From Stegostoma tigrinum (Eukaryota), in NCBI RefSeq assembly GCF_030684315.1, contig NC_081358.1:20774810-20838809 (forward strand): 64,000 bases of DNA, written 5' to 3'. Position 1 is the stretch's first letter; each line of letters starts with the position of its first letter. The notes beneath the pieces are model-generated. The model was not told the DNA's origin. It ran no database searches and saw nothing but the letters and a program-made list of their open reading frames with translations. Below, piece by piece: positions 1-64,000 of this stretch. The position numbers and the translations under genes are program-made.

Positions 1-719
1 TGTGAAGTCTTCTGTGAGGACTTCTAGCTAGATGTGCCATGGTACCTTTTTAAATCGATAGACGGTGCTTTCTTAGTGAATTTAGCTATTTCTTGTGAGA
101 GCTAGATGCTTATTTCTCAGATGGCATTTTGCTCTCACACTGATTTTCAAAAATCCTCTGCTTGGATACCTTGGATGACATATCAAGTTTCTTATAACAG
201 CATCGGTCCAAGATTGTCAAAGCCATCAGATTTAAATTCAATTGGCTTTTAATCGCTAAGTGCTTGGTTTAAATTAATTGGCTGATTCCAGCTAGTTGCG
301 AAAACATCAAAACAAGTCTAAGGTTTCCAATCACACAGCCTGCTGATACACGTTTCATTTTCAGTGCTGGCTGTATGTCTTCAGCTACATACAGACATTT
401 TTTCCAATTAAATCTCTAAGCTTATAAAAGCACTTTACCTCTTAAAGGAACCACGCACTCTTCTCCCATCTTTTCCTACAAACAGATTCTAGCTTCCTGC
501 CTTCCAATTCATGATTACTCTACACAACTTCCTAACGTCTTTTCAGTTAATGAGAGGTCAAAGCTTTGAAACTAATTCTTACCAATGTTGAGGCAAGCTT
601 CCTCATGATTACACAAACAAGCCAGGAACTGAATGCTTTCTTAAAGTTACATTCAATGCCAGATGGGAAGGGGATGCTCCTAGAAACATGAGTAATTCTT
701 TCTTGCCTTTCTTTTCTAG

Positions 720-889
720 ATCTTTCAGTTGACAGCATGCAACAAGCGCTCCACCAGTCTGTCTTCATGTCAGCCATGTCTGCTCACCCAGTTCGTGATC
801 TCCCATTTTGCTGGGAGCAGCATTGCAAACTTCTGCCTGGAGTGGTGAATTTCCGAGCTAGCAAGGTGTCCCAGTGGAGCATTGATGAG
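720..889 (+). CDS. L3MBTL4: L3MBTL4-type gene, third-last coding exon (pre-SAM region and start of SAM domain)
   Basis: Polypyrimidine tract with AG at 718-719 (alternative in-phase AG at 727-728) and donor GAG|gtacag at 889/890. Translates to LSVDSMQQALHQSVFMSAMSAHPVRDLPFCWEQHCKLLPGVVNFRASKVSQWSIDE, matching the recalled L3MBTL4 motif QQVLHQSVSMSTVSAHPFRDLP..EQHCKLLPGV better than L3MBTL1 or L3MBTL3. Confidence 0.9.
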
Positions 890-964
890 GTACAGAGCTT
901 CAGGTTGCAAAGGAAAGTGGTGGAAAGATCATGAATTATTTCCTCACTATCAACAAAAATATAC

Positions 965-3190
965 GGGCATAGGAAAACGGAGCAAAAGTAGACCATTTGG
1001 CCTCTTGAACCTGCACAACCATTCAATAATAGCGTGGCTTGCCTGTTTGTGGTTTGAATTTTAGATTCCCATCTGTCCCAATAATCTTTGTTTCCTCTGC
1101 TTAACAAGAAGCAATCTACCTCTGCTTTAAAAATATTTAATGGTTCCACCTCTAGGGCAGTGAGTTCCAAAATTGCACAGCCCTCCGAGAGAAAAGATTT
1201 CTCCTCCTCTCAGTCCTGAAAGGTTGACCTCTAACTTTTAAACAATGCCTCCAGTTTTTGAACTGACCCCAAAAGGTAACCTCCTCTCTACATTTTTTTT
1301 TGTGAAGACCATTTCAGATGCTTTTACACTTCAATCAAGTCACCCCTTACTTTCCAAACTCCATGAGAGAAGAGCCCAGCTTGTTCAATTTATCCTCATA
1401 AGGCAACTCACTTATTCCAAGTATCGATCAGTAAACGGCCTCTGAACCACCTCCACTGCATTTCCATCCTTCCTTAAATAAAGACACCAAAAATGCTCAC
1501 TGATTTGAGAATGTGGTCACTCCAATGCTCTGTATAACCAGAACATATTGGACTCAAAATGTTAGGGATATAGTAACAGGTGTAGGACAGTCAGCATCTC
1601 AAGCCTGCTGTGCCATTCAATGAGATCACGCTGATCTGTGGGCTAACTTCATGTGCCTATCTTAGGCCTATATCCCTTGTTACTCTTGCTTAATAAAAAA
1701 TTGTCTGTCCCAGATTTAAATTTAACAGTTGAATTAGCAACGACTGCCATTCGAGAGAGTGAGTGTTCCAAATTTCCACTACTCTCTTTTGAACTTCTCT
1801 CTTGAATGGCCTGATCCTAATTCTTTGACTACGTCACTGGCTCTAGAATCTTCAGCCAGTGGAAATAATTTACCTCTACCTATCTTGTTTTTCCCTGTTA
1901 ATATCTTGAAGACCTCGATCACTCCTTAACCTTCTAACCTCTGAAGAATAAAGGCTAATTTGTCTAATCCTTCCTCATAACTTAACTCCTGAAGTCCAGG
2001 TATCATCCTTGCACATCTTTGTTGAACTTGTTCCAGGACCAAAACATCCTTCTTAAACTGTGATGCCCAGATCTTCTCACAGTACTCTAAGCGGGGTCTA
2101 ACTATGGTTTTGTATTACTGGAGCATTACTTCTGTATTCATATACTCTATCCCTTTAGATATGAAAGCTGGCATTCCATTAGCCTTTGTGATTATTTTCT
2201 GCACCTATTTACTATTCGTGGCATTTTAAACAGCTGTTCACCTGAAACTCCAAATCCTGTTGGTCATGCACTGTATTTAACTCTATGCTTTCTTAAAACA
2301 GACCCTGATCTAATATTTTTCAGTGCAAAATGGATAGCGTCACACTTCCTTGTATTAAAATCCATCTGCCATAGCCTTGCCCATTCACCTAGTCAATAAA
2401 TATCCTGTTTCTCTCTCCACAGATTCCACTAGACCTGCTGAGTTTCTGCAGCACTTTCTGTTTTTATTTCGGATCTCTAGCATTTGTGGTACTTGTCTTT
2501 TCTCCCACTCACCGTCTTGTTTCTAACATACTGTACCCACGCATTAACATTTTGCGATTCATTCACTAGAACACCTAAATCCACTCCTTTTGTCATTCTT
2601 CCTGCCACATGAACAACTTCACATTTTCCTGCATTAAATGCTGTCTGCCAGATTTTTGCCACACACACAATCTCATCTGCAACCTCCTTATGCCTTATTC
2701 ACTTCATTTGAAGTTGACCAGAATTGAGCTGTCATTGCCTTCACTCCCCTTATCTAAGTCATCGATATAAATTGTTAAAAGCTGAGACGCCAGTACAGAG
2801 CCCTACAGGAATCCACTCATCAGATTTTGCCAATCAGACTAAGACTCATTTCTTCACATTGTCTGGCCTGCAGAAAACAGACAATCTTCTGTACATACTG
2901 CTTTGATAGCCTTATACAATGCGTTTTTATTTTCTGCAATTACTTTTGATGTGGTGCTTTATCAAATCCCTTGTGGAAGGCCAAGTACAGTACATTTACA
3001 GTCTGCCTTTTATCCATTATTTATTACTCCTTCAAAGAAATGCACTAAATTGGTCAAACACAATTTTCCTTTAAAAACAACCTCTTCCCAATTGAGTTTT
3101 TCTAAGTATATGGATATAGCCTGTTTAATAATCAATTTCAACGCCTTCCCCATGACAGACATCAAGCTAACTAACTCCCGTTTTCAGTCG
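965..3190 (-). mobile_element. Cluster of old CR1 LINE 3' fragments with an interleaved PLE tail remnant (~2405-2500)
   Basis: CR1 3' tails near 965 and 1570, and decayed RT motifs (GSVL.SQLLTIYIDDL near 2760-2820). Confidence 0.75.
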
Positions 3191-4329
3191 CACCATAATA
3201 CAACGGAAAGCATCTGGAGTTCTACATTCATAGCAGCAACAACAAGCATTTTCAAATCATTTAGGCTGAAAAAAGAACTATACACTGCTATAAAAAACGT
3301 GTAACTGGGGATCCAATATATGTTATTTTCGTCACTGGCGTCTCAGCTTTTAACAATTCCTGACATTATGCTTGGCTAATGAACAGGATTGAAAATTGAG
3401 GTTACATAGCAGAGCAAACCGAATAAGGCCAATATGTTGTCACTTTATCCTACTTGTATGTTTCCAGCAGGAGCTGTAGCTGCTAAGATTCATATCCATT
3501 GAAAATTAGATCATGAATAACAGCAGCATTATCTGAGTGAGGCTACAATCTCAATTTTTAAACTGGTATTAGCCCTTCCCATTTCTAAATGTGGATTGGG
3601 CAATAATCAGACATGGCAGGGCTTATGTATGACCTTGCTTATACTTTGTCTCTTAACTAATCATTATTAGATTCACCTTTGTCCCACTTACATTTATCTG
3701 GTAAGTTTTGGAGAGGTAACACTAACACTTATCACGTTTTATGGCTAAGTCCCATAAGAATGCTGTAATGTCCTAGAATGGGCAGGTAGGGTTGGGTGCC
3801 AGTGCACCAAGCTTTGCTAATTATTGCTACATTCATCATTCAGCTTGGAGTCCTATTAAATAAAAATGAAGCTAGAATTCGACTGGCATATATGACCAGA
3901 AGAAATTGGAACAGGAGTTGGCCATTCATCTCTCGAGCCAGAAAAGTGATGGATTTTTCATTAGGATTCTTCAATGTTCTTCAATGAAAAAAAAGGAAAA
4001 GTTGAATCAGAAGATAGTGATCATGTAATACCAAGTTCAATTTCAATTGTCTGAAAATTGTTTCAGGAGGCAAAAAACTGCAGTAGGTAAGTTATTTCAC
4101 AGAATAAGTTAGATAGCAGTTAGTTTGACTGAACCATTAAATAGAAGAAGGGAGGAGGAGCAAGCAACAGGATAGGTAAAATGCAAAAATGCCATTTTTG
4201 TAACTTAAAAAAATCTGTGCAGGAGTTGACTTGATCAAGATAGAGGGCAGCGTACAGGGTACAGACTGAGAGGTGAGTGTTAGCAATATGAGGAAACTAG
4301 AAACACTTTGAACAGAGTGCCAGTTCCAT

Positions 4330-5070
4330 GCCCCCTTTCATCATTAGTCGTCTCACAACCCAGCCACACTTACTTCCTAGCAATGGCTAACGTTTCATCA
4401 TTAGAAGTAGAGGCATTGTTGTGCTTTCTTGATCATTGCATAAATGTGGTTAGACCAGGACAGATTGTTGGTGATCATCACTCCCAAGAATTTGATGCTG
4501 TCGACCATTTCCACCTCTGTACCATGGATACAATCTTTAAGTTCTAATGTTAACCACGATTGGGCCACTTTACATGCTGTGCCCTTTGACCCAAAAGGAA
4601 TCTCAAACTGCTGCAATGGACACACTCACTCTCTATATATTAAGTCGTTTCCTTCACTCTGCTTTCTGAAGTCAATGACCAGCTCCTTCATTTTGCTGGC
4701 GTTGATGGAGAGATTGTTGTCTTTACAGTATGCGGCTAAGCTCTCAATTTCTTTTCTGTATTCTGTCTCATTGTTGTTTGAGATCCAACTACAAAGTCAT
4801 CAACAAACTTGTAAATGGAAACTCTGATGAAGGGTCACTTGACCCAAAACGTTACCTCTGATTTCTGTCCATAGATGCTGTGAAACATTTCCAGCAATTT
4901 CTGTTTTTGCTTCTGATGTACATACATTTCTCTTGGTTTTTAAACTTATAAATAGAGTTGGGCCAGAATTTATCCACACAATCTTGAGTGTATAAGAAGT
5001 ACTGTAGGGGGCTGAGTATGCAGCCTTGCAGGGCACCAGTGTTGAGGATTATCGTGGAGGAGATGTTGGG
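4330..5070 (-). mobile_element. Rex1/Babar-clade LINE RT fragment
   Basis: NTGALQGCILSPL.Y.LYT.DC, IYKFVDD, NNLSINASKMKELVIDFRK, VEMVDSIKFLGVMITNNLSWS..IKKAQQCLYF. Confidence 0.85.
4821..4940 (+). mobile_element. Older PLE tail family with hammerhead (core G12 mutated), inside a Rex/Babar LINE
   Basis: CTGATGAAGGGTCACTTGACCCAAAACGTT. Diverged TSD AAACTTGTAAATGGA / AAACTTATAAATAGA. Confidence 0.8.
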
Positions 5071-5099
5071 TTGAAGTATAATAAAAATGTTGAAAAGAC

Positions 5100-7370
5100 C
5101 AGTCTAAACGTATTATATCCAAATGCATAGAACATCTGCAATAGAGCAGATGGATTAAGTATAATTAGTTGTAAACATGTATGATTGCGACTACAGAGGT
5201 ATGGCTGTGGGATGATCAGCTCTAGAAACTGAATATCCAAAGGTATTCAGTTATTAGGAAGGATAGGAAAAATTAGGAAGTGGGAGTGAGGGCGTGCCCC
5301 TGTCTGTATCATTGAGGTGAAGATGGTCAACAGCGTCAAATTCCTGGGAGTGATGATCACCAAGAAAGTGGTGGGGTGACCATGTTCAATGGCGAGAAAG
5401 GATGTTGGGACAGGAAATCTAGATGTGGAATTAGACTGGTTGGAGCTAAGAAGCATCAAGTAATGGTAAACATTACTGGAAGTTGCTATAGGCCTTCAAG
5501 CAGTAATGGGTGAGGTAGAGGATGCCATTAACAATCTTGTGAGAGGTCCTTTAGGATAAATATGACCATAACATGATAGAATTCTTCATGAAGATAGAAA
5601 GTTATGAGGTCCAATCCAAACCTAAGATTCTAAATCCAAACAAGAGAAATCACAAAAATATGAAGCATGTTAGCTGTGATAGAATGGTCAACTTCACTAA
5701 AAGGCATGACAATGGATAGGAAACGACTTAATATATAGAGAGTGAGTGTGTCCATTGCAGCAGTTTGAGATTCCTTTTGGGTCAAAGGGCACAGCATGTA
5801 AAGTGGCCCAATCGTGGTTAACATTAGAACTTAAAGATTGTATTAAATTCAATAAGGAGCATAGAAAAACAGAAAATAGGTACAGAAGTAGACCATTGGG
5901 CCCTTCGAGCCTGCTGTGCTACTCAATATGATTATGGTTGATCATCCTACTGAGCACCGTGTTCACACTTCCTCCCCATACCCTTTAATCTGTTTAGCCC
6001 TAAGAACTATATCTTCTCGAAAACATTCAATGTTTTGGCTCCAACTACTTTCTGTGGCAGAGAATCCCACAGGCTCAACATTCTGAGTGCTAAATAACCT
6101 ACCCCATATTCTTAGACTGTGACTGCTGGTCCTATGCTCCCAGACCATAAGGACCATCCTACCTGCATTTTTCCTGTCTAGTTCCATTAGAATTTTGTAG
6201 ATTTCTATGAGAACCCCCCCCCCCCCGCCTTAGTCTTTCAAACTTAGTGAACATAGTCCTAACCAATCCAAACTCTCTTCAAATTTCAGTCCAGCCAACC
6301 TAAGAATCAGTTGATTAAACTTTCATTCCATTCCTTCCATAGTCAGAACATGCTTTGTCAGATAAGAAGTGCAAAACTGAATACAGTACTCTATTCAGTG
6401 TCTCACCAAGGTCCTCTACAGTTGTTCCAAGGCACCTTTGTTCCTGTACTCAAATCCTCTTGCAACAAACTTACCATCTGCCTTCTTCACCACCTGATGC
6501 GCCTGTATGCTTACTTTCAACAACTAGTGTACAAAGATACCCAGGTCTTATTGCGCTGTCCCCTTTCCCAATCACTTACCATTCAGATAATAATCTGCTT
6601 TTCTGTTTTTGCTACTAAATTGGATAATGTCACATTTATCCACATTATACTTCATCTGTCATACATTTTGTCCACTCACTCGATTTATCCAAATCAAACT
6701 GAAGCACCTCTGTCCATCCATCAGTGCCTACAAGTGTTGTATAAAAGTCATATGAAGAAAGTAACAAGCCTGCGGACTCAGAACAGTTTAGAACTCAGCG
6801 TAGAAGGACCAATGCTATTGATTAAGAAGAGGAAGAAGAGTATGAGAGCAAACTTATAAAGAACATAAAAGTGTACTGTAAAAGCTTCAAAAGCATGTGA
6901 AAAGAAATTGATTAATGAAAATAAATGTAGGCCCCTTACTGTCTGAATTGGAATAATTATAATGGAGAGCGAGGAAGATGCAGAGCAATAAAACAGCACT
7001 TTGTTCTATCCCTACAGAAGGAAACACAAATAATCACTTCCCAGAAATACTGGGGAGACAAGGGTCTATTAGGAAATGAAGGAAGTTAGTTTTGGGAAAA
7101 TAAACAGTGCTGGTGAAATTAGGGGGTCTGAAAATTGATAAAACAAATAAAACTCTTAACAGAGTTGTCAGGACTTGATGCAGGGATGATGACGCTTCTA
7201 ACCTAGACTAAGGGGTCACCATAGGTTATTTTAGACTGAGGTGGCCAGAAATTTCTTCATTGAGAGCGTTAGACTGTAGATGGCTGTACAGGTGAAGTCA
7301 TAGAAAGCTATTTATTTCATAAATATATTTAAGAACCTAAAGGTGCCAGGTTGTTTGGATAGAGGGTGGG
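5100..7370. mobile_element. Decayed + strand CR1 ORF2 interrupted by a minus-strand CR1 (~5858-6720)
   Basis: Endonuclease and linker remnants (QSWLTLELKDCIK) on +. CR1 3' tail CATAGAAAAACAGAAAATAGG and RT C-terminus on minus. Confidence 0.7.
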
Positions 7371-8869
7371 GGTATTACATATTGATGTGTAATTTTGACA
7401 TTAAGCCACCCTATCTCAGAGTAGGCACCCTTTGACTCCACCAATTTCTAGCACCCTTACCCTTGCACTCAGTATCTGTGGTATGGTTGAATCACACCTG
7501 CAGTTCTGTATCTCTCCCCAGAGTTCTGTGGTTTCCTTTTCTGCAAGAGAAGGAGTGGGAGACTTAACAAGTGAGAGTAATTTGCTATGGTGAGCACCTG
7601 GGTGGAAAGGATTTATTGGGGTAATTATTGGACACTGTCATAACTTTACGTAAAGATGAAGGTGAGAATCTGTGGTGGATAAAGTTTTAAGTCCAGAGAC
7701 ACTCAGTGATGGAGATACCTGTAAGATAAGTTGGTAGGGGGAATAATACAGTGGAGTAGGATTGAGAAGAAAGAAAGGGAGAAATGCGTGGCAAGTTCTT
7801 TACACAGAAGGTGGTGGGTGCCTGGAACACGTTTCCAGCGGAGGTGGTATGGGAATGATACATGTATAAAGAATATAAAGAATATAACCATCGCTGTTTG
7901 GCTTAGGAACAAGGTCCTGCATATTATTCAGGAATCATACGCATGCTTCTATTGTGCTACCTCCAATTTATTGTTGCCTCAGCCTCCTCTTCCCTTCGGC
8001 TTTAGAGAACAAGTCCCTCTGTTTTGCTTAGTCGTCAGCAGCACACTAGGCAGGCACTCTTTGGCCTGCTACTTTACAAGACAACACCCCAGTGTCCTTT
8101 ACCATGTTGCTTTAAAAAAGTTTCCCCTCTTAATAGTGGAGTTGACATTAAATCATGTTATGTGATACTAATTGCTCAGCAAAACTGGAAATCATGTGTG
8201 AATGCACTGGCTGGGTTATAAGAAAACAAACACTGATAGATATACTGCACTTAATTCTGGTTTCCCAAACAATCCTGACCCCATGCTATTTTCTGAAACA
8301 TTTTACAATATTAACAAATGAGAAAAACATTGGAGATAGTAAGTTGACATTTTGATAGAGATATGAGGGATATTTCAATTGCTACGTGATACCATTGGCT
8401 TATGGCAATTTCTGTAGAAGGTACTGTTGTCAATTTCTTTCATGTCACACGGAATTTTTATACAAACATTGTCAGGTTACATTAATATCTTAGTAGTTAT
8501 ACCAGAGATAACAGCCTAAGACTCGATCACACTGAGTTATGGGCCAATTATCTGAACTGTTCCAATAAAAACTACTCAGTGTATATAATACTCCATGGGT
8601 GACAAATCCATAATATTATGAGGAAAAGAACACTCACTTTTTCATGACATTAGAAAGATGGAAAAAAAAAAGTTTATCAGGTCCCTAGAAGGGCTACTTA
8701 GCAGCAAACTAAAATATAGTGACAAAGTGCAAATGACAGCCTTGTTTGAAATTGCATAAGATGTCACATGGGTTAATGTCTGCTTTAAAAAGCAAGCAAA
8801 TCAATTAAACCTTGGCAAACTAATACAAGCTCTGTGCAAATTCAAGTACAAACTGCAAAGAGATTCTGT

Positions 8870-9027
8870 AAGACAACAAAATGTGAGGCTGGATGAACAC
8901 AGCAGGCCAAGCAGCATCTCAGGAGCACAAAAGCTGTGCTCCTGAGATGCTGCTTGGCCTGCTGTGTTCATCCAGCCTCACATTTTGTTGTCTTGGATTC
9001 TCCAGCATCTGCAGTTCCCATTATCTC
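8870..9027. mobile_element. Fold-back mini-insertion of the Neptune 3' tail
   Basis: Perfect 60-bp inverted repeat (8870-8929 / 8935-8994) with a 5-nt loop. TSD AAGAGATTCTGTAA at 8858-8871 and 9028-9041. Confidence 0.93.
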
Positions 9028-9362
9028 AAGAGATTCTGTAATGTGTTCAAACGTGGAGGACCTACATATTTCCCATATGCACCTGCAAGGACCAGGATCA
9101 TCAGTTAAGGCAGACATGTCACTGAATATATCACAAGACAGTGGCATCCATTCAGGTGCAGCTTTGGCCACTAGAAACTCTATCAGATTTCTGATGCTAC
9201 AAGTTATATTCCTGGATATAATTGCAAGTCCCCTTACTTGGATTGCCAGTGCTTGTTCATTCTTCATCTGACACAAGCAAATGATGCCTGAATTCCTGGT
9301 GGATTTGCTGCTGTCTGTCACATGCTGAGCCACAACATAGTAGGTGGTAATAGGGCAAGAAA

Positions 9363-10135
9363 GTAATAAGACCATAAGACATGGAGTGGAAGTAGGGCCA
9401 TTCAGCCCATCGAGTCCAGTCCACGATTTAATCATGGCTGATGGGCATTTCAACTCCACTTACCCGCACTCTCCCTGTAGCCCTTAATTCCCTGCGAGAC
9501 CAGGAATTTTTCAATCTCTGCTTTGAAGACATTTAACATCCCGGCCTCCACTGCGCTCCATGGCAATGAATTCCACAGGCCCACCACTCTCTGGCTGAAG
9601 AAATGTCTCCTCATTTCCATTCCAAATTTACCCCCTCTAATTCTAAGGCTGTGCCCGTGGGTCCTAGTCTCCCTGCCTAACGGAAACAACTTCCCAGCAT
9701 CCACCCTTTCTAAGCCATGCATTATCTTGTAAGTTTCTATTAGATCTCCCCTCAACCTTCTAATCTGTAATGAATACAATCCCAGGATCCTCAGCCGTTC
9801 ATTGTACGTTAGGCCTACCATTCCAGGGATCATCCATGTGAATCTCCGCTGGACACGCTCCAGCGCCAGTATGTCCTTCCTGAGATGTGGGGCTCAAAAT
9901 TGGACACAGTATTCTAAATGGGGCCTAACTAGAGCTTTATAAAGTCTCAGAAGCACATCACTGCTTTTATATTCCAACCCTCTTGATATAAATGACAACA
10001 TTACATTCGCTTTCTTAATCACGGACTCAACCTGTAACTTAACCTTTAGAGAATCCCGGACTAACACTCCCAGATCCCTTTGTACTTCAGCTTTATGAAC
10101 TTTCTCACTGTTTAGAAAATAGTCCATGCCTGTAT
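9363..10135 (-). mobile_element. Young 5'-truncated CR1 LINE
   Basis: [43 protein letters not shown]. Confidence 0.92.
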
Positions 10136-10579
10136 TTTTTTAAAAATAGTACATATTGAAATAGAAAATGACTTTTCAGGACTGCTTCATCCCCCAGTTG
10201 TCCCCAGTGACTTGGGTGGGAGTTTTAACATGCAAGAGTACAAGGATTAGGTGTGGGTAAGATGTCACAGTTTGCAAAATGCAAATACTTTTGGAACCCT
10301 GCTACAATCCAGCAACTTTGATGCTTAAGTTAGGAGGGTTAAGCTGATTGCATGCAATCCCTGTAAACAGATTTCCTGAGCTTCATGAAGCTCATCATTG
10401 AAGTCAAACTGACCATACAAAGACAATGAACAGAGTTGATTAAAAATCATGCAGATACTCCAATAAGGACTGAATGCTCATAGCTGCTTTCTTACCAACT
10501 AATGCAAGGGGGTGTTCACAGTTCTTTTGCTGGGAGCTTACTTACTACTCTTATAAGGTTAAGCTAGGCAATGCTTTAG

Positions 10580-11420
10580 TTATAGAGTCATGGAGCTGTA
10601 GAGCATTGAAACAGACCCTTCGGTCCAACTAGTCTATGCTAACCAAACATTCTAAAGTAATTTAGTCCCATTTGCTAGCATTTGGCCTATATCCTCTAAA
10701 TTCTTCCTATTCATATACCTATCCAGTTGCCTTTTGAATGTTGTAATTGCCAGCCTGTACCACCTCCTCTCACAGCTCATTCTATCCACGTACTACCCTC
10801 TGTGTGAAGAAGTTACCCCTTCCTTAGGTCCCTTTTGAATCTTTCCCCTCTCACCTTAAATCTATCCTGTCAAAGTTGGACTCCCATACCCCGGGGGAAA
10901 GACCTTGTCTATTCACCCTATCCATGGCCTGGATGATTATATAAACCTTGATAAGATCACCCCTCAACCTCTGACTCTCCAGGAAAAATAGCCCCAGGCT
11001 ATTCAGCCTCTCCCTATAGCTCAAACCCTCCAACATCCTTGTAAATCTTTTCTAAACCCTTTCAACTTTTATACATCCTTCATATAGCAGGGAGACCAGA
11101 ACTGAACTCAGTTATCCAGAAGTGACCTAACCTCTCTGATGAAGGGTCTAGGCCCGAAACGTCAGCTTTTGTGCACCTGAGATACTGCTTGGCCTGCTGT
11201 GTTCATCCAGCTTCACACTTTGTTATCTTGGATTCTCCAGCATCTGCAGTTCCCATTATCTCTGACCTAACCAATGTCCTGTACAACCGCAACATGACCT
11301 CCCAACTTCTATACTCAATGCACTGTCCTGTAAAAGTGCTTGAACGAAAAACTTTCTTCACTAACTATCTACCTGCCACTCTGCTTTCAAGGAACCATAA
11401 ACCAGCATCCCAAGGTCTCT
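10580..11420 (-). mobile_element. CR1 LINE 3' fragment
   Basis: LSYRERLNSLGLFFLE.QRLRGDLIKVY. Interrupted by the hammerhead mini-insertion. Confidence 0.85.
11133..11262 (+). mobile_element. 130-bp hammerhead + PLE tail mini-insertion inside a CR1
   Basis: Starts 3 nt before CTGATGA (11136) and ends CCCATTATCTC. TSD TGACCTAACC at 11123-11132 and 11263-11272. Confidence 0.92.
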
Positions 11421-12534
11421 TTGTACTTGCCTTAGATTGGATCTCAGATGAAAAGCGATATGATTAGCACTGGCAGTTAGTCTATTGTTGACTAAGCCTT
11501 CATGGTAACAGAATGTAGTCAGAGCCAAGCTTCCTTGAGGGTGATAAAGTTGCTTTCATTGATGTCAGTGATCTATGGCTTCCTAGACAGCCAGGTGAAA
11601 GATGTGTCATTGACTAAATGTTCAGTGTACGTAAGGTATGTTTCACATTCCTAGCAGATCAGAAGTGCCATTCAGCACATACCAACCAGGATATCAAGGA
11701 AGGTCACACAGCGATATGCTGTTAGGATTGAAGCTACAGTAGGGACAAGGTGGAGAGGAGACATATTCTGTGGATGAACCTGAGAAACAGGGGGATGGCA
11801 ACATTATCAAGGCTTCTCACACTGTTACCTGGAAGTTTTCAATTAATATTAGTTCACAGCTGTGAGGGTCACATTTGCCAATGCTATCTTCGGCTACAAT
11901 TTTTATATGACTGATCAAACTAAATTTCTGGTCATTGCTAACACTAGGATGCTGATGCAGGGGATTCAGCAATGTTAGTGCTCTTGCATGTTATAGAAAG
12001 ATTATTAGATTCTTTGTTACTGCAGATATTTCTTCTCTTGCCACTTGCAAATGTTATTTGCCATTTTCCAGCCATACTTTGAAAGTTGTCCAGGTGTTAC
12101 TGCACGTGAACATAGATTTATTTAGTATCTGAGGAATATGTTCATCTTACATCTGACCTTATGATGGAGGGGAAAGTCATAGATGAAATAGCTGATGAGG
12201 TTTGGGCCCAGGACACTGCCCTGAGTAATTCCTACAGAGATATCCTGAGATTGAGATCATTACCCAAGCAGACCATCTTCATTTGTGGTAGGTAGTACTC
12301 CATAGAGTGGAGAATTACCTCTGATTCACGTTGACTCCAATTTTGCTGAAACATTCTGATTTTATTCTCAGCTCACCTCTTGAATTAAGCTCTTTTGTCC
12401 ATTCTTAGCCTGGGATGGTAATAAGGCACGGGCCGAGTGATCTAGTAATCAAGCATCAGGGAATCCCTTATTGCTGAGTAAAATGTTGGCAAAATCTTCA
12501 ATCACTAATGATTGAGTGTAAATTGATGGGATGA

Positions 12535-12960
12535 TAATTAAAGTGGAGTTGCAGGTAGACAGGATGGTGAAGAAGGCATCTGGCATGCTTGCCTTCATTA
12601 GTCAAAACCTTTAGTATGCAATGTTGGGACATCAGGTTGCATCTGTGCAGGGCATTGGTGAGCCCACTTTTAGAATAACGCATATAATTCTGGTCGACTT
12701 TCTATAGGAAGGATGTTGTTAAACTTGAGAAGGTGCAGAAAAAATTTACAAGGATGTTGGTGGGACTGGAGGGTTTGAATTAGAGGCAAAGGCTGAATAG
12801 CTGGGGCATTTTTTTTCCCTGGAGCATCAGATGCTGAGGGGCGACCTTCTAGTGGTTTATTAAAATATGAGGGGCATGGATAGGGTGAATAGACAAAGGT
12901 TTTTGTCCTAAGTTGGGGGAATCCAAAACTAGAAGTCATGATTTTAAGGTGAGAGAGGTA
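12535..12960 (+). mobile_element. CR1 LINE RT C-terminal fragment
   Basis: Decayed LEKVQKKFTRML..GL and LRGDL motifs. Confidence 0.8.
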
Positions 12961-13668
12961 AAATGAACAGTCATACAGCACGGAAACAGATCCTTCAGTC
13001 GAACTCTCCGCTCAGACACCTCTCCACCATCATTCACTGGGTGGGGCACCACTCACCTGGTTCCATTCTTGACTATCTAATTGTATCCCGAGTAGAACTT
13101 GCCTCCCAGTGCTGTTTACTGCACTGATCCACAGGAATTTAATCTACATTTTGCCCTCAGTGGTATTATCTAAAGGCAGACATTAATTTTCGTACGTACT
13201 GTAAGTGATGGTGCTGAGCTTTATTTCTCCACTTGTTAAATTATCAGGCTGCTTATCTGGCATCTAGTATCTGATGAACAGCCATTTCCTCCAACGAAGT
13301 ATCAAGAAAATGAAATCTATTTTCAGTACCTATTCCAAATTTCATTTCCTAGCCATCAGCTACATTGCTCTCCATGGGAACTGATTACATTTCACAATTT
13401 TGACATCACAGTTGATCCCAGATAAATGTCTGACCTCACACTCATGCTGTCACTAAAACCACTTGTTTCCACCTTCATAACATTACCCAACTTCACCCTG
13501 TCTTAGCTCAGCTGCTGGTAAAACCCTCCATTATGCTTTTATTACCTCTAGACACAACTACTGTAATCCTGTGATAATGGGAACTGCAGATGCTGGAGAA
13601 TTCCAAGATAATAAAATGTGAGGCTGGATGAACACAGCAGGCCCAGCAGCATCTCAGGAGCACAAAAG

Positions 13669-13700
13669 CTGACGTTTCGGGCCTAGACCCTTCATCAGAG
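13669..13700 (-). ncRNA. Minimal type I hammerhead ribozyme motif in PLE tail
   Basis: CTGATGA-A-GGGTCTAGGCCC-GAAA-C-GTC^AG: full catalytic core, extra A after A9, and a loopless palindromic stem III (ACGT). Stem I is only ~2 bp. Confidence 0.8.
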
Positions 13701-13923
13701 AGGGGGATGGGGAGAGGGAACTGGAATAAATAGGGAGAGAGGGGGAGGCGGACCGAAGATGGAGAGTAAAGAAGATAGGTGGAGAGGAGAGTAGGTGGGG
13801 AGGTAGGGAGGGGATAGGTCAGTCCAGGGAAGACGGACAGGTCAAGGAGGTGGGATGAGGTTAGTAGGTAGATGGGGGTGCGGCTTGGGGTGGGAGGAAG
13901 GGATGGGTGAGAGGAAGAACCGG

Positions 13924-15846
13924 TTAGGGAGGCAGAGACAGGTTGGACTGGTTTTGGGATGCAGTGGGTGGGGGGGAAGAGCTGGGCTGGTTGTGTGGTG
14001 CAGTTGGTGGAGGGGACGAACTGGGCTGGTTTAGGGATGCAGTGGGGGAAGGGGAGATTTTGAAGCTGGTGAAGTCCACATTGATACCATTGGGCTGCAG
14101 GGTTCCCAAGCGGAATACGAGTTGCTGTTCCTGCAACCTTCGGGTGGCATCATTGTGGCACTGCAGGAGGCCCATGATGGACATGTCATCTAAAGAAAGG
14201 GAGGGGGAGTCGAAATGGTTTGCGACTGGGAGGTGCAGTTGTTTGTTGCGAACTGAGCGGAGGTGTTCTGCAAAGCGGTCCCCAAGCCTCCGCTTGGTTT
14301 CCCCAATGTAGAGGATGCCGAACCGGGTACAGTGGATGCAGTATACCACATTGGCAGATGTGCAGGTGAACCTCTGCTTAATGTGGAATGTCATCTTGGG
14401 GCCTGGGATGGGGGTGAGGGAGGAGGTGTGGGGACAGGTGTAGCATTTCCTGCGGTTGCAGGGGAAGGTGCCGGGTGTGGTGGGGTTGGAGGGCAGTGTG
14501 GAGCGAACAAGGGAGTCACGGAGAGAGTGGTCTCTCCGGAAAGCTGACAGGGGAGGGGATGGAAAAATGTCTTGGGTGGTGGGGTCGGATTGTAAATGGC
14601 GGAAGTGTCGGAGGATAATGCGTTGTATTCGGAGGTTGGTAGGGTGGTGTGTGAGAACGAGGGGGATCCTCTTGGAGCGGTTGTGGCGGGGGCGGGGTGT
14701 GAGGGATGTGTTGCGGGAAATACGGGAGACGCGGTCAAGGGCGTTCTCGATCACTGTGGGGGGAAAGTTGCGGTCCTTGAAGAACTTGGACATCTGGGAT
14801 GTGCGGGAGTGGAATGTCTTATCGTGGGAGCAGATGCGGCGGAGGCGGAGGAATTGGGAATAGGGGATGGAATTTTTGCAGGAAGGTGGGTGGGAGGAGG
14901 TGTATTCTAGGTAGCTGTGGGAGTCGGTGGGCTTGAAATGGACATCAGTTACAAGCTGGTTGCCTGAGATGGAGACTGAGAGGTCCAGGAAGGTGAGGGA
15001 TGTGCTGGAGATGGCCCAGGTGAACTGAAGGTTGGGGTGGAAGGTGTTGGTGAAGTGGATGAACTGTTCGAGCTCCTCTGGGGAGCAAGAGGCGGCGCCG
15101 ATACAGTCATCAATGTACCGGAGGAAGAGGTGGGGTTTGGGGCCTGTGTAGGTGCGGAAGGGGGACTGTTCCACGTAACCTACAAAGAGGCAGGCATAGC
15201 TGGGGCCCATGCGGGTGCCCATGGCCACCCCCTTAGTCTGTAGGAAGTGGGAGGAGTCAAAAGAGAAGTTGTTGAGTGTGAGGACGAGTTCAGCTAGGCG
15301 GATGAGAGTGTCGGTGGAGGGGGACTGGTCGGGCCTGCGGGATAGGAAGAAGCGGAGGGCCTTGAGGCCATCTCCATGCGGAATGCAGGTGTACAGGGAC
15401 TGGACGTCCATGGTGAACATGAGGTGTTGGGGGCCAAGGAATTGGAAGTCCTGGAGGAGGTGGAGGGTGTGGGTGGTGTCACGGACGTAGGTGGGGAGTT
15501 CCTGGACCAAAGGGGAGAAAATGGAGTCCAGATAGGTGGAGATGAGTTCGGTGGGGCAGGAGCAGGCTGAGACGATGGGTCGACCAGGGCAGGCAGGTTT
15601 GTGGATTTTGGGAAGGAGATAGAAACGGGCCGTGCGGGGTTGGGGAACAATGAAGTTGGAGCCTGTGGGTGGGAGGTCCCCTGTGATGATGAGGTCGTGT
15701 ATGGTGTTGGAGATGATGGTTTGGTGCTCGGGTGTGGGGTCATGATCGAGGAGGCGGTAGGAGGTGGTGTCGGAGAGTTGGCGTCTGGCCTCGGCGACGT
15801 AGAGGTCAGTGCGCCATACTACCACTGCGCCACCCTTGTCTGCGGG
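13924..15846 (-). CDS. 5'-truncated but uninterrupted PLE ORF: reverse transcriptase + Cys linker + GIY-YIG endonuclease
   Basis: PADKGG, YLLPKIHK, GRPIVS, DVQSLYT, GVAMGTRMGPSYA, RYIDD, CNRRKCYTC linker (Neptune-like) and VVYCIHC..LYIGET..RF.EH. The listed start codon is an artefact of the junction. Confidence 0.93.
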   Translation of the reverse strand, partial: PADKGGAVVVWRTDLYVAEARRQLSDTTSYRLLDHDPTPEHQTIISNTIHDLIITGDLPPTGSNFIVPQPRTARFYLLPKIHKPACPGRPIVSACSCPTELISTYLDSIFSPLVQELPTYVRDTTHTLHLLQDFQFLGPQHLMFTMDVQSLYTCIPHGDGLKALRFFLSRRPDQSPSTDTLIRLAELVLTLNNFSFDSSHFLQTKGVAMGTRMGPSYACLFVGYVEQSPFRTYTGPKPHLFLRYIDDCIGAASCSPEELEQFIHFTNTFHPNLQFTWAISSTSLTFLDLSVSISGNQLVTDVHFKPTDSHSYLEYTSSHPPSCKNSIPYSQFLRLRRICSHDKTFHSRTSQMSKFFKDRNFPPTVIENALDRVSRISRNTSLTPRPRHNRSKRIPLVLTHHPTNLRIQRIILRHFRHLQSDPTTQDIFPSPPLSAFRRDHSLRDSLVRSTLPSNPTTPGTFPCNRRKCYTCPHTSSLTPIPGPKMTFHIKQRFTCTSANVVYCIHCTRFGILYIGETKRRLGDRFAEHLRSVRNKQLHLPVANHFDSPSLSLDDMSIMGLLQCHNDATRRLQEQQLVFRLGTLQPNGINVDFTSFKISPSPTASLNQPSSSPPPTAPHNQPSSSPPPTASQNQSNLSLPP

Positions 15847-15864
15847 CACTGACCTCTACATCGC

Positions 15865-16931
15865 CTCTCAGTCTCCATCTCAGGCAACCAGCTTGTAACT
15901 GATGTCCATTTCAAGCCCACCGACTCCCACAGCTACCTAGAATACACCTCCTCCCACCCACCTTCCTGCAAAAATTCCATCCCCTATTCCCAATTCCTCC
16001 GCCTCCGCCGCATCTGCTCCCACGATAAGACATTCCACTCCCGCACATCCCAGATGTCCAAGTTCTTCAAGGACCGCAACTTTCCCCCCACAGTGATCGA
16101 GAACGCCCTTGACCGCGTCTCCCGTATTTCCCGCAACACATCCCTCACACCCCGCCCCCGCCACAACCGCTCCAAGAGGATCCCCCTCGTTCTCACACAC
16201 CACCCTACCAACCTCCGGATACAATGCATTATCCTCCGACACTTCCGCCATTTACAATCCGACCCCACCACCCAAGACATTTTTCCATCCCCTCCCCTGT
16301 CAGCTTTCCGGAGAGACCACTCTCTCCGTGACTCCCTTGTTCGCTCCACACTGCCCTCCAACCCCACCACACCCGGCACCTTCCCCTGCAACCGCAGGAA
16401 ATGCTACACCTGTCCCCCTGTCCCCACACCTCCTCCCTCACCCCCATCCCAGGCCCCAAGATGACATCCCACATTAAGCAGAGGTTCACCTGCACATCTG
16501 CCAATGTGGTACACTGCATCCACTGTACCCGGTGCGGCTTCCTCTACATTGGGGAAACCAAGCGGAGGCTTGGGGACCGCTTTGCAGAACACCTCCGCTC
16601 AGTTCGCAACAAACAACTGCACCTCCCAGTCGCAAACCATTTCCACTCCCCCTCCCATTCTCTAGATGACATGTCCATCATGGGCCTCCTGCAGTGCCAC
16701 AATGATGCCACCCGAAGGTTGCAGGAACAGCAACTCATATTCCGCCTGGGAACCCTGCAGCCATATGGTATCAATGTGGACTTCACCAGTTTCAAAATCT
16801 CCCCTTCCCCTACTGCATCCCTAAACCAGCCCAGTTCGTCCCCTCCCCCCACTGCACCACACAACCAGCCCAGCTCTTCCCCCCCACCCACTGCATCCCA
16901 AAACCAGTCCAACCTGTCTCTGCCTCCCTAA
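15865..16931 (+). pseudogene. Inverted partial PLE ORF copy (RT thumb + GIY-YIG), frameshifted
   Basis: Reverse complement of ~13924-14982. An 8-bp tandem duplication CTGTCCCC near 16410-16425 shifts the frame. Confidence 0.92.
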
Positions 16932-17153
16932 CCGGTTCTTCCTCTCACCCATCCCTTCCTCCCACCCCAAGCCGCACCCCCAGCTACCTACTAACCTCAT
17001 CCCACCTCCTTGACCTGTCCGTCTTCCCTGGACTGACCTATCCCCTCCCTACCTCCCCACCTACACTCTCTCCACCTATCTTCTTTACTCTCCATCTTCG
17101 GTCCGCCTCCCCCTCTCTCCCTATTTATTCCAGTTCCCTCTCCCCATCCCCCT

Positions 17154-17185
17154 CTCTGATGAAGGGTCTAGGCCCGAAACGTCAG
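17154..17185 (+). ncRNA. Minimal type I hammerhead ribozyme motif in PLE tail
   Basis: Same motif, CTGATGAAGGGTCTAGGCCCGAAACGTC^AG, with predicted cleavage after 17183. Confidence 0.8.
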
Positions 17186-19444
17186 CTTTTGTGCTCCTGA
17201 GATGCTGCTTGGCCTGCTGTGTTCATCCAGCCTCACATTTTATTATACTGTAATCCATTCCTGGTTAGTCTTCCCTAAACTACTGTATGTCAACTTAAGG
17301 CCATCAAAACTGCTGCCTGTGTTTTAATTCTCAGCAAGTCCCAATCCCCTGTCTCCTCTGGATTTGTTGACCTGTATTACTGGGTCCTTGTCAAAATATG
17401 TCTTTATTTTAAAGTCCACATTCTTGTTTAGAAATCCTCCAAGGCACCCTCTTCTATCTCTGTTATTTCCTCAGGTCCAAGAACACTCTTGAAATATCTA
17501 CTTTCATCCCATTCTGGACTTTGGAATATCTACAGTTTGAATTACTCAAAGATTGGTGGTTTTGCCTTCAGTTGTCTTTGCTCCAAGCTCTGGAAGACCG
17601 TCCTATGCATCAACACCTGTTGCTCCCTTAAGACACCTACTTGAGCCATCTTGCAGTAATCTGACCCAATATCATCTTCTGTGGCTTTGTTTTATAATGT
17701 TTATGCAATGTGTGTCGGGACGTTTCATTACATTAAGGGTACCATATAAATTTAAGTTGTTGCTGTTGTCGATTTAAACATTCACAGCTGAAGGTTAAAT
17801 CTTGAGTGAACAAGTTACTAACATCAAATGCCAAACTGCTATCAATAAACAACCAGATGCTTTAATTTTTAAAAACTGAAAAGATTTTTGGACTGGAATT
17901 CCTTGGATTCTGCTGATCTGCCATAAGGAAAGTGAGAGACTGGTAGAACATTGCCAGAGAATATTGCAACATGGGGCATGCTCGTACTTTGCCTTTTACA
18001 GAATTCTCTTTCTTGGCATGAAAATGGCAAAAATTCTAGTTCATCCTTCAAATGAAGTTAACACCAAGGCTTGACTAAAACATTCTGACTTTGCAAAGCA
18101 GATCCTATATATAGGGAGCTACTGGTATCAGGTAATAAAATAAGTTATATTTATGTCATTCATATGTCAATTGAAAAGATACAGGCAGAGGTTTCTAGTG
18201 TATTATAATAGTTAACATTTTTGAACTAAGATGAATCACCCTTAGCAGGTCAGAATTCTAACCTTGCTTTTAAAGGAAGGTAAGTACCTTTAGTCAAGCT
18301 TGTGTTATGACCGGATAAGGAGGGATTTAATGGTTTCCCTCTTTATCCACTCCTCATTTGAGCACAACAGGTTTTTTACCAAGGAGTGAGTACAAAAGTC
18401 ACACAGCCAAGTTTTCTTGAGCTTTAAATGGATGTTTTTTTTTAAATTGTATTTAATCTGGTCTAAGACAAACAATAAATAAAACTCAAGTTTTTTTCAC
18501 ACAGATAAAATTGATTCACACTCACTCCTGCCAAAGTGGTTTAAAGATATAGAGGAGCAACTTATCTGCTCTTTTGAAAAAAGCATCTGCTGGTGCTGAG
18601 TTCTTTTCAAAAACTGGGTGGAACTGCAGTTGGTTCCATTCTTGTCTAGTCTGTCAAAGCCAGAGAAGAACTTGCAATGCTTCTATTTCTATTATTCCCT
18701 ACTATCATCTCAGTTTGTAGAATTTCCCAGCCACCAGCTGGTGGATTGAGAATCAATGGCTCCAGTTAAATAGCAGGAGGGTGCATTGGGATGGGTCCTT
18801 GACACAGCCCTGGCCCAGTGATGCCTTCCCACCTATTGATGACAAGGTCGATTGGCTGACTACAGCTATTTTGCATCATTAAAGGCCCAACTAAAGGCCA
18901 GTTCTTAGAGCCACCAGTACTTTTCCATCTGTGAGATGTCATTGAGCTAGTGTCCCTGCCTTAATTTGGATAGCACTAAATGGGGTCAGCAGCATCAGGA
19001 GCCTGCCTGCCTGCTGTCTTTATTTGAACAGTGAGCAATTAAGTAGGCACTTAGGAAACTGCTACAGTAAAATGACACACTTGGTCCTGCTGATATCAGA
19101 GGTGGCCTTGGAACTTATTTTTCTCCCCCAGCGTGAGGATCCCAAAGCTCAGCAAAATTCAGCTCAAGATCGCTACACCGCTAAACTTATTTGCCTTTAG
19201 CTTTTTCCAGACAGTAGTAGGGGATGTCAGCAACATTAATCAACCTACAGTTGACAACTGTATTAAGAAGGAGGCTGATCCATGTTCAACACAATGTCTA
19301 TGAACAACTGGATCTCCAGGGGTAATACAGTACTTGAGTTCATATCTGTTTTAACTGAACACATTGCCAAGCTGGCTTTCTGGGTGAATATGGGCTGACA
19401 AAAATCACAAGATCCTGTCCTCCTGAGAGGTACTTGCTGTTGTT

Positions 19445-19845
19445 CTTTGGTGTCAGCTTTGCCGTTGAATTAGAAGGTTGTTAGGAAGTTCCATTTTAAA
19501 TGCTTGAGCACAAAATTTAGGGTGATCTGCCTGTGAGAAAATATTGCATTGACATACCTTATATCTTTTGGATGAGGTATTAAATCAAGGCTCTTCCTAC
19601 CTTCACTGTTGGGTTTAAATGATCCTTTATTACTTTGAGGAAGAGAAGCACTTTCTTTTTCCTCCCAGTGCTCAGAAATAATAACTGATTACATGGCCTT
19701 TGTCAATGTGGGACTTTGCTGCATCAAAAATAGCTGCCACATTTCCCACATTGCAACAGTGACTACACATTAAATGTACTTAATTGACTCTAAAGTCTTC
19801 TGTGGTACATTGAAGGAAAAAGGGTGCTATATAAAACCAACCTCT
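19445..19845 (+). mobile_element. DeuSINE (SacSINE1/AmnSINE1-like)
   Basis: Deu-domain-like TTTTGGATGAGGTATTAAATCAAGG and tail GCTGCCACATTTCCCACATTGCAACAGTGACTACAC...GCTATATAAA. Confidence 0.75.
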
Positions 19846-19884
19846 TTCATGTCTCTCAAAATCCATTCTTTCTTGCTATTTCAG

Positions 19885-19947
19885 GTTGCAAACTTTGTCC
19901 AGACTCTTCCTGGTTGCAAAGAACAGGCAAAGACCTTTAAGGAAGAG
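19885..19947 (+). CDS. L3MBTL4: L3MBTL4-type gene, penultimate coding exon (SAM domain, 63 nt)
   Basis: tttcag|GTTGCA acceptor and GAG|gtaaga donor, phase 0-0. Encodes VANFVQTLPGCKEQAKTFKEE, in frame with both neighbouring exons. Confidence 0.93.
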
Positions 19948-20160
19948 GTAAGAAACAAAGTAACCATATCTCTTGGAATGTCGCTGAATACAAATTCCCT
20001 GACAGCTATTGGATCAGAATATGTTGCATTGAGCAGGCATAGGTATTGTAGCATGCTGAAGTAAAGTTTCAGCATAGGCCAGAATGATACCCTTTCATTT
20101 GACTTTTTCATGCAAAGAATTAGTTGTAAAAACTGTGTAAACCTTATAACCACAAGACAT

Positions 20161-20928
20161 ACATAGAACATAGAATAATACATCGCAGAACAGGCCCTTC
20201 AGCCCTCGATGTTGCGCCGACCTGTGACCTAATCTAAGCCCCTCCCCTGACACCATCCCATCATTATCCATCTGCTTATCCAAGGAATGTTTAAATGCCC
20301 CTAATGTAATTACATTGGCAGGCGGGGCGTTCCATGCCCTTACCACTCTCTGAGTAAAGAACCTGCCTCTGACATCTGTCTTAAATCTATCACCCCTCAA
20401 TTTGTAGCTATGCCCCCTTGTACAAGCTGAAGTCATCATCCTCAGAAAAAGACTCTCACTGTCCACCCTATCTAATCCTCTGATCATCTTGTATGTTTCT
20501 ATTAAATCCCCTCCTAGCCTCCTTCTCTCCACTGAGAACATACCCAAGTCCCTCAGCCTTTCTTCATAGGGCCTGTGCTCCAGACCAGGCAACATCCTGG
20601 TAAATCTCCTCTGCACCTTCTCCAATGCTTCCATATCCTTCCTATAATGGGGCGACCAGAACTGCACGCAATATTCCAAATGAGGCCGCACTGGCGTTTT
20701 GTACAATTGCAGCATGACATCACGGCTCCGGTACTCAATCCCTCTACCAATAAAACCTAACACACCGTAAGCCTTCTTAACAGCACTATCAACCTGGGTG
20801 GCAACTTTCAGGGATCTATGTACGTGGACACCAAGATCCCTCTGCACATCCATACTACCAAGAATCTTTCCATTGACCTGGTATTCTGCCTTCCTATTAC
20901 TCCTCCCAAAGTGAATCACCTCACATTT
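20161..20928 (-). mobile_element. Young CR1 LINE 3' part, frame open
   Basis: [38 protein letters not shown], with an ACATAGA-type tail repeat. Confidence 0.93.
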
Positions 20929-21642
20929 AACATAGAACAAACATAGAACATTACAGCACAGTACAGGCCCTTTGGCCCTCGTTGTTGTGTCGACCTGTCA
21001 TACCGATCTCAAGCCCATCTAACCTACACTATTCCATGTACGTCCATATGCTTGTGCAATGACAACTTAAATGTACCTAAAGTTGGCGAATCTACTACCG
21101 TTGCAGGCAAAGCGTTCCATTCCCTTACTACTCTCTGAGTAAAGAAACTACCTCTGACATCTGTCCTATATCTTTCACCCCTCAATTTAAAGCTATGCCC
21201 CCTCGTGCTCGCCATCACCATCCTAGGAAAAAGGCTCTCCCTAGCCAACCTATCTAACCCTCTGATTATTTTATATGTTTCAATTAAGTCACCTCTCAAC
21301 CTTCTTCTCTCTAATGAAAACAGCCTCAAGTCCCTCAGCCTTTCCTCGTAGACCTTCCCTCCATACCAGGCAACATCCTAGTAAATCTCCTCTGCACCCT
21401 TTCCAAAGCTTCCACATCCTTCTTATAATGCGGTGACCAGAACTGTACACAATACTCCAAGTGCGGCCGCACCAGAGTTTGGTACAGCTTCACCATAATC
21501 TCTTAGTTCCGGAACTCGATCCCTCTATTAATAAAAGCTAAAACACTGTATGCCTTCTTAACAGCCCTGTCAACCTGGGTGGCAACTTTCAAGGATCTGT
21601 GTACATGGACACCGACTTTCAAGGATCTGTGTATGTGGACAC
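20929..21642 (-). mobile_element. Second young CR1 LINE 3' part
   Basis: LFSLERRRLRGDLIETYKI..FFTQRVVREWNALP. 28-bp tandem duplication at its 5' end. Confidence 0.92.
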
Positions 21643-22227
21643 ATAACAGCAGAATTAAGCCATTCAGCTCATCAAGTCTGCTGTGCCATTCAATCTTCTG
21701 CCTTTGTCCTATAACTCTTCATCCCCTTACAAATCAAGAAACTATCTAACTATGTCTTACGTACACTCTATGATCTGGCCTCCACAGCCCTATTGATAAT
21801 GTGATCCACAGATTAATCACCCCTGGCTGAAGATTTCCTCTTTATCTCAGTTCTGAAGAGTCGCCCCATCTTCTCCATGTTCCATCTGTCTCAGTATTCA
21901 ATATATTCAGTCAGGTCCCCCCACATCCTTCTAAATTCCATCAAGTACCGATCCAGAGTCCTCAACTGCTCCTCTTGGGAAAAGCCCTTCATCCCGGAAT
22001 CATTTTTGTAAACCTCCTCTGGCATCCCTCCAAGGCCATCACATCCTTTCTTAGACACAAGGCCCAAAACTCCTCACAATATTCCAAATATGGTTTGACC
22101 AGAGCCTGACACAGCTTCAGCAGTACCTCTCTGCTGTTATATTCTTTTGAAATGAATGCTAATATTGTATTTGCCTTCCTATCTGCCATCTGAACCTACA
22201 TGTTAACCTTAAGAGAATCTTGTACTA

Positions 22228-22548
22228 GGGCAGCATTGTGGCTCAATCCTGAGCACTGCTGCCACGCAGCGCCAGGGACCCAGGTTTGATTCCTGCCTCG
22301 GGCGACTGTCTATATAGAGTTTACACATTCTCCCCATGTCTGTGTGGGTTTCCCATGGGTGCTCCGGTTTCCTCCCACAGCCCAAAGGTGTTCAGTTTAG
22401 GTGGAATGGCCATACTAAATTGCCCACAGTATTTAGGGATATGTAGATTAGGTGGGTTAAAGGGGTTTGGGTGTTGGGGGGGATGCTCTGAGGGGCGGTG
22501 TGGATTTGTTGGGCTGAAAGGCCTGTTTCCTCCTGTAGGGATTCTATG
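22228..22548 (+). mobile_element. HE1-like V-SINE
   Basis: tRNA-derived head (A/B boxes), V-domain GGGTGCTCCGGTTTCCTCCCACAG and CR1-like tail. Confidence 0.88.
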
Positions 22549-22874
22549 ATGAATCTCAAGTCCCTTTGTGTTTAAGATTTCCAAACCCTTTCCATGTTTT
22601 GAAAATAGTCTACACCTGTAACTTTCCTGCCAAAGTTCATAATCTGAAATCTTCTCGCGTTATATTCTACCTGCAACTTCTTTGCCTACTGTCCTAACCT
22701 GTCCAAGACCTTCTGCATTCTCCCTGCTTCCTCAATGCTACCTGTCCCTCTACCTATCTTTGTGTCATCTGCAAATTTAGCAATACTGCCCGCAATTCCT
22801 TCATCCAGATCATTATCATATAACATGAATAATTTTTGTCCCAACACAATGCCCTAGAGAACTCAATTAGTCAT

Positions 22875-23098
22875 CCTATCCCCTCCCCACCTCCCAACCT
22901 ATACTCTCCTCTCTACCTAATTTCTCCTCTATCCATCTTCGGTCCGTCTCCCCCTCTCCCCATTCCCCTCTCTGATGAAGGGTCTAGGCCCGAAAGGTCA
23001 GCTTTTGTGCTCCTGAGATGCTGCTTGGCCTGCTGTGTTCATCCAGCTTCACACTTTGTGGTCTTGGATTCTCCAGCATCTGCAGTTCGCATTATCTC
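22875..23098 (+). mobile_element. 5'-truncated Neptune tail with mutated hammerhead, inside a CR1
   Basis: C-rich UTR followed by CTGATGAAGGGTCTAGGCCCGAAAGGTC. TSD TAGTCAT at 22868-22874 and 23099-23105. Confidence 0.9.
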
Positions 23099-25087
23099 TA
23101 GTCATTGAAAAGACCCCTTTATCTCTACTGTCTTCTTCCAGTCGGCCAATCCTCTATCCATGCCCCTAACACCATGGGCTGTTATCTTATTTAATAGCCT
23201 CCTGGGTGGCACCTTGTCAAAGGCCTTCTGGAAATCCAAATAGATCACGTCCACTGGCTGTCCTTTGTCTAGCTAGCTGTTTACCTTATCAAAAATTCTA
23301 ACAGATTTGTCAGACATGACCTCTCCTTGACAAAGCCATGCTGACTTAGCCAAATTTACCTTGCACTTCGAAGTATAATGGGAATGCAAATCTTACCAAT
23401 GATGGAGGTCGGGCTAACCAGCCGATAGCTTTCAGTTTTCAGCCTCCCTCCCTTCTTAAACAGGGCCGATACATAAGCCATTTTCCATTTCTTTGGGACC
23501 CTTGCTGACTCCTGAAAGATCAGGAAGTAAAATAAAATCTTTTTAACATGTAACTGTTTTTCTAATTGAACCTTCATTTAAAGCGTTGTTTGCAATTTGT
23601 AATCAAATCACATCACATTCACTACAGTGCTAAGAAGCTTAAACTGGTGGAAACACCACTTGGAAATCTAAACATAAAGGAATTTAAAAAGTTCTCAGCT
23701 ATGCAAAAATATAAATGTATGATTACATAATGCAGAAAATCTCTGATATTTAGTTAAGAAATGGAAAGATAGATTTTCCAAATCACCACACGCAGCAATT
23801 ATTGAATCCCACAAGTAAGTATCAGAAAATTAGGCAGCATTTGATACTTTGTCAAAGTGACCTTCAGTTACCTGGCTTATATCCGGTTGGGATAACAACA
23901 GTCTGCTTCATAAGCACAAGCTTGGACTTGGACGTCCATCTTCCAAGATGGACTTTCTGAGTCAGTTTACTTTGAGTTGTCGTGATGCATGTGTCATACT
24001 TGTATGCAAATTATTCAGAATTTATTAACAGCGGTTTAATGCACTCAGGAAGAAAATATGGAAGCTTTGGGAAAGAAAGCAGTGAGGCAGAACTGAAATG
24101 AGTAGGAGGAAATGTATTAACATACGAATGCCTTGTGCAATCAGATCATTGGAAGTAAATTACGCCAGTAAATTTGCCAGTAAACCACTGCATATGTGGT
24201 TTTTGTCCATTATGGTTTATGGCACTGGACATGACAATGGATTAGGAAATTGTCAAACTAAAATACACTTACCAAATACCAGAAGTTAAGGTTGTTTTAT
24301 GCCCAAAATTTCACATTTTAAAACAATTTTCTTCTTCCAAAATGTAACTATGTTGTGATTCATGCCTATCAGTTATGATAACTAACATTATATTCACTAG
24401 AACATGATATCGAAGTAACAATCATTCTGTATCCCATTAAAAATACTAAAGGCACCCTCAGTGTCCAATTAATTTCACCTCCCACCTTAGAAGGCAGGCT
24501 GGCATCAGGCCGATTGTCCACCAGTGATTGGGCACTCCAGATTTACTCCTATTAGAATTCTGTAATAGATGGTCAATATATTCTGCAAAATTGTTGCACA
24601 AAGGGTAGTGTTAATAGTTATTTCAAGTGAATCACTTGGAAAGCTTTTATTTTCTTGGACAGAACAGAAAATGAGTCATGTTGAGTTATCAGGCTCGCAT
24701 CTGTGCCTATTTGTTATAGCCATGTTGTGATGTAGTCTGCAAAACCAAATTACTTCACTGTGTTTAAGCAGCCATAGAGATTAGGAACAGCTCCAAATTC
24801 AATCTATGGTCTTTAATGAACATACTTAAGACCATGGTAGAAGTGTTAGAGTTAGTTTCAGCACAATGAAAAGATATTAGCCTTGATTACCATTCCTTGT
24901 TGTGAGATAGTTGCTGAATGGCCTCAGGGATCAAGTAAGTTCCATTTCTGACTGGAAGGGTGCACATATGAAATGATCCCCATTTAAGCAACATACTGAA
25001 GACCACACACAACTACTGTAACTGCACCCTTCCATGGAGTCACTGCCTGTATAAAAGTAAATAAAAACTGCAGACAAAACAAAAATC

Positions 25088-25163
25088 TTTTCTGATGAAG
25101 GGTCTGGGCCCGAAACGTCAGCTTTTGTGCTCCTAGGATGCTGCTTGGCCTGCTGTGTTATCT
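25088..25163 (+). mobile_element. 76-bp hammerhead mini-insertion
   Basis: Intact core starting at 25092. Candidate TSD AAAAATC at 25081-25087 and 25164-25170. Confidence 0.85.
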
Positions 25164-25774
25164 AAAAATCACCACAGCCTGTTTTCCACTTGCCTTAATT
25201 ACTTGTAAATAGTAGTAACGTATTCTCAAAGTAATTCAATGCATTCTCATGATAATGTGATGGCTAACTGTTTAATGTGCATAATATAAAATGTAGACTT
25301 TTGAGAGATTATTGAATTTCAGCTATATATTTGCCTTTCTTGCTGAAATGGTTGAGTCTGTAAAGTTCATTGACTTTTGCATTCATGATCATAAAAACCC
25401 CAATTAAGAATAATTTTAGTATATGTGCTTAATTACCAAGCATTAAATTGAACAAGGAAACAAAGCATCTAGTTGAATTCTTTTTGTAGTCTGTAAACTT
25501 CTTAAATTGAATGAGGAGGATTTCTTCTGAAAGGATAGAGAATCGATGGAATTCTTTATCGCAGAGGCTGGGTCACTAAATATATTCAAGGCTGATAGAA
25601 AAATATTTTAATCAGTAAAGAAATTGAAGATTATGGGGAAGGGGCAGGAAAGTGGAATTCAGGATTATCAGATCAGCCATGAATGGCAGAGCAGACTGGA
25701 TGGGCTGAATAACCTGCTTCTGTTCCTTATGTAAATGGTCATATGAATTGACTTATGAGCACTTTTCTGAGAAA

Positions 25775-26085
25775 GGGTGCACGGTGGCTCAGTGGTTAGC
25801 AATGCAGCCTCACAGCGCCAGGGACCCAGGTTCGCTTTCCTCCTCGCGCGACTGCCTGTGTGGAGTTTGCACATTCTCCCCGTGTCTGCGTGTGTTTTCT
25901 CCGGGTGCTCCGGTTTCCTCCCACAGTCCAAAGATGTGCAGGTTAGGTGGATTGGCCATGCTAAATTGCCCATAGTGTTCAGGGGTGTGTGGGTTGTAGG
26001 GGAATGGGTCTGGGTGGGATGCTTCAAGAGGCGGTGTGGGCTTGTTGGGCCGAAGGGCCTGTTTCCACACTGTAGGGAATCTAAT
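25775..26085 (+). mobile_element. HE1-like V-SINE
   Basis: GGTGGCTCAGTGGTTAGC..GGTTCG head, V-domain and tail CTGTAGGGAATCTAATC. Confidence 0.9.
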
Positions 26086-26223
26086 CACCTGTTGCAAATA
26101 TCTTTCAAGTCTAACAGGAAAGTCATCATAAATAGTCACTTAGGTGACTTGCAGATTGTTCTTTTCTGTGTTACTTGTGAGGGCCAAGTGAAGAATGAAG
26201 GGAAGATCTGAAGGCATTCGACA

Positions 26224-26526
26224 ACACAATGGCTCAGTGGTTAGCACTGCAGCCTCACAGCACCAGGCGCAAGGGTGCAATTCCAGCCTCGGGTGACTGG
26301 CTGTGTGGAGTTTGCACATTCTCCCCGTGTCTGCGTGGGTTTCCTCCAGGTGCCCCAGTTTCCTCCCACACTCCAAAGATATGCAGGCTAGGTGGGTCGG
26401 CCATGCTTCATTGCCTGTAGTGTTCAGGGGTGTGTGGGTTGTGGGGGGATGGGTCTGGGTGGGATGCTTCAAGGGGCAGTGTGGACTTGTTGGGCCGAAG
26501 GGCCTGTTTCCACACTGTAGGAAATC
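26224..26526 (+). mobile_element. HE1-like V-SINE
   Basis: Same subfamily as 25775-26085. Confidence 0.9.
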
Positions 26527-26529
26527 TTT

Positions 26530-28060
26530 TTAAAAATCTATTAACATCCCAAAGCAAATGCCTGTGCAATGCAATGAACTCAGTGCCTTTAACGTACTCC
26601 AATGATAGCACGATTTTTCCAAGTCTGTTACCACAGAGGTAAAGACCAGAAATTGTAAAACCTTTCCTTGGAACTTCATTGCTTATGTCTGTTATTATGC
26701 TACCGTCATAAGCAAGGTGGAATTTTAGAAAAGGCACACAGTTAGAAGCCAGTATTCACCCTCCAATCCAACTTGTGCAAGTTAATGAAATGCATTCTTT
26801 TGCACGCACACTCTGCGAACATAATTCGCAGGATTTCTGTGCAACTGGAATTGCATAGCTCTGTATTGTTTGCCAAGCCTGTCCTACAACAATGCTTGTG
26901 TTTTGCATGTACATCAATGAAATTGCACTGCAAGTTTTTTCTGGCATGCTTACTTGGCATAGGTAAATGCTAGAGGTCTTTATATCTTGGAGTTATTCCT
27001 TACATTTCTAAACTTACACAGGTTTGTTCCTAAAAGTTCTGGAGATCTATAATAATTGTCACTCATACTGTCACCTTCACTGTGGGCAGATTTTAGGAGT
27101 GACTTCAGCTCCAAACAGCATCCTTGTTGATTCTTGACATGCAAAGTCTTAAAAATTGTACTACCCTGTAACACATCATTTTTGCATTGCAACAGGGAAG
27201 ATTTTCAAGTTCCACATTGTATAATGTTCAATTTTAGATGACATCAGTAGCCCTTTTAGAATTCCTGCACTTGATATTCTGGTTTGCAAGTCCTGGTCAT
27301 ATCTGCATAGGAGGTTCACAATCACACTTAAATTGGCAGACCTTGGAAAATTGTGGGATGCTTGTATGCTAGAGACACAGGTTTGTATTATTGAAATCGT
27401 ATTGAGGGAAATTTCCCCAACCAAAACAAAACTCTGGAAGGGTCATTAGCAGATGCTTCTAGAGAGCTTACAGCACAGCAGGAGATAATCTGCAAATAAA
27501 GCACAATAAGTAACCACTTTGAAGAACATATATTTTGAAAAAAGCTTCAATTTCATATAGACTTTCAAATCCAGATATAAGCACACCTTTAATTTAAGAT
27601 ATGTTTACACGATGAAATGCCTTTGTAAATACTTTCGATTATTGATTCCAATAATTTGCATATTTTGATCATTTTTGCACATTTTACTATTACATGTGAT
27701 CATGACCAACATTTCAGAAATGTGCCATTGAGTAAATTCATCCTCCCCATTAATAGTATGTAAACATCACACAGAGCATGTCCTCCTTCTAGTAATGGAA
27801 TTCCAGTACATGTAAACAAGGAGCAGCTATGACAGCAGAATAATACTAACATTGTTGCATCACATTTTTCCACACATGCAGTTAACAAACATTATTTATT
27901 TGCTTCAATCCAGTGATACAAGCAGAGTGTTCAGAAACTGAATTACCATGCAACTAATAATCCACAAGTCTTTGAACACCACTGCACTTGGAGTATCTGC
28001 TGCTGATTTTTCCAGACTTTTATTAATCAGGGAAATTGCCGTTCAGCTGGATTTCAGTAT
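26530..28060 (-). pseudogene. Decayed divergent actin-fold (actin-related protein-like) reading frame, copy A
   Basis: Chain of overlapping minus-strand frames with actin-like motifs in the correct order: IPLLEGGHAL..GRMNL (actin VPIYEGYAL..GRDL), TYCALFADY (CYVALDF), YYRSPELL (RFRCPEAL), RKNLQCN..TGLAN (RKDLYAN..PGIAD), SWIGG*ILAS (VWIGGSILAS), EYVKGTEFIALHR (EYDESGPSIVHR). Contains stops and frameshifts. Confidence 0.7.
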
Positions 28061-28261
28061 TACAAACTTGGACCACATCTGAGGAAATCAAAAGTGCCCC
28101 TTTATAAATAATTTATTTGTAGCTATTAGTGGTGGCTTTTCAAGATATATTTACAAATAGTGTTTTAAATATGATCAAGTTAGCCAATGAATTTATCTTT
28201 ATTTTTGATTTAATTAAATTACATAAATTGTTTCACCAGGGCCATTTGTTTTGTTTTACAG

Positions 28262-28396
28262 CAGATTGATGGAGAAGCATTTCTTTTGCTGACACAGGTG
28301 GACATAGTTAAGATCTTGAGCATCAAATTAGGCCCAGCCCTGAAGATTTACAACTCCATTCTGATGTTTAAAAATTCTGAAGATAATTTGGAATAG
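28262..28396 (+). CDS. L3MBTL4: L3MBTL4-type gene, last coding exon (SAM domain C-terminus, stop TAG)
   Basis: ttttacag|CAG acceptor. Encodes QIDGEAFLLLTQVDIVKILSIKLGPALKIYNSILMFKNSEDNLE*, a typical L3MBTL/Scm-type SAM motif. Confidence 0.95.
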   Translation, partial: QIDGEAFLLLTQVDIVKILSIKLGPALKIYNSILMFKNSEDNLE

Positions 28397-29580
28397 ACAT
28401 TGTGGATTGAAAAGGGCAACTGTTAAGTGATGCTATTCTTTTCTACCAATGAATAGTAAAATTATTCTCCTTGTAATGAGTGGCACATTAAACTGTAGAT
28501 AATTTATCAGCAAGATTAACAGGGTATATGAAGATATTCTAAGATATTGTTGAATTAAAAGAATTTTTAGTCACAGTTGCTTGTCAGTAAGATATGGTGA
28601 AGTAATTAAATTGTGTAGTAGTAGATGATACGTTTGCAAGTTGCATTTGTACAGTAGTTGTGGAGACATTTCACAGGCAATTCAGATGAAATTACAATCT
28701 TACAATATAAATAATTTAAAAACACAGTTAGGCAAAGGTAGTTGTCTACCTGTGAGATAACAGGTTTAAAGTATAAAATGGATTTATGCACTTTAATAGT
28801 GTTACCAGACTTAGAACAAGGCAGGAGATAATCTGCAGACAGAGCACAATATGTTAATCACTTTAGAGTATGTATTGAAATAAGATACAATTTCTGTAGG
28901 TTTTTCAATTACCTGTATTACCTTCATCTTTGGATATGTTTAGGTGGTGAAATACCTCTGCAAATATAATTGATTATTCCACAGCGCATACTTTAAGGTC
29001 AAATCTATTTGCAGTTTGCTACTACATATGATCGTATGAGCAAGGATACAGAAATTTGCTATTAGATGTGCAAATTGGCCCTCCATCTTGACTATGGGCC
29101 AGCTTTACACAGCATCATCTCTTTCTAGTATTAGCTCGCCAACCTGCAGAAAACAAAGAACAGCCATGTTAGCAGAATAATGCAAAAGATCTTGCAACCT
29201 CTTATACCATATATATGCAAGCCATTCTTTCCCACACACACAAACACAATTTAAAATCCTGACTTCAAACATACTGTGAATTATGGCACAAACCAAAAAA
29301 AGCAGCAAAATGCTGTTGAATGCATTGATTGTCTAATAGATCAACCTGACAGGATAATGCAAGAATGAACTTTACTTAATCACATATTATCTATGTGATA
29401 CAGATAATTTTCAGTAGAACAGCAACTTGTATCCTCCTTACACCTCCAATTCATATCTATAGAAGAAAGCAATATTGCAGAGACTCTGTGTATGTACTAG
29501 AGTAGTCATAAATTCTGAAACTCTGCTATTTCCTATTATTGCATGAAGCTTTATCATTGTTTTCATAACCTTTTCATGAT
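28368..29580 (-). pseudogene. Decayed divergent actin-fold reading frame, copy B (inside the L3MBTL4 3' UTR)
   Basis: Motifs in order: HYPVRLIY*TIN (EHPVLLTEAPLN), HSMFEVRILNCVCVCGKEWLA ([21 protein letters not shown]), TYCALSADYLL, IYPVNLADKL (MYPGIADRM), IASLNSCPFQSTMSIPNY (ILASLSTFQQMWISKQEY). DNA similarity to copy A over ~420 bp. The 5' boundary is uncertain. Confidence 0.65.
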
Positions 29581-31245
29581 GAATTCCTAAGGTATTGAAA
29601 GTTTACTCCTCAAGGAACAAAGTGCATAATTTTCATAAATAATAGGTGTGCCAAATAAGATGTGAATTAATAAGAAGTGCATTTTGTTTTAGGAACTTAA
29701 TTTTTGTTTTGAAGGTGTGGAAACATACTACAATAGCATGTTGTTTGCTTTTTGTAGTGGTTACTTTTTTATTTGCGTTATCAAGCTGTAGAGCTTTGCT
29801 ATTTGTATACTACGTTTTTAGTGTAATTATGAGCACATTGCAATTTTTGTTTGTTATTTATGTTTGCACAATCTGATCCAAAATGATGTACTTTACCTTA
29901 AAAAAGGTTTTCTGATGTACATGGTGTTTTATTAACTATTGTATAAGTATTATGCACAATGTCTATATGGGTTAGGACATGTTTATTATTAAAACTAATG
30001 GTATCATAAACTGAAAATTATCTTTCCAAGATGGAACATTAGTTTAAAACAGAACTCTTAGAGCAGGAATGCAATATGGTGCATATAAAACTCTGGTATA
30101 TTTTCGTGGTTTTCTATATCACAAATCAACTACACAACCTCTCCTTCAGCTAGCCTCAGTTTTTATTTGTTAATTAGTCATGATGTATAACACAACTGAC
30201 ATTATTATCATTTTTGTTTAAAATATCCAGAGCGAAGTAGGATTTCATGAAAGAGCTAAGGTATGGGAAGCTTAATGGATAGGATTGATTTTATACTTTT
30301 TCAAAACAAGCAGTTGGAAAAAATAAAAAGAATGGACCAGTTGAACAGAAGCATCTATTTTTGTGGAATATTCATTTTTAATGTTTTTGTTTTTAGAAAG
30401 GGTGCGATTCTTTTTTAAAAAAAAGTTTTGTAAGTTAGTTTTCTGTTGTTTCATCATCTAGAACAGAAAGTTATTTCTGTAACTCAGAATTTGTGCCTTG
30501 ACATTTGTTGTGGAGTTTGGCAACTAGAAGCATAATTTTTAAAGGTTTGAGAGATGCAAGACAATTCTTATTTTTTAGCTACATCAGGAAACGTGATAAG
30601 TATAAAAGTCAAATAACAGACCAGCTACGTAAATCAGTAAATAACACTTTCATACATAAAGCAATCCTTACTGTAGTTTACACCTATACAGTTTTTTTTA
30701 AGTGCTAGAGAATATGTTTGATAAGTTTATTTACTATACAGTAATTGATGCAACAACATTAGAATACTTCTGCTTTAATATCACCAGTCACTATATATTA
30801 CCCTTCAGTATTGGTGCTGACAATAAAGTTTTCAACAAAAAAACCTCAAATGCTTCAAATTCATGGTTAGTAGGAGATGGAAAAAATGACATTGAATACC
30901 TTTTATACTGTCATTGAACAAAATTGTCATTATTAATAAATCAAATTGTTCCCAATGAACACAGAGCCGTACATTTTAATATGTATAATGTACAAGAAAG
31001 TCCAAAATTTCTCAATTCATGGAAAGAGTTTGTTATATTTGTAATACAGTGTTTGTAACCACACTTAGATGTTGATGATACATTGTTGAAGAAGATAACT
31101 GTGTACAGGGGATGCTTAAAAATAATCTCTCTTATTCTGGCATGCTGTACGTTACCTTCAATTGGAAACTATTTTTAACTGTGATGTTTTATCAAAGTGA
31201 GCTTGCAAATTTTTCAAATAAAGTTCTGTTATGTTCAGACTTCCT
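28397..31245 (+). other. L3MBTL4: Probable 3' UTR of L3MBTL4
   Basis: AT-rich stretch without recognisable TEs after the stop codon, with many TGTA and U-rich motifs, ending near AATAAA at 31217-31222. The end point is inferred. Confidence 0.6.
31217..31222 (+). terminator. Candidate polyadenylation signal AATAAA
   Basis: Canonical hexamer with upstream TGTA motifs and T-rich downstream sequence. Other AATAAA hexamers lie near 30323, 30822 and 30935. Confidence 0.5.
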
Positions 31246-34200
31246 ATAATGCTCTGATCTCCTTTCCATCATTTACTAGTTTCAACTTTTCATGCAAATC
31301 ACAACAACACTGATAGTTCAGAGGAATCAATATGTAATATATTAAACTTCAATTTATGTATCTGAGCAAACTAAGCCTTTGGCCCCAAAATTAGACTGAG
31401 TTGTTCCAGTCTTCTTCCATTACTTTGAGAGGCCACCAGTGGAATCATCAGTAAAGTAACATAAACAGCTGTTGAAGTGGTTTCTCCTGAGATTCTGCTG
31501 AGAAACCAAGAGCAGATCTGTGGCATTTGAGTCTTTTTTGCATGTCTTTGTCTCAAGGTGCTGAGTCATGCCGGGGCCCCACCCTTTGGTAGTTCAACCA
31601 AGATCCCACACTTTATGTTATGAAACAGTGAATGTCACCAAGTTATTTTAACAGACAAGGTATCACAAGTGGATCTCATGCTCACTCCCACTCAATGCCC
31701 AGACAAGACTCTTCATTATTTCCTGCTGGAAGGAAGTAATTAAAAAAGGGAAACACACTGATTTCCTAAGTCTCCAGGGTCACTGACATCATTTATAAAA
31801 CCCTACCTGTTCAAATTAGCTAGCTTAGCCCACTACTGGAACCATATAGTTTCTATATCTCACTTCACAGTTCACTAAACAACTCAGCCATCTTATTTAA
31901 ATATGCTTGTGGTGGTGATAATTTAGACTTAAAGATTTGATCAGCACTACTGGTCTTCCAGAGTTTAATGAGGAAGAATGTTAGTCTGTCCTCATTACAA
32001 AGCAGTCTCAAATCACTTCTTGTGAATCTCTTCTTGCTGTATTGGTAATTGCATACGGTTGTTCTGATCAAATATTTCTCTGTCCCAAACATGCACTGCT
32101 GTTACTCCCTCACATGTAGAACCCCATTAAAATAGCTGTTAATCTCTGAAGAAATTAACATTTGAATAAAAAGCAATAAACCTGACAAACAATTGGTGTC
32201 CCGTGTGTACACCTGCAGATTTCCCTACTGCTGCTCATGTAGCTGGCATAACTGGTGGGATTTCTGGATGAGTTTAGGATTCCTCCAGGTGTAAAAGTAA
32301 GATGGAAGTGGAACAATTGAAAGAATACTTTATCCCAAGTAAAAGTTACTATGGAACCAAGCAAAAAATTCATATCCCAGAAAATTTGTTGAACGGTATT
32401 GAAAATGTTTTGCTTGACTATTCATAAGAATTCCATGGCTAAAACATCAATCAGAAATAATCCTACATTGAAAATTGGGTAATGTCACTGAAGTGGAACT
32501 GAAAAGAAAACCAAAAAACAGCAAAATTCATTCGTGCTGATCGGAACTGATGCTTATTCTACTACAAAGAAAATAGCTATCTGTTTGTTGAGTCGCTGGT
32601 AAGTGAAACAGTCTTTTCTATTAACTACCAACTTAATCAAATATATAAAAGTATAAATGAGTAATATAATGAAGTTATTAAATCTTATTAATGATGGCAG
32701 TGCAGATGGTATGTCAAAGCTATAGCATGTGAGAGTTCCTGGATACCATTGTGACTCAGAGCAAACACTCCCACCACGTGTTTTATGACAAGTCAGATCC
32801 CAGACTGAAATCTTGCTTGATAGATCATTTTGCTTTTGGTTTTATCAAGGTAGATGTTCACTGAAACATAAAAAACATGATGTTACAGATTTGGTTTTTA
32901 AACATAAAACAGAAGTTTATTATGCAAAAGAAAATGAGGCAGCATAAACCAAACTACTTATTCATAACACAGATTTAAAGGTTTCAAAGCATTCTTTTAC
33001 AGTACTCAAACACCAGCAAGCATTCCCTCCTCTATCACACATAGGGGTTTACTTAACTATGGATTAAATTCCCCACTCTTAATAATCTGATAATTTCTTC
33101 CTTGAGCCTTCATACAGCCAAGTTGAGGCTTTCTCAAATTCAAAATATGCCTTCAGGGTGTTAACCAAACGTTGGTTTGGAAATTTATTATTAAACTCCT
33201 TTAAAACTTATTTCTTAACAGTTTTGAGCAATCTCCCTTTCTCATGAGCAACTGTTTACACAAACAAACTCAAAGCCTTTTTCTGAGCTATATATGTTTT
33301 CCCAAATCAAAAGAAAAAGGTATGACCTTCTAAAATGAAAGCAATATAAGAGTAGTTACTCTATTCGTCCTTTGTGTACTTTGTTCACCAATGAAATTTT
33401 TAAAAAATTTCATACCAGGAACACTTTTTTATAAAGAAAAGAGATCACCAATGATTAGAGATTTATCTAAAAGTTAAATCATTAACCCTTTCAGACACAT
33501 GAACCAAAGCCCACCCATATGCCACAAATTATATTAGAATATATATAAACCTTATATCACAGTTTTAAGTTCAAACAGCTTCAGTTCAGAGTTTATGAGC
33601 CGGAGATTGAAGTATAGACCTGGCGATGCATCAGGGACGGGGAAATTGTAAGAGAAGACATCATTTAGAATAGGGTCTTCTCATTTTGTTGGTGGTCAAG
33701 AACAGGAGGGTGTGATTGTGAGGGAGACAGATCAGGAAACTCAGAGTAAAGGAGTTAGCCTATATAGTTGTCCCAGAGGTTTGAGGCTCTCTCAGCCTAT
33801 TTAGATGAGGGAGTTACTGGAGGGTGAGTGGGCAATATGGTACCAGAAGCCCTTCAAGTTGGAGGAGCAACAAGCAACATTGCAGTAGTGGTAGAGGATA
33901 GTAAAGTGAGGGGTAGTTGTTCTCTACAATAAAGAGCAGAAGTCTAGATGGGCTATTAGTTTGTCTTGTGCTAGGTTTTGGGACACTTGATCAAGGCTAA
34001 AGAGGAACTTGTTGTGAGAAAGAGGTTCTAAAGGTTGTACTTACATCATATGTACAGTCAGATAGTCATTATGGAGACATGGTCACAGATTAACATGGAA
34101 TGAATCCTAAATGTTTTGGAGAATATGATATTCAAAAAATAGGAAGTTAGCTAAAGGTTGAAGAGCAGTAATTTTACTGCCCACAAGATGCATTGCAGCA

Positions 34201-34778
34201 AATTACCAGAAACACCCTCCAAACTGGTAACCACTAACTCTAGAAGGAAAAGGGTGGTTGACACAAATTTATTGTTACATATATTTTACAATGAGAAAAA
34301 TCAGTGAAATACAGTGAAAAGCTTTTCCAATGTTGCCACAATCTGGCATTATTTTGAATAATTTAAGAATAGAAAGAAAAATAGAAAGAAATAGCTTAAA
34401 GAGAGTCCATCAGTCCTAAGCCAGCTCATCACCATCAACGATGCCTGTGCTGCCATCTCTACTCCACTACCTCTCTGCTGCCTACACTGGCACCAATCAA
34501 TGAAGTTGTCGGTTCACAGATGCCATCTTTTGTTACTGGGCTGACCAGACCTATCCATTGTTGGAATCCTGTCACTAGCCATTGGGTTCACCTTAATGTC
34601 AATGTTATGCCCTTCTTCCACTCTTTTGCTGCCACCAGTGCCAAACTCAAACAACAACAAAGTCGCTGATCCTCAGGGACCATCTTTCACTGCTGGGCTT
34701 ACCTCAGCAACGTCACATCCACCAATGTAACAGCTGCCAATTCCAATGCCAAGTCCTGTGCTTACACTAGAAAGTACC

Positions 34779-34910
34779 TTGGGGCTCATTCGAAGTCTAT
34801 GCTGGGCCCACTCGAGGTCCACACTGGGCCTACTCTTATCTGCAATGGGCCGACTCAAAGTCCACACTGGGTCTACTCTCATCCACATTGGGCCCACTTG
34901 AGGTCAGCGA
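34779..34910. repeat. Diverged 21/22-bp minisatellite, about 6 units
   Basis: Alternating units of the types CTGGGCCCACTCGAGGTCCACA and CTGGGCCTACTCTTATCTGCA. Confidence 0.75.
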
Positions 34911-37900
34911 GATCTGCCACTGATGCTGTTGAGCTCAAGAGGTAAGTAAAGAAACAGTGCTACCTCCAAGTTCCCTTCTGACTCTCACAGCATCCTGACC
35001 TGGAATTGTTTTTTATTGAATTCATCACTCCTTCCTTATCACTGAGTCGAAATACTGAAACCCTCAACCAGCACTGTGTGAATATCTTCATTGAACTGAT
35101 TGCAGCAATTCAAGAAACCAGCTGACCATCACCTAATCAAGAGTAACTAGTGAGTGGAATAAATGCTGCTGTTGCCAGTGATATCTAGATTCCATAAATG
35201 AATAATATATTTTGTAAATGAATAATTTATGTAAAGTTGAAAGCATTTCAAACACAGAAAATTTCAAGCAGGCTAAACTTTAAACTGTGGAAGAATCTTA
35301 GAGCAGTAGGTTGTTTTGCATTCAATATTTCTCCTTCATATAACACCAAGAGCAAAGTTATGAATGATAAGAGTTTCATTAATACTATAGCTAGTAAAGA
35401 ATCGGGAAGACATTTGCATTAGTCCTGAAATTATACTTGTTTTTCAAAACTTTCATGCCATAAAACGTTGGCCAGGAAGGTGGTAGTATTCAAAAGAAAA
35501 TGTCACCTGCAGCCAATTATATGGCAGAATCCAAAAAAAATTACGAATAGTCAGAGACAGTGAATGTTCTTTGAAATGAAAATATTTTGAAAAGAAATGG
35601 CTTTTCATCCAATGGATGTGGGTTTTCTTCTTGTGGCATTGCTGAGATTCCATATGGGAGAAATGCAGTTGCACCAAAGAAAAGTGATGCATAGTGGTAG
35701 ATCAGCAATTCTCTGTCAAGCACGGTCTCAATTCTGCTCAAGCAATTACAGGGATTGCAAAATGTGGACTGTACTTCCTTCTGCAGAGACCAAGATACTC
35801 CGAAGTGATGTGCAAGGCATTTTTTCAGATCTACCATGTCTCTCATCAATTTCATAGTTTGAACACTGGATACAAATGCAAACAGTTAATTGTCATATCC
35901 GGAGTTCAGAGATAGTTAGTGGCAGTTTCAATAAAAATAAAGAGAGGCCTTTGCAATTGCTTTCAGAGCACTGCTATACATAGGCCCTAACAAACAAAAA
36001 GTTATGTCTAGGTTTTTTTTCCCAAAAAGGTTTCCCAGGAAATGACCTCTTTGCTTCTCTATCTTACTTGGGGGCTGTTACACTTCATTTCCACCCCCAA
36101 ATTGACAAAACTCAACAGCCAAAAGACCAGACAGCTTTCTTCCCAAAGAGTACCGATCCCAGGGACAAAAGTGTGAATGGGACCAGAAAGATACCACTAG
36201 GACAGCAGGGGTGTCATCAGGTTGCAGTTTAGGAATGTAAAAACATCTTACATGTATTTATTATTCAATTCTATTTGATAGTGCCAATAACAGTGTATGT
36301 CATTGGACTGTACCACAAAATAATCAGCAAGCAACCAAGATACTTACAGTGGACAGAAAGGCAAGGATCAAAGCCCTGAGATGTGCATATCATTCCCCAG
36401 TTGCAGTACCTGACATTAGAATTGCCCATCTGACCTATTTTGCTTGTCACTTAACACATCAATATGTTTAGACTGCAAATGAAATTGTGAACTGAGCCTC
36501 TATATTGAATGTCACTACTAATTTCCTAGTGTTGATGGCCCTAATGGCTGGTCTGTGTCTGGATTTTAAAGCTCTGACTATGTGCTTCTCCACAAAAAAA
36601 GCATTATTCACAAAGACAGGGCCTGCTTGTGGACGTGTACTGAGATTTCAGACTCACCAATCAATATAATGTCTTGGCTCTAGTCCTCCAATATTCAATT
36701 CTGTTTTTCACAATATCCTAATCTTATCCATATACTCTTATAAACTTAAAAACAGATACATATGCACACAAACATTTTCCTGGTTCATTAACAATTTACA
36801 TCCATTTAAAGTGTTCTTTTAATACCAATAAAGCATCAATTTTTAAAACAATTAGTATAAATTAGTAGTTCCCTCCAACTACCTCAACAACTTGCCTTTG
36901 CCTCAAAATTGAAGCCACAATACCCACTACACGTGTTTCCTACATCATTCATCCTGAGTTCTGACAGAGTTTCATGGTCACCACAGGCTGTCTGAATGCA
37001 GCACAGCTCATAGCTTCGTAAAATTATTACTGTGCAAAAGGGGCCATTCAGGCCATACTGTCACCACTGTCTTGATGAATTATCATATCAATTAGTGCCA
37101 TATTCCTGTCTTCTCCCTGTAACCCTACATTGTTATTTGAAGAGAAAACTATCTAATACTCTTTGGAATGCTTCAAATGAACCTGCCTCCTCCATATTCT
37201 CAAGCAGTTCCTCAAATTTCAAAGTTATTCTATGAAATTATATTGAGTTATAATTATAATACATCTACCAGACATGGGCAACTGTTAAGTTATGTACAAT
37301 ACAGTCTTTACTTTTCTATTTATTCTATAAAGTAATGCTTAGATTTTTAACCCCATTTCTGATACTAATTTGTACCTAGGTTTTTTGTACCTAGGTACCT
37401 TGTTACTTTATGTGGCCACATCATACACTTTTCACTGTACTCCTGTATTTCTATATTTAAAATTTAAATTTCAATCTCTCATGGCACTAATTAGTAAAGG
37501 CTCCATTTAAAAATAGTAAGACAAATTGAGATAAACTCTCTCAGGGAAAATTTCAAAACAAGTGCTGTTCTATTTATTGGAATCTTGGAAGCTTCCCGCG
37601 ATGGTTCATCCATAAATTGTAATGGGATGGAAAATAGTGCAGACACAAATGCTTCTTTGTGAACAAAATAAAAGAACTTCATCAATAGTGCTACTAGCAT
37701 CCTTGGAAGCGCAAGTGTATTTTGTGAAGGAAAGAAAAGTAGCAAAAATATGTTACTAAACCTTAATTATGTTGCAATGGAAAGCATCTATCCTCCCCTC
37801 AGTATTTTCCAGTAGGAACAAAGCAAACTGCACAACACCCTTTCATTTCATCCTCTCAGCCATCACGTAAATATGTCCATTTGTTTAACAGTGTTGTGAG

Positions 37901-38422
37901 GGAGCACTGTCCTTCAATCCAAACGGGCAAGGGAATGATTTGCTTTACATTTGACCAAACTAATCTTATGAATGAGCAAAGCTCTTCTTTATTCTAAAGA
38001 ATATTGATCATTCAATTTCGTGGTCCATGACAAAAAAACCTCAGAAAGTACAGGGAAGATTGGTAATATATCAAAATCATTGTAAAGAAATGCAGCGTTC
38101 CACATGGAAACAAACAAAATCTAAAAAAAATTGTGGAATGAAGCTGTCATTGTCAAGGATAACATATATTGCCATCTCCAATTATCCTTGTGAAATGGTG
38201 ATGAGCTGCCATCTTGAAAATTAAGTGGCTTTTTAGGCCATTTCAGAAGGCAGTTACGAGTCAACAAGGCTTGCATCAAAGCTCAGTAAGGATAGCAGAT
38301 GGCCTTCCTTACAAAGACAATCCATGATCACAATCGCTGGCGCCACTTTTTTTTAGTCTAGATTTGTGAGCTTAACTGAATTTCCCAGTTGCTGATGAGA
38401 TCTTAACTCATATCTCTGTAAG

Positions 38423-38730
38423 GTGGAGACAATGGCCTAGTGGCATTATCGCATGACTATTAATCCAGTAAACCCAAGTAATGTTCTGGGGACACCAGTT
38501 CAAATCCTGCCATGGCAGAAATTGAATTCAATAAATATCTGGAATTAACCATCTACTGGTGACCATGAATTGATTGTCAAGGGGGTAAAAAAAACCATCT
38601 GGTTCACTAATGTCATGTGACTCCAGACCCACAGCAATGTGGTTGACTGTCAAGTGCCTTCTGGTCAGTTAGGGATGGGAAATAAATGGTGGTCTAGCCA
38701 GCAGTGCTCTCATTGTGGGAATAATTTTCT
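38423..38730 (+). mobile_element. tRNA-derived SINE with AGGGATGGG.AATAAAT tail (related copy at ~42830-43120)
   Basis: TGGCCTAGTGG A box and GTTCAAATCC B box. The tail is shared with the adjacent LINE. Confidence 0.7.
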
Positions 38731-38764
38731 TTAAAAATCCTAACTAACCAGTGGATTACCAAGA

Positions 38765-39525
38765 TAGGCAAGGTGACACAAGTGCCAGACAATTACCATC
38801 TTCATCAAGAGAGAATTTAACAATCACTCCCTGACATTCAACAGCATTACCATCATTGAATGCTCCCACTATCAATATCCTGGCTGGTGTGGAGTGGGAG
38901 AAGTCACCATTGACCAGAAACTGAACTGGGCTCACTACATAAATACTGTAACTAAAAGAGCAGACAGAGGCTAGAAATCATGCAGCGAGTAACTCACCAT
39001 ATGACTCATCAAAGTCTGTTCTCTACCTACAAAACATAAGTCAGGAGTCTGATGGAATACTCTCCACTTGCCTGGATCGGTGCATCTCCAAAAACTTTCA
39101 AGGCACTTGATGCCATCTAGGACAAAGCAGTCCACTTCATTGTCACCACATTTACACCCTCCACCACAGATGCTCAATAGTAGTGGTGTATATCATCTAC
39201 AAGATGTAGTGTAAAAATTAACCAAAGCTCCATAACAGCACCTTCCAAACCCACAGCCACTACCAGTTAGAAGGACAAAGGCAGCAGATACACACTGCCA
39301 CCTGCAAGTTTCCCTCTAAGCTGCACAATATCCTGACTTGGAAATGCACGAATGTTCTTCAGTGCTACTGGTTCAAATTCCTGGAGCTCTCAGCTTAACA
39401 ATGTTGTGAATCTGTAAATGGACTGCAGTGGTTCAAGAAGACAGCTCCCTACTACTTTCTCAAGGGCATCTAGGGATGGGCAGGTAATGCAGGCCCAGTG
39501 ATACTCATAATACATGAATGAATTG
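38765..39525 (+). mobile_element. Old CR1-group LINE 3' fragment
   Basis: Decayed VTIDQKLNWAHYINTV and YKT.VRSLMEYSPLAW motifs. Related fragments at ~11450-12530 (-), ~55630-57490 and ~61460-61860 (+). Confidence 0.75.
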
Positions 39526-42207
39526 ACAGATCAAAAATGAGAGGGCACAGATTTAGTGATTCCAAAGGAAGTAAGTGCAGAGTGAGGAAAAGCTTTACCA
39601 CATGGCTTGTGTCTGGAGCATGCTGCCTGGAAATGTGGTGTAAGAATTTCAACCGATGCATTCAAAAGAGTGTTGAATGATTTTTGAAATAGAAACAATG
39701 TGCAAGGGTATAGAAAAAAGGCAGAATGGCACTACGTTCCAATGCTCATTTGGAAAGCTGGTGCAGAAATGAAGAACTGAATGGTCTTCTTCTGCATCAT
39801 AACATCTGTGCCTGTCGTATGGTTATACTTGAGAGGTAAAATTGCATGGAGTATTTGCCACTCACAGTCTACCACTGGGAAGATCCCTAAATTCATCAGA
39901 CAGGTTATGACTTCAGCAGCCTCAGGCTGATGCCGGATGCATACTGTAAAATACTAGTCAGTGTCAGAACAGCAGGTTCAGTAGGTTATTTAATTGGTTG
40001 AAATGACAATCTGTCACTTGCAGATGAGTAGTATCACCAGGACCCCTCAACCCCTGCAGTATCCAAAGAAGCATTTCCAAAATGACTTTGTTACTGAATA
40101 TCCGCACAATTGATGCAATAGTTGGTAATACAAAATTGCCAGCCCACCCAGCTCGGTTTCAGTTCTTCAGCCAAAAGAAAATTTAGCCCATTACTTCCCT
40201 GTTTCTCTCCCACCTGCTGAACATTTCCAGCATTTTCTGATTTTTATTTTAGTATTTGCAGTATTTCTGTAAACATTTTTACAAACTGATACTAGCTTAA
40301 TCTCATTATTTAATGTAAAAAATAGAAATCTTAAAAGACACACCGAGCAGAAACAAGTTTATTCTAAAAAAAAGTAAAATGACAGAAATGCATTCTATGG
40401 CTGTTTGATTTTATGTATTACATGCACAAATTGCTCACCTAAAGTCAAACTGCAGCTGCACAACCAAAATTCATCCAATTCTCAGTACATTTGAGATTCA
40501 TTGGACTTTGCTGACTATAAGGAATCAATGTACCTTTGAAACATCAAGAATGGTGAAGTGAATTAGGCAAAAGCATCATAACTGCTTATATATTTGTCTC
40601 TAAACTGGCAATTATATTTACAAACTCAATAAAAATAGAATTTAAAGACTTTGAATAATTAGGAAAAGTATTTTCTAATTAATTTTATTCATTATGTCCA
40701 GATGCCATTATGTATTATTGTGTTTCTAAAAATTGTCATAGCAAGTGTTTAATTGGGAATCTGAATACCATCTGCCATTTTAAACCTATTCTGTGCTTAA
40801 ATCTGCTGCATATGCTGGCAACTGTAGTCTGAATGTGTTCCTTTGAGATGCTAATGGCATAACTTTCTGAATGCCTCAGTGTATAATACACAGATATAAC
40901 CCTGTGCAATAAACCAGATTTTAAGAGTTACTGTTAAAGATCAAAGGGCCTTCTGTGTTTACTTTAGAAAAGGCTTACATTCCAGTCATCCTGTTGTCAA
41001 GCACTAACAGGAAAGCAAAATCTTTTTTTCAGTCAGATATTGTTTACCTGATTTAACCGTTCAAGATTTTAGATTTTAGCTATTAATTATCTCAGAAAGA
41101 ACATCAAACACAACAAGGTTAGAACATCAAAAGCAACAAGAACACATAAGAATATATTTATAAGGTCCTGCATAGCTCAGATCTCAGAACAGGGACAACA
41201 GCAAAATCTCTGAATTTATTACAAATGTATGCCAAAAATGATTCAGAACTGTACATAGTCTGCCATTTTTTAAAAAAGCACTTTACCACTTCAGTGCTGT
41301 TTTAAGCAAGTTCAGTTGGAGTTAAAATAGATATGAAGAGACAAATGATAAAAGTGAGAAAAGACTGTGACATGTTGCCAAATCCCTATTTTAAATGAAT
41401 CCAACAATTCTATGTGGCAAACTTAATTTTCCTATCCAGTGCAAATTTGAACAGGTTATCATTGAAAAAGGCGATGAAATTAAGCAGTGAGGTTTAGTGC
41501 CATCTGTCCTGCTTGATGTAAATTTGAAATGAGTCTTCCAATGAATTTTCCTTCTCTAACTCAGTTACAACAGGATGTCAGTTTGACTCAGGGTAATTCT
41601 CTTGTATTTGAGTCAGAAGAATATGGATTAAAGCGACACACAAGGTCCTGTGTATGCAACCTAGTCTGACATTTCAGTTGAGCCCAGAAGGAATGCTACA
41701 ACGCTGAAGGTGCCGTCTTTCACAAGAGATACTAACCAAACCCACAATCTTTACTATCAAGCAGGCCAACAGCAACAAGATTATGCAAATACTGCTGGTT
41801 TTGAGGTCCCCTCCAAGACATACAACATTCTGACTTGCTTGGACATTTACTACCGTTTGTTCGCATACTGATTTTAAAATCTGGAATTTCCTACATAATA
41901 AATTGTGGGAACATTATCAGTATGCACAATGCCACAGTTCAGAAAAAAATAGGCCCAGTGCCACTTTAGGACAACTATGGATGGAAAGAAAGCATGCCTT
42001 TGCCAGCATCGTTCAATTTCCATACAAATAATAACAAATTCCACATTTCTGTTTTTAAAACTCTGACTTTTATTTTTGTGTTTCTGTCTTTTTTGGATGC
42101 TGCTTGAGGGATGAGTATATTTTCAAGCTCATATTGACAGGTCTTGTGAACTCAGTTCTGGAATAGGGAGATTGAAAGGCCGCGCAAAACAAAAAGAAAT
42201 AATTAAT

Positions 42208-42324
42208 CAGCATCTTAGGAGCACAGCTTTCGCACTCCTAAGATGCTGCTTGGCCTGCTGTGATCATCCAGCTCCACACTTTGTTATCTCAGATTCTCCA
42301 GAATCTGCGGTTCCCATTATCTCT
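42208..42324 (+). mobile_element. Fold-back mini-insertion of the Neptune tail
   Basis: 17-nt inverted arm CAGCATCTTAGGAGCAC, then the sense tail starting AGCTTT at 42225. TSD GAAATAATTAATCA at 42196-42209 and 42325-42338. Confidence 0.9.
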
Positions 42325-43612
42325 GAAATAATTAATCAATTTACACATGGGCTCCAGCAGTAAAATAAACTGGAATTAGAGAAAACATTTTTTTCCCTCA
42401 AAGAAGGTTGAAACATTTGCAACCATCATTTACCAGAAGTGGATGATCCATGTCAGTTTCTTCCTGCTGTCCTGTATATCACAGATGCCAGTCTTCAACA
42501 AATTTAATTCATTCCAGCTGATGTCAAGAAACACTGCTGATAGCAAAGCAAATGGACCTTGACAACATACCAACTGCAGTACTGAAGTACTTGTGCTTCA
42601 GACTTAACAGTGTGCCTAGCAAAGCAGTTCCAGTGCAGCTAAACTGTCATTAGCCCGACAATACGTAAAACTATCCAGCTCCATAACAGCAGGATAAATC
42701 TAATCTAACCAATTTTCAGTTAACTCTTGAGTATCAGCCAACGTATGGGAGGTGTCATCAATCAAGTAACACGTACACAGTTAATACCGGCTTACTGATT
42801 GCTTAGTTTAGGTTCCATTAGAAGATGAAGGTGGTGACATAGTGATAATGCAACTGGACACCAGAATAATATTCTGGAGGCATGGGTTCAAAGACTACCA
42901 CAGCAGATGGTAAAATTTGAATTCAATAAATACATAGAATGAAAAACTAACATATTGGCCACCAAATATCCTTTAGGGAAGGAAGTCTGCCATCCTAACT
43001 GGTATCTGGGCTACATCTGTCTCCAGACCACTGCGAATTGGTTAAATCTTACCTAGCCTCTAGACAATTAGGGATGGGCAATAAATATTGACATAGCTGT
43101 TGAAACCCACAACCCCTGAAAGAGTATGACTGCTGTTGACATCAAGACAGCATTTGACTATCGTAGCAAAACAGAATTCAATGAGAATCAATGGAAAATC
43201 TCTCCACTGGTTGGAGCTAGACCTCACACAAATGAAAAGAGGATTGTGGTTGATAGAAGCCAGGCATCTCAGGCCTCGGAGTCACTGCAAGAATTCTATT
43301 GTGTAGATATTTTCCAATTAATCAGTTCAGAGATATTAGTACACACCTCTGGGGCAGGTGGGCTTTGGACTGAGGCCACCTGCTCCAGAGGTTAGGGACA
43401 CTACTACTGCACCACAAGCACTCTGAAGTTCCTCCTTGTGGCGTCTTCAGCTGCTTCATCTGCAATCTTCCCTGCACTGTAAGGACAAAGGTAGATATGT
43501 TCAGCTTATTAAGTGGCAAGAAACAATTTATGCCAGGCAAATACTTGGCAGTAACAATCACCAACAAGACAGAATGTAACCATCTGCTCTTGACACTCAG
43601 TAGTGTAACCAT

Positions 43613-43780
43613 AACAAAACCAGAAATTGCTGGTGAAATTCAGCAGGTCTGGTAGCACTTGTGGGAAGAAAGCAAAATTAACATTTCAAGTCCTACTGAT
43701 GCTGCCAGAGCTGCCGGGTTTTGCCAGCTATTTCTGCTTTTGTTTCAGATCTCCAGCATCTTTAGTTCTTTGTTTTAATC
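43613..43780. mobile_element. Inverted pair of older-family PLE tails
   Basis: AACAAAACCAGAAATTGCTGG...CAGCAGGTCTGGTAGCA is mirrored by TGCTGCCAGAGCTGCCG...CCAGCTATTTCTGCTTTTGTT. Confidence 0.75.
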
Positions 43781-44859
43781 TAGTGGTGATAGCATCACTG
43801 AATTTCCCTTTGTTAACATCCTAGCGGTAAGTATTGTTCAGAAACACTGTCAGCACTAAGATGCACTGCAGAAATGTGTCAGCCCTTTTTCAAGAGCATC
43901 TTCCAAACCAGAAACCTCAAACACCTAGAAGGATAAAGGAATCAGGCACACATGAACACCATCACAGTTATGAGTTGAACCTACATTACTGTTACTCATT
44001 GTACACCCACACCAAGATGGACCACAAGAGTTTAAGAAGTAAGCTCACTTTCACTTTCAGAAGGGAAATTAGGGTTAGGCAACAAATGCTTCCCTTGCTG
44101 GCAATATGTGCATCCTATGAAAGAACAAAAAAAACAAAAAGTAAATACAAATTGTAAGCTAAAGCCTTTAATGAACGACCTTGTATGTAATGAGATGTTC
44201 AACAATTGCTTCCAAACGATTCTTTTTATTATGCCAACAGCATCTGAAGCTTTTTTGACAGATATTACCATTTGAGCCACAGTACAAAAACAATTAAGAA
44301 CACAAACTTTTCTCAGGTAATGATTTCCACTGGGAAGTTCAAATGACAGTGAAAGTAAAAGTGCAAACTGATGACATAGCTGGAATAAACAGATCAGTGA
44401 AGAACTTAATGCGTTTGGCTGTCATTTAGTTTGCTGATTATGGTTTTTTTAATGCAATGAGAAGATAATGATCATATTCCCCTGCACAGCGTGATGACTA
44501 AGCACACACACAAAAGTCCTGCAGTGGCAGTTGTACTTCAGGATTTTGCAATGATAAAATGCATAAGTGGGTAAGAAGACAACCTATAAAAGATGAATAG
44601 TTAAAAGGATGGTTTTAATTCAGTGATAAAAGTAGGTAAGGTAGGGCATGAGATTCTAACATTTGTTCCTACGTTTTCCAAGAATATTGCCATGTACCAG
44701 CTCAGGAGCACAGTTGGCTGCATGAAGTTCCTTTCCAGCTAGGGGGTAAATTTTCAATCATGTTTTTGCCTTGCCTTTGTGAAGCGTGTTGGACACAGAT
44801 CTGGCTGGTTGTCCGTTAGTATTCACTCAGAAAATTATTTTAAAAACTATTAAATCAGA

Positions 44860-45430
44860 ATTGGTGCGAGTGCTTTTCCTCAGCTCGGCTGGCCAGCGGT
44901 GCACTTTCCTTTTCAGGTGATGAAGAACGAGGTTTTAGATGATTAGTGAGGAAGCGAGATTTTTATTGTTGGAACAGCAAGAGTTTAAATGGCAGTTACT
45001 CCCTCAGAAGCTGCAGCGACCGTATCCTAGCAACGGCGAAGGCGGGGAGCTTCTCATCAGATGAGCAGCCACAAGGAGATAAACAGCCACTAAACATAAT
45101 CGGGCACTTTTTCGGATTGCGTGTGGGTATTTTTTTTTGGGGGGGGGGGTGTTTCCAGGACATCCAGAGAAGGGGGGGGGGGGGAGATGGTAAAAATGTG
45201 AAACTTACCCAGATGATAAACCGGCTGGGAGAAGATGGGGAGCGGCCTACAGGGTTTCTACGGGTGCTGCCTCGCCTCCCCCCGGGCCAACGGAAAAGCC
45301 GAGAGCGGCCGGGAAGACCGGACCTTATCCCTGATAAGATCTGATCGAGGGGACAGGTCTCCCGGGCTGAGCCGAGCCCTCAGACTCTGGTAAGTGAAGC
45401 CCCCCGTCCGTCTCCTGCCGGCCTCCATTT
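44860..45430 (+). promoter_or_regulatory. CpG island / promoter and probable first exon ending at 45389
   Basis: The only CpG-dense non-repeat segment in the window. Strong donor CTG|GTAAGT at 45389/45390, paired GATA sites near 45324-45340 and a YY1-like CCATTTT at ~45425. Flanks are TE-free. Confidence 0.7.
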
Positions 45431-48400
45431 TGGAGTGAGTGAGTTGAGCTGTCAGCAGCAGCCTCTTCTAAATGTTCTCTTTTGTTTTAAAATTAAAATA
45501 AGCCTCTTCCAAAGTTAATCAATCCACTATTTCTGGACGTGACATTTTTTAGAAGAATGCAATGATGTTATTTTCCGAGACCTCGGTGAGTACTAGATCT
45601 ATTTTCATCACGTTTACCCTTTTTTAAATAAAAATGAAAAAAGACTTGGTAGGTGCAATGCCATTAATTCCATGTCTGAAAAGTGTCAAGTGGGCATTTA
45701 CAGTTTTTTTTTGTTTTCTAGGAAACTTTGTAGTCGTAACTTCAACAAACCTTTTTCCGATTGCCATCAATCCACATTAAAATTATTGTTTCCGTATGCT
45801 TTAAAACAGAAGACGTAAAAGCAAGTCAACAAATGAGAAATGTGACATAGACATCTGTTAAATCCCAGTAGGGCACTCAAATAAAAACATAAACAAACCT
45901 TAACCTAAAACTTGACAAAGAGTTTTTTGGGAGGAAATAAATCTATCAATTAGCAGTTTGTATCCGATGTATGATTCTTGCAGAATTGCTTGACAAATTG
46001 GAATAGAGCTGGATTTGATCTCTTGATACACTGATTTCTGACTTGGTTGGTATATCTTCAGAAGGCTTAGCAATGTTTATTTTAAAACACACAATTATTT
46101 GTTTTCTGTTTATTATCATCTTTACTCAGCATTCACTTGAAAATTGACATTCTCCATATAAATGTTCACCAATTCTTTCTTTGCAAAGTCACAGGCTTTC
46201 TTTTCATTCATGGAGAATGATATTGTCAGCGTGGTTTAATTATAAAGATATTGCATATATATTCTAATTAATCAACCGTGATTTGGTATTAGCATTTGTT
46301 CTTTTTCCTCCATTATCTAAACACAAACATCTTTGGCTTTTGGGGACAAAAAGCAATCTTGCCTGTAAATATGCAACTTCCTGCTGAGTACGCTGTGTGA
46401 AATATACCATTTCTAATTGCATAATCTTTGTATGTGTTTGTCTGAGGATCCATAAGTCTAATGTGTACATGTCTGCATAACTTAGTTGTATGTATAAAAT
46501 GCATCACTTGGAAACACATGGTGTTTTCCACAGAATGGTAATTAGTTGTGGTTATGTGTACTATTTAAAACTCTTGTAACCACTGCTTCTCAGCTTTAGG
46601 CAAACAAGGGATAAAGTTTATAAATTCATTGTAAATTGACTGCTATATGTTTATTGACGGCACACAGATATGTACATCACAGAGCCAGATAGAAAGATTC
46701 TAAATTGAGCATGAAGGAAGGGCAATTACTGAAGCAACTTTGCTGCATCTTAGTGGTAAAAAATGTTTTACTAATAATTTCCTGTGATTCAGTCTTAAAA
46801 AGGCTTTTACATGCAGATCTGTATTTGTGTTTTTAATTGATACAGCTGCTAAGGACCAGAGGCAAGAAAATAAAAGGATTTAAAAGTGGCAAAATAGAAA
46901 TAGCAAGTGATACTAACACCAGTCCATTTGTTGGTTGTGTATCGACTCGGATTACTCTTCCTTACCTTACTTTTCCATCTTGTGTGCCATCCTTAGAAAT
47001 TATCATCAAAGCAGCTGCAGCTCCCTCTAAATTTAAGTTTACCCCATATTAACATAGTTTTCACATAGACATAAGCCAGCCTGGAACTTACTTTCCATTA
47101 CATTTTCTGAAGTTTTTAAACACTGTTGATATTTATTTTACAATTTTTGTAGATCCTGTAATCCACACAGACTGGAGGGGCTTAGGTAGCTGTAATATCA
47201 ATGACATGAGTGAACAAAGGGAGATTCTGCAGTTTCAGCCCTAGAACAATGCGTGGTAATTGTTTTGCTAGTCTGCATTTCGTGTAAATTGTTTTATAGT
47301 TAATGAAAATGTAAGCAAACTAGTCATAGAATTGCAAATGTAGAAACATTTTGAGTGTCATACATGTTCGCAAATACCTGATTTAGGATTAATAGAGACA
47401 AATTGCATTTAATCAATCGGATTTTATTTTTAATATTTTTACTTTAAAGTGTGCCAAGTTATTGCTCTAAATTGTAGTAAACTATTTTTCTTGAAATGGC
47501 AATTTGTATATTGCATATATACAGTAACTTTTATCCCTTTGATTTTTGTAAACCTTTGTCAACTGGAGGTAACAAATCCAGAATTTATGGAGCATGAATT
47601 AACTCACTGACATTCATTGTCATCTTGTATCTGTGACATCACACATTGACTATTTTCCTTCTTAAAAGCTTTTGACTATTTTCCTTCTTAAAAGCTCCTG
47701 CTATTTCAATTAATTTGTGGTATAACTAGAACATTAAAAATTACTTATATGTGTGTTGCAAAATAATAGACCAGGCATGAGTTACAACTGCATCTATGTG
47801 TTAACGTGTGGTAAGCTTGGACCAACGTACAAACGTGCAATTCTGTCCTGCCTAAGATAAATCTGTTTGCTTCTGTACATGTGCAGTTCTGTGATTTTAG
47901 TACAAGATCAATGAGACTAAAACTGTTGCATCCATTCTGCTGGTTAATTGTGAATCCCAATGTTCATTCCTCCCATATGTTAATAAATTAACACAATTGT
48001 TGATAAAAATTGAGTTTTTGGTTATGATCATTTTGCTGGCATGTAAACCTATCAAAGCCTTTAACATATATGGCCTTCCGTATGGAAGATATTTATAGAT
48101 TAAGAATTAAGGAAAAATTACATGCTTATCATATTGATTTTTAAGGAATTACTAACATGCCAACAGAATAGTCCAACCAGGAAATTCTGCGTCGTGCTGG
48201 AGAAATTTAACAGTTAATGGACAGTGCAGTGATTTCTGGTAAAGTAAAAAGATTATCAGGTACTGTCTCAATTGGAAGAGAGCACTCTCAACCGTATGAG
48301 ATAATGATTTTTTTTCTTCCCCCCCCCCCCCCCCCCCAACCCCCGCCATGGCTTTTGTAATTGGATGAGGATCTGGTTCTTTTCTTTAATTGTGCTTATA

Positions 48401-49966
48401 TGAAAGGGAAGGAGTTCATCCAGACTTTGCTACAATTCTTGTCCAGATTGAGTCAAAAATTCTTCACAAGTATGAAATTATGTTGGACACAAATAAGCAG
48501 AAATACTTTTTGAGGAAAAAAAATTAGTTCAGCCCATGGAAGTATTATGCTGCAGATTAATGCACATAAGCCTTTGCCGGCAGGGCCGTTCAGTGCACAG
48601 TTGAACAAAGATATTTGAATCCGTTTCCCAATAATTTGAGATGAAAATGCCACTGATTAGTCAGAAGCCAACAGTGAGTTGCTATTTCACCTGAACAGTT
48701 TCAAAATAGAGCTTATGCCTCTTCAATTAAAGTGCTCATTATTTGGCTAATTTATTTATACTTTCACAATCGCAGTTTTAAATTTCACAAGTGTAGTGAT
48801 CACACTTAAACCCATTTTTAATTCTGACAAATTTAAAAACAAGTAATATGAATTAAGTTAGTATTCAGTAAAGAGAGGAAGGCATTAGTGAGAAGTTAGG
48901 AAGCTGTGTCTTCATGCTGTTCCTCATGTCTTCCATGCACTTTGATTTTCCAATTATTTATTCCGTTATGTTATTTTTCTCAAAGTTGATATTAAGTTAT
49001 TAATGATACCTGATAAGAAAATGGGTCATACATAATTTCTGCAAGTACAGTCACAATATTTAAAACATGATAAAATATATTCTTGGCTAGATTCTGCAAC
49101 ATGCTTAAATAATTTTTTTTATAACTATCAAGGTGTTAAATGAGATTGTACTCTGAGATTGACCTCTCTACAGCCACCGATCTGCTGAATCACACTTTCA
49201 GAATAAATTTTGATGCCGTTGTCCCCATGAAAATTATTCCTGTCTCACCTTGATCTTTCTCCTGATATGGCCATCAACTGTTTCTCTTAAGTCTAAGAAA
49301 TACAGTTTTCAATGTCAGTGCTAATTGAACCATTATTTGCTTGTTCTGAATGTACCACGTAAGTTGCTTGTAGGTCTTGTTGTCCTTGGCCAAAACTGTT
49401 CAGTGTTTTCGCACCGTATTGCAATGCCAGAATAAGCCCTGCTTTCCCAGCACACATTTCTTATTAATTTCTTTGGCCCTAACGCATTCCTACTCACCTC
49501 TAACAAAAGTGTGAGAAGCTCATAAAAATTGTCATGTTGGATTGGAAGCTAGAAAATGTATGCCCCTATCAAGAAAGGAGGGAGAAGGAAAGCAAGGCAC
49601 TATAGGCCAGTTAGCCTCACATAATTTATTGTAGAAATATTGGCATCCATTATTAAGAAAATATGGCTAAAGTTTAACAGATATTTAGTAAGTTTGTGGA
49701 TGTAACTGGTAGGATAGATCAAGGGAATAATTAGATGTAGTATATCTAGGTTTTAACAGTATTCAAAAAATGTGCCACACTGAAATAGTTGGTAAACAAG
49801 TCAAGGGGTCACAAAGCTGTGTGTAATTGCATCAATACAGGACTGGTTGAAAGGTAGGCAGCAGAGCGTATGAATAAACTTCCTTTTCATTTTAGTAAGT
49901 TATTACCAGTGAGGTACAGCAAGGATCAGTGGTGGGCCCTTGACTATTTATGGTCCATGTTAGAAG

Positions 49967-50898
49967 GACTGTGCTGTGCTGTAGCGAATGAACCAGTTGT
50001 TTTACTCACAGCCTGAAGGTCAAGCCGGGAACTCTTTTTGGCATTCACTCATTGGTTACACAAGGTCGCCAACTTTTGGCGAGTCTGGATTTGATCTGTT
50101 GTGAAATATTCAAGTACCTGGTGCCATTGGATTAAACAGAAAAACTGCCTAATAGCAGCTTTTGGATAGTGAGGATGCAGATTGTCACAGAACTGAAAGA
50201 AGGTATTTGCACTGAAATCTTCAGAAAACCTGCAAAAGACAGATTTTGCTATTGCACTTGCACTTGTTTTGTCACTTCCTTCCTTCGTGTGAGTGGAACA
50301 AAACAGTACACAATGACTCTGAAGATAAGAACTTCTAACTCAAATAAAGACCTAGGTTCAACTGACTGTCAACTGCAGGTCTTCTACGCAGTAGGCAATG
50401 ATGTGATATCATCACTAAAAACCAAAAGATCTGTGAGAACGTCACCTCGTTCCAGCCTGTGGCTTGGATTCTTAATTCACGAGTCTGCTGTTTCTGTTTA
50501 TGTTTCCATCCGTGATATTTCTGCAGAACTGTTTGGCTTGTCTGTCCTATTTGTGAATTGATGTGTTCACATTAAGATTTAAAACAGATATAGTTTAAGC
50601 TAACATAGTAGTAGTTAATCTGTTTTTACACTTTTTAAAGGGTGTTTTGTTATCTCTAAATAAATTTTTGTTTTCTTGCTCATTGAAGGAATCTGATATG
50701 TTTCTTTTTCTCTTCTAGTGTTTGAAGGCAGGCAAAGTAACCACGTTAGTGATTAAGTTGGTCATGTACACACTTGTTATGGTTCATGGAATAGCCGGGA
50801 TTGACTACCAGGGCACGCTTCCTGTCAGGGTCATAACGAAACTGTGGGGCTTGATTAAAGGATATTTAAATTTTGGCAGCATGAGATTGAACGAGGAG
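49967..50898 (+). mobile_element. LTR-like fragment inserted in a CR1 RT remnant
   Basis: AATAAA motifs and GTCATAAC followed by a PBS-like TGTGGGGCTTG near 50830-50853. Flanked by a 40-bp direct repeat. Confidence 0.5.
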
Positions 50899-51044
50899 CA
50901 GTGGTGGGCCCTTAACTATTTATGGTCCATGTTAGAAGAGTGAATGATGAAAGATGAGGGCAGATACCAGGTTTCTCATTATGTAAAATAAGATGGAATT
51001 GGAAGTAACTAAACTTATGCAGCAGATGGATGAGGTGTCTCTGA

Positions 51045-51620
51045 AGTTTTAGCAAAGATTTGTAACTCGGGTTGTGGGTGAGATTGTTGACTTGCTCACT
51101 GAGCTGGCTTGTTTTCATTCAGACATTTCAGCACCATGTGAAGTAACATCATCAGTGAGGCCCCCGATGAAGCGATGCTGTTCTACTCTGCTTGGAATTT
51201 ATACAGTCCAGGTCCATTCTGGTGAATAGTGCGATTTCCAGCTTTGTTCTGTATGGGTTTGTATATGGGGTCGAATTCTATATGTTTGTTAATTGCCTTA
51301 TGTGTTGGGAATCATGCCTCTAGGAATTCCTGTGCCTATCTATGTTTAGCTTGGGCTACTATAGTTACATTGTCCCAGTTAAACTGATGGGCTTCATTGT
51401 CCGAGTGTACTGGTACTGAGGAAAGTTTGTTGTGTCGTTTTGCTGCTAGCTGAAATTCATGTATTCTGATGGCTAGTTTCCTTCCTGTCTGTCAGATGTA
51501 ATGTTTGTGGCAGTCGTTGCATGGTATTTTGTAAACTACGTTGGTTCTGCATGTTGTGGGAATGGGGTCATTAACCCTTGTGAGTGTTTGTCGTAGAGTA
51601 TACAAACCCATACAGAACAG
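51045..51620 (-). mobile_element. Poseidon-type Penelope 3' fragment (GIY-YIG + hammerhead)
   Basis: Minus strand reads TNVVYKIPCNDCHKHYI*QTGRKLAIRIHE...HQFNWDNVTIV..EFLEA..INKH. Hammerhead CTGATGATGTTAC...GAAATGTC at 51120-51157. Confidence 0.88.
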
Positions 51621-52724
51621 GATTTTCAACCACAACCACCACTTTGCTGTGATGGAAAAGCTTTCTGTTGTTACAAAATCCAGGAAAAATTTCTGGAATT
51701 TTGTTGTTTACCCTAAAGCATGCAAGAAAACAATTTTCAGATAGTAATACTTTTTTTTTTCCTCATTTATATAAATTAACTAGATATAGTGAGATAGAAA
51801 GTGGATATAATTTTGCTTCTCCAAAGTTCTCTCGAATCGGGAAAGGTTCCATTAGAGGGCAAAATAGTGAATGTAATTTTTTGTTCAAAAAGGGAGAGAC
51901 AGAGAGAAGAAAACACATGCCAGAGAGCTTAACATCTATCATATGGATAATATTCAGTGATACTAAAGACATTATAGAAGGTTACTTAGAGAGCTTCGAT
52001 GTAATCAGGCAGAGTCAACATGTTTTTATGAAGGAGAAATCACGAATAACCATCTTTCTGGACTACTTTAAGGAATTAACATGTTATGAATAAATGGAAC
52101 CTGTGGAAGTACTGTGCTTGGAGTTTTACAAGGCATTTAATAAGCTGGCACATCAAAGATTATTGTGAAAATAAAATGAATGCTCATAGCATGGTATTAA
52201 GATGTTGGCATTGATGGAAGATTGGCTGGCAAACAAGAAACTGTGCAGTCATTAATGGGTCACTTTCTGCATGGTAACATTAATTGAGTGGTATGTTACA
52301 AATATCAATGCTGCATTTTATATAAATTACTTAGATGTAGGAAGCACAAGTGTGATTGCTAAATTTGCTGACAAAATAAGGATAGGTAGGCAAATAAGCT
52401 GAAGAAGGAAGCTACAAATGAATATAGATATTTTAAATAAGAAGGAAAAGATGTGGCAAACAATGTATATTATGGGAAAATGTAAGATTATTCATAAAGG
52501 CCTTTAGAATCTGCAAAGTTAACTAAATTGACAAGAAGGTGGCACATGGAGTATAATAAGGTGAAATATAAGGCAATTCGCAGATAGGAAGAATAGAGCA
52601 TTTTTTTTGTTTTATTTAAATAGTGCAATATTACCAGTTGATGATCTTTTGAATAGAATTTTGTCCTTGTACAAAAAAAAGGTGGAGAAATTTATTCACT
52701 TGTACCACTTATTTTGGTTTACAG

Positions 52725-52842
52725 ATTGCGTAGAGTTCTGAAGGGTCAGCAACATTGCAAATCACTGCCTACGCACTATGGTTTTCAATTACATGAATGA
52801 GGACTGTCTTGCAGGGAGCTCGCACCTTCACCATCAATTAAA
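52725..52842 (+). other. Candidate internal exon (118 nt) of the downstream gene
   Basis: ttttggtttacag| acceptor and AAA|GTAAGT donor, forming a unique-sequence island between two CR1 fragments. Confidence 0.6.
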
Positions 52843-53582
52843 GTAAGTCTTTCTAGCACTACTTGAGGTAAACAAAAACTAGTTTATAAGTGATGTTTTG
52901 ATGAAGTTTTTACCCTAGAACAGCAAGCAAGGAAAGGAAGTGATAAATTGACCAATCTTGTAAGTGGGCTGAAGTAAGGAGATTTTGCTGCAGTTGTATA
53001 GGATCTCACTGAGACCAGATCTGAAACACTGTATCTAGGAGAGATATTTAGGAGCATTTCAATAAAATTACCTATAGTTTTACAAGTTAGTTCATTTTTC
53101 AGAAGACTGAGAAACAGTTTTGTTGAAACATAATATCCTGAGAGGCCTTGATAGATTAATGTTTGAAGGCTAGCTGCAATGTAAAACAAATAGCATAGTT
53201 TCAAGGTAGAGAGACACAATTTTTTTTCACACAGTTATGTAGCTTTGGAATTCACTACCCTGAAGGACTATGGATGGTCAGTCAATTAATGTTTTCAAGT
53301 TTGAGCTTTTAAGAGATTTGAAGAGTATGATGATTGGGCAGTAAAGTAGAGTTGAGGTACGGGATCAGATAAGATTGTAGTAAGTGATAGAACAGGCTTG
53401 AAAGGCTGGCCTGTTATTGTTGTTATCTCTTGCCTGGATTCTTGAAGGTTGAATACAAGCAGTGAAGATCTGGATGAGTTGGAATTACTTAGGAGCCTGG
53501 TAAGGAAATTATTTGAAAAAAATTTAATTTGGAAGCAACAGTAGCATGAATAGGAGTTTTGGGGATGGCTAACCTTGACACA

Positions 53583-54155
53583 AGAACATAGAACATTGAA
53601 CAATACAGTGCAGAACAGGCCCTTCGGCCCTCGACATTGCGCCGGCCTGTGAACTAATCGAAATCCCTCCACCTACACTATCCCATCATTATCCATATGC
53701 TTATCCAAGGACTGTTTAAATGCCCCTAATGTGGCTGAGTTAACTACATTGGCAGGCAGGGCGTTCTATACCCTTACCACTCTCTGAGTAAAGAACCTGC
53801 CTCTGACATCTGTCTTAAATCTATCACCCCTCAATTTGTAGCTATGCCCCCTTGTACAAGCTGAAGTCATCATCCTCAGAAAAAGACTCTCATTGTCCAC
53901 CCTGTCTAATCCTCTGATCTCTTTGTATGTCTCTATTAGATCCGCTCTTAGCCTCCTTCTCTCCAATGAGAACAGACCCAAGTCCCTCAGCCTTTCTTCA
54001 TAGGGCCTGCGCTCCAGACCAGGCAACATCCTGGTAAATCTCCTCTGCACCTTTTCCAATGCTTCCACATCCTTCCTGTAATGGGGCGTCCAGAACTGCA
54101 CGCAATATTCAAAATGAGGCCGCACTAGCGTTTTGTACAGTTGCAGGATGACATC
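53583..54155 (-). mobile_element. Young CR1 LINE, same subfamily as 20161-20928
   Basis: Shares the diagnostic ESLFLRMMTSACTRGHSYKLRGDRFKTDVRGRFF. Confidence 0.92.
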
Positions 54156-54629
54156 AGATTTGTCGAAATGTTGACTTTTAGTTGTCTCCACAGATGCCAC
54201 TTATTCTGGTGCTATATTAGATGTTCAACATTTTACATATTTTTAAAGCACCTGCTCAGAGATGTAGTTAAACATCTCGGGTACAGATGGGGCTTTAACC
54301 AGGGCCTCCTGGCTCAGAGGTAGGTACACTACCACTACACTGCAAGACTCTCCACTAATTAGCTTTTAATGAAATCAGTAAACCATGTTGTTAATTTATC
54401 ACATACAGATCTATGATTTATCATGCTGGAGAGGGCATTCTAGGTGGAACTTGAACTAATTTGTAATCGATTCAATTCCTCTGTTGCTCCAAATGAGAAG
54501 ATGCATCATTAAATTTTATTGGTGCATGTTCATAAGCATCAAGCAATTTATTATTAAAATAAAGTACACTCTCCAAAACTGCCTACAGCCTGAAGGAAAA
54601 CAACTGTGTTGGGGTGATCTGGTCACAGA

Positions 54630-55140
54630 ACTTAGAAGAGTACAGCACAGAAACAGGCCCTTTGTCCCACGATATTGTGCCAAACATGATATCAAATGAA
54701 ACTAATCCCTTTTGCCTGCCATTGGTCAATATCCCTCCATTCCTTGCATATTCGTGTGCTTATTTAAAAGTCCCTTAAACGCCCCTATTGTGCCTGCCTC
54801 CACCATTGTCCCCTGGCAGCACGTTCCAAACTTCTACCACTCTCTGTGGTAAAAAAAATTGTCCCCATGTCTCATTTGAACTTATGCCTCACACTCTAAA
54901 TGCACGCGTATTAGACGTCTTCAGCCCTGGGAAAAAGATTCCAATCATCAACCGTGCCTATGTATCTCCATTTTTTAAACTTCTTTATAAAGTCTCCTCT
55001 CAGCCTCTGTCACTCAAGAGAAAACATTGTGAGATTTCCTAGCCTCTCCTTATAGCTCATACCCTCTAATCCAAGCAACATCCTGATAAACCTTTTCTGC
55101 ACCTTCTCCCAAACCTCCACATCCTTCCTGTAATGTGGCA
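54630..55140 (-). mobile_element. CR1 LINE 3' fragment
   Basis: Typical tail ACAGCACAGAAACAGGCCCTTT and decayed RT C-terminus. Confidence 0.8.
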
Positions 55141-58009
55141 GATTTTATGATATTTTTCTGGAAGTTGACGGAAGTTGATCATAGACTAAATGTGAGATTT
55201 GAAGCTTAGTTTAGCTTTAAACAGAACATCCAGGTTGCTTTTATACTAGGAAAGGACAGGGGAAATCAGGAACTAAATGCTTCTACATAGTCTCATGATG
55301 AAATCATTGATAGAGGCTTTGAAAGGTTGCATAACCACTATATAAACTGATTGTCACTGTCATTGTTTCTTTACTTCACAGTGTAAAGATTTATTGAAAT
55401 TCAAAACATGTAAAGATAAAGTCACCATCATGACCACGTCAGATTGTAGGGCTGCTGTCCTATTAGAGAGTGAGAGACGGTTTAACCTGTGGGTGACTAC
55501 GTCTCAGACAAGGGGAGAGGTTGAGAAGGCGAGTTCTTCATGGTAACCTCATCTAGTGTGGGAATTGAGTCCATAATGTTGGTGTCATTCTGTATCAGAA
55601 ACCAGCCATCTAGCTGGCTAAGCCATCTATTGTTCTCCCCCTATGACTATCTAGCCCTTGGCTCATGAATCAGTAATGATATATTCCTACGTTTTGGACA
55701 GCACCTGGAGGAAAGGCTGAGAATAACAGGAACACTGAATGTACTCTGGTGGGAGTCTCCAATGTGCATCACCGAAAGTGCCTTGGTACTACCATTTGAG
55801 CTGGCCGAGCCCTGGAGAACAAAACTGCCGTACTCAACTGCACCAGTAGTGAGGGAATCAATATGATGGAAAACTCTACCTCATCTTCATCAATCTACAT
55901 ATTAACAGGTGTGTCTTGTCCAGGACCATATTGATAAGAGTGACTAGTGCAAAGTCCTTGTGGAGATGAAATTCCGTCTTCATGTTATAAGTGCCGTCTG
56001 TTGTGGCGTTGCCACCATGCAATACGGGACATGCTTTGAACAAATCTAGCCCCTCTAAACTGGGCCTCCGTGAGACACTGTGGATCATCAGTAGTGACAG
56101 AACTACAGTTTAATCACAATCTATAATCTTATGGCCTCGCATTTTCCCTATTTCCTTTTCGCCATCAAACAAAAAGATAAACCCTGTTATGTGAATGTAC
56201 GAGGACATGTCAAAATCACTACCAACCATGTGTAAAAATGAGATGCAGAGTGGAACTACTTGTGTGCCAAACAGAAGATGCAGCGTGCAATAGACAGGGC
56301 TATGCAGTCCCACAACCGGGTTAAGCTCTGCAGTTCTACAACATCCAATCTTGAATGGTTGTGGAATGGGAACTGGGACTCCATAAATATCTGGTCCTTG
56401 ATTATAGGGAAGCCAAGTGTGTCAGTGCAAAGGACAAGGCTGAAGCATCAACCAGAAGTCCCTAGTGAATCACAGCCTTCTCTGGAGGTCCCCAGCATCA
56501 AGGATGTCAGCCTTCAACCAATGCAGTTCTATGCACGTGATCATAAAAAACATCTGAGGTCACTGGATTTTGCAGTGGCCTTGAAAACATGGAAAAAATA
56601 TTGAAGACTTGTGCCCTGAAATAGCCAGGCCTCAAACCAAACTGCTCCAGGACAGCCACAGCATTAACATCTATCTGGCAATGTGAAAAAGTTCCTGAGT
56701 ATGTGCGCAAAACAAAACAAATCCCACATAGCCAGTTTGCATCCTACCAGCCTACTCCTAATCATCTGCAACGTGATGGAAGGGATCTCAGATGCTTCTT
56801 CCAAGTGACATGTTCAAAGTAATAACTTGTTCGTTGGCACTCAGTTTGTGCCCTGCCAGTCACTCAGTTTCTCAATTTATTTCAGCATTTGATAAAACAT
56901 GAACAAAAGAGTTGAACTCCAAAGATGAGATGAGAGAAACTGCCCTTAACATCAGTGCAGTATTTGACCAAGTAGGGCATCAACATCAGGATGCTGTAGC
57001 AAAATTAGGATTGAGTAAAAACTAGGAAAGCTGTTTACTGGTTTGAGTCATATCTAACACAGAAAGGAAGATGGTTGTTAGAAATCAGTCATCTCAACCC
57101 GAGAAGTTCCTCAGAGCAATCCACAAAGCCCAACCATCTTCAGCTGCTTCATCAATGACCTTCCATCAATCATAAATGGAAACGGGGGGGATGTATGATG
57201 TTCAGCATGAGTTGCAATTCCTTAGGCACTGAAGTACCCCATGTACACTTATAGCAAGTCCTGGACAACACCAGGCGTCTGATAGTAAGTGGCAAGTAAC
57301 ATTGCCTAACATTTCTGTGGCATGAACGACCACCTTCAATGAGAGAACCTGAACATTTTGTCTTTGATGTTCAATGGCATTAGCATTATTGAATGCTTTG
57401 CTATTAAAATCCTGATAGTTACCATTGACAAGAAGCTGGAAGAGTAGACCAACCAGTGTCCATAGGAATACTGTTGCGGGTAACTCCCCTGCTATCTCCC
57501 CAATTTCTGTCTTATCTGAAAAGGCACAAATTTTTAGAGTCACGTAGCATGGACGCAGACCCTTCAGTCCAAATAGCCCATGTCAACCATAAATACCAAA
57601 TTAAACTTGTCCCACTTGCCTGCTCCTGGCCTATTATCCTCCAAACCTTTCCCTGTTCATGTACTTGTAATTGTGTGCACATTCACCATTGGATAGATGT
57701 GAGGTATTGCATTTTGGTGAAACAAAGAAAGGTAGGAGTTGTACAATTAATGCTAGGGCCCTGTGTTGAACTGAGAAAAAGATCTAGGTGTATACAGTTC
57801 TTTGAAATTTGTGTCACGGGTAGATAGAATGATTTAGAAGGCATTCAGCATGCTTGCCTTTATTGCTCAGTCCTTTGAGTAGAAGAGTTGGGATATCATA
57901 TTGAGGTTGTACAGGACATTTTCTGGAGTACTGTGTGCCATTCTGTCTGCTCTGCTGTAGGAAGGATATTATTAAATTAAAAAATATTTACCAGTATGTT
58001 CCAGAGCTA

Positions 58010-58174
58010 GTAGAAACTGCAGATGCTGGAGAATCCTAGATAACAAGGTGTAGAGGCTGGATGAAGACAGCAGGCCAAGCAGCATCAGAGGAACAGGAGG
58101 TTGACGTTTTGGGCCTAGACCCTTCTTCAGACTTCTTAAGAAGGGTCTAGGCCTGAAACATCAGCCTTCCTGCT
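58010..58174. mobile_element. Inverted pair of PLE tails with two diverged hammerheads, inside a CR1
   Basis: Minus arm runs through GGGCCTAGACCCTTCTTCAG, followed by plus arm CTTAAGAAGGGTCTAGGCCTGAAACATCAGC. Confidence 0.85.
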
Positions 58175-58359
58175 GCCAGTGTTGCTGGGATTGGAGGTTT
58201 GAGTTATAAAAGTAGGCTGGATAGGCCCAGACCTTTTTCACTGGAGCATAGGAGGTTGAGGAATGACCTTATTGAGGTTTATAAAATCATAAGGTGTACA
58301 GATAAGATGAATAGCGAGGGTCTTTTCCCTAAGGTCGGGAAGTTCAAAAATAGGGAGCA

Positions 58360-61180
58360 GTGGATGGGAACCGGAGCTACAGATCAGAGGATGGGGTAGC
58401 CAATGTACAGACAGACAGAGCAATCAGAGAATCTATGAGGAAGGATAAGCAGTTGATAGGGCAAAGTGGCAGTCAGTGCGACAGGCTGAGGTGTGTCTAC
58501 TTCAATGCAAGAAGTGTCAGGAATAAGGGTGACGAACTTAGAGCATGGACCTGTACTTGGAACTGTGATGTTGTGGCCATTACGGAGACTTGGATAACAC
58601 AGGGGCAGGAATGGTTGTTGGATGTTCCAGGGTATAGATGTTCCAAAAGAAATAGGGAGGGAGGTAAAAGATGTGGGACAGTGGCATTGCTAATCAGGGA
58701 TGATATCACAGCTGTAGAAAGGGAGGTTGTGGAGGAGGGTTTCTCTACTTAGTCAGTATGGGTGGAAGTCAGACACAGGAAAGGAGCAGTCACTTTATTG
58801 GGAGTTTTCTATAGACCTCCCAATAACAACAGAGTCAGTGAGGAACAGATTGGGAGATGGATTTTGGAAAGGTACGGAAGTACGTTTTGTCATGGGTGAC
58901 TTCAGCTTCCCTAATGTAGACTGGAACGTCCTAAGTGCAAATAGTTTGGATGGAGCAGATTTTGTCAGGTGTACCAAGGAAGGATTTCTGACCAAACATG
59001 TAGATATTCTGACTGGAGGGGAGGCCATATTGGATTTGGTGCTTGGCAACAAACCAGGTCAGGTGTCAGATTTCTCGGTGGGAGAGCATTTTGGTGATAG
59101 TGATCACAACTCTCTGACATTTACTACAGTCATGGAGAGAGATAGGAGCAGACGGTACGGGAAAGTATTTAATTGGGGGAGGAGAAATTACAATGCTATT
59201 CAGCAAGAACTACGGAGCACGAAGTGGATCAGATGTTCTCAAGAAATGCCCAATTGAAATGTGGAGGTTGATAGGGAGCAGTTGCTACAGGAATAAGATA
59301 GGTTTGTCCCACTGAGGCAAGGAAAGGATGGTAAGGTGAAGGAACCTTGGATAACAAGACATGTTGAACATCTAGTCAAGAGGGAAAAGGAGGCTTATTT
59401 AAAGTTGAGGAAGCAAGGATTGGACAGAGCTCCAGAGGTCTACAAGGTAGCAGGAAGGAACTGAAGAATGGACTTGGGAGAGCTAGAAGGGGGTATGAGA
59501 AAAGCTTGGCAGGTAGGATCAAGGAAAACCCCAAGGCTTTCTATATTTACATGATGAACAAGAGGGATTGTCAGAATGAGGGTAGGGCCAATTAGAGATA
59601 GTGGAGAGAACTTGTGTGCGGAGTCAGAGGAGATAGGGGAGGTCCTTAATGAATATTTTACTTCAGTATTCACTAGTGAGAGGGACCTTGACATTTGTGA
59701 GGACAGCATGAAACAGGCAAATATGCTCAAACAAGTTGATGTTAGAAAGGAGGATGTGCTGAGACATTTTGAAAAACATGAAGATAGATAAGTCCCCTGG
59801 GCCAGACGATATATACCCAAGATGTATACAAGAAGTGAGGGAAGAGATTGCTGCCCCTTTGGCAATGATCTTTGCATCCTCGCTGTATACTGGAGTAGTA
59901 CCAGAAGATTGGAAGGTGGCAAATGTCATTTCTTGTTCAAGAAAGGGTATAGGGGTAATCGTGGAAATTACAGACCAGTCAGTCTTACTTCTGTGGTGGG
60001 AACATTATTGGAGAGGATTCTGAGAAATAGTATTTATGATTATTCAGAAAAGCACAGTTTGATTAGAAATAGTCAACATGGCTTTGTGAGGGGCAGGCCT
60101 TGCTTCACAAGCCTTACTGAATTCTTTGAGGATGTGACAGAACACACTGATGAAGGTAGAGCAGTGGATGTGGTATATATGGATTTTAGGAGGGCATTTG
60201 ATAAGGTTCCACATGGAACCTCATTTAGAAAGTAAGGACGCATGGGATTCAGGAAAATTTGGCTATGTGGATTCAAAACTGGCTGTCCAATAGAAGGCAG
60301 AGGGTGGTATTAGATGGAAAGTATTCAGCCTGAAGCTCGGTGACCTGTAGTGCTCTGGGACCTCTGCGCTTGGTGATTTTTTATAAATGACTTGGATGAG
60401 GAACTGGAAGGGTGTGTTATTAAGTTTGCCAATGACATGAAAGTTGGTGGAGTTGTGGACAGTGTCAAGGGCTTTTGTCAGTTGCATAGGGACATTTACA
60501 GGGTGCAGAGCTGGGCAAAGAAGTGGCAGATGGAATTCAACCCAGAAAAGTGTGACTTGATTCAATTTGGAAAGTTGAATTTGAATGCAGAATACAGGGT
60601 TAATGGCAGGATTCTCAGCAGTGTGGAGGAACAGAGGGATCTTAGCGTCCTCGCCCATAGATCTCTCAAAGTTGCTACTCAAGTCGTAGGATTCTAAAGA
60701 ATGTGTATGATGTGTTGGCTTTCATTGGCAGGGGAATTGCCTGGACTGGAGGGCAGGTCTTATGAGGAAAGATGGAGGGAGCTAGGACTTCCTTCATTGG
60801 AGTGAAGAAGGATGAGAGGTGACTTATAGAGGTTTACAAGATGATGAAAGGCATAGATAGAATGCGTAGTCAGAGAGTTTTTCCCAGGGCGGAAATGACT
60901 ATTATGAGGGGGCATAACTTTAAGGTGATTGGCGGAAGGTACAGCGGAAATGTCAGAGATATGTTCTTCACACAGAAAGTGGTAGGCTTATGGAATGCAC
61001 TGCTAGTGGTGATAGTGGAGTCAGATACTCTCGAGATTTTTAAGCGACTCTTGGATAGCCACATGGAGGATAGTAAAGTATAGGGTAGGCAGGGTAGATT
61101 GATCTTCAGAGGATAATAGGTCGGCACAACATCGTGGGCTGAAGGGCCTGTACTGTGCCATACTGTTCTATGTTCTATAT
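58360..61180 (+). mobile_element. Near full-length decayed CR1 ORF2 (APE endonuclease + RT), nested in another CR1 (~57692-58359 and ~61181-61455)
   Basis: CVYFNARSVRNK, VAITETW, MGDFSFPNVDW, ILDLVL, GDSDHN, KSPGPDDIYPR, NYRPVSLTS, QHGF, DFRRAFDKVPH, KFAND, and tail TGTTCTATGTTCTAT. Confidence 0.92.
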
Positions 61181-61864
61181 TTGTAAGGTAAGAGGAGAAC
61201 GTTTTAAAAAGAACATGTGGGGCAATTTTATTACATGGTGGTTCGTGTGTGGAATGGACTGCAAGAGGAAGTGGTGGATGCAGTTACAGTTACAATTACA
61301 ACATTTTAAAAGATATTTGGATAAGTGGATGGGAATAACAACTATTGGGAGGGTTATGGTTAAACACAGGCAGTAAGATTAGTTTAGTTCGGGAACATGG
61401 TCAGCGTGGACGACTGGACCAAAGGGTTTGTTTCCGTGCTGATTGACACTATGGCTGTATAAATCAGGAATGTGATTGAATACTTTGTACTTTGTTGGAT
61501 GAGTACAGTCCAAGAAGCAAGAAGCTTGACACCATCCAGGACAAAGCATCCCATCCATCGCCTTCAACATTCATGCCTACCACCACTGACACACAAGAGG
61601 TAAATGTTTGTTTAACCTTCAAGATGCACTGCAGTAACTCATCGAGGGTCTTCTGCCAGTACATTCTAAACATTTGACTTCTACCACTTATGATGTAGCA
61701 GGGAGTACCATCATATGTAAGTTTCCCTCTAATTCAATTACTTCCTGATTTGGAACTGTATCATAATTCATTCAGTGTCATTCGTTGGAAACCCTGAAAC
61801 TCTATTCCTATTCATTTGTAGGTGCCTTAGCGTAATGAGGATTGCAACAGTTTAAGAAGATGGT

Positions 61865-62305
61865 CTGAGTTATACGGAGAGGCTGGATAGGCTGAGACTA
61901 TTTTCCCTGAATTGTAAGAGGCTGAGGGGTGACCTTTATAGATGTTCATAATATCATGAGAGGCATAGATAGGGTGAATAGCAAAGGCCTTTTCCCTTGG
62001 ATAGAGGACTTCAAAACTAGAGGATGTAGGTTTAAGGTGAGAGGGGAAGGATTAAAAGGGACCTGAAGGATTTTTTTTTTACACACAGGATGGTGTGTAA
62101 ATGGAATGAACTGCCAGAAGAAATGGTAGAGGCAGGTACAGTTTACACCATTTAAAAGATATTTGGACGGATGCATGAGTAGACATGGTTAGAACGATAT
62201 AGGCCAAATGCAGGTATATGAGACTAGTTCAGTTTGGGAAACCTGGTAAGCATGGACGAGTTGGACGAAAGGGTCTGTTTCCCTGCTGTATGACTCTATG
62301 ATGCT
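61865..62305 (+). mobile_element. CR1 LINE 3' fragment
   Basis: LSYTERLDRL.LFSL..KRLRGDL and tail CTGTATGACTCTATGA. Confidence 0.85.
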
Positions 62306-62496
62306 AGGAGGGCTCCTCCCTCCAATCAATACCCAGCCCCATCTTTTCCAAGAAAGGTAAGGATGGGCAATAAATGCCTCCAGCATGCATCACCATGTCC
62401 CTTGAATGAAGAGAAAAAGACTTTATTTGCTGATTACAAATTATTTACTCGTAGTTGTGCTCATTATTATCCATAATTTTTTTTATATCTTTTTAT

Positions 62497-62835
62497 GGAA
62501 TCATAGAATCCCTAGAGTGCAGAAAGAGGTCATCAGCCCACTGAGTCTGCACCAAACCTCTAAAGAGCATCCCACACAGATCCTAATCCCCTACCCTATC
62601 CCTATAACGCCACATTTACCTTGGCCAATCCAAGCACATCCCTATACACAAAGGAAATGTAACATGGCCAGTGCACCTAACATGCACACTTTCGGACTGG
62701 AAGGAAACTAAGCACCTAACAGAAACCCATGCAGACTCCACGAACACGCAAACTCCACATACATAGTGGAATCGAACCCAAGTCCCTAGCACTGTTAAGA
62801 AAGCATTACTAACGACTTCGCCACCATGTTGCCCT
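62497..62835 (-). mobile_element. Older HE1-like V-SINE
   Basis: Reverse complement of the head, V-domain and tail pattern. Confidence 0.8.
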
Positions 62836-63104
62836 AAAATCTCAGTTGGAAGTTAGCAGTGTTGGTCAGTATGGTGACTGAACCTATGATATTGGCATTA
62901 TTAACTCTGAATTATAACCATCTGAACTAACCAACCATCTGTTGATTTATATATTAAGTAAATAAAAAATGTATATCTGATGAGCAGAAAAACAAAAATA
63001 GGGAATAAAATTATGTAAAAATATACAAAGAATTAATAGATAACATTCAGAGATGAAATAAATTTCATTAAAACTACAAATGCCTCAAGTCAGGGCCAAA
63101 ATCA

Positions 63105-63760
63105 GGAACAAAAACAGGTTGCTGGAAAACCTCAGCAGGACTGGCAGCACCTGTGAAGAAAAAAATCAGAGTTGATATTTCAGGTCCGGTGACCCTTTAT
63201 CAAAATTGATGGTAGCTGGGGAAGTGTTGGTTTATCTGCAGAAAATAGGGATGGGAATGGGGTAGGGAGTAAACAATACGAGAGAGCCCAAAGAGAGAAG
63301 AGAGCAGTTGAATAGACAAAGAAGTTGATAACGATCTGGCTAGGAGGGTGAATAGTTATTAATGGTGGCTGGTAGTGAACAATAGGTAGTATGTAATGAC
63401 CGGCTGTATGATAGCAAGGCCTGTGTGTGGGGTGGGGGGTGCTAGGACGTGGGAGAGTTTAGGCCCTAAAATTATTGAACTCTATGAATTGAGCTTCCCT
63501 GAAACACTGCAGCAAGCTGCAGACACAGATGTTGGATGCAGAACAGTGTGGTGTGTTAAAGTGGCAGGCAACAGGTAGCTCAGGGTCTTTTTAGTGAGCA
63601 GAACATAGATGTTCTGTGAAACAGTCACCCAGTCTCCACTTTGTTTCCCCAATGTAAAGGAATACCACATTGTGAGCAACGAATGTAGTAGACTACATTC
63701 TGAGAAGTGCAAGTGAAGTGTTGCTTAACCTGGAAGGTATGTTTGTACCCTTGGATGAAG
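63105..63760 (-). mobile_element. Older Neptune-type PLE 3' fragment
   Basis: Degenerate FTCTSQNVVYYIRCSQCG..ETKWRLGDCFTEHL..LPVACHFN, and a decayed hammerhead near 63175-63205. Confidence 0.85.
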
Positions 63761-63888
63761 TCGAGCCACTTATCTGGAGTTTCATAGTCAATTTAGGGAA
63801 GTTATGAATGTATGCTAAGTACTATTTTGCAACGTAAGAATTTCAAAAATTTGTTGTTTTAATGTGAATTCAGTATGTTTCTTTTTCT

Positions 63889-64000
63889 CAAGCCGCACCT
63901 CCATTTCCTACCTACTAACCTCATCCTGCCCCCTTGACCTGTCCGTCCTCCCCGGACTGACCTATCCCCTCCCTACCTCCCCACCCATACTCTCCTCTCC
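63889..64000 (+). mobile_element. Start of another young Neptune 3' UTR copy (runs off the window)
   Basis: Near identical to 16968-17075. Confidence 0.85.

Follow-up and report, generated by a model that had tools for sequence, protein, structure and literature searches.

In the genome of Stegostoma tigrinum, a few thousand copies of a Penelope-like element (PLE) end at or within one base of the bond that the element's own minimal hammerhead ribozyme is predicted to cut. These genomic ends, together with A-rich scars at the same site, likely record that, in living cells of the germline, a minority of the RNAs made from this element is cut by the ribozyme. We consider it quite probable that two-armed insertions of this family can arise from hammerhead-cut RNA, with cleavage, which we infer from sequence, acting as a side route.

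A hairpin insertion that turns near the predicted cleavage site

The window, a 64,000-nucleotide stretch of contig NC_081358.1, contains a hairpin insertion at 8858..9041. Positions within the element are numbered on its sense strand, with +1 being the first base 3' of GTC. The insertion is flanked by a 14-bp target-site duplication (TSD), AAGAGATTCTGTAA, at 8858-8871 and 9028-9041 on the plus strand, and the two copies are identical at 14/14 positions, just as the earlier note had it. Between them lie an inverted arm on the minus strand (8870..8935, element +1 to ~+65), which begins at the short reverse transcriptase (RT) start site, with an AA that overlaps the end of the TSD, and ends at the predicted hammerhead cleavage site, and a direct arm on the plus strand (8935..9027, element +7 to ~+99), which begins at the long RT start site. 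The insertion had been described as a perfect 60-bp palindrome turning exactly at the cleavage site. The arms do form an inverted repeat of 60 nt each (8870-8929 and 8935-8994), 100% complementary and spaced by 5 nt, but the plus arm runs 33 nt further through an optional tail (8995-9027), so the insertion is only partly palindromic, and the turn is asymmetric in that the minus arm alone reaches +1 while the plus arm begins at +7/+8.

The letters at the end of the minus arm, AGCTTTTGTG (8926-8935, minus strand), are the same as those 3' of CTGATGA..GAAACGTC in four copies in the window. Although the minus arm ends at +1, base 8936 (G) also pairs as the complement of the C in GTC, which creates a 2-nt TG microhomology joining both arms (8935..8936); because of it, this single locus resolves the break no more finely than -1..+2, rather than precisely at +1 as had been proposed, and by itself it proves little about cleavage. 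No ribozyme core lies within the insertion, again as previously observed. An Rfam scan of the window matched no hammerhead model and returned miRNA-like matches to the hairpin only, all of them below the gathering score. The identical 28-nt junction was found 48 times in the genome, and most of the 30 junction loci that were read are distinct insertions whose flanks differ. Amplification of a single hairpin, as in a MITE, was ruled out, since flanks, TSDs, subfamily letters and arm order vary among these 30 loci.

The parent element and its hammerhead

Pattern matching identified a minimal hammerhead core in a reference copy of the same family at 13671..13698 (minus strand) and further cores of this family at 11136-11163, 17156-17183 and 25092-25119 (plus strand); the pattern thus matches four times in the window, compared with 0 matches in 100 shuffles. 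The core has the features of a minimal type I hammerhead, namely an extra base after A9, a G10.1-C11.1 pair and a palindromic 15.2-16.2. We refer to the family of this insertion as family A and to other hammerhead-bearing families in the fetched loci as B, C and D. The predicted stem I is 2 bp long in family A (UC/AG context), and its pairs are GUU/AAC in family B, UCA/UGA in family C and UU/AG in family D; between the four families there is variation at position 7 and at the cut-site base, and the stem I pairs change together. The lowest-energy fold predicted for the monomer is a helix of CUGAUG with CGUCAG (-11.4 kcal/mol), which is catalytically wrong, and a modelled double hammerhead reaches only -5.5 kcal/mol.

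Upstream of the hammerhead, a 643-aa open frame (13924..15855, minus strand) represents the 5'-truncated parent element. Reading its translation by eye, we found a single ORF with an RT, a CxxxxCxxC linker and, at the C terminus, a GIY-YIG-type endonuclease motif (motifs DKG, YIDD and YIGET, linker CNRRKCYTC); Pfam gave RVT_1 at E=1.6e-4, below the curated cut-off, and no GIY-YIG match for this frame. This organization, like an inverted copy that is 5'-truncated and bears a tail of 30-40 bp on one side, is that of EN+ Penelope-like elements, and CNRRKCYTC fits the CX2-5CxxC linker between RT and endonuclease that is described for Neptune and Nematis (PMC8557442). The parent is a predicted GIY-YIG Penelope-like element with a Neptune/Nematis-type CxxC linker, and the label "Neptune" used in the earlier note fits this linker, which is common to both groups. 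The intact-looking 643-aa frame lies in a 3.7-kb head-to-head insertion of the same element (13561-17246) with one long-tail arm, one short-tail arm and a TSD of ~12 bp.

Element ends pile up at +1 across the genome

Genome-wide 5' ends were counted with patterns that demanded three mismatches and then the exact consensus. They yielded 3095 ends at +1 versus 459 at -1, 167 at -2, 399 at +2 and 308 at -5, so that the predicted spike directly after GTC is present relative to the four compared positions. Here and below, tallies of 100 matches comprise the first matches by position, a non-random sample, and were counted by hand unless scripted. Among the matches listed at +1 (100 of 3095), 63 were AGCT-centred palindromes, 10 were AGC microhomology joins and 27 were other; the 73 palindrome or microhomology joins (AAA/AGCT and AGG/AGC, respectively) correspond to about three quarters of the raw +1 count. 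Among the matches listed at -5 (100 of 308), 24 were palindromes centred on ACGT, which lies 5 nt upstream. Extrapolated from the matches listed, these proportions amount to ~1950 AGCT-centred versus ~74 ACGT-centred palindromes, a ~26-fold difference.

When only the "other" class is corrected for the mismatch filter, ~4,200 ends fall at +1, or about 2-3% of copies, a figure that rests on the pattern counts and on 75 bystander copies. The 3.2-Gb genome holds 151,569 element copies that match -8..+24 exactly (CpG decay allowed), and 0 of the 75 unselected bystander copies in the fetched loci end at -1/+1, in line with the 2-3% estimate. Plain 3' ends did not pile up at -1 (~2-3/100 among the matches listed), and small deletions before the site (96, many with 1-nt microhomology) were not commoner than in a control window (218).

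The main local 5'-end hot spot of family A lies elsewhere, at -28..-34 (window 11133 and 25091), just upstream of the hammerhead core. Ends at these positions, where 16 of the 75 unselected bystander copies stop, are often at hairpin joins of the AGAG/CTCT type. This hot spot near -31 exceeds the +1 signal, and the ribozyme does not explain it. A pile-up of bystander ends at -48 proved to be a mismatch of the reference copy.

Direct tandem junctions also break at +1

Direct tandem junctions test the +1 boundary independently, because the AGCT palindrome cannot act there, and the break position was left free in these counts rather than selected. Among the matches listed in a 124-match search (100), 47 break at +1 (32 loci), 6 at -1, 5 at -2 (TC microhomology), 4 at -3..-16, 9 at -17 (TCT microhomology), 0 at +2/+3 and 29 at +4..+11. 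A 259-match search, whose gap limit makes it blind to breaks further upstream than -2 where the commonest re-entry point is used and to which each array contributes several matches, gave 67 at +1, 6 at -1, 6 further upstream and 21 downstream (100 among the matches listed). A scripted tally of 30+30 stored tandem loci placed 13 and 15 at +1. The breakpoints are thus neither evenly spread nor due to AGCT alone, as the spike persists in direct tandem junctions and A-rich inserts mark the same site.

In 9 of 10 inspected loci, which were selected as arrays and contain up to 8 units, the internal units start at +1; the exception (L204) restarts at +11. Re-entry points are constant to within 1-2 nt per array. 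Within one array, the units are almost the same but their junctions vary by 0-2 extra bases, and the extra bases at tandem junctions are mostly A. For the R2 RT, untemplated addition has been described as needed for template jumping (PMC8857657). Rolling-circle copying of one circular RNA is ruled out for arrays with junction-to-junction variation and may account for uniform arrays. The array units begin at +1 and do not include the hammerhead core, unlike those of a non-LTR retrozyme, described as tandem units each holding a hammerhead (bioRxiv 10.64898/2026.07.22.740005).

Two other tandem arrangements were observed. Nine tandem copies with a 208-bp period, each broken near -5, lie at G000:C2:58043053-58044748 and probably reflect later satellite-like amplification, and a tandem 32-nt unit spanning ~-24..+9 of the hammerhead occurs in both orientations at G000:C1:153754340-153754773.

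A-rich scars end exactly before +1

Genome-wide, 155 insertions of at least 2 nt fall within -8..-1. Of the 100 insertions among the matches listed, 37 are A-rich runs, 2-12 nt long, whose last base directly precedes +1; 27 of these 37 keep GTC or ATC whole, while the remaining 10 are trimmed, with 7 losing 1 nt, 2 losing 2 nt and 1 losing 4 nt. A control window 20 nt downstream, analysed with the same design, contained 89 insertions, mostly local duplications, of which at most 2 were A-rich (Fisher p=3.6e-10, the site sample being the 100 among the matches listed). The simplest reading is that a scar would mark the freed 3' end of the 5' cleavage product, sometimes trimmed, then A-tailed and rejoined, possibly by either RT jumping or RNA ligation; the As themselves could stem either from RNA tailing or from RT stutter. 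At one locus (L105:1425-1825, G000:C1:101.40 Mb), the element sequence of both arms stops at the hammerhead site, and each arm then runs on into the same 18S rRNA position, a single case that would fit a chimeric RNA ligated before copying.

Two sister families lack the signal

Family C is hammerhead-bearing (window ~51050-51190, minus strand; L117, L145 and L252); its stems I and II measure 3 bp and 6 bp, respectively, and its tail apparently comes in two lengths. Its stem I is better than that of family A. No +1 spike was seen in its 402 matches (~3/100 at +1 among the matches listed, where breaks spread over -11..+10), and 0 of its 11 inserts were A-rich. The absence of the signal from family C provides a negative control for the method, yet it also means that the effect is shown in one family only. 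In family D, 0 of 100 inserts among the matches listed were A-rich, in a list that a permissive pattern had filled mostly with hairpins; its tandem junctions, a small number of cases, included 1 at +1 out of 7. A hairpin of this older family is present in the window at 58002-58170, with its turn near -28 and the core inside one arm.

Hairpins pair one long arm with one short arm

We classified arms as short (ending at or before +75), long (+76..+110) or extended (scored longer). Unequal arms were found in 99 of 101 simple hairpins in the fetched loci (91 short and long, 7 short and extended, 1 long and extended), with the other 2 having two short arms. Arm ends in the 101 hairpins cluster at +62..+67 and +98..+106, and their TSD lengths peak at 14-15 bp, the mode to which the 14-bp TSD at 8858..8871 belongs. 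If start sites were picked independently, many equal-armed pairs would be expected, in contrast with the 99/101 observed to be unequal. In 74 of the 101 hairpins, the two arms carry the same letter at each of the 5 subfamily-diagnostic sites, compared with a shuffled mean of 17.5 and a maximum of 28; later gene conversion may also produce such agreement. The hairpin is made of two oppositely oriented 3'-end copies, one per start site, and we infer that two cDNAs were primed from the two target strands and joined at their far ends, both probably having been copied from one RNA. The rule of one long and one short arm lends support to the view that Penelope inverted repeats originate from priming on both target strands.

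Alternative explanations for the +1 boundary

The boundary could form on uncut RNA if the RT stalled at +1 in the CUGAUG/CGUCAG helix (-28..+2), stuttered on the A at +1 and then jumped or resumed. The non-catalytic monomer helix ending at +2 keeps this explanation alive: it is the lowest-energy monomer fold, with its 3' edge at +2; family D has a weakened version of it and family C has none, the signal being seen in neither; and stutter would likewise yield A-runs. However, a stop caused by the helix is expected first at +2/+3, where 0 of 100 tandem breaks among the matches listed occur. Moreover, 10 of the 37 A-rich scars among the matches listed have lost 1-4 nt, like a trimmed free 3' end, several scars contain mixed bases, and a stop on the exact base predicted from hammerhead chemistry would be a coincidence. 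We therefore regard stalling as unlikely.

It is more doubtful still that +1 is a physical RNA end of another origin, made by a protein nuclease at the base of the helix or by transcription initiation. Transcription start sites follow a pyrimidine-purine rule, which the C-A step fits, and the hot spot near -31 shows that further defined ends exist. From a capped start one would nevertheless expect an additional G ahead of +1, as for LINE-1, whereas the extra bases are mostly A, and a start site cannot explain upstream sequence that has been rejoined via A-rich linkers; a nuclease would have to coincide with the hammerhead site. Finally, a repair artefact, in which cDNAs of any length are trimmed until the self-complementary AGCT anneals, has next to nothing to recommend it as the whole answer, for although 63 of 100 +1 ends among the matches listed are perfect AGCT palindromes, 10 more use AGC microhomology and a 2-nt microhomology is present at the 8858..9041 locus itself, matches to the ACGT palindrome, of the same length and only 5 nt away, are ~26-fold fewer and neither direct tandem junctions nor A-rich scars can use the palindrome, so that AGCT annealing is largely refuted as sole cause and is instead an amplifier of the hairpin class.

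Hammerhead cleavage as a probable side route to insertion

The hairpin was likely copied from RNA that had been cut at +1 by the element's minimal hammerhead. According to this model, the endonuclease would nick both target strands ~14-15 bp apart, and each nick would prime reverse transcription, one at ~+64 and the other at ~+100, probably on the same RNA. On cut RNA, both cDNAs would run off at +1, and their ends would be joined via short microhomology, often AGCT, sometimes after trimming (to +7 at 8858..9041). The RT may sometimes re-prime and recopy the short RNA, giving arrays whose units start at +1, and the two cleavage products may sometimes be rejoined through an A-rich linker. The minimal hammerhead would cut roughly 2-3% of templates; because most templates (~97%) would be uncut, cleavage would be a side route that insertion does not need. 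The earlier proposal that the RT copied a self-cleaved RNA to its 5' end holds up at the level of the family, for a minority of templates, while the 8858..9041 locus itself is ambiguous owing to its microhomology. The generality of the model is limited by the 151,569 read-through copies, the larger hot spot near -31 and the two signal-free sister families.

A broader possibility, towards which we do not quite lean, is that a cleaved short RNA with a fixed 5' boundary is copied repeatedly onto a chromosome break and that the genome keeps the fates of both cleavage products. If so, re-priming near its own start sites would amount to telomerase-like repeat addition by telomerase's closest retroelement relative, and the fates retained would be 5' pieces that had been A-tailed before being rejoined, as well as a 5'-OH end linked with a fragment of rRNA.

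Minimal PLE hammerheads, inverted repeats with a one-sided tail and ribozyme-defined R2 junctions are already known; our literature search, in which subscription journals and supplements were thinly covered, turned up no publication describing genomic ends, arrays or A-rich scars located at the hammerhead site of a PLE. Since thousands of heritable copies mark one bond through their ends, repeats and A-rich scars, the possible cutting by animal PLE hammerheads inside cells can be examined in any species for which an assembly exists. Plain counts of breakpoints do not tell cutting from microhomology; the tests based on oligo-A scars and on tandem junctions do.

Comparison with known systems

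The family A hammerhead shares with those described by Cervera and de la Pena (2014, PMC4209133) the core CUGANGA/GAAA/UH, the extra base between 9 and 10.1, the G10.1-C11.1 pair and a loopless palindromic helix III; such a hammerhead has been reported for Neptune elements of fish, and a helix I of 2 bp for D. virilis (PMC4209133). The portion of that paper available to us gives low in vitro activity for minimal PLE hammerheads and states that in vivo evidence is absent, whereas in S. tigrinum the site is marked by genomic ends and scars. Under the circular-RNA model of that paper, junctions should be uniform; of the arrays in S. tigrinum, several vary from junction to junction and others are uniform.

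A biochemical parallel comes from the PAc protein of Anolis carolinensis Poseidon, a predicted dimer that nicks and extends both strands, uses two RT starts and is required for its hammerhead to cut (Frangieh et al. 2024, PMC11167929). Both systems would thus share nicking and extension of both strands, two RT starts bounding the tail, a protein-assisted hammerhead and uncut RNA as the main template. They differ in that, as far as the accessible text of that report goes, Poseidon has no strand difference in start site, while nearly every hairpin here has one long and one short arm, and Anolis RNA-seq has no reads ending at the hammerhead site, while a minority of insertions end there in S. tigrinum.

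Head-to-head 5'-truncated copies with a 30-40 bp tail at one end and a TSD are also features of the inverted pLTR with its optional tail and junction palindromes (PMC3846280; Craig et al. 2021, PMC8557442). Arkhipova et al. (2013, PMC3846280) explain the palindromes by self-priming, the template being antisense. As that model is set out in the sections available, the one-long-one-short rule, the asymmetric junctions and the one-sided arrays fit two-strand priming better.

Like the R2 element with its HDV-like ribozyme (Eickbush et al. 2013, PMC3774820), the S. tigrinum family has junctions that record the cleavage site, untemplated bases and joins at microhomology. For R2, as presented in the parts of that study available to us, cleavage has been demonstrated in vitro and it is the cut that sets the 5' end of the full element; in S. 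tigrinum, in contrast, the hammerhead lies near the 3' end, the products are 65-100 nt and non-coding, and a few percent of events are involved.
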